Below are positions 1 through 64,000 of a stretch of DNA of 64,000 bases, one piece after another. The translations under genes were made by a program, and so were the position numbers. The DNA comes from Clostridium sp. UBA3947. Its GTDB lineage: Bacteria > Bacillota > Clostridia > Clostridiales > Clostridiaceae. The first letter of the stretch is position 1; each line of letters begins with the position of its first letter. The DNA lies in the NCBI GenBank assembly GCA_002385545.1, contig DGDR01000038.1:1793-65792 (forward strand), given 5' to 3'. Below the pieces are notes generated by a model. The model saw only the letters and a list, made by a program, of their open reading frames with translations, was not told where the DNA came from and did not search any database.

Positions 1-32
1 TTTCTTAGCTAAAAAAATACTTATACATAAAT

Positions 33-73
33 ATCTGTTGCACATCTAGACAATGGTTGGTTGCAAAACAGAT
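33..73. repeat. Degenerate copy of the palindromic repeat
   Basis: ATCTGTTGCACA...GGTTGGTTGCAAAACAGAT, similar to the 11341 copy. Confidence 0.5.
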
Positions 74-89
74 TTTGATTGTAAAATAA

Positions 90-109
90 AGAGACCCTAA
101 TGGGTCTCT
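90..109 (-). terminator. Intrinsic terminator downstream of panT
   Basis: AGAGACCC-TAAT-GGGTCTCT hairpin just past the panT stop, with a T-rich tail on the minus strand. Confidence 0.7.
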
Positions 110-113
110 AAGC

Positions 114-722
114 CTAATCTTGTCTACTTTTATTAATTTGATTAATTGAAAGAACAATAGGAGTTACAAGCAATATAGCTAATACAGCTTCTAATAGTCC
201 ATTTACAGCTCCCGCTCCAAAGAAAGCCTTCCCTGTTACACCTTTGGCCGAGATGTATCTTTCTAAGTATAATATGTAAATCATACCTAGAACTCCAACG
301 GTGTTAGTTAGTGAACCAACAGCGGCTCCAATAGCAACCCCAATAGCATTTCCTATAGATCCCCCTATACGTTTACCAAGTTTTGAAATATACTTGTACA
401 CATAAAATGGAACAATTCCTATCAAAATCCTTGGTAAAACCGATACTAAAGGATTATAAAATGCAAAGGACACTACAGTAGGATTGACAATATTTTGATA
501 AATGCTAAACAATCCAAAGATTAACCCTATAAAGGCTCCTGCTAAAGGTCCTAACAATATTGAGCCAATAATTACTGGTAGGTGCATAATAGTGAGTTTA
601 AATGGTTGAATTGGGATAAATCCCAAACCGGAAAGTCCCATTACTATAGATATAGACGATAGTAATCCAACTTTCACCATCATGTTTGTGCTAATTCTTC
701 TTGATGCATTTTGATTTAACAT
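114..722 (-). CDS. panT: ECF transporter S component, PanT-like (pantothenate)
   Basis: Hydrophobic 202 aa protein with LGFIPI..FKLTIMHLPVIIGSILLGP and SVLPRILIG motifs typical of PanT/COG4684; RBS GAGGAGG. Confidence 0.8.
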   Translation of the reverse strand: MLNQNASRRISTNMMVKVGLLSSISIVMGLSGLGFIPIQPFKLTIMHLPVIIGSILLGPLAGAFIGLIFGLFSIYQNIVNPTVVSFAFYNPLVSVLPRILIGIVPFYVYKYISKLGKRIGGSIGNAIGVAIGAAVGSLTNTVGVLGMIYILYLERYISAKGVTGKAFFGAGAVNGLLEAVLAILLVTPIVLSINQINKSRQD

Positions 723-738
723 TTGATTCCTCCTCGCT

Positions 739-822
739 CTTATTCCCTTTTGGGATATAAGTCGTATTTTTGATTGATAATTTTTTAACGTTCAGTTTCC
801 CACTTATGTTTAGGAATACCGA
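739..822 (-). ncRNA. Tandem bulged-A hairpins in the panT 5' UTR (pan-motif-like cis element)
   Basis: Minus-strand RNA: UCGGU[A]UUCCU...GGGAAACUGA (822-792) and CUUAU[A]UCCC-AAAA-GGGAAUAAG (761-739). Both have a single 5'-side bulged A. They lie downstream of a TTGAAA-16-TGaTAAAAT promoter. Confidence 0.55.
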
Positions 823-968
823 CAAGGTTTATTTTATCATGTCGACAGAATTTTTCAATAGTAAATTTTATAGTAATAAGATTTAAGTAAAGGAAATATA
901 CTGTAAAATGCAGCTCTAAGTAGAGTTTTAGCAGATTTGAAACTAAAAAATACATATGGGAGGTAGAT

Positions 969-2075
969 ATGAATAAGAATAATGGTTTTAAGCTAAAAAA
1001 GAAAGAAACTATTTTATGTTTAATATTATTATTAATGCTTTTATATAGTACTCCCCTATTAAAAATTAAAATTAACAGATATAGGACTCTTAGCTCCCTC
1101 AAAGTACTTAGTCAGGACGGAGTATATCTTATGACCTATAAACTAGATTATAAATTGGACAATTACTTAAAGGTTGGCTCAGAGGATATTAAGGAATTAT
1201 TTAATTTCATAGATAAAACCACTGCTGTTCCCTTTACCAGCAATGATAGTACCGCAGTATATGCTCCAGAAATTAAAGATACTGCAACTTATTATGAGGC
1301 TGAAGAATGTAGTGCCTTTTCTACCTTTGATAATAAGGGCTGTATGCTCTTTGCTAGAAACTTAGACTTAAAGGGAAAACATCCAGTACTTGCTCTCTAT
1401 ACTAATCCTTCACAAGGTTACTCTTCCATCTCCATAGTTGAACTCACCACCTTAGGCTTAACTAATGATAATGATAAGCTGCTTGTGTCTTTAAAGAGAT
1501 ACCAGGGAAGGTCTCCTTTATTACGGGCTCCCTATGTACCCCGAGATGGAATGAATGAAAAGGGTCTAGTAGTGGCTACTTTAAATGTACCTAATGAAAA
1601 AGTAGAATATGATAGCTCTAAACCTATATTAGGTCGGTGGCAGGTGCTTAGATTATTACTAGATAAGGCAGCTACCGTTGAAGAAGCTTTAGCACAAATG
1701 AAAAACTATAATTGCTTCGATGGTTCTGTTCACTTCTTTATTGCTGATGCCTTGGGTAATTCTGTTGTAGTTGAGTATATAAGTGGTGAAATGAAAGTAA
1801 TCAGTTCAGAGGAAAGCTTTCAAGTTGTCACAAATTTTTATTTATCTGATAAAGAAAGGCCAGGGAAAGGTAAGGAGAGATATAATACTGCTTATAATAT
1901 GCTTAGCTCCAACAAAAGCAATATAGATGAGATAGCTGCTATGGATATCCTAAGAGCAGTAAAGGAAGATTCTACCGTATATTCTATAATATATAATCAA
2001 GGAACCGGTAATGTTTATCTAGCGTATAATGGTAACTATAATAGTGTTTATAAATTTAATATAAAATTAAAATAA
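969..2075 (+). CDS. Ntn-hydrolase, linear amide C-N hydrolase / choloylglycine hydrolase-like, with N-terminal anchor
   Basis: Internal Cys nucleophile E-E-C-S-A-F, ARNLD, DGMNEKGLVVATL, VHFFIADALGNSVVVEY, VVTNF motifs; hydrophobic N-terminus; RBS GGGAGG. Confidence 0.8.
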   Translation: MNKNNGFKLKKKETILCLILLLMLLYSTPLLKIKINRYRTLSSLKVLSQDGVYLMTYKLDYKLDNYLKVGSEDIKELFNFIDKTTAVPFTSNDSTAVYAPEIKDTATYYEAEECSAFSTFDNKGCMLFARNLDLKGKHPVLALYTNPSQGYSSISIVELTTLGLTNDNDKLLVSLKRYQGRSPLLRAPYVPRDGMNEKGLVVATLNVPNEKVEYDSSKPILGRWQVLRLLLDKAATVEEALAQMKNYNCFDGSVHFFIADALGNSVVVEYISGEMKVISSEESFQVVTNFYLSDKERPGKGKERYNTAYNMLSSNKSNIDEIAAMDILRAVKEDSTVYSIIYNQGTGNVYLAYNGNYNSVYKFNIKLK

Positions 2076-2137
2076 GTGTTATATAACTTTTAGCCCCTGT
2101 CATATATTAACATATAATTATCTTATAGGAGGTCCTA

Positions 2138-2362
2138 TTGATGTATGGTGATGACTTAATTCAAGAAATGATTGAAGGCTTACAGCAAAATGGAGAAATC
2201 CGATTAACTGACGGCATACGAGAAATAAGTATACAAGCCTATGAGGATGATGAATCCATCTATGTAAGCAATACTAATAAGGAATTTGATGATGCTGAGG
2301 AAGCAATTCAATGGGCTGTGGAGCAATTTGGAGGAATAGAAAATGTGGAAGAATGGGAGTAG
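2138..2362 (+). CDS. Small, very acidic hypothetical protein
   Basis: RBS AGGAGG upstream (TTG 2138 or ATG 2141), protein-like composition, followed by a terminator; 21 D/E versus 3 K/R in 74 aa. Confidence 0.8.
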   Translation: MMYGDDLIQEMIEGLQQNGEIRLTDGIREISIQAYEDDESIYVSNTNKEFDDAEEAIQWAVEQFGGIENVEEWE

Positions 2363-2394
2363 TTTTTAGCAGCTATAAAAAATCATATATAACT

Positions 2395-2428
2395 AAGGCT
2401 TGTTCTTAGCAAACTAAGAACAAGCCTT
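2395..2428. terminator. Bidirectional intrinsic terminator
   Basis: AAGGCTTGTTCTTAG-CAAA-CTAAGAACAAGCCTT between convergent genes. Confidence 0.85.
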
Positions 2429-2437
2429 TTGTTTGAA

Positions 2438-3127
2438 TTATCTTCTATTTTTAAGTAGCTTTAAGAGGTATAGAAAAATATTTATAAAGTCAAGATATAA
2501 ATTTAAAGCAGCAATAATTGCATACTTGTTTCTATATGTTTCGTCATAGGCGTAAGCACTTTGATGAAAATACTTAATCTTTTGCATATCATATGCTGTT
2601 AAACCACAGAATATTGCAATACCTAATAGAGCTATGAATCTGTTCATACCATTGAAGGCACTAGGTATTATTATATTTACAATTCCAATTAAGAGAAGAC
2701 CTATTACTCCCATCATTAAAACTCTGCCTAAAACAGTCAAATCCTTCTTAGTAGTCATACCTATCATAGCTGAGCAGAAGAACATTAGTGAGCATAAACC
2801 AAAGGCTACAGATACGGTACCAAGTCCATAAGAGTAAAATACAATACTTAAAGTAAAGCCGTTCAATAATGAATATACAAAGAACCAAGCTCTAGCAGCA
2901 GTAATGCTAAGTCTATCAATTCTTTTGCTTAGATACCATACCACCACCAATTCTAAAATCAATCCTACAAATATAAATGGTATTATTGATATCAATAATT
3001 TTTCATTAGTTGTGATAAAAAGCTGAGTTCCTACTGCCATAGCAAAGGTTACCAATAAACCTAAAGCCATAATTAGCAAGGTTTTAGTTATAAAATTACT
3101 TTCACTCTTTACATACAAATTTTCCAC
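2438..3127 (-). CDS. Bax inhibitor-1/YccA family membrane protein
   Basis: Seven hydrophobic segments, GLTAYDMQKIK and AALNLYLDFINIFLYLL signatures. Confidence 0.92.
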   Translation of the reverse strand: MENLYVKSESNFITKTLLIMALGLLVTFAMAVGTQLFITTNEKLLISIIPFIFVGLILELVVVWYLSKRIDRLSITAARAWFFVYSLLNGFTLSIVFYSYGLGTVSVAFGLCSLMFFCSAMIGMTTKKDLTVLGRVLMMGVIGLLLIGIVNIIIPSAFNGMNRFIALLGIAIFCGLTAYDMQKIKYFHQSAYAYDETYRNKYAIIAALNLYLDFINIFLYLLKLLKNRR

Positions 3128-3211
3128 AATATCACCTTCTTTTCAAAATTATAAAACTATTATAACATATAATCTCATATTAATAAACTTTGGTAGTAAA
3201 ATTCTAGCAAA

Positions 3212-5836
3212 TCATTGAATCATATCTAAATTTATTGTCTCTTTTAATGGAAGCTTTCTACAAGTAAAAATCATAACTTGATGGTCCTTAGAATACTCTT
3301 GTAAAAACTTCATAACATTATTTAGTCTATGCTCATCATACTGTATAAAGGTGTCATCCAAAAAAACCGGTATACTTTTCCCCTTAAATATTAAATTGCA
3401 TAGGGCTAACCGTAAGGAGAAGTAAACCTGATCAAAGGTACCACCGCTGAGAAAATCTAAGCATCTTAAGGATTCCTCATGCTGGACTTTTATTTCATAA
3501 TTATTCATAGGCGAAACCGTTACCTTATTATACTTGCCTGCTGTAACCTTAGCTAATATATTTGCAACTTCTGTATTTAGGCTAGGAATGAAATTGCTTT
3601 GTACCTCTTGGAAGGCCTCTTCTAATACATTGGAAGCTATGTCAGAAGCTTCATATAGTTTTTTTAGTTTTGCTATTTGCTCTCTACATTGCTCAAGCTC
3701 CTCCTCTACTATCCAAAGCTCCCTCTTATTATTAAATCTAGTTTCTATTTTATGTTCTATATCCTTTTTAAATTCTTTGCCTACAGTAATCTCTCTATTT
3801 AGGCTCGCTATTTCTTCGTCTAAGCAATCTATAAGATTAGTAAGCCTTTTACTTTCCTCCTCTTGACTTATTCTTAGACTTTCTAGCACTTCTTTTACGT
3901 TCTCTATAAAGGTTTCATAATAAACTATATTATTATCTTTAGTGCTATCAAAGGTCTTGAATCTAGATAAATAATACTTAAGTTCCTTTTCTGCACTGGT
4001 TAAGGTTTCATATTTCTTTTCCATTTCATCTTTCTTATTCTTATATTGGTCCTGTAGCTTAAATACAGTAAATTGAATATCATTATATACCTTTAAGCCT
4101 TGGAAAAAGTCATCTAAGTCAGCACAATTACACTGGCTAAAGATTTTTAAAAAGTACTTTTCTATTTTATCTATAGCTTCCTCTGCTTTTATGGCTTTTA
4201 ATTTTTCAAGCTGTTTTTCTTTCACTAAAATATTACCCTTAATTCCTTCTATGGTACTAATGGTGCTTCTACAACCGTCTAGCTTAGTCTTTAGGTCCAT
4301 ATAACTCTTAACCTGATATTTATTATATAAGTCCATCAGCTTCTGTTCTACTTCTTCCTTTTCTTTTAATATAAGCTCAATTTCCTCTGAAGCCTTTTTA
4401 GTCAATGCCAGTAGTTGACTATTTGCCTTTTTATATTGGCTATAGCCATATATTGCTGTTAATAGTCCTACTAGCCCAATAATAACTGCTGGCAAGCTCT
4501 TAGAAATTCCTCCATATATCATTGCCAAACTCATCAAAAAACCTGCTAACATCAAGAACCTAAAATTACTGCTCTTATCCTTTAAAATATCCCTTTTTAT
4601 CTCCTTGTTATCCTTTAATTGCTCTGCCTCTATAGCATGGGACAGACTTTGCAACCTTTCCTCAAGCTTTATTAGATTATTTTCTTCCTCAGTAGTTATA
4701 TCTATAAGTTTTCCATCCTCTTTGAGTTCATTGTTAAGATATGCTATACGTCCTTGAAGGGCTCTTACTTCATCCTGTAGCAAGGACTGCTGCTGAAGAA
4801 TTCCCTCTAATTCCTTTTTTTCAACCGCTAAGGTATTAATCTTCCTTTCAATATTCTCTTCTAAACCTTGAAAACCTTCATAGTGCTTAAGTTCTGCTAG
4901 TTCTATATCTAGCAATCCCTTTAGTTTATTCCCTTCCTCCTCTGAGGTTTTAAAAGCTTCATATCTTTCTTTATATATGACATAGACCTCTGTAGCCTTG
5001 TATATCAATTCTTCTGCTTCCTTTATAGTTCCCTCAAAATATTTCTCTTTGAATTTTCTTTCTTCCTCACTAGGAAGGGAAGAATTTTTAAATTCATTCT
5101 TTCGTTTTAAGGCCTGTTCTAAATTATGCTCTAAAATTTGAATTTTATTCAAGGATTCTTGAAGATATTTGCTATCTTCTATGTTGCTTTGGTGTAAGGC
5201 TTCTAGCTCCTGCTGTTCAATTCTTAAAGTCATAATTTTATCTTCTAATATATCAAGCTTTCCTTGCTTTCTAGAACCCCTTAATGATTTTTTATAGTTT
5301 TCTAGGGCAATTCTTGCCTTATTATACGAAAGATCCTCTTGTCCACTCTCCTGTATATTTGAGAGTTTTTTCATGATTTCATCTTCCTTATCCATAGCAA
5401 CCTTTGCACCTAACTGCTTAATGAACAAGGTTTTTTCAAAGGCATCTTCCCCAAGACCAAATATCTCTTTTCCTGGCTGGTAATTATCCAAAAATACAGC
5501 CTCTTGACCAGTAATAAAATTATAAATAGTTGTGTTATCCTCTTTTTTTAGAGTTCCGAAACTTCTGTCAATGACATATTCCTTTCCATTCTCATCTTGA
5601 AAGATCAGCTGTCCTCCAGCTCGGGTGTCATTCCAAGGAATAAATCTCTTCCGCTCGTTATCGGCAATAGCCCTCTTCTGTGAATTCATACCATAGAACA
5701 TGGCCTTTAAAAAATGCTGTATAGTGCTCTTTCCTGACTCATTGCTTCCATATATAATATTGAGCCCATCTTGAAATTCCAAATTTAAATTTTTTAATTT
5801 TCCAAAGCTCTTAATATATATGCTCCTAATCTTCAT
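3212..5836 (-). CDS. yhaN: Rad50/SbcC-like SMC ATPase (YhaN/SbcE family) with internal transmembrane hairpin
   Basis: Walker A GSNESGKST, long coiled coils, LSGG signature, Walker B VFLDDTF, IFTC H-loop variant; overlaps the upstream phosphoesterase. Confidence 0.85.
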   Translation of the reverse strand: MKIRSIYIKSFGKLKNLNLEFQDGLNIIYGSNESGKSTIQHFLKAMFYGMNSQKRAIADNERKRFIPWNDTRAGGQLIFQDENGKEYVIDRSFGTLKKEDNTTIYNFITGQEAVFLDNYQPGKEIFGLGEDAFEKTLFIKQLGAKVAMDKEDEIMKKLSNIQESGQEDLSYNKARIALENYKKSLRGSRKQGKLDILEDKIMTLRIEQQELEALHQSNIEDSKYLQESLNKIQILEHNLEQALKRKNEFKNSSLPSEEERKFKEKYFEGTIKEAEELIYKATEVYVIYKERYEAFKTSEEEGNKLKGLLDIELAELKHYEGFQGLEENIERKINTLAVEKKELEGILQQQSLLQDEVRALQGRIAYLNNELKEDGKLIDITTEEENNLIKLEERLQSLSHAIEAEQLKDNKEIKRDILKDKSSNFRFLMLAGFLMSLAMIYGGISKSLPAVIIGLVGLLTAIYGYSQYKKANSQLLALTKKASEEIELILKEKEEVEQKLMDLYNKYQVKSYMDLKTKLDGCRSTISTIEGIKGNILVKEKQLEKLKAIKAEEAIDKIEKYFLKIFSQCNCADLDDFFQGLKVYNDIQFTVFKLQDQYKNKKDEMEKKYETLTSAEKELKYYLSRFKTFDSTKDNNIVYYETFIENVKEVLESLRISQEEESKRLTNLIDCLDEEIASLNREITVGKEFKKDIEHKIETRFNNKRELWIVEEELEQCREQIAKLKKLYEASDIASNVLEEAFQEVQSNFIPSLNTEVANILAKVTAGKYNKVTVSPMNNYEIKVQHEESLRCLDFLSGGTFDQVYFSLRLALCNLIFKGKSIPVFLDDTFIQYDEHRLNNVMKFLQEYSKDHQVMIFTCRKLPLKETINLDMIQ

Positions 5837-6995
5837 GGTTTCTCACCTGCCTATAGTCTAGGGCTTCCAAGCCTATTCTTAATGCTAGTCTTAGCTTATC
5901 TTCCTCTTCTTTACTTTTTGCTAAGCTTATCCTTTCCAGCATCTTCTTAACAAAGACTCCCTTAAGATTGAATTCTTCTGCCAAAGCATTGTAATCTATT
6001 TTTACTTCAGATAAATCTACAATTTTAGCATAATAGAAATTTTCCTGTAATTTTTCCTCCAACACTGACTTATTTATAATAAATTCTTCATCAATTTCTC
6101 CCTGTAGAATTATTTTATATATGTCTCTTTTAATATTATCTAATATTTCAGCCTTATCCTGTCCTTCATCATGTAACCCAAGCTTTTTATTTATAGCTAA
6201 AATAATATCATCATAATTTTCAGCTTCAGAAATATCTACCTCTAATACCTGTATACGTCTTTTGCAGATTTCTTGAAATTCTAATTTTGCATAACCCTTT
6301 CCGATTTCTCCTATAACTATGCCTTTAGGACCAAGCTCATCAAAACCTCTTCCTTCAGCACAACCTGAATAAGACCAATAGGTATTACCCTTGCGCTGGA
6401 TTCCTGAAAATTGATGAATATGTCCTAAGGCTAAGTAATCCAATCCACTATTATAAATGTCTGACTCTGTGATGGGATTATAAGCAGAGCTGCCATTTCC
6501 CTGTATCACATCTCCATGAAGCACCATAATATTAAGCTTTGCAGGGTCTTCTACGGTAAAGTTTCTTAGGAAACCTTCCCTTTCATAGCTACTGCCAAAG
6601 GATCTTCCATATACCCTTAGGCCTAGTTCCTCTATCTCAACTTTTTCCATGTCAGTGCTAAAAATATGTACATTGTCCGGCCAGCTTACAGTCTTATAAT
6701 AGCTATTGCTGTTTAATGGATCATGATTGCCAGCACTAATAAAAATATGAATAGGTTGTGCCTGCTCAAAAAGCCTTTTCATAGTACTTATGGTTTCATA
6801 GGTTACAGTGGAATTGTCAAAAATATCGCCAGCTATTAATATTAGCTGTACTCCTTCATCCTTAGCCAATCTGATTATATTAGTAAAGGTTTCTCTAAGA
6901 TCTTCTTTTCTTTTTTCTGCCATGTCTTTTTCATATTCCTTAAAGGGAGTATCAAAATGAAAATCACTACAATGTATTATTTTTACTGTGTTCAT
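5826..6995 (-). CDS. yhaO: Mre11/SbcD-like metallophosphoesterase nuclease (YhaO family)
   Basis: SDFH, AGDIFD, AGNHD, VLHG, LGHIH motifs; likely start is the ATG at 6995 (RBS GGAGG), not 7055. Confidence 0.88.
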   Translation of the reverse strand: MNTVKIIHCSDFHFDTPFKEYEKDMAEKRKEDLRETFTNIIRLAKDEGVQLILIAGDIFDNSTVTYETISTMKRLFEQAQPIHIFISAGNHDPLNSNSYYKTVSWPDNVHIFSTDMEKVEIEELGLRVYGRSFGSSYEREGFLRNFTVEDPAKLNIMVLHGDVIQGNGSSAYNPITESDIYNSGLDYLALGHIHQFSGIQRKGNTYWSYSGCAEGRGFDELGPKGIVIGEIGKGYAKLEFQEICKRRIQVLEVDISEAENYDDIILAINKKLGLHDEGQDKAEILDNIKRDIYKIILQGEIDEEFIINKSVLEEKLQENFYYAKIVDLSEVKIDYNALAEEFNLKGVFVKKMLERISLAKSKEEEDKLRLALRIGLEALDYRQVRNHED

Positions 6996-7063
6996 AAACG
7001 CCTCCAAACCTAAAATTAATGAGGTACCAAAAGGCACCTCCTTAGCAGTTTGCATTTAATTAA

Positions 7064-7636
7064 TTATATTATACTTTCTAGCAGCTTCTCAATTTTTTCA
7101 ATTGTTTCTTCAGCGCTACCATTATTATCTATTACATAATTACACTTTATGGTAGAAAAAACTTCTCTATCATGCTTTATTCTTCTTTCTACTTCCTCTT
7201 CCGCCTTTTTCAGGCTAGCCTCATCAAGTTTTTTATTTCCTTTTAGATGTCTATTAAGAATCCTTTCCTTTCTGATTGCTTCGTCTACCTCAATATAAAT
7301 AAATGTTAACTTAGCATCTGTAACCAATCTCTCTAATTCAATGACACCCACTGGATCTATAGTATAAAAGGATATTCCTTTACCTCTATATTGACTTCTA
7401 GTAGCGAAATAATGATGATTATCAAAAAAAGTATAGGCTATCATCTCATCCTTATATTTTTCTATATCATCCTTTGAGATAAATACGTGTCCTGTTTCAT
7501 TTTCAAATCTTTTAGGCCTGTCGGTATAGCTTTCAATAACGTTAAAGCCTTTTTCTCTAAAGTGCTGGAGTAATGTAGTCTTCCCACTACCTGACTTCCC
7601 TATTAATCCAATGATATGATCAGCTTTATTCCTCAT
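7064..7636 (-). CDS. Divergent guanylate kinase-like NMP kinase
   Basis: P-loop GKSGSGKT, SYTDRPKR (Gmk TTRxPR-like), YTFFDNHHY, IDNNGS; RBS GGAGG before the ATG at 7636. Confidence 0.75.
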   Translation of the reverse strand: MRNKADHIIGLIGKSGSGKTTLLQHFREKGFNVIESYTDRPKRFENETGHVFISKDDIEKYKDEMIAYTFFDNHHYFATRSQYRGKGISFYTIDPVGVIELERLVTDAKLTFIYIEVDEAIRKERILNRHLKGNKKLDEASLKKAEEEVERRIKHDREVFSTIKCNYVIDNNGSAEETIEKIEKLLESII

Positions 7637-7763
7637 TTTTACTACCTCCAAGCTTTATTGATATATCTCCGTCCTATATATCTATCATATCATCATACAG
7701 GGAATTATGTAAAGGTTAACTAAGGATTTTAAGCTATAGACCACAGAAATCCTATTGGAATCT

Positions 7764-7806
7764 TAGCAAAAAATGCTAACCTTATATTGTTAGCATTTTT
7801 TACTAA
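7764..7806 (-). terminator. Terminator after yhaM
   Basis: AAAAAATGCTAAC-CTTATATT-GTTAGCATTTTTT hairpin, extendable to TTAG/CTAA. Confidence 0.75.
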
Positions 7807-7817
7807 GAATATATAAT

Positions 7818-8723
7818 TTAATAATATAGCCTACTACCAATCCTTCTATCATAATCAGACCAAGTATCTGGTTCCAACAAGTCTTTGATTTGCCCAATTT
7901 TGTTCATAGTAGCATCCACATAATCTGCAAAGTGAACTATATAGGCCTCCTCTGTGTTAGGCGCCTTAGGAGAGCCGTACTCAACCTTTCCATGATGTTG
8001 CACTATACAACCCCTTAAACGATGTTTAAAGTCTTCACTATAAATATTCCCACCAGCTTTAAAGGCCTCTTCAATCATACCCATACCTATTACAATATGC
8101 CCTTCCATTTCACCTCTCATGGTAACTTTAAAGGGTCCCTCCGTATAATATTCCTCAATTTTACCAATATCATGAAGCTTTGCAGCTAAAATAGCTATTT
8201 CCTTAAAGCGACAATCGTATCTATAAGCCAACATCTTGGTTAGATATACCACATTTAGTGTATGCTCTAGCAAGCCACCTCGATAATTATGATGTTGATT
8301 TAAACCACCAATACCATATTTAAATCTTTTAACAAAGTCTGGATTAGAAAAAAAATACTGATTTAAACTTTGACTTTCCTTTGACTTGAATTCTTCTGAG
8401 GTTATATCCTCTAGCTCTTGCATTAATTCATCTATAGGTCTACTTATAGATGGGAGAAAGTCATCTAGCTTGTAATTCTTTTCTAGTTTAAACTCGGAAG
8501 CCTTAAGGATTCCATCCTTTGTCCCTTTTATAGTTATTACATCTCCTACTTTTATACTATTGCTTTTATTGCAAATTAAAGCCCTCATTTCACCAGTTTT
8601 ATCACCTATAAAGGCTGTTACATTTTCTCCATCAAAAGCTAGCTTTTTCATTACCATGAAGGTATCATTAACCTTAGCCCCATCTTTTATATCTTTAATA
8701 AATAGCCGCTTCAAAAATATCAC
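7818..8723 (-). CDS. yhaM: YhaM/Cbf1-family 3'-5' exoribonuclease (short OB fold + HD)
   Basis: HHNYRGGLLEHT, LHDIGK, EGHIVIG, HHGKVEYGSP, HFADYVDA; start may be the TTG at 8714. Confidence 0.85.
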   Translation of the reverse strand: MIFLKRLFIKDIKDGAKVNDTFMVMKKLAFDGENVTAFIGDKTGEMRALICNKSNSIKVGDVITIKGTKDGILKASEFKLEKNYKLDDFLPSISRPIDELMQELEDITSEEFKSKESQSLNQYFFSNPDFVKRFKYGIGGLNQHHNYRGGLLEHTLNVVYLTKMLAYRYDCRFKEIAILAAKLHDIGKIEEYYTEGPFKVTMRGEMEGHIVIGMGMIEEAFKAGGNIYSEDFKHRLRGCIVQHHGKVEYGSPKAPNTEEAYIVHFADYVDATMNKIGQIKDLLEPDTWSDYDRRIGSRLYY

Positions 8724-8819
8724 CTCTCATCAAGAAACTCGAATTTATTTTTTCCTATGAGCGGTGATTTTATAAATTTTCTATTTAATAAAGAAGGGAG
8801 ACTCAAAGTCTCCCATTTA

Positions 8820-10805
8820 TTATTTAAGGCTTTCTGCTGCTTCTACTACCTTTTCTACTGTAATACCAAACTTCTCAAATAGCAGATTTCCTGGAGCTGA
8901 TGCACCAAAGGTATCAATAGATACAATTGCTCCATCAAGACCAACGTATTTGTGCCATCCAAAGGAGCTTGCAGCCTCTACTGCCACTCTCTTTCTAACT
9001 GCCTTTGGTAAAATAGCTTCTTTATATTCTGCGCTTTGTCTTTCGAAAATTTCTAAAGAAGGCATACTAACAACTCTAGCCTTTATTCCTTTTTCATTTA
9101 ACTTTTTAGCGGCTTCAACTATAAGCTGAACCTCTGAACCAGTAGCCATTAAAATTACATCTGGCATACCATTGCTGTAGTCCTTAAGAATGTAGGCACC
9201 CTTAAGAGCTTCTGCAGAGCTTCCCTCTAATAGCGGTAAATCTTGACGGCTTAACACTAAGGCTGTAGGAGCATCCTTTGTTGTTAAAGCTGAGCACCAA
9301 GCAGCTGCTACTTCTCTTGCATCAGCTGGTCTGTATGTTATAAAGTTTGGTATGCTTCTTAATGATGCTAAATGCTCTATTGGCTCATGGGTTGGGCCAT
9401 CTTCTCCAACTCCAATACTATCGTGAGTTAGTATATAAATTACAGGAAGCTTCATAAGTGCTGACAATCTCATAGCATGCTTCATGTAATCACTAAATAC
9501 AAAGAAGGTGGATACATAAGGAATTAAACCTCCATGTACAGCAATTCCATTAGCTATAGCAGCCATAGCATGCTCTCTTACACCAAAATGTAAGTTAGCA
9601 CCTGTTCTATCTTCTGCTGAGAAATCTCCTTTACCCTTCATATAGGTCTTAGTTGAAGGAGCTAAGTCAGCAGATCCTCCAAATAGATTTGGAATATATT
9701 CTGTTAGTCTATTTAATACCTCTCCAGAGGAACTTCTAGTAGCAGCTTTTCCTTCAAACTTCCACAGCTTATCCTCTTTTAATAGATCTACAGTAAGCTC
9801 CTTGCTATGGTATACTTCCCAAAGTCTTGCTAACTCTGGATACTCCTTTTTGTAAGCTTCAAAGAGGGTATTCCACTGAGCTTCTGCCTTTCTTCCTTCT
9901 TCCTGTAATTGTGCCATATGGTCTCTAACTTCCTGTGGTACATGGAATTCTTCTCCGTAATTCCATTTAAAGAATTCCTTTGTCTTGATTATATTTTCCT
10001 CACCTAGAGGTTCTCCGTGGGATGATGCGCTTCCTTCTTTTGGAGAGCCATATCCAATCTTTGTCTTTATTTCAATTAAGGTTGGATGATCCTTATCTGC
10101 CTTTGCTTCTAGTAAGGCCTTATTGATAGCTTCTACATCGTTACCGTCTTCCACGAATAATACCTGCCAGCCATAAGCCTTAAATCTATCGCCAACCTTT
10201 TCTCTAAAGGCTATATCTGTACTTCCTTCAATAGAAATATTATTTGAATCATACAATACTATTAGCTTACCTAGTCCTAAGGTTCCAGCTAAAGATGCTG
10301 CTTCTGAAGCAATACCCTCCATCATGCAACCATCTCCTGCTAAGGCATAGGTATAATGATCTACTATATCAAAACCTGGCTTGTTAAATATGCTTGCAAG
10401 ATGAGCCTCTGCCATAGCCATACCTACAGCATTAGCTATTCCTTGTCCTAATGGTCCTGTAGTTACTTCTACACCTACAGTATGACCATACTCTGGATGA
10501 CCAGGTGTTTTGCTTCCCCATTGTCTGAAATTTTTTAAATCCTCTATGCTAAGCCCATATCCAAATAGATGCAATAATGAATATAAAAGCATTGAACCAT
10601 GTCCTGCAGAAAGTATAAATCTATCTCTATTTACCCAATTTGGATTGCTGGGATTATGTTTCATAACCCTTGACCATAAGGTATAGGCCATCGGTGCTGC
10701 TCCCAATGGTAATCCTGGATGTCCTGACTTGGATTTTTGAATTCCTTCAATACTTAGCATTCTTATCGTATTAATTGAAAGATTATCAATAACACTGTTG
10801 CTCAT
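8820..10805 (-). CDS. tkt: Transketolase
   Basis: [46 protein letters not shown]. Confidence 0.98.
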
Positions 10806-11340
10806 AGTTAAAGCCTCCTTTTAGTTATCTTAGTTGCTGGCTAAATACACCAAGGCAGCCATATATGATTTTGTTTTGGTATTTCCAACATCTATTTCAT
10901 TGTATTTTATTGATTGATTTTAATCAATATTATATTTCGATTTTTTCTTATATATTTATATTTCCTTCTTAATATTTTTAATTTTAGTTACGAAAATACT
11001 CAAAATTTATATATTGAATTTTCTGAATTTTCTAAATATATCATTGACTTATTAATATATTTTTCTTATAATATTATTAACAACTTCCATCAAATCAATA
11101 TTTAATTTGCTTCTTAATAAAATTATATATTCCATATTATAAAAAGGTAAGGGGGGATCAGCAATTATCTAATTTATAAGATAGGAGATGATACCACCAG
11201 ATATTTTATTAAAACCTTTATAAAGTATGGAACTATTAATAATACTTAAAGATGGGAGTGATGGATCAAATCCTTAAAGTATATCAAGGAGGATTAGTCC
11301 AATGTGGTAAATATTTTTCAATAAAAACTTCCGATGAAAG

Positions 11341-11390
11341 AAAAAGCTGTTGCATAACTAACAATTGTGTTGGTTGTGCAACAGCTTTTT
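11341..11390. repeat. Dispersed palindromic repeat (GCTGTTGCA family), best copy; likely bidirectional terminator
   Basis: AAAAAGCTGTTGCA-taactaaca-attg-tgttggttg-TGCAACAGCTTTTT, about a 23-bp stem. Confidence 0.8.
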
Positions 11391-11531
11391 GTAACGTGTT
11401 AGGCATTTTGCTTTTTATCATATAGTACTTAGAGGTGGGGATATGTATTTCTTCTCTATATTGCTTTATTTCAAATAAGTGTTGATGAACAAGTAGCAAT
11501 ATTAGGACAAGCAATAGTAAACATTTCTAGT

Positions 11532-11576
11532 AAAAAGCTGTTGCACATCCAGCATGTCAGTTCTGTGCAGCAGCCC
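11532..11576. repeat. Dispersed palindromic repeat copy; downstream of plsC
   Basis: AAAAAGCTGTTGCACA...TGTGCAGCAGCCC. Confidence 0.75.
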
Positions 11577-11613
11577 TTTATGGTTATACAGTAATTTATA
11601 GATTTAATAAATA

Positions 11614-12336
11614 CTAGTTTGTCAATTTTTTTAGTCCTTCTTCCACTATTGCCTGCACCTGCTCTGTAAGGTTTTTCTGCTCATCCTTAGATAACCCAGC
11701 AGTTTGTATTGGCTTATGGAACATAATTTTTATTGTATGACCACTTACTTTGTTACCTACCTCTAAAACTCTATAGGTTCCATCAATTGATACTGGTACA
11801 ATTGGAGCTTCTACTTTTAAAGCCATTTTTAAGCTTCCCTTCTTCATAGTTCCCATAGTTGAGCTTAAACTTCTTGTTCCTTCAGGAAAAATAACCATGG
11901 AATAACCTTTCTTTATATTCTCAGCTCCTTCATTTATAGCCTTTATACCCTCTTTTATATTTTCTCTGTCTATAAAAACAGTTCCAATAGCCCTTACCCA
12001 AGTAGGGATTAGTGGTAGCTTTGCTATTTCCTTTTTAGCAATGAAGCCTGTAACATGCTTCATAGATGCCAATAGTGCAAAAACGTCAAAAATTGCTTGA
12101 TGGTTTGATACAAAAACACAAGGCTCATCAGGTATGTTTTCTTCACCATATATTTCAAAATTCGTTCTGGTAATCTTCAATATATGGTTAGTCATTTTTT
12201 TAACCTTTTTAAAGGCATAATTAGCGGCCTTCTCAGGATTCTTTTTTTGCAAGTATTTCACCTTTATTAAGGCTATACTATTTAAACTTAAGTATACTCC
12301 AAAGTAACTATACCATAAAAACTTCAACTTTATCAC
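11614..12336 (-). CDS. plsC: 1-acyl-sn-glycerol-3-phosphate acyltransferase
   Basis: NHQAIFD, FIAKKE, FIDR, FPEGTRS motifs. Confidence 0.93.
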   Translation of the reverse strand: MIKLKFLWYSYFGVYLSLNSIALIKVKYLQKKNPEKAANYAFKKVKKMTNHILKITRTNFEIYGEENIPDEPCVFVSNHQAIFDVFALLASMKHVTGFIAKKEIAKLPLIPTWVRAIGTVFIDRENIKEGIKAINEGAENIKKGYSMVIFPEGTRSLSSTMGTMKKGSLKMALKVEAPIVPVSIDGTYRVLEVGNKVSGHTIKIMFHKPIQTAGLSKDEQKNLTEQVQAIVEEGLKKLTN

Positions 12337-12385
12337 TCCCTAAATAAATCTATGCTCCAAGTATCTAATAATTCCTTTTTATTCT

Positions 12386-13264
12386 TCAGGGTCTTACAAT
12401 CCTAATAGCTTTAGGAAGTATTTCTAGGCTTATATCCTTAGCCCTAAACAACTCTCCATCAATATTTACCGACATCTCTTCCTCACATTCAATTTTTATC
12501 TTCTTTCCTTTATAAAAGGTTACTTCTTTTATCGTATCATGAACCCCTTTAATTAATCTTGGAAACAGTCTGATTATTTTAAAAGGACTTGCTTCTTTTA
12601 CGTGGCATATTTCAAAGCTACCATCACATAATTCAGCCCTTGGCGCTACCTTCATACCGCCTCCATAATATTTACCATTAGCCACAGCTGTTAGTAAGGT
12701 TTTTTCATATATATTTTTATCATCTAACTGAATATTTAGCTTTTTGCTTTTATATCCGAATACTGTGGTAAATATACTAAGTAAATAAGCAAACTTTGAT
12801 GGTATAAAGGGTAATCTTTTAAGCTTTATAGAGTTATAGACTATTTCAGCATCTAAACCTACAGAAGCAATATTAATAAAGTATTTATCATTACATTTTC
12901 CCAAGTCCACCAATTCAAATTCACTTTTTATACTAGAAGTTAGGATTTCTTCTAAATCTTCCTTATCTGTTATGCTTCGAATAAAGTCATTTCCACTACC
13001 ACTAGGAATTACTGCTAGGCTGCTGTCACTTTCAGCCATACCATTAAGAACTTCATTTAATGTACCATCTCCACCTACAGAGTATACTCTCATAGCTTCT
13101 TTACTAGTATACTCCTTAGCTATTTCCTTAGCATGACCAACTCTCTTTGTAAATTCAATAATGTAATCTACAGACTCCTTCTTACAGGCTTTTTCTTTCA
13201 TCAGAATTATCTCTTTAGTTTTTCCTTTACCTGCTTGAGGGTTTATTATAAATAGATGCCTCAT
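12386..13264 (-). CDS. Diacylglycerol/lipid kinase family protein (YegS/DgkB-like)
   Basis: NPQAG, GGDGTLNEV, PSGSGNDF, ANGKYYGGG, IDGE. Confidence 0.92.
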   Translation of the reverse strand: MRHLFIINPQAGKGKTKEIILMKEKACKKESVDYIIEFTKRVGHAKEIAKEYTSKEAMRVYSVGGDGTLNEVLNGMAESDSSLAVIPSGSGNDFIRSITDKEDLEEILTSSIKSEFELVDLGKCNDKYFINIASVGLDAEIVYNSIKLKRLPFIPSKFAYLLSIFTTVFGYKSKKLNIQLDDKNIYEKTLLTAVANGKYYGGGMKVAPRAELCDGSFEICHVKEASPFKIIRLFPRLIKGVHDTIKEVTFYKGKKIKIECEEEMSVNIDGELFRAKDISLEILPKAIRIVRP

Positions 13265-13458
13265 AGCCTTCTCCCTCTTTCATCTATGGTAAGCTTGTCT
13301 AAGCTTATTTTATTATATTTGATTGGTTAAGTATAGTATTTATTCATAAAAAGCATCAAACTAGTTATTGGAAGTTTACCTAGTATATCATAATTTTGAA
13401 TTTCATATTTATAGGGAAAGAAAAATTTCAGCCCGTAGACTGAAATTTTTCTTATAAT

Positions 13459-15837
13459 TTATAATTTTTTCGTATTTAAAGCCCTCATGGAATTGAAAAC
13501 CGCAATTACTGTAACACCGACATCGCCAAATACTGCTTCCCACATTGTTCCTAAACCTAAGGCCACCAACAGAAGAATTAGCACCTTAACCCCTAAAGCA
13601 AAGCAGATATTTTGCAAAACTATTTTTCTTGTCCGTCTTGCTATTTTTATTGCGTCAGCTAACTTGTAGGGCTCATCGGTCATAATAACAATATCAGAGG
13701 CTTCTATGGCTGCATCGGAGCCTACACCTCCCATTGCTATACCTATATCAGCTCTTGCCAACACTGGTGCATCGTTAATTCCATCTCCTACAAAGATTAA
13801 CTTACCCTTGCTGTCTTTTTCATTTTCCAAGACTTCAAGCATCTCTACCTTTTGATTTGGTAATAGCTCAGCATATACCTCGTCCAAATTTAGTTCTCTT
13901 GCAATTTTATCTGCTACTGCTCTATTATCACCAGTCAACATAGCTATTTTTCTTACGCCTAATCCTTTCAAAGCTTTTATAGCCTTTGCAGAATCTTCTT
14001 TAATTTCATCTGAAATCACTATATAGCCTATATATTTTTTATCAAGAGCTATATGAACTACAGTGCCAATACTATCAACTTCTGTAGAGGGGATATTTTC
14101 TTTGCTCATTAACCTATAGTTACCAGCTAAAATTTCTTTTCCTTCTACTATAGCCTTAACTCCTAATCCTGAGATTTCCTCATGGTTACTGATAGCACTT
14201 TTCACTATTTCTTTGCCGTAGGCCTTTTGGATTGAAGCTGCAATAGGATGATTAGAAAATACTTCAGCATAGGCAGCATATCTTAAAAGCTCATCCTTAT
14301 CCACGTTATTTTCTGTCTTTATTTCAGTTACCTCAAAGACTCCCTTTGTTAGGGTTCCTGTTTTATCAAATACAACCATTTCAACATTATTCAGGGCTTC
14401 TAAATAATTTCCACCTTTAACCAATACACCATTTTTTGAGGCTGCTCCAATTCCACCAAAGAAACCCAAAGGTACAGATACCACTAAGGCACAAGGGCAA
14501 GATACAACCAAGAAGGATAAGGCCCTATATATCCACTGAGAAAAAGTCGCTTCATCAATAACAAGCGGTGGAATTACAGCTAAAGCTAAGGCTAAGAACA
14601 CTACTACTGGAGTATATATTCTTGCAAACTTAGTTATAAACTTTTCTGTAGGTGCCTTCTTACTGCCTGCATTTTCTACTAAATCTAGTATTTTTGCTAC
14701 GGTAGAATCAGCAAATTCCTTTTCTACTTTTATAGTCAATACAGCATTTTGGTTAATTACTCCACTTAGAACCGTATCACCAGCCACAACCTTCGTAGGT
14801 ACCGACTCTCCAGTTAAGGCCGAGGTATCCACCATGGAAGTTCCATCAACCACTATCCCATCTAGCGGTACCTTTTCACCAGGCTTAACTATTATTAAAT
14901 CCCCAATGGCTACCTCTTCTGGAGAAACCTTTTTTATCTCATCCTCTACCTTTAGGTTAGCAAAGTCAGGTCTAATATCCATTAAGGCTGTTATAGACTT
15001 TCTCGATCTATTAACGGCCATATCCTGAAAAACTTCTCCCACCTGATAAAAAAGCATAACCGCCACAGCTTCAGGATATTCCTTAATAAGAAAAGCTCCT
15101 ATAGTAGCAAGGGACATTAAAAAGTTCTCATCAAAGATTTCACCTTTTAAAATATTCTTACCAGCTCTTAAAACCACCTCTCCACCAACAAGAATATAGC
15201 TTATAAGGAAAATACTTAATTCTATAGTCTGAGGAAAGTCAAAAGCTACAGCTAATATAAAAATCAAAGCACCTATGCCTAATCTTATGAGTTCTCCTTT
15301 TTCTTCAATTTCCTCTTCCTTGTTTTTATTGCTCCTTTTATTTTTCAGCTCTGTTACCTCTACCTCTGGTTCATGGCTCCTTACTATTAACTTAACCTTA
15401 TCTATAAGCTCTCTTTTAGAAGTATCTTTTCCCATGTGAACTGTCAATTTAGTATTGACAAAATCTACAGTAGCAGCTTCTACGCCCTTTAGCCTCTGAA
15501 CTTCTTTTTCAATTTTTGAAGCACAGTTAGCACAGTCTAATCCCTTTAAGTTAAAGTCAATTTTATTGCTAGTTTCCTTAACCTTCTCCTTTACCTTCAC
15601 ATGGGCTTCTACTTCTGAAACAGTTTTGGTAATCAAGAAAATTAAATTATCTACATCACTATTTTCCTCTATTTCTATAGTTAAGGTCTTAGTTGGAAAA
15701 TTGACACTGGCAAAATTGATTCCTTTTATATGTGCTACTTTTTGCTCTATTTTTGAAGCACAATTAACACAATCTAGACCTTCTAAAATGAATTCTCTTT
15801 TTAGCTTGCTATTGCTATCTATTTTTTTATTATCCAT
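13459..15837 (-). CDS. cadA: Cd/Zn/Co-translocating P1B-type ATPase with two N-terminal HMA domains
   Basis: Two GLDCxNC HMA motifs, TGES, CPC, DKTGTLT, HP, GDGINDAP. Confidence 0.95.
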   Translation of the reverse strand: MDNKKIDSNSKLKREFILEGLDCVNCASKIEQKVAHIKGINFASVNFPTKTLTIEIEENSDVDNLIFLITKTVSEVEAHVKVKEKVKETSNKIDFNLKGLDCANCASKIEKEVQRLKGVEAATVDFVNTKLTVHMGKDTSKRELIDKVKLIVRSHEPEVEVTELKNKRSNKNKEEEIEEKGELIRLGIGALIFILAVAFDFPQTIELSIFLISYILVGGEVVLRAGKNILKGEIFDENFLMSLATIGAFLIKEYPEAVAVMLFYQVGEVFQDMAVNRSRKSITALMDIRPDFANLKVEDEIKKVSPEEVAIGDLIIVKPGEKVPLDGIVVDGTSMVDTSALTGESVPTKVVAGDTVLSGVINQNAVLTIKVEKEFADSTVAKILDLVENAGSKKAPTEKFITKFARIYTPVVVFLALALAVIPPLVIDEATFSQWIYRALSFLVVSCPCALVVSVPLGFFGGIGAASKNGVLVKGGNYLEALNNVEMVVFDKTGTLTKGVFEVTEIKTENNVDKDELLRYAAYAEVFSNHPIAASIQKAYGKEIVKSAISNHEEISGLGVKAIVEGKEILAGNYRLMSKENIPSTEVDSIGTVVHIALDKKYIGYIVISDEIKEDSAKAIKALKGLGVRKIAMLTGDNRAVADKIARELNLDEVYAELLPNQKVEMLEVLENEKDSKGKLIFVGDGINDAPVLARADIGIAMGGVGSDAAIEASDIVIMTDEPYKLADAIKIARRTRKIVLQNICFALGVKVLILLLVALGLGTMWEAVFGDVGVTVIAVFNSMRALNTKKL

Positions 15838-15859
15838 TTTATATCCCCCATTTCAGCCA

Positions 15860-16228
15860 TTACCTTTTCTCAGATATGTGACTTAGCCCTTGGTCAAATA
15901 TACTCTTAACATGATCATCATCTAAGGAATAATAAACTACTTTACCTTCCTTTCTAAATTTAACTAATCTTGCTTGCTTTAAAATTCTTAATTGGTGAGA
16001 TATTGCTGATTGGGTCATATTAAGAAGAGCGGCAATATCACAAACGCACATCTCTGATTGAAACAAGGCGCATAGTATTTTTATTCTTGTAGTATCTCCA
16101 AAAACTTTAAATAAATCTGACAGGTCATAAAGTAGCTCTTCATCTGGTATATGCTCTTTTACCTTGTCTACTATATCCTGATGTATAATTGAACAATTGC
16201 AGGTATCTAAATAATCCTTTTCACCCAT
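15860..16228 (-). CDS. cadC: ArsR/SmtB-family metal-sensing repressor (CadC-like)
   Basis: N-terminal CNC, LFKVFGDTTRIKIL, MCVCDIA, SAISHQLRIL, DDDHV; ATG at 16228 follows RBS GAGGTG. Confidence 0.93.
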   Translation of the reverse strand: MGEKDYLDTCNCSIIHQDIVDKVKEHIPDEELLYDLSDLFKVFGDTTRIKILCALFQSEMCVCDIAALLNMTQSAISHQLRILKQARLVKFRKEGKVVYYSLDDDHVKSIFDQGLSHISEKR

Positions 16229-16245
16229 AACCTTCACCTCTAATT

Positions 16246-16303
16246 TGAATATATGAATCATTGTTCATATATTCATTATATGCTTCCTTAATTTAGTTGT
16301 CAA
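16246..16303 (-). promoter_or_regulatory. cadCA sigma-A promoter and CadC/SmtB operator
   Basis: TTGACA(16303-16298)-17-TATAAT(16280-16275); perfect 12-6-12 inverted repeat TGAATATATGAA-tcattg-TTCATATATTCA (16246-16275). Confidence 0.9.
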
Positions 16304-16515
16304 CGAAAATGTGCTACTGCATTTTTGAAGTGAGAGGTCAGAACTAAGATAGCAGATATAAGACATCTGGAACCTGCTATCATATGAGTTATCCACAATT
16401 TCTAAATTTTATAATATGGATATTTTCTTTAGAACGCTAAAATCTTATTATTCCACCGTATTTTTTTAATTTTTAGAGTCATTATATTTAGTGACATAAT
16501 ATTAACATATAAATA

Positions 16516-16544
16516 TTGATTATTTTTCCACCATATGCTATAAT
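16516..16544 (+). promoter_or_regulatory. Sigma-A promoter driving the riboswitch leader
   Basis: TTGATT-17-TATAAT with extended TG. Confidence 0.8.
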
Positions 16545-16550
16545 TTCTGT

Positions 16551-16713
16551 GAAAAGGGGAGTAGCTAGGCATAGGCCTTTAACTATTCGTCATTACGGCG
16601 GAAGCCCGGATAGTTAGCTCGAATAGAAATTTAAGTTTTTAACTTAAATTTTACTCTAGAGATAGCAAGACCTTTGTTTCACTAGAAATTATTGTGAGAC
16701 AAAGGTCTTTTTT
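16551..16713 (+). ncRNA. yybP-ykoY (Mn2+-sensing) riboswitch with overlapping intrinsic terminator
   Basis: AAGGGGAGUAGC, CGUCAUUACG and GCAAGACCUU hallmarks; terminator AAGACCTTTGTTTCAC...GTGAGACAAAGGTCTT-TTTT shares the 3' P1 strand. Confidence 0.9.
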
Positions 16714-16798
16714 GGTACTTTTTCAGCTACCTGCTCTAAATTACCGAAGTAATCTTAAGAAAATCGAAAAAACAAGCATAAAGAAAGGGTGTTGTTCA

Positions 16799-19468
16799 TT
16801 GAAGTGGTTTATGAAAAGTCAAGAATCAATTGTTCAGGAGATTGGTGCAGACATCGTAAACGGATTAACAGATGAAGAAGTGTGTAAACGACGAGAAAAG
16901 TATGGATTAAATAAATTACAGGGAAAACAGAAAAAGACTATATTGCAAATGTTGTTAGCCCAATTAAATGATGTACTAATCTATATATTATTAGCTGCAG
17001 CAGTTATTTCAGTAATTTTGGATGAGCCTAGTGATGCCATAGTTATTGCTATAGTTGTTATAATTAATGCAGTAGTTGGTGTAATTCAGGAGTCAAAGGC
17101 TGAAAAATCCCTTGAGGCTCTTAAAAAATTATCGACTCCAAAAGCAATTGTTAAGCGTAATGGTGAACTAATTGAAATACAATCGGAAGAAATAGTTCCT
17201 GGCGATATTGTGATTATTGACGCTGGAAGATATATCCCCTGTGATATAAGACTTATTGAAACCGCAAATTTAAAAATAGAGGAATCAGCCTTGACTGGAG
17301 AGTCTGTTCCAGTTGACAAGGATGCATCGGTTAATTTGGATGCAGAGGATACTCCCCTTGGTGATCAGAAAAATATGGCCTTTATGTCTACTTTAGCTAC
17401 TTATGGTCGTGGAGTGGGTATCGCTGTTGGAACTGGTATGAATACTGAAATAGGTAAAATAGCTAAAATGCTTGATGAGCAGGAGAATGAGCTTACTCCC
17501 CTTCAAAAGAAGCTAGCTCAGCTTGGTAAATTTCTAGGCGCTGGTGCCATAACAATTTGCATAGTTATGTTTATAGTTGGTATTTTAAGAGGTAAGGCTC
17601 CTCTTGAAATGCTATTGATATCTATAAGCTTGGCTGTAGCCGCTATACCAGAAGGCTTAGCAGCTATTGTAACCATTGTTCTAGCTATAGGGGTTCAAAA
17701 AATGATAAAGAAAAACGCTATAGTTAGAAAGCTTCCTTCTGTTGAGACCTTAGGTTCTGTTAATATAGTTTGTTCCGATAAAACTGGAACCCTTACTCAA
17801 AATAAAATGACCGTTATGAAGTATTATGTGGATGGTGTTTTAAGTCCTATAAAAACCTTAGATGTAAAGCTGCCTGGTCATAAGCTCCTTTTAGAAAATA
17901 TGATGCTTTGTAATGACGCTACTTACACAGAAAACTCAAAAACCGGTGACCCTACAGAAATTGCTTTATTAGAAATGGGCGTTAAATTCAATATAAGTTC
18001 AGAGGAATTAAATAAAAATCATAAAAGGGTTATGGAAATCCCTTTTGAATCTGATAGAAAATTGATGACAACAGTAAATAAGTACAATGACGAATATTAT
18101 GTAATGACCAAAGGAGCTATAGATAACCTATTAAATATTTGTACAAAGGCTTATATTAATGGCGAAATTGTTCCTTTAACCGATGATATTAAGGCTGATA
18201 TAATGAGCAACTCCAATGCTATGTCTGATGAAGCCCTAAGAGTTTTAGGTGGAGCTTATAAGGTAATCAAAAGTACCGACGTTGAAATAGACAGTCTTGA
18301 AAAGGACTTAACCTTCATTGGTCTAGTTGGTATGATAGACCCACCTAGAGAAGAAGTTAAGGATTCCATTGCCCTTTGCAATCAATCTGGTATAAAGACT
18401 ATAATGATTACAGGAGATCATAAAAATACAGCCTTTGCTATTGCTAAGGAATTAGGTATAGCTGAGGATGAATCTCAGGCTATCTTTGGCACTGAGCTTG
18501 ACAAGATGTCCGATGAAGAGCTAAGCTCCAGAATAGATGACCTGAGAGTATTTGCTAGAGTTTCACCAGAACATAAGGTCAGAATAGTTAAGGCCTTTAA
18601 GGCAAAAGGTAATATCGTATCAATGACTGGTGATGGAGTTAACGATGCTCCTTCTTTAAAGATGGCAGATATCGGTGTTGCTATGGGTATTACTGGTACT
18701 GACGTTGCTAAAGGTGCATCAGATATGGTTCTAACCGATGACAACTTCTCTACTATAGTTACTGCTATTGAAGAAGGTAGAAACATCTTTAATAACATAA
18801 AGAAATCCGTCTTATTCCTATTATCTTGTAATGCTGGTGAAATTGTTGCCCTATTCTTTGCTATACTTTTAGGTTGGGAAGCACCTTTGCTTTCAATCCA
18901 TATTCTATGGGTTAACCTAATTACCGATACCCTTCCAGCCTTGTCTTTAGGTATGGATCCTGGTGATAAGGATGTAATGAAGGAAAAGCCAAGAGATCCA
19001 GATGAAAGTCTATTTGCACATGGCGGTGGTATAAAGATAATACTTAACGGTTTATTGATAGGACTGTTAACCCTAGCAGCTTTCGTAATTGGTGCAAAAA
19101 TATACAGTGGTGCCGAAACACTATTCCCTCTGTTCCCTGAAAAAATAACAGAGGATGCTTTAAGACATGCTAGAACTATGGCTTTTGTAGTACTTAGTGT
19201 ATCTCAATTATTCCATTCCTTCAATATGAGACATCCTGATAAATCTATATTCAAGGTAGGCTTATTCAGCAATAAATATTTAATTGGCGCCATTCTTATA
19301 GGTATATTGCTACAAGATATAGTAATAACTGTGCCCTTCTTAAGGAATCTATTCAATGTTTATGACTTAAACATCAAGGATTGGGCTATTGTAGCAATGC
19401 TATCCATAATGCCTCTTGTAGTAAATGAAATTGCTAAGCTCATAAAAAGCGTTACTAAAAAAGCTTAA
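16799..19468 (+). CDS. P2A-type cation (Ca2+/Mn2+) translocating ATPase, YoaB/YloB-like
   Basis: TGES, PEGL, DKTGTLT, KGA, MITGD, TGDGVNDAP; probable TTG start at 16799 (MKWFMK) after AAGGGTG, so the track's 16694 start lies inside the riboswitch terminator. Confidence 0.93.
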   Translation: MKWFMKSQESIVQEIGADIVNGLTDEEVCKRREKYGLNKLQGKQKKTILQMLLAQLNDVLIYILLAAAVISVILDEPSDAIVIAIVVIINAVVGVIQESKAEKSLEALKKLSTPKAIVKRNGELIEIQSEEIVPGDIVIIDAGRYIPCDIRLIETANLKIEESALTGESVPVDKDASVNLDAEDTPLGDQKNMAFMSTLATYGRGVGIAVGTGMNTEIGKIAKMLDEQENELTPLQKKLAQLGKFLGAGAITICIVMFIVGILRGKAPLEMLLISISLAVAAIPEGLAAIVTIVLAIGVQKMIKKNAIVRKLPSVETLGSVNIVCSDKTGTLTQNKMTVMKYYVDGVLSPIKTLDVKLPGHKLLLENMMLCNDATYTENSKTGDPTEIALLEMGVKFNISSEELNKNHKRVMEIPFESDRKLMTTVNKYNDEYYVMTKGAIDNLLNICTKAYINGEIVPLTDDIKADIMSNSNAMSDEALRVLGGAYKVIKSTDVEIDSLEKDLTFIGLVGMIDPPREEVKDSIALCNQSGIKTIMITGDHKNTAFAIAKELGIAEDESQAIFGTELDKMSDEELSSRIDDLRVFARVSPEHKVRIVKAFKAKGNIVSMTGDGVNDAPSLKMADIGVAMGITGTDVAKGASDMVLTDDNFSTIVTAIEEGRNIFNNIKKSVLFLLSCNAGEIVALFFAILLGWEAPLLSIHILWVNLITDTLPALSLGMDPGDKDVMKEKPRDPDESLFAHGGGIKIILNGLLIGLLTLAAFVIGAKIYSGAETLFPLFPEKITEDALRHARTMAFVVLSVSQLFHSFNMRHPDKSIFKVGLFSNKYLIGAILIGILLQDIVITVPFLRNLFNVYDLNIKDWAIVAMLSIMPLVVNEIAKLIKSVTKKA

Positions 19469-19509
19469 GATCTGCTACATCTAAAGCAGAATCTTATAAA
19501 TCCAATATT

Positions 19510-19554
19510 AAAATGTCTGCTGCAAATCAAAGCCTCCTTTGCAGCAGACATTTT
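19510..19554 (+). terminator. Terminator of the P-type ATPase (arms resemble the repeat family)
   Basis: AAAATGTCTGCTGCAAA...TTTGCAGCAGACATTTT, 17-bp stem. Confidence 0.85.
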
Positions 19555-19676
19555 TCTATCCCCAAAACATTAAAAATCTAACATCCAACTTCTAGGCACC
19601 AACCTCTAAATATTGACTTTACAATTTATTGTTGTAAAATAGTTATTATCTTTAAGAAATTTGGGGGCTTGTAGTT

Positions 19677-20366
19677 ATGTTAGGAACTATTGTTAATTTT
19701 TTCGCAATTATTGCTGGTTCAACTTTAGGCTTATTACTAAGAGGGGGTATTTCCGAAAGATTTAATAAAACCATTATGCAGGGTGTATCCTTATGTGTAC
19801 TATTGATTGGTATTCAAGGTTCATTAAAAGCAGAAAACACCTTGGTTGTTATTATCTGTATGTGTCTAGGCGGGCTAATAGGAGAAGCATTAGATATTGA
19901 CAAGGCATTAAAAAATCTAGGTGATAAAATAGAAGCAAAATTTAATAAGTCTAATAGCAAGATATCAGAAGGCTTTGTTAGCGCTAGCTTACTTTATTGT
20001 GTTGGCGCTATGGCAATTGTAGGTTCCTTGCAAAGCGGCTTGCAAAACGATCATAAAATTCTCTTTTCAAAATCTATATTAGATGGCATCAGCTCCATAA
20101 TCTTTTCTTCCACATTAGGTATTGGCGTAATGCTATCTTCCTTTGCAGTACTTCTTTATCAGGGCTCTATAACCTTAGGAGCATCCTTTCTTGTGCCTTT
20201 ATTAACAGAGGCAGTAAAATTAAATATGGAAGCCTGTGGCAGTCTTATAATCATAGGCTTAGGCTTAAATTTACTAGGAATAACAGAAATCAAGGTTGCA
20301 AATTTGCTTCCAGCTATTTTTTTACCTATACTAGCACCATTTATAATGAATCTATTTATCTTTTAA
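19677..20366 (+). CDS. DUF554 membrane protein
   Basis: MLGTIVN..AII.G, LYCVGAMAIVGS, KSILDG, IKVANLLPA. Confidence 0.9.
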   Translation: MLGTIVNFFAIIAGSTLGLLLRGGISERFNKTIMQGVSLCVLLIGIQGSLKAENTLVVIICMCLGGLIGEALDIDKALKNLGDKIEAKFNKSNSKISEGFVSASLLYCVGAMAIVGSLQSGLQNDHKILFSKSILDGISSIIFSSTLGIGVMLSSFAVLLYQGSITLGASFLVPLLTEAVKLNMEACGSLIIIGLGLNLLGITEIKVANLLPAIFLPILAPFIMNLFIF

Positions 20367-20503
20367 CAAAAATATAATTTGATCTTTTCCTATCATGGGG
20401 TTACTTCACAAATATAGTGTAGTGGCCCTTTTTTAATAAATTGATATTTTTTGCTACTTATCATATCATATAAGTGAGGAAACCCTTTGGAGGTGCTAAA
20501 CCT

Positions 20504-21895
20504 ATGTTTGTAGGAAGAAAGTTTGAATTAGATCAACTTAATAAATTATATATGAGAGAAGGCTTTCAGTTAGTAATATTATATGGTCGAAGAAAGGTTG
20601 GAAAAACTGCTCTAATTAAGGAGTTTATAAAGGATAAATATTGTCTCTATTATGCTCTTGATGAAAGCACTGAAGCTACTGCTATGGACAATTTTAACAA
20701 ATTAATAAGTAGCTTCTTCAATATAGAAGAACTCTCTCCCCTTACTATTAGCTGGGAGAACTGCTTAAAAGCAATTGCAGATAATAGTGGAAATAAAAGG
20801 CTAGTGGTTGTTTTAGAAGAGCTTTCCTTTATAGCTCAAAACAATAGTTTATTTCTATCTCAACTGAAAAAAGCCATAGAATTCTTTTTTAAAGGTACTC
20901 AAATCTTTTTAATAATTAGCGGCTCCGCTAATGGATTCATGGAAAAGACCTTCCTAAATCCAAAAAGCTCCCTTTATGGCCTGCAAACTGCTCAATTTAA
21001 AATAGAACCCTTTAGCTTTTATGAAAGCTCTCAGTTTTTCCCCAATCTTTCCATTGAAGATAAAATTATCTATTACTCTACCTTAGGTGGTATACCTCAA
21101 TATTTAATGCAATTTGATTATAGTAAGGACTATGAGTCAAATGTAATGGAGTTTATCTTAAATAAAAGCTCCTATTTATATAATGAACCAGAAAATTATC
21201 TTAAAGCTCAGGTTGATGATATTAATTTTGCCAGTAAAATTTTATTAATACTTTCTAAGGGTGATTACAATCTAGAGAGATTCCATAATAAGAATGTGTC
21301 TGTTGGAGAAGATTTAATTTTAATGATAAAAAAGCTGAAAAAGCTAAATATAATTAGCCGCCGACGGTCAGTAGGAAAGAGTATAGTAAGACCTTGGACC
21401 TTTTATAGACTGGAAGATAATTTCTTTAGGTTTTGGTACAGATTTATTTATAAAAACCGTGGATTAATCGATATGAACATGATTGTTTATTTGTTTCAAA
21501 ATAAAATAAAAAGAGACTTAAACAGTCATATTGGTTATGTCTTTGAGGAAATATCAACAGAGTACCTAAAAAGGCTAAATGCTGAATATAAGCTTCCTTT
21601 TGTTTTTGAAACTATTGGCAGTTGGGTTGGATACAATCCAGTGCTTAGGAAGCCCTCCCAATTGGATATAGTGGCAACTAGTTATGATAGTGTACTAGTG
21701 GGTGAATGCAAATGGAGCCAAAGCTTAACCACTGTTGATGTGCTAGAAAATCTTGTTCTAAAGTCTGAAACCTTAAAGTATAAAAACAAGTACTATTGCT
21801 TGTTTAGTAAATGCGGCTATGAGGACAAAGTTTTTGACTATGTTAAAAATAAAGATAACTTCTATTTATTTACTCTAAAAGATATAGATAGCTAG
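20504..21895 (+). CDS. Archaeal-type AAA+ ATPase with C-terminal DUF234 / PD-(D/E)xK-like domain
   Basis: FVGR..EL, GRRKVGKT Walker A, variant Walker B VVLEE, GGIPQYL, FRFWYRF, QLDIV...GECKW; RBS GGAGGTG before ATG 20504. Confidence 0.85.
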   Translation: MFVGRKFELDQLNKLYMREGFQLVILYGRRKVGKTALIKEFIKDKYCLYYALDESTEATAMDNFNKLISSFFNIEELSPLTISWENCLKAIADNSGNKRLVVVLEELSFIAQNNSLFLSQLKKAIEFFFKGTQIFLIISGSANGFMEKTFLNPKSSLYGLQTAQFKIEPFSFYESSQFFPNLSIEDKIIYYSTLGGIPQYLMQFDYSKDYESNVMEFILNKSSYLYNEPENYLKAQVDDINFASKILLILSKGDYNLERFHNKNVSVGEDLILMIKKLKKLNIISRRRSVGKSIVRPWTFYRLEDNFFRFWYRFIYKNRGLIDMNMIVYLFQNKIKRDLNSHIGYVFEEISTEYLKRLNAEYKLPFVFETIGSWVGYNPVLRKPSQLDIVATSYDSVLVGECKWSQSLTTVDVLENLVLKSETLKYKNKYYCLFSKCGYEDKVFDYVKNKDNFYLFTLKDIDS

Positions 21896-21980
21896 TTTTG
21901 TAAAAAAATTAAATATCATTGTATAAATTTCCTTACCTTGTCAATAATTTATGATATACAAAGGTAAAGGAAGTGATAAG

Positions 21981-23120
21981 ATGGAGAAAAATAAAAAGAT
22001 TGGATTAGTTATTCTATTAGTAATAGGAATTCTCATATGTACATGGAGTATCTATAACTCTGTTATAACCATGAATCAAAGCAGCAATTCTACTACAGAG
22101 CTAGCCAATAATACTACTTCTAACTCTAATAATAATGGCAGTCCTGTAATAATTGACGATGACAATGATGATATTGATGACGACACCTCAACTACAAATA
22201 AAGAACCTTCCTCAGAGGAAGATGTTTTTAACAATGATCAAGATGAAAGCACAGAAAAGTATATCATTTACACTGTGGAAAAGGATGAAACCCTAAAGGA
22301 TATATGCGAAAAATATGCTGATAACTGTCCTATTCCTGTTTTATCTAAGGCTATACTTAAAATAAACAATCTAAGCAGCTCTAGCAAAATTAGTGAAGGC
22401 AAAAAAATAAAAATACCTGAAAAATATATTAATACTGGTATAAAGTACACTGTAAGAAGCGGTGATTCCCTTTCTTCTATTGCAATGCGTTTTATGAAGG
22501 ATATTGATTATTCTGAAGCCTTAGAAATTATTAAGCAGGATAACTTCTTAACCTCTGATACTATAAAAATAGGTGATGAGCTATTCATCCGAGCCGACGA
22601 CATATTAGAAGTTAATAATAAACTTGAAGATGAAGAGGACGAGGTTAATGATTCTGATAAAAAAGCTTCTAAGAATAAGAAGGTTGAAGATAAAGACAGT
22701 GAAGCTACAAGCAAAAATCAAGATCAGACAGATAATAGTGCTGCTATGAATTCCATTACTAATAGAATTGGTAACCTAGTAACCTATACAGTGAAGAAAA
22801 ATGACACACTAAAATCTATCGCTGAAAATTATGACAGAACTTGTCCTGTTAATGTTGCTAGTAAAATAATTTTAGAAATTAATGGCTTGGAAAGTAGCTC
22901 AGATATAAAGGAAGGTATGAAAATTAAACTACCTGAAAGCTATTTATCTGAAGGTAGCATATACAAGGTAAAGGCTGGAGATACTCTATCCAATATAGTG
23001 ATAGAAAATATGCCTGGAATTGATTATAACCTTGCTTTAAAGATTATTGTTGAAGACAATGATATTAAAAACTACACGATATATCCTAATCAAGAGCTAT
23101 TTATAGCATCCATAGATTAA
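21981..23120 (+). CDS. Membrane-anchored protein with four LysM domains and acidic linkers
   Basis: N-terminal TM helix; YTVEKDETL, YTVRSGDSL, YTVKKNDTL and YKVKAGDTL LysM starts; likely start 21981. Confidence 0.85.
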   Translation: MEKNKKIGLVILLVIGILICTWSIYNSVITMNQSSNSTTELANNTTSNSNNNGSPVIIDDDNDDIDDDTSTTNKEPSSEEDVFNNDQDESTEKYIIYTVEKDETLKDICEKYADNCPIPVLSKAILKINNLSSSSKISEGKKIKIPEKYINTGIKYTVRSGDSLSSIAMRFMKDIDYSEALEIIKQDNFLTSDTIKIGDELFIRADDILEVNNKLEDEEDEVNDSDKKASKNKKVEDKDSEATSKNQDQTDNSAAMNSITNRIGNLVTYTVKKNDTLKSIAENYDRTCPVNVASKIILEINGLESSSDIKEGMKIKLPESYLSEGSIYKVKAGDTLSNIVIENMPGIDYNLALKIIVEDNDIKNYTIYPNQELFIASID

Positions 23121-23122
23121 AG

Positions 23123-23158
23123 AAAAGCAGCCTCAACCATTGGTTTAAGGCTGCTTTT
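23123..23158. terminator. Bidirectional terminator between the LysM gene and thrC
   Basis: AAAAGCAGCCT...AGGCTGCTTTT. Confidence 0.85.
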
Positions 23159-23187
23159 CAAAGTATATAAAAATAGGAGAAACACTA

Positions 23188-24678
23188 CTAGTTAATAGCG
23201 AGAATTTCTTTAACTACCTGCTTCATTTCATTCTTTGAGCAAACCTTTTTATGTAAAACAGGACGTTTTTCTATATCCTTCACCGCCTTTGGAATTTCCA
23301 CACCGCTTAATTTGCACATTTCATTAATTAAAGCTATCTCGTTTATCTGCTTATATTTTTCATCAACAGCTCCCATTACTGCAGTGTTGAATTTGTACGG
23401 ACTTGCTGTTGATGCAATAACAGTAGGAGTTGTGTCTTTAGTTTCAGCTACATATTTTTTATAAGCTGTATAAGCCACAGCAGTATGAGTGTCTATTAAA
23501 TAATTATCCTTTTGGAAAACCTCTCTTATAGCTTCAAAGGTTTCTTCTTCTGAAGCATATGCTCCAAATAAATCTTCTAATCCAGCCTTCATAGAAGAAT
23601 CTATTTCATAGTATCCCTTGCTTGCAAGACTGTTCATTAAGTCTGTTACCTTGTTAGTATCTTCTCCACTAAGGAAATACAATAAACGCTCAAGGTTGCT
23701 GGAGATTAGTATATCCATTGATGGTGAAGAGGTTAAAACAAATTCTCTTCTCTTATCGTAAACTCCTGTCCTAATGAAGTCATATAAAACTTTATTTTCG
23801 TTAGAAGCACAAATTAATTTATTTATAGGCAAACCCATCTTTTTGCCTAGATAAGCTGCAAGTATGTTACCGAAGTTTCCTGTTGGAACATCTATATTTA
23901 CTTTATCCCCTAAGTTAATGTCGCCATTTCTAACCAGTGTTAAATAAGCATAGAAATAATAAGCTACCTGTGGAACTAGTCTTCCTATATTTATAGAATT
24001 AGCTGAGGAAAACATACTATTGTTAAGCTCCATAGACTTTTTAAATTCCTCATCATTAAATATAGCTTTTACCCCATTTTGGGCATCGTCAAAATTGCCC
24101 TCTATACCAATTACATAGGCATTAGAGCCTTCATGGGTAGTCATTTGAAGTTTTTGAATTTGACTAACTCCGTTCTCTGGGAAAAATACTATAATTTTAA
24201 TACCTTCTACATTTGAAAAGCCCTCTAAGGCTGCCTTACCAGTATCCCCTGAAGTAGCGGTAAGAATCACTACTTCTTTATTAATATTCTGCTTTTTAAG
24301 AGATGTGGTAAGTAAATGAGGCAAAATTGAAAGAGCCATATCTTTAAAGGCTATAGTTGGACCATGGAAAAGCTCTAAGAAATATGCACCACCAGCTTTT
24401 CTTAAGGGTGCTATCTCCTCATGGTCAAACTTCTTATCGTAAGCCTTGTTTACACAGTTCATTAGTTCCTCTTCAGTGAAGTCTGTAAGGAACTCTTTCA
24501 TTACTGTGTAGGCAACTTCCTTATAACCCATGTTCACCATAGAGCTTAAATCTACAGACAATTTTGGTATGGCATTTGGTACGTAAAGACCTCCATCTGG
24601 TGCAATTCCAGCAATTATAGCTTGGCTAGAGCTAATAAGCTCCCCATTACCTCTAGTACTTTTATATAAAACTGACAT
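23188..24678 (-). CDS. thrC: Threonine synthase
   Basis: STRG, GLYVP, ELFHGPTIAFKD (PLP Lys), ATSGDTG, PTGNFGN, IDTHTA. Confidence 0.96.
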   Translation of the reverse strand: MSVLYKSTRGNGELISSSQAIIAGIAPDGGLYVPNAIPKLSVDLSSMVNMGYKEVAYTVMKEFLTDFTEEELMNCVNKAYDKKFDHEEIAPLRKAGGAYFLELFHGPTIAFKDMALSILPHLLTTSLKKQNINKEVVILTATSGDTGKAALEGFSNVEGIKIIVFFPENGVSQIQKLQMTTHEGSNAYVIGIEGNFDDAQNGVKAIFNDEEFKKSMELNNSMFSSANSINIGRLVPQVAYYFYAYLTLVRNGDINLGDKVNIDVPTGNFGNILAAYLGKKMGLPINKLICASNENKVLYDFIRTGVYDKRREFVLTSSPSMDILISSNLERLLYFLSGEDTNKVTDLMNSLASKGYYEIDSSMKAGLEDLFGAYASEEETFEAIREVFQKDNYLIDTHTAVAYTAYKKYVAETKDTTPTVIASTASPYKFNTAVMGAVDEKYKQINEIALINEMCKLSGVEIPKAVKDIEKRPVLHKKVCSKNEMKQVVKEILAIN

Positions 24679-24682
24679 ATAA

Positions 24683-25891
24683 TCACTCCCCAATAAAATA
24701 ATCCATTAACTTATAGCCCTCTTGGAAGAATAAGCCTGACTTAGCCGCTCCATCTTCATCAAAGTTATAAGGATTTTCCTTAATCATTCTACTATCATAT
24801 ATTAAAAATGGTACCGGATCACTGGTATGAGTTCTCAGTGATAAAGGTGTTGGATGGTCCGGCAAAACCATAATTCTATAATCTTCAGATTGTTTACCTA
24901 ATTCCTGTATTAAGTAGCCCGCAATTTTCTCATCTATTAGCTCTATTGACTTAACCTTGTTATCTCTTTCATTTCTATGTCCACACTCATCTGGGGCCTC
25001 AATATGAATATATACAAAATCATTACCATTGCTCAAGGCTTCCAAAGCTGCCTTAGCCTTTCCAGTATAATTAGTGTGTATATTTCCTGTGGCACCTTCT
25101 ACTTCTATTACCTGAAGATCCGCACATTTTCCTATACCTTTAATTAAATCCACTGCAGATATAACAGCTCCCTTTAGTCCATACTTTTCAGGGAATTTTG
25201 TTAGTAGTGGCTTTTTACCTTCACCCCATATCCATATGGAATTTGCAGGCTTTAAGCCTCTTTTTATTCTATCTTGGTTAATAGGATGATTTTCTAATAT
25301 AGCTACGCTTTTCTCCATCATTTCTAAAATAACTCCACTATCCTTACCGGTAGGCAAATATTCCTCAATCCTTCTACCAATAATATCATGAGGGGGTATT
25401 AGCTTATAATCTGAAGGAGCTTTATCCCAAACCAAAAGATGTCTATAGCTTATCCCAGGATAGAGCTTCATAGCATCAGTTTCAAGCTCCTTTTTTAAAG
25501 CTTCAATTAAAACAGCTGCCTCCTCTGTAGTTATTTCATCTGCACTGTGATCTAGCATAATTCTATCCTTATAACTTTCTGCCTCCGATAAAGTAACCAC
25601 ATTGCATCTAAAGGTTACGTCTGTATCCTTTAAGTCAATTCCCATACTAGCTGCCTCAAAGGGTGAACGTCCAGTATAATAGAGCTCTGGATTATAACCC
25701 ATTACAGCTAAATTGGCTGTATCACTTCCTGGAGGCATCCCCTGTGGTATTGTACTTACTAAACCAACCTCTCCTTTAGCTGCAAGATAATCAAAATTTG
25801 GTGTTTTGGCGTATTGCAGAGGTGTTTTGCTTCCAAGTTCTTCTACTTTATAATCGGCCATACCATCTGCAAGGATAACTACGTATTTCAA
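24683..25891 (-). CDS. apgM: ApgM-like cofactor-independent phosphoglycerate mutase family protein (proposed homoserine kinase, TIGR02535-like)
   Basis: ADGMAD, PGSDTAN, TGRSPFEA, FVYIHIEAPDECGH, LPDHPTP, HTSDPVP; lies between hom and thrC. Confidence 0.85.
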   Translation of the reverse strand: MKYVVILADGMADYKVEELGSKTPLQYAKTPNFDYLAAKGEVGLVSTIPQGMPPGSDTANLAVMGYNPELYYTGRSPFEAASMGIDLKDTDVTFRCNVVTLSEAESYKDRIMLDHSADEITTEEAAVLIEALKKELETDAMKLYPGISYRHLLVWDKAPSDYKLIPPHDIIGRRIEEYLPTGKDSGVILEMMEKSVAILENHPINQDRIKRGLKPANSIWIWGEGKKPLLTKFPEKYGLKGAVISAVDLIKGIGKCADLQVIEVEGATGNIHTNYTGKAKAALEALSNGNDFVYIHIEAPDECGHRNERDNKVKSIELIDEKIAGYLIQELGKQSEDYRIMVLPDHPTPLSLRTHTSDPVPFLIYDSRMIKENPYNFDEDGAAKSGLFFQEGYKLMDYFIGE

Positions 25892-25903
25892 AAAAAGACC
25901 CCC

Positions 25904-27190
25904 TTAAATATTTTCTACCCTAATTATGTTCTCTACTTTAATAACTGAAGGTAATTCTTTAATTTCCTTAATGGCTTCATTTATATTCCTTTCAAGAGTT
26001 TCGTGAGTAATGAATACTAAAGGTACTTCCTTTTCATTTTTACCCTTTTGAATTACACTAGCTAAGCTTACACCATTTTTACCAAATATAGAGGAAATAT
26101 CCGCCAAAGTTCCTGGGTTATCTAATACAGCAAATCTTAGATAGTATTTACATACAGTATCATCCATACTTTGAACCTTAAACTGACAATTAGCCTCCTT
26201 CTTTGCTGGAGCTGTATAATCATCTATACCATTTCTCAATACAGAGATAATATCTCCAACTACTGCACTACCTGTAGGTAAATCCCCAGCTCCTTTTCCG
26301 TAAAGCATTAAGTCTCCTACTGCATTTCCTTTAATGAAAATAGCATTAAAGGCATCATTTACATTAGCTAGTGGATGTTTAGAAGGAATCATAGCTGGAT
26401 GTACTCTAAGCTCCAGTTCACCGTTCTTTTCCTTTGCTATAGCTAATAGCTTAATAGTATATCCAAATTCCTTTGCGTATTGAATATCCACAGCAGTAAT
26501 TCCTGTAATACCTTCTCTATATATGGAATCTACATGGACTATACTATTGAAGGATAAATCGCTTAATATGGCTAGCTTATACATAGCATCATAACCTTCT
26601 ATATCTGAAGTTGGATCAGCTTCAGCAAAACCTAACTCTTGAGCTAGCTTAAGAGCCTCATCAAACTCCATGCCTTCATGAGACATTCTTGTAAGAATAA
26701 AGTTAGTAGTACCATTTATAATTCCTAATATTTCAACAATTTTGTTTGCAGTTAAACTCTCACTTATTGCGTTGATTATAGGAATACCACCAGCTACACT
26801 GGCCTCAAAGTAAAGCATTACTCCTTCCCTTTTAGCTGCCTCCAAAATCTCCTTACCCTGAGTAGCTAAAAGGAACTTATTTGCTGTTACCACATGCTTC
26901 TTCCTACTAATAGCTTTTAATATATAGTCTTTAGCTGGCTCTACACCACCCATAAGTTCCACAACAATCCTAATGCTGTCATCCTCTAATATGTCATTAA
27001 AATCTGTTGTTATTATCTCTTCAGGGACATCCACATTTCTAGCTTTATTTTTATTTCTTACAAGAATTTTAGCCACTTCAATTTCATAGCCGGATCTTAT
27101 GCTAATTTCTTCTCTATTTTTGTCAAGTATCTTCCATACTCCACTTCCTACATTTCCTAGACCCAAAATTGCAATTCTAACTTTCTTCAT
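25904..27190 (-). CDS. hom: Homoserine dehydrogenase with C-terminal ACT domain
   Basis: GLGNVG, VTANK, FEASVAGGIP, NGTTNFIL, EADP, GKGAG, ACT domain. Confidence 0.96.
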   Translation of the reverse strand: MKKVRIAILGLGNVGSGVWKILDKNREEISIRSGYEIEVAKILVRNKNKARNVDVPEEIITTDFNDILEDDSIRIVVELMGGVEPAKDYILKAISRKKHVVTANKFLLATQGKEILEAAKREGVMLYFEASVAGGIPIINAISESLTANKIVEILGIINGTTNFILTRMSHEGMEFDEALKLAQELGFAEADPTSDIEGYDAMYKLAILSDLSFNSIVHVDSIYREGITGITAVDIQYAKEFGYTIKLLAIAKEKNGELELRVHPAMIPSKHPLANVNDAFNAIFIKGNAVGDLMLYGKGAGDLPTGSAVVGDIISVLRNGIDDYTAPAKKEANCQFKVQSMDDTVCKYYLRFAVLDNPGTLADISSIFGKNGVSLASVIQKGKNEKEVPLVFITHETLERNINEAIKEIKELPSVIKVENIIRVENI

Positions 27191-27258
27191 AAAAAATAGC
27201 CTCCCTTATTACTATACAGCAATAAGCCAAGCCTAGACTTGACTTATTGCATACTATA

Positions 27259-29187
27259 CTATTGTTGTGCCACAACCATATTTAATAGGCCACCTGATTT
27301 TAGCATCTTTCTTTGTCTTTCCGTTACTAATAAAGCCATTTCGTATTCTGTGTTTTGGGTAAGATTTTTCACAATTACCTTCTCGCTTTCAACCTGCTTT
27401 TCGGCATTTTCAATAACAAGCTCATCAAAAACCTGAATACTATCATAATCCTCTTCATTAATAAATACCAAAGGTATAATTCCATTGTTAATTAAGTTGT
27501 CTCTGTGAATTCTAGCAAAGGACTTAGCCATAACAGCTTTTACTCCCAAGTATAAAGGTGCAAGAGCGGCATGCTCTCTGCTAGAGCCCTGTCCGTAGTT
27601 AGAACCTCCAACAATAATACCTCTGCCGTTTTCCTTAGCCTTCTTTGGAAATTCACTATCGCAAGGAACTAAGCAAAAATCAGCTAAATAAGGTATATTA
27701 GATCTAAATGGAAGTAACCTAGCGTTAGAAGGCATAATATGGTCAGTAGTAATATTATCTCCTACCTTAGTAAGAACTTTTCCCTCAACCTTTGAAGCAA
27801 GAGGCTTACCCTTAGGGAAAGGTTTAATATTTGGCCCTCTCTTTACTTCCACTTTGCTACCATCTTCTGCTGGTGGTACTATGAGGTTATCATTAATAAT
27901 AAACTCCTCTGGCATTGAAATATCATAATCTTCACCAAGATCTCTAGGATCTGTTATTACTCCTGTAATTGCAGAAGCCGCTGCCACCTCTGGGCTAACT
28001 AAATAAACATCAGCATTGGCAGTTCCAGATCTACCTTGGAAGTTTCTGTTAAAGGTTCTTAAGGAAACTCCATTTGTGGCTGGTGCTTGCCCCATACCTA
28101 TACAAGGACCACATGAGCTTTCAAGTAGTCTTGCTCCTGAAGATATAAATACCTCTAAGGCACCATTATGAGCCAAAGTAGTTAATACTTGCTTTGATCC
28201 TGGTGAAATTACTAGAGAAACCTCTTCTGCCACAGTATGACCATCTAAAATAGATGCCACCTTCATCATATCCACATAAGAGGAGTTTGTACAACTACCT
28301 ATTGCTACTTGGTTTACCTTTACTCCCTTTAATTCTCTAACAGGCTTCACATTATCAGGACTGTGAGGACAAGCAATTAAAGGTTCTAATTCAGATAAGT
28401 TGATTTCTATTTCCCCATCATAAACTGCATCTTCATCGGCCTTGAGCTCTACAAAATCCTTCTCTCTGCCTTGAGCCTTAAGATACTCTAAGGTTCTTTC
28501 ATCACTTGGGAAGATGGAAGTAGTTGCCCCTAGCTCAGCTCCCATGTTGGTTATAGTGGCTCTCTGAGGAACTGTTAAGGTTTTAACTCCCTCTCCACTG
28601 TATTCAAAAACTTTACCTACTCCGCCTTTAACAGAAAGTCTCCTTAAAAGTTCTAATATAATATCCTTAGCTGAAACCCAAGGTCTTAGAGCTCCTGTTA
28701 GCTTTACCCTTATTACCTCAGGCATATTTAAATAGTATTCTCCACCGCCCATAGCCACAGCTACGTCTAATCCGCCAGCACCAATAGCTAACATTCCTAT
28801 TCCACCACCGGTTGGAGTATGACTATCGGAACCTAACAAAGTTTCTCCTGGAACACCAAATCTTTCTAAATGTACTTGGTGACATATTCCATTACCAGGC
28901 TTGGAAAAATATATCCCATGTTTTTTTGCAACGGTTTGAATATATAAATGATCATCTGCGTTTTCTGGACCAGCTTGTAGCATATTGTGATCAATATAGG
29001 CTACAGATCTTTTGGTCTTTACCCTATCTATGCCCATAGCTTCGAACTGAAGATATGCCATAGTACCTGTTGAATCTTGAGTCAAGGTCTGGTCTATACG
29101 AATTGCAATTTCTTCGCCTTTAACCATATTCCCTTTTACAAGATGCGACTTTATTATTTTTTGTACAACATTATTTCCCACTGCCAT
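27259..29187 (-). CDS. Aconitate hydratase (short clostridial type)
   Basis: DSTGTM, GICHQ, DSHT, GSCTN, CGPCIG, NRNF, TTDHI, YGQGSSREHA. Confidence 0.92.
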   Translation of the reverse strand: MAVGNNVVQKIIKSHLVKGNMVKGEEIAIRIDQTLTQDSTGTMAYLQFEAMGIDRVKTKRSVAYIDHNMLQAGPENADDHLYIQTVAKKHGIYFSKPGNGICHQVHLERFGVPGETLLGSDSHTPTGGGIGMLAIGAGGLDVAVAMGGGEYYLNMPEVIRVKLTGALRPWVSAKDIILELLRRLSVKGGVGKVFEYSGEGVKTLTVPQRATITNMGAELGATTSIFPSDERTLEYLKAQGREKDFVELKADEDAVYDGEIEINLSELEPLIACPHSPDNVKPVRELKGVKVNQVAIGSCTNSSYVDMMKVASILDGHTVAEEVSLVISPGSKQVLTTLAHNGALEVFISSGARLLESSCGPCIGMGQAPATNGVSLRTFNRNFQGRSGTANADVYLVSPEVAAASAITGVITDPRDLGEDYDISMPEEFIINDNLIVPPAEDGSKVEVKRGPNIKPFPKGKPLASKVEGKVLTKVGDNITTDHIMPSNARLLPFRSNIPYLADFCLVPCDSEFPKKAKENGRGIIVGGSNYGQGSSREHAALAPLYLGVKAVMAKSFARIHRDNLINNGIIPLVFINEEDYDSIQVFDELVIENAEKQVESEKVIVKNLTQNTEYEMALLVTERQRKMLKSGGLLNMVVAQQ

Positions 29188-29222
29188 ACCTCCATTTGAA
29201 ATCCATATCTTCTGTTGAGATA

Positions 29223-29355
29223 TGAATATTTATGCATACTTTTTGCAAATTAGATTTTCTAAATTAATCACTGCTAGATATATTGAGAATTTTATCATAC
29301 TTTTAATATGATATCAATTATTTTTAATACTGTGGCAATTTTGATAGCGTTTTCT
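29223..29355 (-). promoter_or_regulatory. Aconitase-operon promoter with an ARG box and a cre-like site
   Basis: TTGATA(29317-12)-17-TAAAAT(29294-89); ARG-box consensus TGAATATTTATGCA at 29223-29236; cre-like TGATAGCGTTTTCT at 29342-29355. Confidence 0.6.
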
Positions 29356-29384
29356 TTTTACTTTATTAATAAATTCTCAAAAAA

Positions 29385-29411
29385 ACACTGAAAGTGACAT
29401 ACTTTCAGTGT
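29385..29411 (-). terminator. argC terminator
   Basis: ACACTGAAAGT-gacat-ACTTTCAGTGT with a poly-T tail on the minus strand. Confidence 0.8.
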
Positions 29412-29437
29412 AAAGGGGAAAATTATCTAAACCGCTA

Positions 29438-30484
29438 CTATGGAATCATAGCAGCGAGGTTTAGCCCAAGGCTTTCATCTAGACCAAACATCAAATTCAT
29501 ACACTGTACTGCTTGGCCTGCTGCTCCTTTTATTAAATTGTCAATAACTGATACTGCTACTATATTTCCAGTTCTCTCATCTAATCTTGCATATACATGA
29601 CAGAAATTGCTACCTCTCACATGTCTTGTCTCTGGAGCTTTGTCTACCACTTTAACAAAATAATTCTTCTTATAAAATTCCTTATATAAATCTAATAAAG
29701 AGTTTTGATCAATATTTACTATGGATTTACTATAGCAAGTAGCAATGATTCCTCTATTCATTGGAATTAAATGAGGAGTAAAGGTAAGATTTAACCTTTC
29801 CTCAGCAATTAAGCTGAGCTCCTGTTCAATTTCTGGTGTATGCCTATGGGTACCAATTCCATAAGCCTTTACAGACTCATTCACTTCACAGAATAGATTA
29901 GCAACATTTGCATTTCTACCGGCACCAGATACCCCAGATTTCGCATCTATTATTATTGAATTTGCATCCACAAGTTTATTAGCTAATAGTGGAGCCAAGG
30001 CTAAAATAGATGCAGTAGGATAACAACCAGGATTAGCAATGAGTGAAGCTTTAGAAATCTTATTCCTATTTAACTCCACTAGTCCGTATACACTATATTC
30101 CAGTGCTGAAGGTAATTCATGCTTAACACCGTACCACTTCTCGTATTCAGCCTTGCTTTTTATTCTATAATCAGCACCTAAGTCTATAACCTTAACCCCT
30201 TGTTTCAATGCTTTTTCAACTAAAGTAAAGCTCTTTCCATGGGGTAAAGAAATAAACAATACATCTATCTTTGAAAGCATATTTTCTGCTTCTTCCATAT
30301 CCACTGTAGTTGCATTTATAATGTCAAAAAAATTACCATATACTTCGCTATATTTTACACCTGCATTACTATGGGCATTTAAAAATACTATATCTACTTC
30401 TGGATGATTATGTAATATCCAGGCTAACATTGCACCAGCATATCCTGTAGAACCTATTATTCCTGCTCTTATCAAAGCAATCAC
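29438..30484 (-). CDS. argC: N-acetyl-gamma-glutamyl-phosphate reductase
   Basis: GSTGYAG, LPHG, DLGADYR, ANPGCYPT, SGVSGAGR, HRHTPEI, DNLIKGAAGQAVQ; start may be the TTG at 30475. Confidence 0.96.
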   Translation of the reverse strand: MIALIRAGIIGSTGYAGAMLAWILHNHPEVDIVFLNAHSNAGVKYSEVYGNFFDIINATTVDMEEAENMLSKIDVLFISLPHGKSFTLVEKALKQGVKVIDLGADYRIKSKAEYEKWYGVKHELPSALEYSVYGLVELNRNKISKASLIANPGCYPTASILALAPLLANKLVDANSIIIDAKSGVSGAGRNANVANLFCEVNESVKAYGIGTHRHTPEIEQELSLIAEERLNLTFTPHLIPMNRGIIATCYSKSIVNIDQNSLLDLYKEFYKKNYFVKVVDKAPETRHVRGSNFCHVYARLDERTGNIVAVSVIDNLIKGAAGQAVQCMNLMFGLDESLGLNLAAMIP

Positions 30485-30525
30485 CTCTTGTTGTTATTAT
30501 GCCAAATAATAAATATATAATGTAA

Positions 30526-30640
30526 TGTATATTTATAAACTGATTGTATACGAAAGGAAATAATTATGCAATACTTTTTATAAAAATTCATTTACTTTAT
30601 TGAATTAATATATGAAAGTGTTATAATAATACCATTATCG
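30526..30640. promoter_or_regulatory. Divergent argC/argB control region with several ARG boxes (ArgR/AhrC)
   Basis: TGTATATTTATAAA (30526), GAAATAATTATGCA (30557), TTTATAAAAATTCA (30577), TGAATTAATATATG (30601); argB promoter TTGAAT-16-TGtTATAAT. Confidence 0.65.
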
Positions 30641-30669
30641 TTGTTCGCTTATAGCAAAGGAGGTTTAAT

Positions 30670-31530
30670 ATGTCCACTGATTTAAATACACTAGCAATGG
30701 AATTACTCCCCAAAATAAAAGAATATAAAAATAAAATTTTTGTCGTTAAATATGGTGGAAGCATAATGGAAAACAAGGAGGCCCAAAGGGCATTTTTATC
30801 TGATGCATCCTTATTAAAAGCGCATGGAGTTAATTTAGTTATAGTCCATGGTGGCGGTCCAGCTATAAACAAATGGCTTAAAAGAGCAAATATAGAAAGC
30901 CAATTTATAAACGGCCTTAGAGTAACAGATGAAGATACAATGGAAATTGTGGAGATGGTGTTATCCGGCAGTGTTAATAAAAAGCTCACTGCGGAGCTTA
31001 ATGGTCTTGGTGTAAAGGCTATAGGCATAAGCGGAAGAGATTGTCAGCTAATTAATGCAAGAAAAAAATATTCATATAATAATGGAGAGCGTATAGATAT
31101 TGGTTATGTGGGAGAAGTTACATCTATAAACAAGGATTTCCTACTCCAATTAATAGATAATGATTTTATACCAGTAATATCTCCAGTAGGATGTGACTCA
31201 TTAGGAAATCCTTACAATATCAATGCAGATTATGCTGCTGCTGCAGTGGCCTGTGCCTTAGAAGCTGATAAGCTTATAATAATGACGGATATAGAAGGTG
31301 TTTATAAGGATATTAATGATAAAAGTTCGCTTATTAAGAGACTGACATCTCAGGATATAAATAAATACATAGAGGCAGGCATAATAACTGGTGGAATGAT
31401 ACCTAAAATGTATTGCTGCCAAGATGCTCTTGAAAAGGGAGCAAAGGCTGTTCATCTCATTGATGGCAGAAAGGAACATAGCTTATTAATGGACACTTTT
31501 ACCCAATCTGGCACAGAAATAGTTAAATAA
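30670..31530 (+). CDS. argB: Acetylglutamate kinase
   Basis: VVKYGGS, VHGGGP, GLRVTD, NINAD, GGMIPK, IDGR. Confidence 0.95.
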   Translation: MSTDLNTLAMELLPKIKEYKNKIFVVKYGGSIMENKEAQRAFLSDASLLKAHGVNLVIVHGGGPAINKWLKRANIESQFINGLRVTDEDTMEIVEMVLSGSVNKKLTAELNGLGVKAIGISGRDCQLINARKKYSYNNGERIDIGYVGEVTSINKDFLLQLIDNDFIPVISPVGCDSLGNPYNINADYAAAAVACALEADKLIIMTDIEGVYKDINDKSSLIKRLTSQDINKYIEAGIITGGMIPKMYCCQDALEKGAKAVHLIDGRKEHSLLMDTFTQSGTEIVK

Positions 31531-31542
31531 GGAGGTATTGCT

Positions 31543-32706
31543 ATGGATACTAGCCATGTAATGGCCACTTACAAAAGATATGATATTACCTTAGTTGAAG
31601 GAAAAGGCTCCAAGGTTTATGACAATAATGGTAAAGAGTATATTGATTTCGTTCAGGGCGTAGCAGTAAATTGCTTAGGCCATTGTAACGACAAAATCGT
31701 TGAAACTATTACCAAACAGAGCAATAAGCTAATGCATGTATCAAATTACTTCTGGAATGAATATAATATACAACTATCAGATTTACTATGTAAAAACAGC
31801 TGCTTTGATAAGGTATTTATCTGCAACAGCGGTGCAGAAGCTGTGGAAGGCTCTCTAAAAGTAGCAAGGAAGTATGGCAAAATTAAAGGTGGAGAAAATA
31901 AAAACGTAATTTTATATATGAACAGCTCCTTCCATGGTAGAACCTTAGGCTCCCTTTCAGTTACAGGACAGAGTAAATATCAAAAAGATTATTTACCTTT
32001 ATTGCCTAGGGCTAAGGAGGTAACCTTTAATGATATTCAGTCCTTAAAGGATAATTTTAATGAGGATGTATGTGCTGTCATTATAGAGCCTATTCAAGGT
32101 GAAGGTGGAGTAAATGTAGCAAATAAAGAGTTTTTACAGGCTGCTAGAGATTTATGCGATATATATGATGCTCTTTTAATATTCGATGAAATCCAATGTG
32201 GAATTGGAAGACTAGGAACTCTCTTTGCTTATGAGCGTTTTGGTGTAAAGCCTGATGTAGCTGCTATTGCAAAGGCCTTAGGTGGAGGTTTCCCTATTGG
32301 TGCCTTCCTAACTAATGAAAGAGCTTCTGTATTAACCTACGGCGATCATGGTAGTACCTATGGTGGAAATCCTTTAGCCTGCGCAGTTGCTACAACTGTT
32401 ATAAAAGAGCTTACAGAAGGTGGTGTTATTGCTTCTGCAAAGGAGCAAGGTCAATATCTTGTAAATAAGCTTCAAGAATTAAAGGATAAATACGATTATA
32501 TTACAGAAATAAAAGGTTTGGGTCTTCTATTAGGCATAAGAATTAAAGAAAATCCTTCAGTTTTTATAAGCAAATGTATTGAAAAGGGCTTGCTTTTAAT
32601 CACCGCTGGTGCTGATGTTATAAGATTGCTACCACCATTAAATGTTAGCAAGCAGGATATTGATACTGCAATTAATATCCTGGAAGCTGTTATTAAGGAA
32701 AGTTGA
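31543..32706 (+). CDS. argD: Acetylornithine aminotransferase
   Basis: NSGAEA, FHGRT, EPIQGEGG, DEIQCG, AKALGGG, HGSTYGGNP. Confidence 0.93.
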   Translation: MDTSHVMATYKRYDITLVEGKGSKVYDNNGKEYIDFVQGVAVNCLGHCNDKIVETITKQSNKLMHVSNYFWNEYNIQLSDLLCKNSCFDKVFICNSGAEAVEGSLKVARKYGKIKGGENKNVILYMNSSFHGRTLGSLSVTGQSKYQKDYLPLLPRAKEVTFNDIQSLKDNFNEDVCAVIIEPIQGEGGVNVANKEFLQAARDLCDIYDALLIFDEIQCGIGRLGTLFAYERFGVKPDVAAIAKALGGGFPIGAFLTNERASVLTYGDHGSTYGGNPLACAVATTVIKELTEGGVIASAKEQGQYLVNKLQELKDKYDYITEIKGLGLLLGIRIKENPSVFISKCIEKGLLLITAGADVIRLLPPLNVSKQDIDTAINILEAVIKES

Positions 32707-32715
32707 GTGAGGATA

Positions 32716-33828
32716 ATGAATTTAAAGGAACTAATAATTAACAAACTGCCACAATTTAAGGATATAAGACGTACTCTTCACAATAATGCAGAGCTTTCTA
32801 ATCAGGAATTCAAAACCAGTAAAATCATTCAAAATTATTTAGCTTCCCTAGGTTTAAGCTATAAAAGCTTAGCAAATACTGGTGTAGTAGCTGTACTAAA
32901 CCAAGATACAGAATGTATTGGAATTAGAGCAGACATGGATGCTCTCCCCATTAATGGAGTGTTCCATGGCTGCGGTCATGATTATCATATGGCTATTTTG
33001 CTTGGTGTAGCTACTATACTAAAGGATTTGAATATTAATAAATGCATAAAATTTATATTCCAGCCAGCAGAAGAGGACGGTGGCGGAGCCTTACCTATGA
33101 TAAATGAAGGGGTGTTAGAAAATCCAAAGGTCACCAGGATGATTGGCTACCATGTTTGGCCAGGTCTTGAATTAGGAGCTATAGAAGCCACCTCAGGACC
33201 CTCCATGGGATCCGTTGATGATTTTAGAATACTTTTTAAGGGTAAGGGCGGTCATGGAGCTATGCCAGATCTATGTGTTAATCCATTAAAGCCAGCAGTA
33301 GAGTTTTCCTATACCCTGCAAAATTATAAAGCTTCACAAGCCTCTACTCCCTATGTGCTAAATTTAACCTCAATTAATTGCGGTAATGCTCCTAATGTAG
33401 TTTCTGATGAAGCTTTGGTGATGGGAACCCTTAGAACCTTTGATGATTCCTTAAGGAATCACTTAAAAAACGAAATAAGAAAAGCCGCCGCAGAGTATGC
33501 TACAAAGTATGGTTGTACTCATTCTGTAACCTTCGAAGATGAGTACCCTCCTTTGATTAATGATGCTAGCATTACAAAAGAATTTATAGATATAACTTCA
33601 AAGCTCCTAGGAAAGGAAAAGGTTAAACCCTTAATACCTACCTTTGCAGGAGAAGACTTCTCATATTTTGCACAAGCGGTGCCTTCTGTCCATTTTAGAT
33701 TAGGTATCAAGGCTGATGGGCTTGGAGAACTACCACTTCATTCTAGCAACTTTACCGCCCATGAAGATGTGATATTTTACGGAGTTTATATTATATGTAA
33801 TTATATTTTATCACTAAGTAGATCATAG
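32716..33828 (+). CDS. M20D amidohydrolase (candidate N-acetylornithine or N-acetyl-DAP deacetylase)
   Basis: RADMDAL, HGCGHD, FQPAEE, GGHGAMP, GEDFSY, LH; ATG at 32716, in frame with the argD stop. Confidence 0.85.
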   Translation: MNLKELIINKLPQFKDIRRTLHNNAELSNQEFKTSKIIQNYLASLGLSYKSLANTGVVAVLNQDTECIGIRADMDALPINGVFHGCGHDYHMAILLGVATILKDLNINKCIKFIFQPAEEDGGGALPMINEGVLENPKVTRMIGYHVWPGLELGAIEATSGPSMGSVDDFRILFKGKGGHGAMPDLCVNPLKPAVEFSYTLQNYKASQASTPYVLNLTSINCGNAPNVVSDEALVMGTLRTFDDSLRNHLKNEIRKAAAEYATKYGCTHSVTFEDEYPPLINDASITKEFIDITSKLLGKEKVKPLIPTFAGEDFSYFAQAVPSVHFRLGIKADGLGELPLHSSNFTAHEDVIFYGVYIICNYILSLSRS

Positions 33829-33855
33829 AAATTCAGAGTACTCTGAATTTCTATG
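33824..33855 (+). terminator. Perfect 32-bp palindrome ending the argBD-M20 unit
   Basis: CATAGAAATTCAGAGTACTCTGAATTTCTATG followed by TTTTT. Confidence 0.8.
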
Positions 33856-33915
33856 TTTTTGTGCTATAATATCAGTTGATACACTGTGTATTTTTGAATT
33901 TAAGGTGGTGAAACA

Positions 33916-35841
33916 ATGAAAGAATCCCTTGCCGATTATCATTACACCTGTGCGAGAAAACTTGGCTTAAAAGCTTATAATAGATCACTATCTAGGGGGC
34001 AAAATGGTAATCTTCCCTCCTTAGATGAAATTTTAAAAAATGTTGAAATAGTTTCTGAGGTAGATTTAGGTATAGTAGAAATACCATTGAAAAAGATTAT
34101 AGGGACTAATTCACATTTAAGAAGTGTTTCTTTTGCCAACAATTTTATGCCAATTCTTGGCGAGAACACAGAATTTCATCATAAGTGGAAGGCCCTTTGT
34201 GCCGCTCATCTATCAGAAGGTATAAAGCACTCCATTAAGGTCTATGAATATTTAAATTGGTTTTATGTAATAGAAGGTAATAAACGGGTCAGTGTATTAA
34301 AATACTTTGACGCCCATTCTATTTCTGGTAGCGTTACAAGATTAATTCCTAAGATGGATAAGAACGACCCGGATATTTGCATATATTATAGCTTTTTAAA
34401 ATTTAATAAAATAACTAAAATATTTTCCATTTACTTTTCTAAGGCTGAAAGCTTTGATAGTCTTCTTAAAAGGCTAGAAAACTATAATCCTAAAATTTCA
34501 GAGGTTGAAACAAAATATCAGCATTTTGAAATATATATTTATAAACCTTTTAGAGAAATATTCAAAGACTTAGGCGGTGATAAGTTACCCGTAACCACTG
34601 GGGACGCCTTTTTAGAGTTTATTAGAATATATGGTATTCCTGATGAAATTGAAGAAAAGGTTATAGCTCCTAAAATCAAGGCTTTACTAACAGAATTAGA
34701 TTATAAGCATAAAAATCCAGATCTAGATATTCAACCTACACCAGATAATATTAGTGCTCCTAGTGTTATTTCTACTTTAACCTCTTTAGTATTACCAAAG
34801 AAAACACTGAAGATTGCCTTTGTATATTCTAAAACCATTGATAGCTCAGGCTGGACCTATGCTCATGAAATAGGTAGAAAACATGTGGAGCAAGTATTTA
34901 AGGATCAAATACAAACCTCATATATTGAAAACTTTCCTACCGCAGTAGAAGAAGGCTACGATGTATTACAGGAACTTGTAAATAAGGGTTATGATGTAAT
35001 TTTTACAACAAGCCCTATGTTTAAAAAGGCTACCTTAAAGTGTGCAATGGATAACCCTAATGTAAAATTCTTCAATTGCTCTGAGTATCAGCCTTACCTT
35101 CATGTTGGAAACTACTTCGGACGAACCTATGAACCAAGATTCTTAACTGGAATCATAGCTGGTTCTATGACAAAAAACAATAAACTGGGCTATGTAGCTA
35201 CCAGTCCTGCCCATGAAGTTATAAGTTCCATAAACGCTTTTGCTTTAGGGGCTAAGCTTGTAAATCCTTATGCTGAGGTTATTGTAAGCTGGACAAAGGA
35301 ATGGAACGATCCCAATAAAAATAAATTGGCCACCGAGAGACTTGTTGAGGCTGAGGTGGATATGATTTCTAACCATAATATACTATCACCTCATCCTATA
35401 ACAAAGCAATTTGGAGTTTACTCTATGCTATCAAGCATAGACAAAAAAACGGGCTTACCCAATAAATATTTAGCTGCACCTATTTGGAATTGGGGAGTTT
35501 TTTATGAAAAAATATTAAGGAGTATTTTAAACGACACTATTAATAATTTAATTGATATCTATGGCAATGATACTAAAATGATAAACTTCTGGTGGGGCAT
35601 GGCAGCAGGTGTATTAGATGTATATTATTCTGAGGATTTAGTACCAGAAGATACGAAAAAGCTAGTGACACTAATGAGAAAGATGATTATAGAATCAGCC
35701 TTTCATCCCTTTACAGGTCCAATTTATGATAATAAAAACAATTTAATAGTTGAAAATGACCAAGTACTGTCTCTTGAAGAAATTTTATCTATGGATTGGT
35801 TTGTTAAGGGCGTTTATCCCGATTACTTTTCTGATAACTAA
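33916..35841 (+). CDS. Cytoplasmic ParB/Sulfiredoxin-like domain fused to a BMP (PnrA/TmpC-type nucleoside-binding) domain
   Basis: N-terminal EIPLKKIIG...SIKVYEYLNWFYVIEGNKRVS (ParB GxxR motif); C-terminal KIAFVY..SGWTYAHEIGR, YEPRFLTGIIAG, INAFALGA, WNWG; no signal peptide or lipobox. Confidence 0.8.
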   Translation: MKESLADYHYTCARKLGLKAYNRSLSRGQNGNLPSLDEILKNVEIVSEVDLGIVEIPLKKIIGTNSHLRSVSFANNFMPILGENTEFHHKWKALCAAHLSEGIKHSIKVYEYLNWFYVIEGNKRVSVLKYFDAHSISGSVTRLIPKMDKNDPDICIYYSFLKFNKITKIFSIYFSKAESFDSLLKRLENYNPKISEVETKYQHFEIYIYKPFREIFKDLGGDKLPVTTGDAFLEFIRIYGIPDEIEEKVIAPKIKALLTELDYKHKNPDLDIQPTPDNISAPSVISTLTSLVLPKKTLKIAFVYSKTIDSSGWTYAHEIGRKHVEQVFKDQIQTSYIENFPTAVEEGYDVLQELVNKGYDVIFTTSPMFKKATLKCAMDNPNVKFFNCSEYQPYLHVGNYFGRTYEPRFLTGIIAGSMTKNNKLGYVATSPAHEVISSINAFALGAKLVNPYAEVIVSWTKEWNDPNKNKLATERLVEAEVDMISNHNILSPHPITKQFGVYSMLSSIDKKTGLPNKYLAAPIWNWGVFYEKILRSILNDTINNLIDIYGNDTKMINFWWGMAAGVLDVYYSEDLVPEDTKKLVTLMRKMIIESAFHPFTGPIYDNKNNLIVENDQVLSLEEILSMDWFVKGVYPDYFSDN

Positions 35842-35961
35842 AAATATATCTGATTATTAATAAGCTACGAAGTAATTTATTATTATAACCCTCTGTATAT
35901 ACGGGAATACTTATTATAAGTATCTTATTATAAGTGGTGTTGTGTATATGGAGGTGATCTA

Positions 35962-36861
35962 ATGATAGTTAATCTCATAGGTGTGCCTGTCTTTTGGGGC
36001 AGCGATCGTAAAGGTGTAGACTTGGGTCCTAACGACTTACGGGACCATGACATTGAAGGAATAATCGAAAGTCATAATCATACCGTTTATGATTTAGGAA
36101 ATATATATATTAAAGATGTTGAAGAAACTTTAAAGTATTCTTCCCATGAGAAAATGAAATATTTTAAAGAAATATCGAATTATAATACTAATTTAGCCCA
36201 TGCGGTTTATTGCTCACTGAAAGCGGATTGCTTTCCATTGGTAATTGGTGGCGACCATTCTCTAGGCTTAGGCAGTGTTTCAGGCGCTAGTAGGTTCTTC
36301 AATAACCTCGGTGTAGTATGGGTGGATGCTCACGGAGACTTGAATACCCACGAAACTAGCCTCACAGGAAATGTTCATGGTATGCCTCTTTCCGCCGCTA
36401 TGGGCTTTGGTTTTGATAGTTTAGTAAACCTATATTACCAAGGAAGAAAGGTTGATGTAGAAAATGTATTTATAATTGGTGCTAGAGACCTAGACGATGA
36501 CGAGCTGCTTTTTATAAAGAAACATAAGCTAAATGTGTGGACCACAGATTATATTCAAATCCATGGTATAGATAAAACCTTAAATGAGGTTCTTAATAAG
36601 TTTAAGGAAAGAAACTTAAAGCATATTCATCTAAGCTTTGATATAGATGTTCTGGATAAGGCTCTAGTACCAGGCACTGGTACACCAGTGGACAACGGAT
36701 TAACCGTTGAAGAAGCAAAAGCTATACTAAAGTCCATTATAGAGACGCAACTTGTATCCTCTATGGATGTGGTAGAACTAAACTCTCTACTGGATGCAGA
36801 TGGGTTAACCTTAAAAACTACCATTGATATCATCGATTATTGCTTTTCTTTATTTAAGTGA
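35962..36861 (+). CDS. rocF: Arginase
   Basis: GGDHS, WVDAHGDLN, GNVHGMP, SFDIDVLD, PGTGTPV, VVELN. Confidence 0.93.
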   Translation: MIVNLIGVPVFWGSDRKGVDLGPNDLRDHDIEGIIESHNHTVYDLGNIYIKDVEETLKYSSHEKMKYFKEISNYNTNLAHAVYCSLKADCFPLVIGGDHSLGLGSVSGASRFFNNLGVVWVDAHGDLNTHETSLTGNVHGMPLSAAMGFGFDSLVNLYYQGRKVDVENVFIIGARDLDDDELLFIKKHKLNVWTTDYIQIHGIDKTLNEVLNKFKERNLKHIHLSFDIDVLDKALVPGTGTPVDNGLTVEEAKAILKSIIETQLVSSMDVVELNSLLDADGLTLKTTIDIIDYCFSLFK

Positions 36862-36903
36862 AGGAGAGTTTTCTCGGCCAAGCTGAGAAAACTCTCCTTC
36901 ACT
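36857..36903. terminator. Long hairpin between convergent rocF and the phosphoesterase gene
   Basis: AGTGAAGGAGAGTTTTCTCGGC-caa-GCTGAGAAAACTCTCCTTCACT, 22-bp stem. Confidence 0.7.
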
Positions 36904-36931
36904 GTCTTATTATCTTACGGAAAGGATTTCA

Positions 36932-37534
36932 TTAGTACTCAAAAATATAATATTCATAAGCATTTATTACATTAGTATCTTTATATTTTCTTACTCTCAT
37001 AGGTTGATAACCATAGCTTAAATGTTGATGTCCATGTATAAAATACTTAGGTTGATACTTATCTAAAATATTGAAGAAGCACTTAAAGCCTTTATGAGGC
37101 AAATCCTCTCCATCTCCAATGCCTAGGGCTGGAGAGTGAGTTACTAGTATATCCACTCCCTTATACCAGTAAAGCTTTAATGCCATTCTTTTTATCCTTC
37201 TCTCCATTTCTCTTTCAGTATATTGATTAATCCCATAATTATAGCGTTTACTGCCTCCAAGGCCCATAATCCTTATTCCTTTATATGTAATTAATTTACC
37301 ATCGATATTTTCGCAACCTTCTGGGGGATTGGTTTCATATTTATCATTGTGATTTCCAGGCACATAAAATAAGGGTGCCTTAATCATTGTCACTAAAAAA
37401 GATAAATACTCAGCTTTAACATCTCCTGCAGAAATTATCAAATCAATATCTCGGAACTTTTCAGGTTGAAAATAATCCCATATATACTTTGATTCAATAT
37501 CTGCTACCACCATTATTTTCAAACCAAATCCCAC
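36932..37534 (-). CDS. Calcineurin-like metallophosphoesterase (atypical DxE first motif)
   Basis: ADIE, AGDV, VPGNHN, VTHSP, HGHQH; start may be the TTG at 37522. Confidence 0.88.
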   Translation of the reverse strand: MGFGLKIMVVADIESKYIWDYFQPEKFRDIDLIISAGDVKAEYLSFLVTMIKAPLFYVPGNHNDKYETNPPEGCENIDGKLITYKGIRIMGLGGSKRYNYGINQYTEREMERRIKRMALKLYWYKGVDILVTHSPALGIGDGEDLPHKGFKCFFNILDKYQPKYFIHGHQHLSYGYQPMRVRKYKDTNVINAYEYYIFEY

Positions 37535-37651
37535 CTTTTATCCCTTGTTCTAATAGCACAGCTAATGTATAGTACTTATTATATCATGAATAAAAATAAG
37601 ACACAAAGAATAATTCTTCATGCCTTATTTCTATCCATAGCAGCTAAAAAA

Positions 37652-38221
37652 TTAATAGTAAACTCTAACGAATTTTATAGAGAAAATATCACACATTAAA
37701 TTATCATCTGTTTGTGCTTCTCTTAACACAATATAGCTTACACCAACTTCAAGTAAAACCCCTTCTCTATCTACTAGAGAATTGGTTCCAACTAAGAATT
37801 CAACCTTTACATACCTTCCTACAAAAGTTCTTAAGTACCCCTGAATATATTCGATACCTTGGAAAACCGGTGAGCCTGGTGCTTGTGAAAAGGTTGCATC
37901 TGGTATTGCCGAAGGTCCAGTGGTCTGTTGCTGCATACCCTCCAACGTAGGTATAGCTGATGCTGCCGGCATTCCTTGTGGCATAGTGCCTGGCTGATTT
38001 ATGTTGTAAGGAGCTTGCATATTTGGCATTCCCATTTGTCCCTGCATTGGTGTTTGCATATAGCCTTGCATTGGAATTTGGCCTTGCATTCCTCCTTGTG
38101 CCTGCATTGTCCCAGGCCATTGCTGCATTGGGCTTCCACAGCCGCAAGCTCTAGTATCTGTATAATCCTCCTTAGGCATTTGAGAATTGCTTTCACATGC
38201 TTCAGAAAAGTCTTGGTACAT
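37652..38221 (-). CDS. gerQ: Spore coat protein, GerQ-like, with a Gln/Met/Pro-rich N-terminus
   Basis: Low-complexity MQG repeats; C-terminal YLRTFVGRYVKVEF...REGVLLEVGVSYIVL...CDIFSIKFV; directly downstream of cwlJ. Confidence 0.6.
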   Translation of the reverse strand: MYQDFSEACESNSQMPKEDYTDTRACGCGSPMQQWPGTMQAQGGMQGQIPMQGYMQTPMQGQMGMPNMQAPYNINQPGTMPQGMPAASAIPTLEGMQQQTTGPSAIPDATFSQAPGSPVFQGIEYIQGYLRTFVGRYVKVEFLVGTNSLVDREGVLLEVGVSYIVLREAQTDDNLMCDIFSIKFVRVYY

Positions 38222-38250
38222 ATATATCCTCCTAAAAATTGCTTTTTACC

Positions 38251-38694
38251 TTAAGTCTGAGCATATAATTCTGTGGGGTTATAAAAGCAGTGTTGCCCTA
38301 CTCTCACTTGAAAGCTTCCCGAACCATTATAAGGAAAGGTCGGCGGACAATTTGGAGAGAAGGGATTAAAGTACCACAAGGATGCTCCCACTGTAAAGAG
38401 CCGGTTTCCCGCTAAAGCCCAGTCTGCTATATTATAGTGTATTTGTTGAGGAGGGTTAGCCCATATAGTCTGGGGATTAGGTACACCACCTAAAACTGAC
38501 CGCATGCAATCGAATTGTCCCTTTTGATATATAACCTTTCTTAGGTCTCCTTGACATACTCTATGATATTCGCCGAAGGTTACTCTGACTCTATTCATAA
38601 TGCAGGTAGCCACAGCCTTCATACCATTTTCCCCTTCACCTCCTGCTTCACACCTAATAAGCCTAGCAAACAATTCTCTGTTTGAGTAAGACAT
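38251..38694 (-). CDS. cwlJ: Spore cortex-lytic enzyme CwlJ (Hydrolase_2)
   Basis: ARLIRCEAGGEG..GM.AVA, IYQKGQF, LWYFNP...CP, HCFYNP. Confidence 0.85.
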   Translation of the reverse strand: MSYSNRELFARLIRCEAGGEGENGMKAVATCIMNRVRVTFGEYHRVCQGDLRKVIYQKGQFDCMRSVLGGVPNPQTIWANPPQQIHYNIADWALAGNRLFTVGASLWYFNPFSPNCPPTFPYNGSGSFQVRVGQHCFYNPTELYAQT

Positions 38695-38764
38695 GGTTTC
38701 ACTCCTTAATCAGTGTACACTATTAGAATATTCACTTTCCTCAAAAATGTTACTACCTAATCTT

Positions 38765-40120
38765 TTACTTTCCTGCCACCGATAACTCTTTTATTAATAA
38801 AGATGGGCTTCCATAATAACTGGAACCAGAAGGTAATATAAATTTCAAATCCTTTCCTATAGCTAATATATCCTTTAGCAGCTGAAAAAAGTTACCTGAT
38901 ATAGTAATTTGCTCTACAGCCTTCACTACCTTTCCCTCACTTACATAAAAGCCCTTAGCCGCTAATGAAAAATCACCAGTAATAGGATTGGCTCCAGCAT
39001 GGGTACCCGCTATATCCGATATTAATAAGCCTTCCTTTAGCTCATAAAGTAATTCTTCAAAGGTCTCATTACCAGCTTCAAAATAAAAGTTGCTTGGTGC
39101 AACGCCAATGCTTGAAGCATAGGATGGTCGTGAAGCATTACCGGTAGTTTTTACTCCAAAAAGCTCAGCTGTCTTTAAATTATGCAAAAAGGTCATTAAT
39201 CTTCCCTTTTCTATTACTGCTTTTTTATAGGTGGCCACTCCTTCACCATCAAAGGGTGAGGAAGCCAATCCTTCAGCCATTAATGGATCATCTACTAAAG
39301 TTACTTTTTCAGAGCATATGATAGTATTTTCCTTTCCTTTTAATAGGGAAAGACCCTTATGAACATTATCGCCGGAAAAAGCACCGGAAAAAGTTGCTAA
39401 TAGCTCTCCTGCCACATCATTTCTAAGTACTACCTTATACTTTCCTGATTGAACTGCTTCCCCACCTATTCTACTTAAAGCTTCCTTAACCGCTTCCTTT
39501 GCTAATACTGTCGGTTTCAACTCCTTAATATCCTTTGCAATTAAATAGCTTGTTCCATCGTAAATTTCATCCCCTTCCTTAACTATAGGGGTTACCGCTG
39601 CAAATAAAAAGTTGCTTTTGTGAATAGCCTCAATGCCATAAGAGTTAAATATTCCTTTTTCTTCAGTGTAAGTACCTAAGCTACAAGATCTTATTGTAAC
39701 TACCTTATCACTGGCTTTTTTTGCTTCTTTTTCTAGCTCTAAAGCTAGACCTATTTTTTCTGCTGGAACTACCTTTTCCAATGTCTTATTATAGCTATCT
39801 AATTCCCTGTACTTTTGAGACAGGCTATTAATATTTTCCTTCTCATCACTATCCATGTTTCCTGCATTATCTATAACACTGTTCAGTAAAAATTCTATGC
39901 TTTCCTCATCTAATTTTTCAGTGTATCCATAGCCCATTTGACCATTTACTAAGGCTCTAAATCCAAGGCCCATACTACTGCTTACACTGTATTTATCAAT
40001 TTCTCCCTCATAAATGCTAATACTAAAGTTTTCACCCTTACTGTAAAAAATTTCATATTCTTTCAAACCCTTTTCTTCGGCTTTTAAGAACAATAACTTT
40101 TTAAATTCCATTAACTCCAT
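38765..40120 (-). CDS. pmbA: PmbA/TldE family protein
   Basis: SSPFDGEG, FLHN, TTGNASR, HAGANPITGDFSL, ITISGN. Confidence 0.9.
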   Translation of the reverse strand: MELMEFKKLLFLKAEEKGLKEYEIFYSKGENFSISIYEGEIDKYSVSSSMGLGFRALVNGQMGYGYTEKLDEESIEFLLNSVIDNAGNMDSDEKENINSLSQKYRELDSYNKTLEKVVPAEKIGLALELEKEAKKASDKVVTIRSCSLGTYTEEKGIFNSYGIEAIHKSNFLFAAVTPIVKEGDEIYDGTSYLIAKDIKELKPTVLAKEAVKEALSRIGGEAVQSGKYKVVLRNDVAGELLATFSGAFSGDNVHKGLSLLKGKENTIICSEKVTLVDDPLMAEGLASSPFDGEGVATYKKAVIEKGRLMTFLHNLKTAELFGVKTTGNASRPSYASSIGVAPSNFYFEAGNETFEELLYELKEGLLISDIAGTHAGANPITGDFSLAAKGFYVSEGKVVKAVEQITISGNFFQLLKDILAIGKDLKFILPSGSSYYGSPSLLIKELSVAGK

Positions 40121-40121
40121 A

Positions 40122-41501
40122 TTATCTGCCTCCCACTGTAATTTCAGAAACCCTTATTAACGGCTGTCCTACATTTGTTGGTATACTTCCACTAACAGAA
40201 CCGCACATTCCTTGTCCACAAGCAAGATCCTTACCAACCATATCAATCTTCATTAAAATATCTGCACCTTTACCAATGAGACTTGCTCCCCTAACGGGCT
40301 CCTGAATCACACCATTCTTTATCAAATAGCCTTCTGCTACTGCAAAGTTAAATTCTCCTGTTACAGTATTAACTGAACCTCCACCCATCTTTTTAGCGTA
40401 TAAACCCTCAGAGATAGATGCTATAATATCTTCATTGCTATCTTCTCCTGGTGCAATGTAGGTATTGGTCATTCTAGATGTAGGAGCATATCTATAAGAC
40501 TGTCTTCTGCCACTACCGGTAGAGGCCATGCCCATTCGTCTTCCATTAAGCATATCTATCATATAGCCTTTTAAAATACCATTTTCTATCAAAATGTTTT
40601 TGCGGGTAGGTGTTCCTTCATCGTCAATATTTAAGGAGCCCCATTGACCTGGTTCAGTACCATCATCTATAGCTGTCACCTTATCAGAAGCAATTTTTAG
40701 TCCTAGCTTCCCTGCAAAAACAGAATTTCCTTTAGCAACTGCTGTAGCCTCCAAGGAGTGTCCACAAGCTTCATGGAAAATCACACCTCCAAAGCCATTT
40801 TCAATAGCTACAGTCATTGGTCCAGCAGGGCAATTCCTAGCATGGAGCATGGTTACAGCTGTCCTACTAGCTTCCTTTCCATAATATTCAGGATCTACAG
40901 TTTCAAATATTTCATAGCCTTTAGCTGCTCCTGGACCTTCGGCGCCTGTCTGGTTTTCCACCCCATTTGAAGCTACAGATCTAATGGCTAGTCTTGTCCT
41001 AATTCTTCTATCCTCAGTTAATAGGCCTTCAGAATTAGCAATCAATACTTTTTGATCCCAATCTATATAATTAACTAATACTTGGGTAATTTCTTCGCTA
41101 TAACTTTTAGCAGCATCATAAGCTGTTTTTATCACCTTGATTTTACGGCTATTTTCAACGCTAGAAGGCACATAAAGCACTGGATGTATATTAGGATTGA
41201 TTCTTTCTGTTAGATTTATGCTAAGATCATTATTCATTTGTCCTAATGCTGATGCAGCCTTTTCGGCACATTCCAGCAAAGCATTCCTAGAACTATCATT
41301 ACAGTATACATAGATGCACCTAAAGCCTTTAAAGATTCTTATACCTACACCAAAATCTCTGCCAGAAACTATTTTTTCCATTTTCCCATCTATCATACTT
41401 AAACTATTAGAAATCTTATCTTCCACAAATATTTCAGCAAAATCTCCCCCACTGCTTAGGGCTCTACCTAAAACATCTTTTATCAAACTTTTTGGTAACA
41501 T
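40122..41501 (-). CDS. tldD: TldD metalloprotease
   Basis: FHEACGH, DDEG, TGSGRRQSY, RMTNTYI, CGSVSG; ATG at 41501. Confidence 0.92.
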   Translation of the reverse strand: MLPKSLIKDVLGRALSSGGDFAEIFVEDKISNSLSMIDGKMEKIVSGRDFGVGIRIFKGFRCIYVYCNDSSRNALLECAEKAASALGQMNNDLSINLTERINPNIHPVLYVPSSVENSRKIKVIKTAYDAAKSYSEEITQVLVNYIDWDQKVLIANSEGLLTEDRRIRTRLAIRSVASNGVENQTGAEGPGAAKGYEIFETVDPEYYGKEASRTAVTMLHARNCPAGPMTVAIENGFGGVIFHEACGHSLEATAVAKGNSVFAGKLGLKIASDKVTAIDDGTEPGQWGSLNIDDEGTPTRKNILIENGILKGYMIDMLNGRRMGMASTGSGRRQSYRYAPTSRMTNTYIAPGEDSNEDIIASISEGLYAKKMGGGSVNTVTGEFNFAVAEGYLIKNGVIQEPVRGASLIGKGADILMKIDMVGKDLACGQGMCGSVSGSIPTNVGQPLIRVSEITVGGR

Positions 41502-41653
41502 ATCTCCACTCCTTTTTCTGTACATAAGTAAAATTATTATTATTTAAATTTGAATATTACATAAAATTATAACATAAAATCTCACAGCTTTTATTATTGC
41601 CATAAAAATAAATGCAAAAACCAGATTTAAAGTCCAGTTTTTGCGTTATTTAT

Positions 41654-42517
41654 TTAAACGAATTCTTGGAGTAATTTTTCTATATTTTTCACTTCCCACT
41701 GTCTATCAACTAAAGGCTCATCCTTAGCTATCACTGGGTGTATTTCTTCAAATATTGGTTTACCTTCCTCTTTGTAAATAATTCCTGTTGGAATGCCTTC
41801 ATCACCAAATTCTAATGCTTTCTCAAAGGCCTTAGCCTTGTTTGATGGGTCGTAATTATTATCCAATGAATAAACCCTTTCCTTATACCACTTGAAAGTA
41901 TTAACCTTATTAAAGGTTACACAAGGTTGTAATATATCTATTAAGGCATAACCTTTGTGATTAATAGCCTCTTTTAGTAAATTCTTAAGCTGCTCTCTCT
42001 CCCCTGTGAAGGTTCTTGCTACAAAGGTAGCCCCTGCAGCAATTGCTAAAGCTAATGGGTTTAGTGGCTGCTGCATAACTCCTTCAAATTGCATTGAGGT
42101 TTTCTGTCCAAAAGCAGTGGTTGGGGAGCCTTGGCCTTTAGTTAAGCCATATATTTGATTATCATGAACTATTTGAGTAATGTCCATATTTCTCCTTATG
42201 GCATGTATAAAGTGATTGCCTCCTTCACCATACGCATCTCCATCACCACTGGCTACTATAACTTTTAAATTTTTATTCACCATTTTAATCCCTTGAGCTG
42301 GTGGAAGGGCTCTACCATGAAGACCATTAAAGCCATTAGCTCTAATATAGTGAGGTGTTTTGGCCGCTTGTCCTATACCAGAAACTATTACTAAATCCTC
42401 AGGCTTAATTTCTAATTCAGCTGCTGCTTTTTTTATAGCATCCAAGATGGCAAAGTTTCCGCAACCTGGGCACCAAGCTATTTCATCCTTACTATTGTAT
42501 AAATTTAAGTTTAACAT
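41654..42517 (-). CDS. korB: 2-oxoacid:ferredoxin oxidoreductase beta subunit
   Basis: WCPGCG, SGIGQ, HGRA, GDGD, YGLTKGQ.SPT, LQPCVTFN. Confidence 0.93.
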   Translation of the reverse strand: MLNLNLYNSKDEIAWCPGCGNFAILDAIKKAAAELEIKPEDLVIVSGIGQAAKTPHYIRANGFNGLHGRALPPAQGIKMVNKNLKVIVASGDGDAYGEGGNHFIHAIRRNMDITQIVHDNQIYGLTKGQGSPTTAFGQKTSMQFEGVMQQPLNPLALAIAAGATFVARTFTGEREQLKNLLKEAINHKGYALIDILQPCVTFNKVNTFKWYKERVYSLDNNYDPSNKAKAFEKALEFGDEGIPTGIIYKEEGKPIFEEIHPVIAKDEPLVDRQWEVKNIEKLLQEFV

Positions 42518-44197
42518 TTACATCACCTCACCTTTCACTCTTTCAACCAATTCTTCTCCGTTTATTTGTCTACCATCATATTTTAAGATACTCTTGTTCA
42601 TCAATATACCAGTTTCTTGAGTAATTAATTTGCCAAGCTGTCCAGTATAATTTTGCTCCACATTAACAATAGCCTTTGCCATAGAAGCATACTTTATTAA
42701 TTTTTCTGTAGGTAAAGGATATATATCTCCAAAGGAAAGTGCTCCAATATTCACACCTTCTGCATTTAATGTTTCTGCAGCTTCTTTTAATGCTCCATAG
42801 GTTGACCCCCAGCCTACTAGAAGTATTTCAGGTCTTTCAGATCCAAAGTATTCTGGTTCTACCATATAATCTTTCAATAGCTCTAACTTCTTCATTCTCT
42901 TTTCCATTTGAGCCCTTCTTACCTCTGCAGATTCGGTAATGTGAGAGTATTCATCATGCTCATCGCTATCCACTAAGACCACCTGGCCAGGGACTTTTCC
43001 TGGAATTAATCTAGGTGATATTCCATTGTCAGTAACCTTGTATCTCTTATACTCTTCTCCTTCTACTAATACACTGCCATCAGATATATATCTCTCAGCT
43101 TTTAAGTCGTTCAATTTAAATTTGGACACTGTTACCTTGGCATCTGCTAAATATTGATCTGTTAAAATTAATACTACTGTTTGGAACTTATCTGCTAGAT
43201 TTAAAGCCCTAAAAGTTTGATAAAATGCATCTTCTGCATTTCTTACGGACATAACCACCCTTGGGAATTCTCCATGGGAAGCAGTTAATAAGAAGCTTAA
43301 ATCACTTTGTTCTGTTCTAGTAGGTAAGCCCGTTGCAGGACCTGGTCTTTGTGAGTCCACAACCACTAAAGGTGTTTCCATTATGCCAGCCAAGCCAAGG
43401 GCTTCAACCATTAGTGAAAAACCACCACCAGAGGAACCAGTCATGGCTCTTGCTCCAGCATAAGAAGCTCCAATAGCCATATTAATGGCTGCAATTTCAT
43501 CCTCCACCTGCTCTACTATAATGCCAGCCTCCAACTGTTTCTTAGAAAGGTAGGTCATAATACTTGTTGCTGGTGTCATAGGATAAGCAGAATAAAAATT
43601 CAAACCACCTGCTATAGCTCCTAGCGCTATAGCTGTATTACCGTTTAATAACAACGTGTCTTCGCTTTTTCTTTTTTCTAAATTATATTGAGAGTCAATT
43701 AGGCTGTATCCCTTCATCACAGCTTCTATATTAATGTTTCTAACCTGTTCAGTGAACTTAGCTGGAATAAAGCTTTCAAAGCCTTCAAGACTTAAACCAA
43801 AATATTTCATTGTAGCTCCTACAGCTAACATACCAACAGCTCTGCTTAACCCTAATTCATTAGCTAACTTAACTAGGGGCAAGCTAATAGCTTTATCATG
43901 GTCAAATTTAATGCCTTCGTCTAATATAATTGCTCCCTTATCCTTTAGCCTATTTACATGAAATTCAGCTGCATTTTTATCTAAAGCTATTATAAAATCT
44001 AATTTATTGCTGTGAGAAAAAATTAACCTGTCGCTTATTCTTATCTGAGTAAAATTATTTCCTCCTCTTGCCCTAGACATATAATCCTTATTAGAAAAAA
44101 CGTAATAGCCATTTAGCTTTATTACCTTTTCTAAAAAGTCACTAATTGTGTCCATTCCTTGTCCAGCTGCACCGCCAACTAAAATATTAAACTCCAA
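42518..44197 (-). CDS. korA: 2-oxoacid:ferredoxin oxidoreductase alpha (gamma-fused) subunit
   Basis: GAAGQG, RGG, YPMTPAT, EDEIAA, QRPGPATG.PT, EQN..GQL. Confidence 0.93.
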   Translation of the reverse strand: MEFNILVGGAAGQGMDTISDFLEKVIKLNGYYVFSNKDYMSRARGGNNFTQIRISDRLIFSHSNKLDFIIALDKNAAEFHVNRLKDKGAIILDEGIKFDHDKAISLPLVKLANELGLSRAVGMLAVGATMKYFGLSLEGFESFIPAKFTEQVRNINIEAVMKGYSLIDSQYNLEKRKSEDTLLLNGNTAIALGAIAGGLNFYSAYPMTPATSIMTYLSKKQLEAGIIVEQVEDEIAAINMAIGASYAGARAMTGSSGGGFSLMVEALGLAGIMETPLVVVDSQRPGPATGLPTRTEQSDLSFLLTASHGEFPRVVMSVRNAEDAFYQTFRALNLADKFQTVVLILTDQYLADAKVTVSKFKLNDLKAERYISDGSVLVEGEEYKRYKVTDNGISPRLIPGKVPGQVVLVDSDEHDEYSHITESAEVRRAQMEKRMKKLELLKDYMVEPEYFGSERPEILLVGWGSTYGALKEAAETLNAEGVNIGALSFGDIYPLPTEKLIKYASMAKAIVNVEQNYTGQLGKLITQETGILMNKSILKYDGRQINGEELVERVKGEVM

Positions 44198-44312
44198 TTA
44201 CTACACCTCCAATTTATTTTCTTTACAGGATTTTCAATTATTATATATCTTAACTCTATTTATTTACTTTGAATTTAACCTAGATATATAAATAACTGAT
44301 TAACTTAATGTA

Positions 44313-44354
44313 AGTATACCCTATAAAGGTATTTTTAATCAATAATCATTATCA
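44313..44354 (-). promoter_or_regulatory. Candidate korAB promoter overlapped by a Fur/PerR-like 7-1-7 box
   Basis: TTGATT-18-TATACT on the minus strand; CAATAAT-C-ATTATCA (44340-44354) matches TGATAATnATTATCA at 12/14. Confidence 0.5.
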
Positions 44355-44600
44355 TTTGATATGTATTATTAAATGAAATCACCGTTGATTTCCATTGTCA
44401 TACTTCTATATGCTCATTATTTAGAGAACTGTTATATATTTTTATTTCATTTTGTTACATTAATAAACTTAGCATTTTTAAATAGATATATTATCTGTTA
44501 TCCGAATTCTTATATCTATCTTATTACTATGGTTCTAGAAGCATTTATGAGAATACCTTAAACATATTAACCTTTACCAAATTAAGCTATAGAAATAGAA

Positions 44601-44641
44601 AAACTACGAAGACTGCCAATTAGCAAGCCTCGTAGTTTTTA
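44601..44641 (-). terminator. suf operon terminator
   Basis: AAAAACTACGA...TCGTAGTTTTT. Confidence 0.75.
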
Positions 44642-44644
44642 ACT

Positions 44645-45067
44645 TTATTCTAAAGATTCCTTTAATGTATGCCAAGATAGAACAGCACACTTTACCCTAG
44701 CAGGCATATTTGAGATATTTTTTAGAGCTGCTGCATCCTCTAGCTCCTCTAATTCCTCATCATCTGTTATCTCTCGCTTTATCATACCAAGAAATAAATT
44801 CATCAATCTTTTAGCTTCATCTACGCTTTTACCCTTTATTAAGTCAATCATCATAGAAGTAGAGGCCTGAGAAATAGCACAGCCCACTCCTGTAAAAGAT
44901 GCATCTTCTATAATTCCGTCCTTTAGCTTTAATTCTAATTGAATTTCATCACCGCAGCTGGGATTTCTTCCTTTAAGCACCACATCTGGTGAATCTAAAT
45001 GCTTTTTATTATGATTTGATGAATTATGTTCCATTATTAATTCTGTATATATTGAACTAAGATCCAT
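44645..45067 (-). CDS. sufU: SufU/NifU-like Fe-S scaffold / sulfur transfer protein
   Basis: NPSCGD, GCAISQAS, PARVKCA. Confidence 0.95.
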   Translation of the reverse strand: MDLSSIYTELIMEHNSSNHNKKHLDSPDVVLKGRNPSCGDEIQLELKLKDGIIEDASFTGVGCAISQASTSMMIDLIKGKSVDEAKRLMNLFLGMIKREITDDEELEELEDAAALKNISNMPARVKCAVLSWHTLKESLE

Positions 45068-46283
45068 AACCTAACCACTTCCTAACGGCTTTTATACTAT
45101 CAATAAAGATATCTACATCCTGTATAGTGTTATATAAATAGAAACTCACTCTACAGGTTGCATTTGCACCTAAAAATTGCATAAGGGGATGAGCACAATG
45201 GTGACCAGCTCTTATGGAAATTCCATCAGCATCTAGTATAGATGCCACATCATGAGGATGCACCTCCTGTATATTAAAGGATATAACCGATGATTTTTTA
45301 TTTATATCCTCTGTTCCATAGATAGTCATATAAGGAATCTCTGACATTTTTATAAGGGCATAGCTGGTCAGCGCCTTTTCTGTAGCTTTAATGTTATTCA
45401 TACCTACCTTATTTATATAATTTATTGCTTCACTTAAACCTATGGCACCAGCTACATTTTGAGTACCACCTTCAAACTTTTGAGGCAGAGAAGCAAATTC
45501 TGCATCCTGTTCTGTTACATATTCAATCATATCTCCTCCGTATAAAAAAGGAGGCATAGCTTCTAGGTGTTTCTTTTTACCATAAAGTACTCCTATACCC
45601 ATGGGAGCCAACATTTTATGGCCAGAGAAAACCATAAAATCTGCATCTAACTCCGACACATTAACCTTCATATGAGGAATGCTTTGTGAGCCGTCAATTA
45701 TGGCTACAGCTCCCACCTCATGAGCCCTTTTAATGATAGCTTCAATTGGATTAATTGTACCTAATACATTAGAAACATGGGTAACAGATACTATTTTAGT
45801 TCTTTCACCAATTTTATTAACTATTTCCTCTTCAGGGATAATTCCTTCTTCATTAACATACATGTACTTTAGGACAGCACCCTTAGCCTTCGCTACCATC
45901 TGCCAGGGCACTAAATTACTATGATGCTCTGCTATTGATATTACTATTTCGTCTCCTTCTTTTAAAAAGTGCATGCCATAACTATAGGCTATTAAATTAA
46001 AGGATTCTGTGGCCCCTTTAGTAAAAATAATTTCACTAGCCTCCTTAGCTCCAATAAAATCCCTAACCACTTCTCTTGCTTGTTCATATAACTCAGTAGA
46101 TTTTACGCTTAGGTAATAGGCCCCTCTATGAGGATTAGCATTATATAAATTATAATATTCATCCACCGCTTTTATAACACTCAAAGGCTTATGAGTTGTG
46201 GCTGCATTATCTAAATATACCAGCCTCTTTCCATTAACCTTTTGATTGAGAACTGGAAAGTCTAAAAGAAAATTACTAGACAT
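45057..46283 (-). CDS. sufS: Cysteine desulfurase, group II
   Basis: YLDNAATT, EHHSN, SGHKM, RAGHHCA. Confidence 0.96.
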   Translation of the reverse strand: MSSNFLLDFPVLNQKVNGKRLVYLDNAATTHKPLSVIKAVDEYYNLYNANPHRGAYYLSVKSTELYEQAREVVRDFIGAKEASEIIFTKGATESFNLIAYSYGMHFLKEGDEIVISIAEHHSNLVPWQMVAKAKGAVLKYMYVNEEGIIPEEEIVNKIGERTKIVSVTHVSNVLGTINPIEAIIKRAHEVGAVAIIDGSQSIPHMKVNVSELDADFMVFSGHKMLAPMGIGVLYGKKKHLEAMPPFLYGGDMIEYVTEQDAEFASLPQKFEGGTQNVAGAIGLSEAINYINKVGMNNIKATEKALTSYALIKMSEIPYMTIYGTEDINKKSSVISFNIQEVHPHDVASILDADGISIRAGHHCAHPLMQFLGANATCRVSFYLYNTIQDVDIFIDSIKAVRKWLGYGS

Positions 46284-47379
46284 TAATCATTCTCCTCCTA
46301 ATATACTCAGAGATTTCCTCCCTTAATTCTTCTATTGGCACTTTCTCTGTAATGGGATTAAAGGATGACTCAATTATAAGCTTTTTAGCCTCAAGCTCAG
46401 AAAAGCCTCTGCTCATAAGATAAAATAATTTATTTTCATCAATCTTTCCTGTACTAGCAGCATGCTGTCCCTGAACATCATCTTCACCGCAAAGGAGCAA
46501 AGGCACTGATCTATTTCTGATATTATTGCTTAACAATACGGTATATTCTTCTTCCGCTCCCTTTGCTTCCTTGGCCCCTCGCTTAAAGTCGATGGTTCCT
46601 CTGAAGATCTTGCTGCTATTATCCATTAAGGCACCGTTAGTTTTAATATTACTTTCAGATTTTTTACCATAATGATTAATCACATAATTTATATCAATAG
46701 TTCTATCCTTATCCCCTAAGTAAATTGAATAAATATTACCTTTGCTATTTTCGCTTATTAAATCATTCTTACAACTTGTTATAGTATTCCTTGCTCCTAA
46801 TTCTACAAGTACGCAATTAATTTCTCCATTTTCCTCTGTAGCTGCTGCTATAGCATCTAAATGAATTCCGTCGTCCTCTATTAGTTGAACCTTAACTAAA
46901 TTGATTTTTGCTCCTTTTTTTGCATACAACTTGGTTAATCCGCTATGGAAGGCTTCAACACCTTTAGTTGAAGAATACTTCATCACTACAGTTATTTCAC
47001 TATTTTCTCCAGCAACAATCAAATTATTATCTACTAATATAGAATTGCTAGAATCCATTTTGTAATCAAAAAACAGAGGTTCTGCTATCCTTTTATTTTC
47101 CTCAACCTCTATAAGATAGCCAGTATTAAAATTTTTAGTTACTATCTCAGTTAAGGTTTCTGATACACCAAGTTCCTTCTTGTTATCAAAAAATCTTATA
47201 CTACTATTATTCTTATTTATATCAATTACTTTATAGCCTTCACCTTCATATTTTGATAAGGGCTTTAAATAGTACTCCCCTATCTCTGGCATCTTATCCT
47301 TTAAATTAGTTTCATTTACACCCAGCCATCTCCATGTTCGTACTGGAATGTTATTTAAGCCTTTTAAAATTTCGCTCAT
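46276..47379 (-). CDS. sufD: Fe-S assembly protein SufD
   Basis: Beta-helix, FRGTIDF, HAASTG, LFYLMSRG. Confidence 0.9.
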   Translation of the reverse strand: MSEILKGLNNIPVRTWRWLGVNETNLKDKMPEIGEYYLKPLSKYEGEGYKVIDINKNNSSIRFFDNKKELGVSETLTEIVTKNFNTGYLIEVEENKRIAEPLFFDYKMDSSNSILVDNNLIVAGENSEITVVMKYSSTKGVEAFHSGLTKLYAKKGAKINLVKVQLIEDDGIHLDAIAAATEENGEINCVLVELGARNTITSCKNDLISENSKGNIYSIYLGDKDRTIDINYVINHYGKKSESNIKTNGALMDNSSKIFRGTIDFKRGAKEAKGAEEEYTVLLSNNIRNRSVPLLLCGEDDVQGQHAASTGKIDENKLFYLMSRGFSELEAKKLIIESSFNPITEKVPIEELREEISEYIRRRMINV

Positions 47380-47390
47380 AAAATCACCAC

Positions 47391-48797
47391 CTATCCTATA
47401 CTGCCTTCCATTTCAAGATTTATTAGATTATTCATCTCCACCGCATACTCCAAAGGAAGCTCTTTTGCAATAGGTTCTACAAAGCCTCTAACTATCATAG
47501 CTTTTGCTTCTTCCTCACTGATACCTCTAGTCATCAAATAGTAAATAGCCTCTTCGCTAATTCGGCCTATTTTTGCTTCGTGACCTATATCCACTTCATC
47601 GTTTAAGATATCTAACACTGGTAATGTATCTGAACGGGAGATATCATCTAACATCAATGATTCACAGGATACAGTGGATTTACAATGATGGGCATTGGCT
47701 GCTACCTTTATAGCGCCTCTATAAACCGCTTCACCGCCACCCTTTGAAATTGACTTAGAATTGATATTGGAAGATGTATAGGGGGCCGCATGAATAACCT
47801 TCGCTCCTGTATCTAATATTTGTCCCTTAGAGGCAAAGGTTACACCAGTAAATTCAGCCTTTGCACCCTCTCCTCTCAAAATGCTCATAGGATAGAGCAT
47901 TGAAACCTTGGAGCCAAAGGAGCCAGAAACCCACTCTATTGTTCCTTTTTTATCTACCACTGCCCTTTTGGTATTTAAATTCATCATATTTTTAGACCAG
48001 TTTTCTATGGTAGAATATCTTAAATATGCATCCTCCTTAACATATAATTCAACACAGCCTGCATGTAAGTTAGTTACACTATATTTTGGAGCGGAGCAAC
48101 CTTCTATAAAATGTAGATAAGCTCCTTTTTCTACAATTATTAATGTATGCTCAAACTGGCCAGCTCCTGGAGAATTTAGTCTAAAATAGGATTGGAGCGG
48201 TATTTCTACCTTTACTCCTGCTGGAACATATACGAAGGATCCTCCAGACCATACAGCTCCATGGAGGGCTACAAACTTATGGTCATTAGGTGGAACCAAC
48301 TTCATGAAGTATTCCTTCACTATATCCTCATAGTCCCTTATAGCTGTTTCCATATCTGTATATATAACACCTTGTTCAACTAACTCTTCCCTTATACTAT
48401 GGTAAACCACCTCTGAATCATATTGGGCTCCTACCCCTGCCAACGACTCTCTTTCAGCTTGAGGAATCCCCAGCCTTTCAAAGGTGTTCTTTATATCCTC
48501 TGGCACTTCCTCCCAGCTACCTTTTAAGCTAGTATCTGGTTTAACATAGGTTACTATATTATCCATATCCAATTCATCTAGAGAAGGTCCCCAGGTTGGC
48601 AATTCTAATTTATTATAAATCTCCAAGGACTTTAGCCTAAACTCTCTCATCCATTGAGGTTCATTCTTTTCCCTAGATATTTCTTCCACGATTTCTGGAG
48701 TCAATCCACTGGATACCTTAAAGCTATATCTATCCTCATTTCTTATATCGTAAAGTCCTCTATCCAAGTCCTCTACATAAGTTTTTCTTTTTTCCAT
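47391..48797 (-). CDS. sufB: Fe-S assembly protein SufB
   Basis: QYDSEV, SGGSF, QFEHTLI, EGCSAP, HEAKIG, YLMTRG. Confidence 0.97.
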   Translation of the reverse strand: MEKRKTYVEDLDRGLYDIRNEDRYSFKVSSGLTPEIVEEISREKNEPQWMREFRLKSLEIYNKLELPTWGPSLDELDMDNIVTYVKPDTSLKGSWEEVPEDIKNTFERLGIPQAERESLAGVGAQYDSEVVYHSIREELVEQGVIYTDMETAIRDYEDIVKEYFMKLVPPNDHKFVALHGAVWSGGSFVYVPAGVKVEIPLQSYFRLNSPGAGQFEHTLIIVEKGAYLHFIEGCSAPKYSVTNLHAGCVELYVKEDAYLRYSTIENWSKNMMNLNTKRAVVDKKGTIEWVSGSFGSKVSMLYPMSILRGEGAKAEFTGVTFASKGQILDTGAKVIHAAPYTSSNINSKSISKGGGEAVYRGAIKVAANAHHCKSTVSCESLMLDDISRSDTLPVLDILNDEVDIGHEAKIGRISEEAIYYLMTRGISEEEAKAMIVRGFVEPIAKELPLEYAVEMNNLINLEMEGSIG

Positions 48798-48813
48798 ATT
48801 ATCACCTCATAGA

Positions 48814-49557
48814 CTAAACTGACCCTATATTTTCAAAGCCCTTTTCATTTATTTCATTCACTAAGGTAGCATCTCCCACCTTAACAACTCTACCATCCTG
48901 TATAACATGAACATAATCCACATCTAAAAATTCTAATATTTTACTGTTATGAGTAATAATCAATATGGCATTATCTTCATTCTTAAATTGACTTACTCCA
49001 TTTGACACAATCTTTACGGCATCTACATCTAATCCAGAATCTGTTTCGTCCAATATAGCCAGCTTTGGATTAAGCATCAACATTTGAAGGATTTCGTTCT
49101 TCTTCTTTTCTCCCCCAGAGAAGCCCACATTAAGATATCGGTTCCCATAGCTTTCATCAATCTTTAATTGGGCCATTTTTTCTCTAAGCTCCCTTTTAAA
49201 TGCCATAATTTTTATAGGCTTGCCTGTAATTGCACTTCTAGATGCTCTCAAAAAACTTTCCACAGTTATCCCTGGTACTTCCTCCGGTGCTTGAAAGGAT
49301 AGAAAAATTCCCTTTTTAGCCCTTTCCTCTGTTTTTAACTCTGTAATATCTTCACCTTCAAATATTATAGAACCCTTAGTTACTTCATATTTAGGATGCC
49401 CCATTATAATATTAACCAAGGTGGATTTACCTGCTCCATTAGGGCCCATGATAACATGAACCTCACCTTTCTTTATTTTCAAGTTTAATCCTTTTAGTAT
49501 TTCCTTTCCTTCAACTTCTGCATGTATATCTTTAACTTCCAATAACATCTCTGTCAT
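48814..49557 (-). CDS. sufC: Fe-S assembly ATPase SufC
   Basis: GPNGAGKS, FSGGEKKK, LDETDSGLD. Confidence 0.97.
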   Translation of the reverse strand: MTEMLLEVKDIHAEVEGKEILKGLNLKIKKGEVHVIMGPNGAGKSTLVNIIMGHPKYEVTKGSIIFEGEDITELKTEERAKKGIFLSFQAPEEVPGITVESFLRASRSAITGKPIKIMAFKRELREKMAQLKIDESYGNRYLNVGFSGGEKKKNEILQMLMLNPKLAILDETDSGLDVDAVKIVSNGVSQFKNEDNAILIITHNSKILEFLDVDYVHVIQDGRVVKVGDATLVNEINEKGFENIGSV

Positions 49558-49613
49558 AAAAATTCACCTCTTAAGAAATTAATTCCGAGCATTTTACTCT
49601 GATTTATGCTTAT

Positions 49614-49654
49614 ATTTTATCCTTATTGACATTGATTGTCAATAATTATTATCC
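49614..49654 (-). promoter_or_regulatory. suf sigma-A promoter with a 9-5-9 operator over the -35 and an adjacent Fur-like box
   Basis: TTGACA(49642-37)-17-TAAAAT(49619-14); TTATTGACA-ttgat-TGTCAATAA (49623-49645); GGATAAT-A-ATTATTG on the minus strand. Confidence 0.75.
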
Positions 49655-49682
49655 TTAAAAATCCACTAGCGATTAAGAAATC

Positions 49683-50384
49683 TCATCCCTCGTAATTATC
49701 TCCAAAGTTATTATCCCAATAGATTTCTCCATTCACTGTGTAACTTATACAAAACTGAACCTTGGTATCTTGAGGTATATCCTCTAGAGTAAAACTCCAG
49801 ATTTCTATATTATTCGAGTTATAATCTTTATAATAGGCCTTTTCCTCCTTATAAGATAGCCAATTATCTGTAGTATATCTAATCCTAACATCTTTATTAT
49901 AACCTAAGTTTCTAAGAAGTATGGTGCCTATAATAAAGTCCTTATTGTACTTATTATAATTGCAGCCCCTATCATAGCTTACAAGAGATACATTTATATC
50001 CCCTAAAGCATATCTAACATTACAATCATAAGAATTTTCATGGTTTATGCACAAGCAATAATCCTTACCCTGATTATTATCCCAATATTCCTTGTCTCCA
50101 GACTGGTATTGTATAGCAAATTTACAAAAGTATATTTCATTTTTACTTTCAGGTAAATTTATAGGTGTTTCAAAGGACCAAATCTCTATTCCACTGCCAG
50201 TCTTTTTAACATACCGTCCTTCTACTACACTCCAATTTTTATCATCATAGGTATAATGAATTATCAGCTTCTTATTCTCTCCCAAATCTTCCACTGCCAC
50301 AATACCAGTAACATTGTAGCCATAGCAATTACCCTTTTCAACCCATTGAATTTTATCTACTATCCTTCCATTAATCAATCTCAT
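49683..50384 (-). CDS. Tandem CBM21 (starch/glycogen-binding) protein, no catalytic domain
   Basis: Two repeats ending FAIQYQSGDKEYWDNNQG and FCISYTVNGEIYWDNNFG; RNLGYNKDVRIRYTTDNW. Confidence 0.8.
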   Translation of the reverse strand: MRLINGRIVDKIQWVEKGNCYGYNVTGIVAVEDLGENKKLIIHYTYDDKNWSVVEGRYVKKTGSGIEIWSFETPINLPESKNEIYFCKFAIQYQSGDKEYWDNNQGKDYCLCINHENSYDCNVRYALGDINVSLVSYDRGCNYNKYNKDFIIGTILLRNLGYNKDVRIRYTTDNWLSYKEEKAYYKDYNSNNIEIWSFTLEDIPQDTKVQFCISYTVNGEIYWDNNFGDNYEG

Positions 50385-50475
50385 ATTAATCCTCCTTAAC
50401 TAATAATATGTTAGCTGTACTAAGAAAGAATAAAGTTCATGGAAGCTTAATAATTATCCATGAACTTACTAAGTA

Positions 50476-51945
50476 CTACTGGATCTTTTTTATTTTTTCA
50501 CCTAATTTCTTAATAGTCATTATTTTTTCATGAATTTCTGTAACTGATTTTTCCTGAGTTTCTGCTAATGCCATAATCTGCTCTGTAGTAGCAGTATTTT
50601 CTTGCGATACTGCTGCTATAGTTTCTAACTGAGATTGAGTATTGTTAATTTGCTTTAGGAGACTATCTATCATTGCATATTCCTTACTTAACTTTTCATC
50701 TACCAGTTCTACTGATTCATTTACATTTTGAAGAACTTCTAGTATTTTATCTACCTTCTTATTACCAATTAATACTGCATCTCTTCCCTTGATAACATCC
50801 TGTAAAGCAGTTTCTGTAGATTCAGTAATTAATTCAGTAATGCTTTTTATCTCATTTGCTGTTTCAGCACTTTGCTCTGCTAGCTTTCTAACTTCTTCTG
50901 CTACAACAGCAAAGCCTTTACCTGCCTCTCCTGCTCTAGCAGCTTCTATTGCCGCATTTAATGCTAGTAGATTTGTCTGATCTGCTATTTGACTTATGCC
51001 TAATAAGGCTTCCTGTATCCTATTCATATTATTCTTTAAATTAGAAACAGTTTCAACGGATGTATTTATAGCATCATTGATTATCTTCATCTGATTAGAC
51101 ATTTCCTTAACCTCTTCAGCCCCTTGATATACTGCAGCCGCTGAGCCTTTAAAGGAATTTTCAATATCCTTAGATAATTCATAGGTTTCATCTATTTGCT
51201 TAGTAGAAGCAAGCATAGCACTATTAGCATTATTAATAGACACAGCAGTTTCCTCTACTGCCCTTGACATATCTCTCATAGATTGTCCAACCATTCCAAT
51301 ACCTTGCTTAATATCTTCTATAAGCACTGAGCTATCATTAACATTTTCAATAATTGCATTAGTGCTTTCTTCTAAAACAGCAACATTATCATGTAATTTA
51401 TTTAATGATTCTCTAGCAATAGCTTCTTCACTCTGGGACTTATTTATTAATTCTCTTCCCCACTTAGTTAAATTATATAAAACTGCAATAGCACAAATAA
51501 AAACACCTATTCTAGCAATAAAGTTTCCAATATTATTATCTGGTCCCATTACAGAAACCGGCGATACTATATAAGTACCTACTAAGATTGTTAAAAAAAT
51601 AACCGAAAAAGTCAATAAAATTTTCCTATTAAAGTATACCGTTGCTAGACAAAGTGAAAGCAGATAAATATTAAACATTCTTTCTACGCCACCAGAGACT
51701 ATTGATAAGCCAAGTGCTCCTAAAGCTGTTAGCAAAGGAATTGTAACACTTTTCACAAAATCATTAATAGGTAATAGAGCAATAATAGATATAATTATTG
51801 AAAGAGAAAACATTGCTATACCTGCTTTCATGGCATACTGTAAACCGTCTGCCCCATATGCAGCAAATAGCAACACAAGGCTGAATATCCATATAATTAC
51901 AACATTAAACCGATGCTCCTTTGAAATTTTACTCTTCATATCCAC
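50476..51945 (-). CDS. Methyl-accepting chemotaxis protein
   Basis: Multi-TM N-terminus; [40 protein letters not shown]. Confidence 0.95.
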
Positions 51946-52079
51946 CCACCCTCTTAGCTATTATAACTTAATTATATCACATTTTATTTTATGTAAACAA
52001 AAAAAACAGCGAAAACTGGTTCTTTATATAAAAAATTATATAGTTATGGAAAAACTTGTCGTTGAAAACTATAGTTTTA

Positions 52080-52946
52080 TTAATCTTCATCGTAAAAATC
52101 AAGAAAAGAATATTTTTCCCCTTTTTTCTGCCAACCTAAAATAGCATCCATATTTACATTCTCCGCAGCCTTAAAAATAGACTTTTCTACATCTGGGAAT
52201 TTAATTTTAAATTCCTTTATCATCTCTTTAATTTCATACCTTTTATTTCCTATTTTCTTTGCTGCTACCATACAAGCACAGTTTAGAGGCCATATACCAC
52301 TCTTTTGTGTAAACCTCTCAATATGCTGCTCTTCTATAAAGTAGAGAGGTCTAATTAGCTCCATATTTTCGAAATTGGTAGCCTTCAATTTAGGCAGCAT
52401 AGTTTTAAAGTTACCAGAGTAAAGAATATTTAACATAGTAGTCTCAATAACATCATTATAATGGTGTCCTAGGGCTAGCTTATTGCAACCTAGTTCCTTA
52501 GCTCTTGAATACAGGGCACCTCTTCTCATTCTGGCACACATATAACAAGGATAATCTTTAGCTATTCTATCTACCACTTCAAAGATACCAGAATCAAATA
52601 CCTTTATAGGTATTCCTAAATATTCACAATTGTCCAGCATTAGCTTTTTTATATCTGGATGGTAGCCAGGATCCGCTAATAGAAACTCCAACTCAAATTT
52701 AATTTGACCATTCTTTTGTAGCCTTTGAAATAGCTTAGCCATTAGCATACTGTCTTTACCACCAGACACCCCAACAGCAATTTTATCTCCATCCTTCACC
52801 AGCTCATACTTCTTTATAGCTTTTAAAAACTTTGACCAAATCTTGCTTCTATAAGTTGTAGTAATGCTATTTTCAATTTCCTCAAGAGGTTTCCTCTCGT
52901 TAAAAGGTACTAATATATCGCAACCATTTCCTGCAATACCAGTCAT
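52080..52946 (-). CDS. ttcA: tRNA 2-thiocytidine biosynthesis protein TtcA family
   Basis: SGGKDS PP-loop, CYMC, RRG, LGHH..D, IRPL, CAC; ATG at 52946 after AGGAGG. Confidence 0.85.
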   Translation of the reverse strand: MTGIAGNGCDILVPFNERKPLEEIENSITTTYRSKIWSKFLKAIKKYELVKDGDKIAVGVSGGKDSMLMAKLFQRLQKNGQIKFELEFLLADPGYHPDIKKLMLDNCEYLGIPIKVFDSGIFEVVDRIAKDYPCYMCARMRRGALYSRAKELGCNKLALGHHYNDVIETTMLNILYSGNFKTMLPKLKATNFENMELIRPLYFIEEQHIERFTQKSGIWPLNCACMVAAKKIGNKRYEIKEMIKEFKIKFPDVEKSIFKAAENVNMDAILGWQKKGEKYSFLDFYDED

Positions 52947-53058
52947 AACGTTCCTCCTTATATACATAAAAGCTCACTAAGCCTTTGTTTTTTCATATAA
53001 TTTACCTTTTGTATTATAACACCTTTGCAGGGATTTGTCCCTAGAAAATTTCTCTAGC

Positions 53059-54216
53059 TTATTTTAAATTAAGACTCTTTTTGAATTCCTTATCCAACCT
53101 CTCAAAATCTATACCTAATACTTCTCTTATAGTTAAATCAAAAACCTCGTTTCTTTTAAAATTCTCCTCTGATCCACTGCCTTCTAAAAAAGGATGTTTA
53201 GCTAAACTATTAAGTATTTCTGCAATTGAGTCTTCTCCGTATTCTGCTACAATAAATTCTACAGCACATTGAGCACTACCATAGTATCTCAATACGTCGC
53301 TATCCTTTGTTAATTGCTCTAAATTTGAATCTATTAATTCTTTAATAGTCATTTCATTTCCTTTAACCAGCTTTGCATAATAGTCCTTAGAGTAATATGC
53401 TGCAAGTCCTTCAGCAAACCAATAGGGCATATTGTTATTACTATCTTTTATGGTTACCTTATGTATAAGCTCATGGGCAAATCCCCTAGAACTAATAACC
53501 TGCCCAGCGCCTATATATTTGATGGATTCTGAATATTCATACCAGCCAGCCATATTCCACTGAAAGGATAGCTTAACAAATTGTCTTAAGGTTTCCTCAT
53601 CATCATAAATCTTAATTACTGTTTTTTCTTCTGGAGCCTTACCATAGTTCTTTTTTACTATTTCATAGCCTTCCTCTGCATCTTTAGCGATCTTATCTAT
53701 GAGATTCCTACTACCTTCTGTATATTTAATAATAAAATGTTCCGTTTCTAGACTATTAAAATCCAAATCACAGTCTATATATTCTTTCCCATTACTTTTA
53801 TAAATGGATTTAAAGTTCAAACTGTAATCTTTATTCCCATAATGATATTGTTGCTTTAAGCTAACTAAGTAGCTATCTTTCCCTCTGCTTTTTATATCCA
53901 TAACCTGAAGGCTGTAGTCCCTAATATCGTTAAGCATTATATCTCGAAACCAATTCTCCTGTTCCTTATAATACTCCTTATCATTTTCATTAACTGTACT
54001 CATATATTTTGTAAAGTCCTTATTTTTTACTGCTTCAGCCTTTCTTTCTACTATTTGATTTATAGATTTTACTATTACCTGGGAAATTTCCTGTTTATTT
54101 TCAACCTTTTCTTGTTCAACATTGTTAATTGTCTCTTTTCTTATATCACTGCTACTACATGCTATTAAGGAAAGGGATAATAAAAAAGCAAGAAGTAGCT
54201 TACCAAAACTTTTCAC
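53059..54216 (-). CDS. Lipoprotein, peptidase MA (gluzincin) family
   Basis: Lipobox LIAC; HELIH + PYWFAEGLA. Confidence 0.8.
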   Translation of the reverse strand: MKSFGKLLLAFLLSLSLIACSSSDIRKETINNVEQEKVENKQEISQVIVKSINQIVERKAEAVKNKDFTKYMSTVNENDKEYYKEQENWFRDIMLNDIRDYSLQVMDIKSRGKDSYLVSLKQQYHYGNKDYSLNFKSIYKSNGKEYIDCDLDFNSLETEHFIIKYTEGSRNLIDKIAKDAEEGYEIVKKNYGKAPEEKTVIKIYDDEETLRQFVKLSFQWNMAGWYEYSESIKYIGAGQVISSRGFAHELIHKVTIKDSNNNMPYWFAEGLAAYYSKDYYAKLVKGNEMTIKELIDSNLEQLTKDSDVLRYYGSAQCAVEFIVAEYGEDSIAEILNSLAKHPFLEGSGSEENFKRNEVFDLTIREVLGIDFERLDKEFKKSLNLK

Positions 54217-54352
54217 CTTATTTCCTCCACATCTTAATTATTATATTGTATTTTTTCCAAAGTTAAAAGTTTATAACATAATAATACCATAAAATTAGAA
54301 GATAGAAGTTAATATAATAGATACATTTTGCGGAGTGCAAATAATAAGTATC

Positions 54353-54399
54353 AAAAAGCTGTTGCACAACTAACAGCTTTGTCAGTTGAGCAACAGCCC
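54353..54399. repeat. Dispersed palindromic repeat copy overlapping the histidine kinase stop
   Basis: AAAAAGCTGTTGCACAACTAACA...GTCAGTTGAGCAACAGCCC. Confidence 0.75.
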
Positions 54400-56580
54400 C
54401 TCCTTTGGTAATGGCTGTGTTTTTTTGAATTCCACTACTACTTTAAATAAGTCTCCGTCGATTTCAATATGCATTCTTCCATCTTGTAGTTCTACTATGC
54501 TTTTAGCTATGGCTAAGCCTAGGCCAGAGCCTTCTGTATTTCTAGACTTATCTCCCCTCTTAAAACGTTCAAATATCTCCTCTGGGTCAAAATCCATCTC
54601 ATAATTTGCTACATTTTTAATTGTAAATAAAACATTGGATTCTAGTTCTACTAAATCGATATATACTCTTGTATTAGGCTGAGAATATTTTAAAGCATTA
54701 TTGATTAGATTCTCAAATACTCTCCAGGTTTTCTTACCATCTAAATATAAGTATATTTTTTCTGTAGGTATATTGACTCTAAAGATAAGTGAGGACTGAT
54801 TAATCTTCTCATCTAGCTCTCCAAGGGTTTGCCTTAAAATAGCTGCAATATCTACTTGCTCCCTTTCTAAGTTAACAGCACCAGAAGACATTTTGGATGC
54901 TTCAAAAAGATCCTCAATTAACACCTTTAATCTTTGGGACTTCCTATCCAATATTTCTATATAGGAATCCTTCTCCTCTTGTGATAGTTCCTTGCTTTTT
55001 AACAAATCCACATAATTTATTATAGAGGTTAAGGGCGTTTTTAAGTCATGAGAAACATTTGTAATAAGCTCTGTTTTTAATCTCTCACTTTTTATTTGCT
55101 CATCCATTGATCTCTTATAGCCATTTTTTATGTTGTTAAAATTTCGTGCTAAGACCCTTATTTGGTCTTTACCCTTCTCCTCAATAACTAAATCAAAGTT
55201 ACCTGCTGCTATACTATTAGAAGCTTTAACTAAATTATTAAAATACATAACTCTTTTATATACAAAGAAGTAGATGAATAATAGATATGCCACAATATAG
55301 ATTAAGCATATTGCTGACAAAAAGCTATCTGACTCAGCTATTAAAGCAAGAAAGGCTATACTAAATAACATAGAGGCAATCAACACAATTGTAACTTTAG
55401 CTATAGTTTTCCTATGGTAAAAAATATTAGTCATCCAAGTAAAAAACCTACATATCAAAGTTCCTCTCCACTGGGACTTAAGATATTTTGGATTAATAAT
55501 TAAGTGATAAACTCCACGAATGTGTAAGAGCATAAAGAGTAGGAATTCTGACCAACAAATACAATACAGGATATAGGCCCAATAAGGCCAACTTTGTATT
55601 TCTTTTATCATCTGAGCCCCTTCAAAAAAAATTGATATTGCCGCAACTAGTACTATAAATCTAAATTCCATTGGTATCCTAACGTAGGCGTGGGTTAGGT
55701 TCCCTAAAACGGTCTTTTCTTCTTTTTCTCTTCTACTTATAATAATAAAGAGAATCATAGATAGTATGAAGGTTATTGCACCCAGTTTCGCCTCATCTAC
55801 TATCCTTTTATTCCTATTAGCAAATTCCAAATTAGATAAATAGAATTCACTGTAGCCCGTTCCTTCTAAGGGTATAAAAAAGTGACCTTCCAAATTTAAT
55901 GCAGCCAGCTGATTACTAATCTGATCCTCCATATATTTCATTGTCAATTCCTGCTTAGGATACTTATCATAATAAATCATTTCCTGCTTTAAAACTTCAT
56001 CAATATTAACATTTCCAGATACGTTAGTATAAACTTCTCCATTACTTTTGTTTATAAGATAATATTTTAAGGTTTTCCATTGACTAACATTATATTTTAA
56101 CCTATTATATAATTCGTCTTTTTGCTGTATGAGCTCCTTTTTTATTTGCTCCACAGATTTTTTGTTATTTTTTTGGAATTCTTTTATAGCATTATCTCTT
56201 TCGGCAATTAACAGTTTCTCATACTCTTTACCTTCATGATAAATCCGTAGTGAATAATCATTGTTAATATTTTCTATAGTCTCATCTATAAATTTGCTAT
56301 GATCTTCAACAGCTTTGTCTAATTCTTCCTTACTTATTTTTTCATCTGGACTTTTCTTCTCATAATCAACAAAATGATAGGTTACATAAAATTGCTGTAA
56401 ATCGTAGATACTAGCTTCCAGACGCCTTAAAAACACATCGGTTTTAAAATAAGATTCCTCTTTTATCTCCTCAGAATAGACACAATATACTACCGTTGTC
56501 AAAGTTGAATAGCCTAACAACAAAATTGCCAAAGTAAAAATAATTGAATATATAAAGCTATTTTTCGATTTTGTACCCAA
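54382..56580 (-). CDS. Membrane sensor histidine kinase (HAMP-HisKA-HATPase)
   Basis: SHDLKTPLTSI, NLINNALKY, FERFKRGD, GSGLGLAI. Confidence 0.95.
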   Translation of the reverse strand: MGTKSKNSFIYSIIFTLAILLLGYSTLTTVVYCVYSEEIKEESYFKTDVFLRRLEASIYDLQQFYVTYHFVDYEKKSPDEKISKEELDKAVEDHSKFIDETIENINNDYSLRIYHEGKEYEKLLIAERDNAIKEFQKNNKKSVEQIKKELIQQKDELYNRLKYNVSQWKTLKYYLINKSNGEVYTNVSGNVNIDEVLKQEMIYYDKYPKQELTMKYMEDQISNQLAALNLEGHFFIPLEGTGYSEFYLSNLEFANRNKRIVDEAKLGAITFILSMILFIIISRREKEEKTVLGNLTHAYVRIPMEFRFIVLVAAISIFFEGAQMIKEIQSWPYWAYILYCICWSEFLLFMLLHIRGVYHLIINPKYLKSQWRGTLICRFFTWMTNIFYHRKTIAKVTIVLIASMLFSIAFLALIAESDSFLSAICLIYIVAYLLFIYFFVYKRVMYFNNLVKASNSIAAGNFDLVIEEKGKDQIRVLARNFNNIKNGYKRSMDEQIKSERLKTELITNVSHDLKTPLTSIINYVDLLKSKELSQEEKDSYIEILDRKSQRLKVLIEDLFEASKMSSGAVNLEREQVDIAAILRQTLGELDEKINQSSLIFRVNIPTEKIYLYLDGKKTWRVFENLINNALKYSQPNTRVYIDLVELESNVLFTIKNVANYEMDFDPEEIFERFKRGDKSRNTEGSGLGLAIAKSIVELQDGRMHIEIDGDLFKVVVEFKKTQPLPKEGLLLN

Positions 56581-57250
56581 TTCCCCACACCACCTTTAAG
56601 TATCTAGGGTCCTTTGGATTAATTTCTATTTTCTCTCTTATCCTTCGTATATGCACAGATACAGTATTATCAGCATTATAACAAGGCTCCTTCCAAACCC
56701 TTTCATAAATTTCATCTATCGAAAAAACTCTCCCTAAATTCTCCATTAAAAGCTCTAGAATACCGAATTCTATAGGAGTCAGCTTTACTTCCTCCCCATC
56801 TACAGTAACCACCTTTGTAGCTTTATTTAGCACCAAGCCCCTAACTACAAGTTCATCGGTACTCTGCTTATATACCCCTAAATTTACATACCTTCTTAAT
56901 TGAGATTTAACCCTTGCTATCAGCTCTAAAGGATTGAAGGGCTTTGTAATATAATCGTCCGCTCCTATATTAAGCCCTAAAATTTTATCTGTATCCTCAG
57001 ACTTAGCTGAAAGCATTATTATTGGAATATTCCTTTTTTCTCTAATTTTAAATGTAGCCTTAATGCCATCCATCCTAGGCATCATAATATCCAATACTAT
57101 TAGATGGATATCTTGCTCCTCTAATATCATTAAAGCCTCTATGCCATCCTTTGCCTTGAAAATATTCATTCCTTCATTTTTTAAGTATATTTCTATGGCA
57201 TCTCTTATTTCATCATCATCATCTACAACTAAAACATTATATGTTATCAT
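56558..57250 (-). CDS. OmpR-family response regulator
   Basis: VVDDD, LDIMMP, GADDYITKPF, winged-helix VHIRRIREKIE. Confidence 0.96.
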   Translation of the reverse strand: MITYNVLVVDDDDEIRDAIEIYLKNEGMNIFKAKDGIEALMILEEQDIHLIVLDIMMPRMDGIKATFKIREKRNIPIIMLSAKSEDTDKILGLNIGADDYITKPFNPLELIARVKSQLRRYVNLGVYKQSTDELVVRGLVLNKATKVVTVDGEEVKLTPIEFGILELLMENLGRVFSIDEIYERVWKEPCYNADNTVSVHIRRIREKIEINPKDPRYLKVVWGIGYKIEK

Positions 57251-57330
57251 CTAAATACCACCTTCCCAATATATTATACCATCTTTCCTTCCTCCTTTCC
57301 TTAGCTACAATTTAATTGTAAAAAATAAAA

Positions 57331-57370
57331 CTTACAAAATTCTTAGATAAATTCTTAAAAATTTCTTAAG
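57331..57370 (-). promoter_or_regulatory. Four TAAG direct repeats (11-12 bp period), probable OmpR-type autoregulatory site
   Basis: Plus-strand CTTA at 57331, 57342, 57354 and 57365, upstream of the response regulator. Confidence 0.5.
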
Positions 57371-57431
57371 TTTTAAAAATAATAAAAAAGCAGCCTTTTT
57401 TAGCTGCTATTAGATATTAAATGTCAAAATT

Positions 57432-57893
57432 CTACTCAATTCTTTTTTCCATAAGGTGATAGCACAAAACCTCTTCATTCTCCACCGTTATGCTATTATA
57501 TTCTTTTACTAAATATCCTAATTTAAAGTATAAACCAAAGCCTGGTATGGAGGAATCTAATAGAGTGGTGGTATAGCCTTGCTCTAAAGCTATATTTTCC
57601 AAGGCTTCTATAAGTCTCTTTCCTATGCCTCTACCCTGATACTGTGGTAAAACAAACATTCTCTTTATATGATTTTTCTCTAAGGCTGCTGTAGCTACTA
57701 GCTCCTTATCTTCCATAGCTACTAAAATAATTTCTTTACCAACAGCCTCTTTTACCCTATCCTTAGAATGATGTTCAAGAAAAAAATTAACCACCGCTGG
57801 AGGATAATATTTAGGATAAACCTTACTTATAGTTTCCCTCACTATATGGTGAACCTCACAATAATCCTCTGGCCTTGCTCTTCTTATAACCAT
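57432..57893 (-). CDS. GNAT N-acetyltransferase
   Basis: RMFVLPQYQGRGIGKRLI acetyl-CoA motif A. Confidence 0.92.
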   Translation of the reverse strand: MVIRRARPEDYCEVHHIVRETISKVYPKYYPPAVVNFFLEHHSKDRVKEAVGKEIILVAMEDKELVATAALEKNHIKRMFVLPQYQGRGIGKRLIEALENIALEQGYTTTLLDSSIPGFGLYFKLGYLVKEYNSITVENEEVLCYHLMEKRIE

Positions 57894-58011
57894 ACAACCT
57901 TACCTTCTCTCTTTATTAATTTTAAGCTTTAAAATGCCTGTAAATCAAAACATATCTATTAAAGATAATATCTTAATTCCCCTAATATTACAAATTCTTT
58001 TAAAGAAACCA

Positions 58012-58704
58012 TTATAACAGGATTCTAACTATAATTGGGGCTATTAGTACTGTAACAAGAGCTGAAACTCCAATAGCTAAACCACTCATAGCTCCTTCAG
58101 TTTCTCCCATTTCCATAGCTTTTGTGGTCCCTGCAGCATGAGAGGAAGTACCTATGGCTATGCCTATAGCTAGTTTGTCCTCAATTTTAAATATTTTACA
58201 TAAGACAGGAGCTAAAACTGCTCCTAGAATTCCTGTTATTACTATAGCTGCAACAGTTATAGACGGTATCCCTCCTAACTGCTTAGAAAGCTCCACTCCC
58301 ACTGGTGTTGTAATAGATTTTGGAACTAAGGATAGAAGTATGCTCTTTTCTACCTTAAATAGCTTAGACAATGTTAGAACACTTATAACAGAGACTGTTG
58401 ATCCTATAGTTATCCCTATTAGAATTTCCTTATAGCTTTTTTTCAAAATTTCTAGCTTATTATATAAAGGAACCGCTAATATAACTGTAGCTGGACTTAA
58501 AAATAATGATATAAACTCTCCACCAAAATTATAAGTTTGCAAATCTATACGAAATATTAATAGAAATCCTATGATTAGGATTATTGCAATTAAAAGAGGA
58601 TTAAACAGTGGAAATTTTGTCTTTTTATATATAAATAAACCTATTTCGTATGCAAGAATGGAAATTACAATACCAAATAAAGGGGTCTGTAATAGTTCTA
58701 TCAT
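58012..58704 (-). CDS. lrgB: LrgB/CidB family membrane protein
   Basis: PATVILAVPLY, PKSITTP, GTSSHAAGT. Confidence 0.93.
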   Translation of the reverse strand: MIELLQTPLFGIVISILAYEIGLFIYKKTKFPLFNPLLIAIILIIGFLLIFRIDLQTYNFGGEFISLFLSPATVILAVPLYNKLEILKKSYKEILIGITIGSTVSVISVLTLSKLFKVEKSILLSLVPKSITTPVGVELSKQLGGIPSITVAAIVITGILGAVLAPVLCKIFKIEDKLAIGIAIGTSSHAAGTTKAMEMGETEGAMSGLAIGVSALVTVLIAPIIVRILL

Positions 58705-59051
58705 TTATTCCACCTCTTCCTTAAAAGCTGTATTGAATATCCCGTGATTAATAAAACTATAACAGTAGTAATCAAGGATATAATACCTATTTCAAACCAG
58801 TTATCTCTAAGGATTCCCATGTAAGCCATCAAGCCCACACCAGCTGGAACAAAGAAAAAAGATAAATGATCCAGTAAAAAACTACTTATTTCCTTTAAAT
58901 TTTCTACTTTAACCACTTTTAAATATAGCAATAAAAATAGAACTATCATTCCAATAACGCTACCAGGCAAAGGAAGCTTAAAAACCTTCTTAATTAACTC
59001 CCCAAATAAAGTTAAACCTAATATAAATCCAAATTGTCTTAGAAGCTTCAT
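58701..59051 (-). CDS. lrgA: CidA/LrgA family protein
   Basis: LPLPGSVIGM, FFFVPAGVG; 4-bp overlap with lrgB. Confidence 0.92.
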   Translation of the reverse strand: MKLLRQFGFILGLTLFGELIKKVFKLPLPGSVIGMIVLFLLLYLKVVKVENLKEISSFLLDHLSFFFVPAGVGLMAYMGILRDNWFEIGIISLITTVIVLLITGYSIQLLRKRWNK

Positions 59052-59255
59052 CTTATATCTATCTCCTTATTTGATTTTAGTTAAAAAATAGTTTAATAGC
59101 TTAATATTTTATCACTTATTAAAATCCAATACAACTAACAGGGAGAAAAAATTATCCATGCAAAAATATTAGAAAATTAAAGAAAACAAAAGAATTAATT
59201 AGCTATTTTAAAATAAATCATTATTTTAAATTATTTATATGTTATTTTAATACTT

Positions 59256-59318
59256 GTTATAAGTTATAATATACCATATAATATATTTAACAACTACTTA
59301 TTAACTAGTAAGTAGTTG
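59256..59318 (+). promoter_or_regulatory. Sigma-A promoter plus a 10-8-10 inverted repeat at the start site
   Basis: TTGTTA-17-TATAAT; CAACTACTTA-ttaactag-TAAGTAGTTG (59291-59318). Confidence 0.6.
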
Positions 59319-59373
59319 ATGTTATTAACATGAATTAAAAAGAAATAAATCTTTTTTATGGAGGTGAATAGTT

Positions 59374-59451
59374 TTGATTAGAGATAAACCATATTTAAAA
59401 GAATACATAATGATTAAAAAGCTTAGTTTAAAATATGGGTACAATAACTAA
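59374..59451 (+). CDS. Unannotated small ORF, 25 aa (MIRDKPYLKEYIMIKKLSLKYGYNN)
   Basis: GGAGGTG at 59360-66, 7 nt before TTG; has its own promoter and terminator; below the ORF-track cutoff. Confidence 0.5.
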   Translation: MIRDKPYLKEYIMIKKLSLKYGYNN

Positions 59452-59543
59452 GCAAAGTTACACATAATGGTCGGTATAAAATAGAATTTACTTTAAAATG
59501 GTATAAAAGGTATTAAGTTAAGAAGAGGGTTCGGATAGATTAG

Positions 59544-59575
59544 AGGGAATTCTTAAAGAAGAATTCCCTTTTTTG
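59544..59575 (+). terminator. Intrinsic terminator upstream of capA
   Basis: AGGGAATTCTT-aaag-AAGAATTCCCT-TTTTT. Confidence 0.85.
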
Positions 59576-59655
59576 TTATGTAAATGGTATCGGATTTGTA
59601 CAAGTTACGTATTATATATGGATATATAATCAATTGTTTACTTTGGAGGCAATTT

Positions 59656-60834
59656 ATGAAAAAGCATTTCAAAAATGTTTTACCTATTTTAATTTTAACG
59701 GTGATAACAATTATTTTAATCAACTTCATTAGAATAGAAGTAAAGAACAGAGAATATACAAAGGATATAATAAAAGATACCGCACTAACATCCGCTGAAC
59801 CAGTTAACACAAATAAAATTGAAGTTCAACCTAGTGAGTTAAGCATCATTGCTGCTGGTGACATATTATTTCATATGCCCCAAGTTAGAGCTACAGAAGA
59901 AAATGGTACATATAACTTTAAGCCTATGTTTTCAGAGGTGAAGCCGTACATAGAAGCTAATGATATAGCAATAGCAACCTTCGAAACTACAATTAATCCT
60001 AGGTTAAAATATTCAGGTTATCCTACCTTTAACACTCCCGAGCAAACCTTAGAAGCATTAAAAGATGCTGGCTTTGATGTTCTTATTAATAATCATAATC
60101 ACTCTTTAGACACAGGCTTAGAAGGACTAAAGAGTACTAACAGCTATATTAAAAAATACGGTTTTGAACTATTAGGCTCCGGAGAGCCTGATGAAGATAA
60201 ATTTGTTATCATAGAAAAAAACGGAATAAAAGTGGCCATGCTTTCCTATACCTATGGAACCAATTTTGGACTTCAACATAAGGACAGATTAAGCTATATA
60301 GATGAAGATAAGATTAAAGAGGACATAACAGCTTTAAGGCCAGAATGTGATTTTATAATTGTTTTTCTCCACATTGGTACAGAATATGTTCGTAGTGTAG
60401 AGAACTTCCAACAAGAACTAGTAAATAAAGTGGCAGATTTCGGTGCAGATACTATACTGTGCAGCCATCCTCATGTGGCTAGAAAAACTGAACTTTTAAA
60501 GGTTGGAGAAAAAGATGTTTTGGTGAATTACTCCCTTGGTAATTTTATTTCTAATCAAAATGATAAATATACTGACATTGGTTCTATGCAGCATATTAAG
60601 CTAGAAAAAATAGATACTTTAACCAGAATAAAAGCTACAGAAACTATTCCTGTATATAGGTTAAGATATAAAAATAATGGGAAGACAGTATATAGGGTTG
60701 TACCTTCTAAGGATATGGATAAATTCTCAAGTATTGTTGGAGAGAGTACAATGTCCTACATAAATGAAGTTTCCGCAGAATTAGCTTTTAGCTATGAAGC
60801 ACCTACTTATAATACAGTAAAGCAATTAAGATAA
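59656..60834 (+). CDS. capA: CapA (PGA_cap) family metallophosphatase-fold protein, membrane anchored
   Basis: AGDILFH, FETT, GYPTFN, NHNHSLD, HIG.EY, SHPHV, YSLGNF; ATG 59656 after GGAGG. Confidence 0.88.
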   Translation: MKKHFKNVLPILILTVITIILINFIRIEVKNREYTKDIIKDTALTSAEPVNTNKIEVQPSELSIIAAGDILFHMPQVRATEENGTYNFKPMFSEVKPYIEANDIAIATFETTINPRLKYSGYPTFNTPEQTLEALKDAGFDVLINNHNHSLDTGLEGLKSTNSYIKKYGFELLGSGEPDEDKFVIIEKNGIKVAMLSYTYGTNFGLQHKDRLSYIDEDKIKEDITALRPECDFIIVFLHIGTEYVRSVENFQQELVNKVADFGADTILCSHPHVARKTELLKVGEKDVLVNYSLGNFISNQNDKYTDIGSMQHIKLEKIDTLTRIKATETIPVYRLRYKNNGKTVYRVVPSKDMDKFSSIVGESTMSYINEVSAELAFSYEAPTYNTVKQLR

Positions 60835-60904
60835 CCTATAAAAATAGACATTGGTATTATTATAGGTTAGAAATTAGAGACCAAATTCATATATTATCCT
60901 CTTC

Positions 60905-60933
60905 AATAATAGAGCCTTGAAGGCTCTATTATT
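60905..60933 (+). terminator. capA terminator
   Basis: AATAATAGAGCC-ttgaa-GGCTCTATTATT followed by a T run. Confidence 0.85.
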
Positions 60934-60939
60934 TTTTGA

Positions 60940-64000
<3,061 letters not shown>

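What the first reader, a model, noticed from the sequence alone, without database searches (positions are those of the whole stretch)
24683..25891. Phosphoglycerate-mutase-fold protein occupies the thrB slot (hom - apgM - thrC)
Seen: tightly coupled hom, apgM-like and thrC genes (12-nt and 4-nt gaps) with no GHMP-type thrB. Established: threonine synthesis needs homoserine phosphorylation between Hom and ThrC, and TIGR02535 proposes this family as a homoserine kinase from gene context alone. Inference: a metal-dependent phosphotransferase moving phosphate from a phosphoglycerate-type donor to homoserine via a phospho-Ser intermediate (PGSDTAN), i.e. possibly an ATP-independent route to phosphohomoserine.
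Basis: partly seen in the sequence, partly recalled or inferred. Interest (0 to 1): 0.55.

Follow-up and report, generated by a model that had tools for sequence, protein, structure and literature searches.

The report
Known alternative homoserine kinase HomK
The gene between homoserine dehydrogenase and threonine synthase is an intact member of HomK (ThrB2, TIGR02535), a phosphoglycerate-mutase-like enzyme family already shown in other bacteria to replace homoserine kinase, so the locus is ordinary and only the family's phosphate donor remains unknown.

Summary

The genome is rated 100% complete. It has aspartate kinases, Asd, Hom and ThrC. It has no GHMP ThrB, no APH-type ThrB and no ThrH. 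Two canonical gpmI genes already cover glycolytic mutase activity.

The middle protein scores above the trusted cut-off of TIGR02535. It keeps the nucleophile Ser56 and all seven other residues aligned to the binuclear metal site. It has Glu298 where true mutases have Lys. Its model matches PH0037 (2zkt).

This family is already described as ThrB2 (Ashniev 2022) and HomK (GapMind 2020 and 2026). BT2402 is needed for threonine synthesis, and BT2402 and a Dehalococcoides homolog rescue E. coli thrB. The scan has also flagged HomK-like genes in at least 33 other genomes.

Its phosphoglycerate donor is untested, and the literature leans towards phosphoserine.

New support found here: five diverged natural HomK-ThrC fusion proteins.

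Caveats found here: 29 of 110 HomK-positive Clostridia genomes also carry thrB, and a large family of membrane-anchored HomK-domain proteins is unexplained.

The parts
25904..27190 (-). hom, homoserine dehydrogenase with a C-terminal ACT domain (428 aa)
   Evidence: NF004976 at 578 bits; Pfam Homoserine_dh, NAD_binding_3 and ACT. ATG at 27190 and TAA at 25904.
24683..25891 (-). homK (ThrB2, TIGR02535), an ApgM-fold homoserine phosphotransferase, 402 aa, TTG start
   Evidence: TIGR02535 at 528.9 bits against a cut-off of 446.3. Pfam PhosphMutase and Metalloenzyme. AlphaFold model pLDDT 96.3, best structural match 2zkt with TM 0.83-0.87.
25724..25726 (-). codon of Ser56, the predicted phospho-accepting nucleophile in PGSDTAN
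   Evidence: Aligned to the GSDTAH serine of 2zkt and 3kd8. Ser in 134 and Thr in 9 of the 151 aligned sequences (P0001 plus 150 cluster representatives). Codon checked.
24998..25000 (-). codon of Glu298, the HomK specificity residue (E299 in BT2402 numbering), where mutases have Lys
   Evidence: 2zkt and 3kd8 have Lys at this position. Glu in 139 of the 151 aligned sequences. K or Q in six low-scoring Clostridia paralogs. The numbering was checked on a Bacteroidales homolog, where the Glu is residue 299 and the PDH motif is 346/347.
24827..24991 (-). codons of metal-site residues D301, H305, D345, H346 and H355 (D9 lies at 25865-25867), plus the second HomK-specific acid, E302
   Evidence: All present. 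E302 is conserved in 96% of E-type sequences and found in 1 of the 8 K-type comparators.
23188..24678 (-). thrC, long-type threonine synthase (496 aa from the ATG at 24678)
   Evidence: TIGR00260 at 254 bits; Pfam Thr_synth_N, PALP and THR4_C. Start and stop codons checked.
23122..23159 (-). intrinsic-terminator-like hairpin (15 pairs, followed by a T-rich tail) ending the unit
   Evidence: Consensus scan only.
27259..29187 (-). aconitase-family gene directly upstream, 68 nt before hom; it may be co-transcribed from a promoter-like site at 29289-29317 and is not claimed as part of the pathway
   Evidence: NF005558 at 1024 bits. The promoter-like site and the argC terminator upstream of it are consensus matches only. 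Intergenic sequence read.

Best explanation
The gene at 24683-25891 encodes HomK (also called ThrB2 or TIGR02535). HomK is a binuclear-metal enzyme of the alkaline-phosphatase superfamily with the archaeal ApgM fold. In this organism it makes O-phospho-L-homoserine for the threonine synthase encoded 4 nt downstream.

Inferred mechanism: a phosphorylated donor transfers its phosphoryl group to Ser56, which sits between two metal ions held by D9, D345 and H346 and by D301, H305 and H355. The dephosphorylated donor then leaves and L-homoserine binds, with its alpha-amino group attracted by the HomK-specific acids Glu298 and Glu302. The phosphoryl group passes to the gamma-hydroxyl of homoserine. 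The irreversible ThrC reaction pulls the exchange forward.

Shown here: family membership, intact catalytic residues, the Glu signature, the operon position, absence of every other known homoserine kinase, a complete remaining pathway, and natural HomK-ThrC fusions in other organisms.

Inferred only: the ping-pong chemistry and independence from ATP.

The donor is unknown. My rough odds are phosphoserine or another amino-acid phosphate 0.35, 2- or 3-phosphoglycerate 0.25, PEP 0.15, and something else 0.25.
For: - Family score: TIGR02535 gives 528.9 bits against a trusted cut-off of 446.3.
- Active site: D9, S56, D301, H305, D345, H346 and H355 are all present.
- Specificity residue: Glu298 aligns with Lys in the solved mutases 2zkt and 3kd8 and with K or Q in six sub-threshold Clostridia paralogs. 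It corresponds to residue 299 in a Bacteroidales homolog whose numbering matches BT2402.
- Further signature positions: Y149, V247, G266 and E302 are all in the HomK state.
- Structure: model pLDDT is 96.3 and the best match is 2zkt.
- Operon: hom, homK and thrC with 12-nt and 4-nt gaps and a terminator after thrC. Clostridium thermarum, whose HomK is 78% identical, has the same arrangement.
- Other kinases: no ThrB, APH-type ThrB or ThrH was found.
- Mutase need already met: two gpmI genes score 750 and 724 bits.
- Rest of the pathway: two aspartate kinases and an EA-type Asd are present.
- Fusions: five HomK-ThrC single polypeptides that are only 52-70% identical to one another, plus a further one of similar length (902 aa) in a sampled Clostridia genome whose identity to those five was not checked.
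- Distribution: across 200 Clostridia genomes, 81 have HomK only, 44 have ThrB only and 29 have both; the odds ratio is 0.37, uncorrected for phylogeny.
- Literature: bioRxiv 10.1101/2024.10.14.618325, PMC7311316 and PMC9026213.
Against: - No biochemical assay of any HomK has been published in the papers I could read. The E. coli rescue by BT2402 was weak (OD600 rose by 0.14 in 47 h), and an earlier attempt failed.
- This particular protein is untested.
- HomK and ThrB are not mutually exclusive. 29 of 110 HomK-positive Clostridia genomes also have thrB, and in one of them HomK is transcribed divergently from an ACT-hom-thrB operon. The family may therefore do something beyond replacing ThrB.
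- Only 27 of 80 related loci have a threonine-pathway gene within 5 kb.
- The broader models TIGR00306 and NF003242, both named phosphoglycerate mutase, score slightly higher (549 and 551 bits) than TIGR02535.
Confidence: 0.85

Rival explanations
1. It is what automatic annotation calls it: a cofactor-independent phosphoglycerate mutase acting in glycolysis or gluconeogenesis, and its place beside hom and thrC is coincidental.
For: NF003242 (551 bits) and TIGR00306 (549 bits) are both above their cut-offs, and the public names of its homologs say so. The fold and the catalytic core are those of the solved archaeal mutases.
Against: - The genome already has two full-length gpmI genes.
- The mutases' Lys is replaced by Glu298, and a second acid, E302, is added.
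- The gene is translationally coupled to hom and thrC, and the same arrangement is kept in C. thermarum.
- The domain is found fused to ThrC in nature.
- Homologs rescue E. coli thrB.
Confidence: 0.04
2. It is an L-threonine (or other hydroxy-amino-acid) phosphotransferase, like the CbiU proposed for the Dehalobacter cobalamin operon. It would make threonine phosphate rather than phosphohomoserine, and homoserine would be phosphorylated by an unknown enzyme.
For: Family members next to cobD have been proposed as L-threonine kinases (PMC4285132; GapMind appendix). The co-occurrence of HomK with ThrB in 29 genomes would fit a second function.
Against: No CobD reaches the cut-off in this genome; the best hit is 176 bits against 290.6. 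The gene sits between hom and thrC, not in a cobalamin cluster. No other candidate for homoserine phosphorylation was found.
Confidence: 0.03
3. It belongs to the threonine pathway but is not the phosphorylating enzyme itself (for example a regulator or partner of ThrC), and an unidentified kinase makes phosphohomoserine.
For: Earlier reports of this scan describe catalytically dead HomK relatives that are kept in threonine operons of other phyla. The E. coli rescue by BT2402 was weak.
Against: In this protein every catalytic and metal-binding residue is intact and conserved. Two diverged homologs do rescue thrB.
Confidence: 0.07

Closest known systems
HomK / ThrB2 / TIGR02535 (BT2402 of Bacteroides thetaiotaomicron; DET_RS08350 of Dehalococcoides mccartyi)
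   Same: Above the family cut-off. Same length and fold. Same catalytic Ser, metal-site residues and specificity Glu. Same position beside hom and thrC. Same absence of thrB.
   Different: Nothing of substance differs. It is a Clostridia member, 53% identical to the one Bacteroidales homolog retrieved. Here hom is monofunctional with an ACT domain, whereas the Bacteroidetes operon is described as having a bifunctional enzyme.
Archaeal cofactor-independent phosphoglycerate mutase ApgM (PH0037 = 2zkt; Thermoplasma 3kd8 and 3idd; SSO0417)
   Same: Same fold (TM 0.83-0.87). Same phospho-serine nucleophile and binuclear metal site. About 27-34% identity.
   Different: Lys becomes Glu at position 298, with an extra Glu at 302. 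The gene context is threonine synthesis. The predicted reaction moves phosphate between two different molecules rather than within one.
ThrB, the GHMP-family ATP-dependent homoserine kinase
   Same: Same pathway step and product. It occupies the equivalent operon neighbourhood (thrC-thrB) in the six sampled genomes of this organism's own family.
   Different: Unrelated fold and chemistry, since ThrB uses ATP directly. None is present in this genome.
ThrH of Pseudomonas aeruginosa (phosphoserine:homoserine phosphotransferase)
   Same: A precedent for making phosphohomoserine without ATP, by transfer from a phosphomonoester through a phospho-enzyme intermediate.
   Different: ThrH is described as not homologous to HomK; that it is a HAD-fold enzyme is my own knowledge. 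No ThrH hit was found in this genome.

Membership tests
HomK / ThrB2 / TIGR02535 | Scores above the trusted cut-off of the TIGR02535 model | tested here: met
   528.9 bits against a cut-off of 446.3 over positions 1-396 of 397. The genome search gave 526.3 bits.
HomK / ThrB2 / TIGR02535 | Catalytic serine and the residues of the binuclear metal site are intact | tested here: met
   D9, S56, D301, H305, D345, H346 and H355 are present. The ligand numbers D274, H278 and H325 printed in the GapMind appendix could not be matched to the alignment. By homology the ligands would be about residues 302, 306 and 356 in BT2402 numbering.
HomK / ThrB2 / TIGR02535 | Glutamate at the specificity position (E299 of BT2402), where mutases have lysine | tested here: met
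   Glu298 aligns with Lys in 2zkt and 3kd8 and with K or Q in six Clostridia paralogs. The numbering was confirmed on a Bacteroidales homolog.
HomK / ThrB2 / TIGR02535 | Encoded with threonine-pathway genes in a genome that lacks ThrB | tested here: met
   hom-homK-thrC operon. No ThrB, APH-type ThrB or ThrH was found.
HomK / ThrB2 / TIGR02535 | Forms O-phosphohomoserine (rescues a thrB mutant; activity in vitro) | not testable with these tools
   Published only for BT2402 and DET_RS08350, and only by complementation.
Cofactor-independent phosphoglycerate mutase (ApgM, TIGR00306 / NF003242) | Scores above the model cut-off | tested here: met
   549 bits (cut-off 320) and 551 bits (cut-off 426). 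By cut-off alone these models do not separate this HomK-type protein from mutases.
Cofactor-independent phosphoglycerate mutase (ApgM, TIGR00306 / NF003242) | Lysine at the substrate-facing position three residues before the metal-binding aspartate | tested here: not met
   Glu298 stands in place of Lys.
GHMP homoserine kinase ThrB | GHMP kinase fold and a match to the thrB model | tested here: not met
   The protein gave no GHMP or thrB match in the NCBIfam or Pfam scans, and its fold is alkaline-phosphatase-like.
CbiU-like L-threonine kinase (ApgM family in cobalamin operons) | Encoded beside cobD or the nucleotide-loop genes, in a genome that needs threonine phosphate | tested here: not met
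   No CobD reaches the cut-off in this genome. The neighbours are hom and thrC.

The most novel reading that the evidence does not exclude
HomK takes its phosphate from O-phosphoserine, so that serine and phosphohomoserine are made in a single step. In Clostridia, where no canonical SerB was found in any of 200 sampled genomes, it would also act as the missing phosphoserine phosphatase, in the way ThrH does in Pseudomonas. This would couple serine and threonine synthesis and save one ATP per threonine. The two HomK-specific acids (E298 and E302) beside the metal site would then bind the amino group of both donor and acceptor.
Probability: 0.12. Interest if true: 0.6.

Novelty: already known. 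Interest (0 to 1): 0.2.

Why it matters
For this locus, the practical result is an annotation correction. The gene should be called homoserine phosphotransferase HomK, not phosphoglycerate mutase, and the organism should be predicted to make its own threonine.

For the field, the open point is the phosphate donor of HomK. That decides whether threonine synthesis in Bacteroidota, in many Clostridia (110 of the 200 genomes sampled here) and in Dehalococcoides needs no ATP at this step. The HomK-ThrC fusions found here add independent support for the assignment and offer a natural construct for a coupled assay.

Tried and rejected
- **Riboswitch, T-box or leader upstream of the operon:** an Rfam scan of 22000-32000 at E <= 0.1 found nothing.
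- **SerB as a clue to the donor:** the genome lacks canonical SerB, but so do all 200 Clostridia genomes sampled, with or without HomK. This is uninformative.
- **Glycerate kinase as a clue to the donor:** a GlxK is present and no MOFRL-type kinase was found. SerC and a short SerA-like dehydrogenase are also present. Neither the phosphoglycerate nor the phosphoserine donor can be excluded from this genome.
- **In-place swap of thrB for homK within the organism's own family:** relatives carry thrC-thrB in a different order, so this is not a one-for-one slot replacement.
- **Retrieving BT2402 itself:** this was not possible with the tools. A Bacteroidales homolog with matching numbering was used instead.
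- **L-threonine kinase role:** rejected for this genome because no CobD was found.
- **Neighbourhood mining for a donor-related gene:** in 80 related loci only thrC, hom, aspartate kinase and an ACT protein recur.

Full report
**Observation**

On the minus strand the window carries three tightly packed genes.
- hom is at 25904-27190. It scores 578 bits on NF004976 and has a C-terminal ACT domain.
- A 402-aa ApgM-like gene is at 24683-25891. It has a TTG start and a GGGGG ribosome-binding site.
- thrC follows. Its true start is the ATG at 24678, not the upstream TTG given by the ORF list.

A 15-pair terminator-like hairpin follows thrC. An aconitase-family gene lies 68 nt upstream of hom and may share the transcript. 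No Rfam element lies in 22000-32000.

**What the middle gene is**

- It scores 528.9 bits on TIGR02535, "proposed homoserine kinase", whose cut-off is 446.3. It scores about the same on two models named phosphoglycerate mutase.
- Its nearest solved relatives are the archaeal ApgM proteins 2zkt, 3kd8 and 3idd (E 1e-64 to 1e-57).
- An AlphaFold model built from 26 homologs has pLDDT 96.3. It matches 2zkt at TM 0.83-0.87 and matches phosphopentomutase, iPGM and alkaline phosphatase more distantly.
- The nucleophile Ser56 and the metal-site residues D9, D301, H305, D345, H346 and H355 are all present.
- At position 298 it has Glu where 2zkt and 3kd8 have Lys.
- Six Clostridia paralogs that score below the TIGR02535 cut-off have K or Q at that position. 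Four sampled TIGR02535 members have E.
- In the alignment of P0001 with the 150 best cluster representatives (151 sequences), 139 have E.
- In a Bacteroidales homolog the Glu is residue 299 and the PDH motif is 346/347. This matches the BT2402 numbering in the literature.
- Further positions that separate E-type from K-type sequences are Y149, V247, G266 and E302. All are in the HomK state here.

**Genome context**

The assembly is 3.02 Mb in 247 contigs and is rated 100% complete.
- It has no ThrB. The best hit to the model is IspE. The remaining GHMP kinases are the mevalonate-pathway enzymes and a sugar kinase.
- It has no APH-type ThrB and no ThrH.
- It has two aspartate kinases and an EA-type Asd. 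The homoserine-phosphorylating step is therefore the only gap in the pathway.
- Two canonical gpmI genes lie about 1 kb apart on one contig, so a further mutase is not needed.

**Literature**

TIGRFAMs proposed this role from gene context. Ashniev et al. 2022 (PMC9026213) named the family ThrB2 and showed a complementary occurrence with thrB, including in Clostridium. GapMind 2020 (PMC7311316) reported that BT2402 mutants need threonine, but rescue of E. coli failed. GapMind 2026 (bioRxiv 10.1101/2024.10.14.618325) reports rescue of E. coli thrB by BT2402 and by a Dehalococcoides homolog. It names the enzyme HomK and identifies E299 as a specificity residue. It argues from glycerate-kinase co-occurrence that phosphoglycerate is not the donor and speculates on phosphoserine. 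This scan has also reported HomK-like genes in at least 33 other genomes. The notable ones there were catalytically dead; this one is intact.

A search for longer relatives found HomK-ThrC single polypeptides of about 903-916 aa in five clusters. They are only 52-70% identical to one another. In each, HomK residues 1-400 are joined by a linker of a few residues to a complete ThrC. A further 902-aa fusion lies in a sampled Clostridia genome; its identity to those five was not checked. That divergence makes an assembly artefact unlikely. The papers I read do not mention these fusions.

Clostridium thermarum, whose HomK is 78% identical, has the same hom-homK-thrC order.

**Distribution and caveats**

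- Among 200 sampled Clostridia genomes, 110 have a TIGR02535 member above cut-off and 73 have ThrB.
- 81 genomes have HomK only, 44 have ThrB only, 29 have both and 46 have neither.
- The negative association (odds ratio 0.37) is not corrected for relatedness.
- The 29 genomes with both genes are a real wrinkle. In one of them HomK is transcribed divergently from an ACT-hom-thrB operon.
- All six sampled genomes of this organism's own family use thrC-thrB. Three of them have K-type ApgM paralogs and none has HomK.
- Only 27 of 80 related loci have thrC, hom, aspartate kinase or the ACT protein within 5 kb.

**Phosphate donor**

Nothing in this genome settles the donor. It has GlxK, SerC and a short SerA-like dehydrogenase. 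It lacks canonical SerB, but so do all 200 Clostridia genomes sampled. The two HomK-specific acids next to the metal-binding Asp301 fit a cationic amino group on the substrate. That is an inference, not a result.

**Verdict**

The functional reading is correct in substance and already established for the family. This is an ordinary, intact member of a known family.

Noticed in passing
L126:6143-8851 (+); proteins P0272-P0275: Natural HomK-ThrC fusion proteins of about 903-916 aa. There are five clusters that are 52-70% identical to one another, plus a further 902-aa one in a sampled Clostridia genome that also carries thrB. The papers I read do not mention them.
   Followed up: yes
P0122, P0130, P0331; L127:6001-9369 (+): More than 100 clusters of proteins of about 740-1400 aa, mostly 950-1250. 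Each has an intact E-type HomK domain, then an acidic or basic low-complexity linker, one transmembrane helix and a roughly 500-600-aa outer part with no Pfam match. Public names call them only phosphoglycerate mutase. In the one context examined, cysE and cysS follow and no threonine genes are nearby. Their function is unexplained.
   Followed up: partly
L110:4079-8207: In some Clostridia both kinases sit at one locus: an ACT-hom-thrB operon on one strand, with a full E-type HomK transcribed divergently from it. 29 of 110 HomK-positive sampled genomes also have thrB, so HomK is not always a simple replacement.
   Followed up: partly
L017 (contig C198 67500-76500, just beyond the window end) and L001:1402-2244: The genome carries a mevalonate-pathway operon (mevalonate kinase, diphosphomevalonate decarboxylase, phosphomevalonate kinase, type 2 IPP isomerase). 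It also carries ispE of the MEP pathway.
   Followed up: no
L009 and L010 (contig C35 3373-4887 and 5858-7372): Two full-length gpmI genes lie about 1 kb apart on the same strand. They look like a tandem duplication of the glycolytic mutase.
   Followed up: no
L114-L119: ApgM-family paralogs in other Clostridia (including this organism's family) have K or Q at the HomK specificity position. Two of them have Glu in place of the metal-binding His305. Their roles are unassigned.
   Followed up: partly
window 27259-29187 (-); L032:5778-7703: An aconitase-family gene (NF005558) lies directly upstream of hom here. In one related locus it lies 1.2 kb downstream of homK. This may be chance.
   Followed up: no
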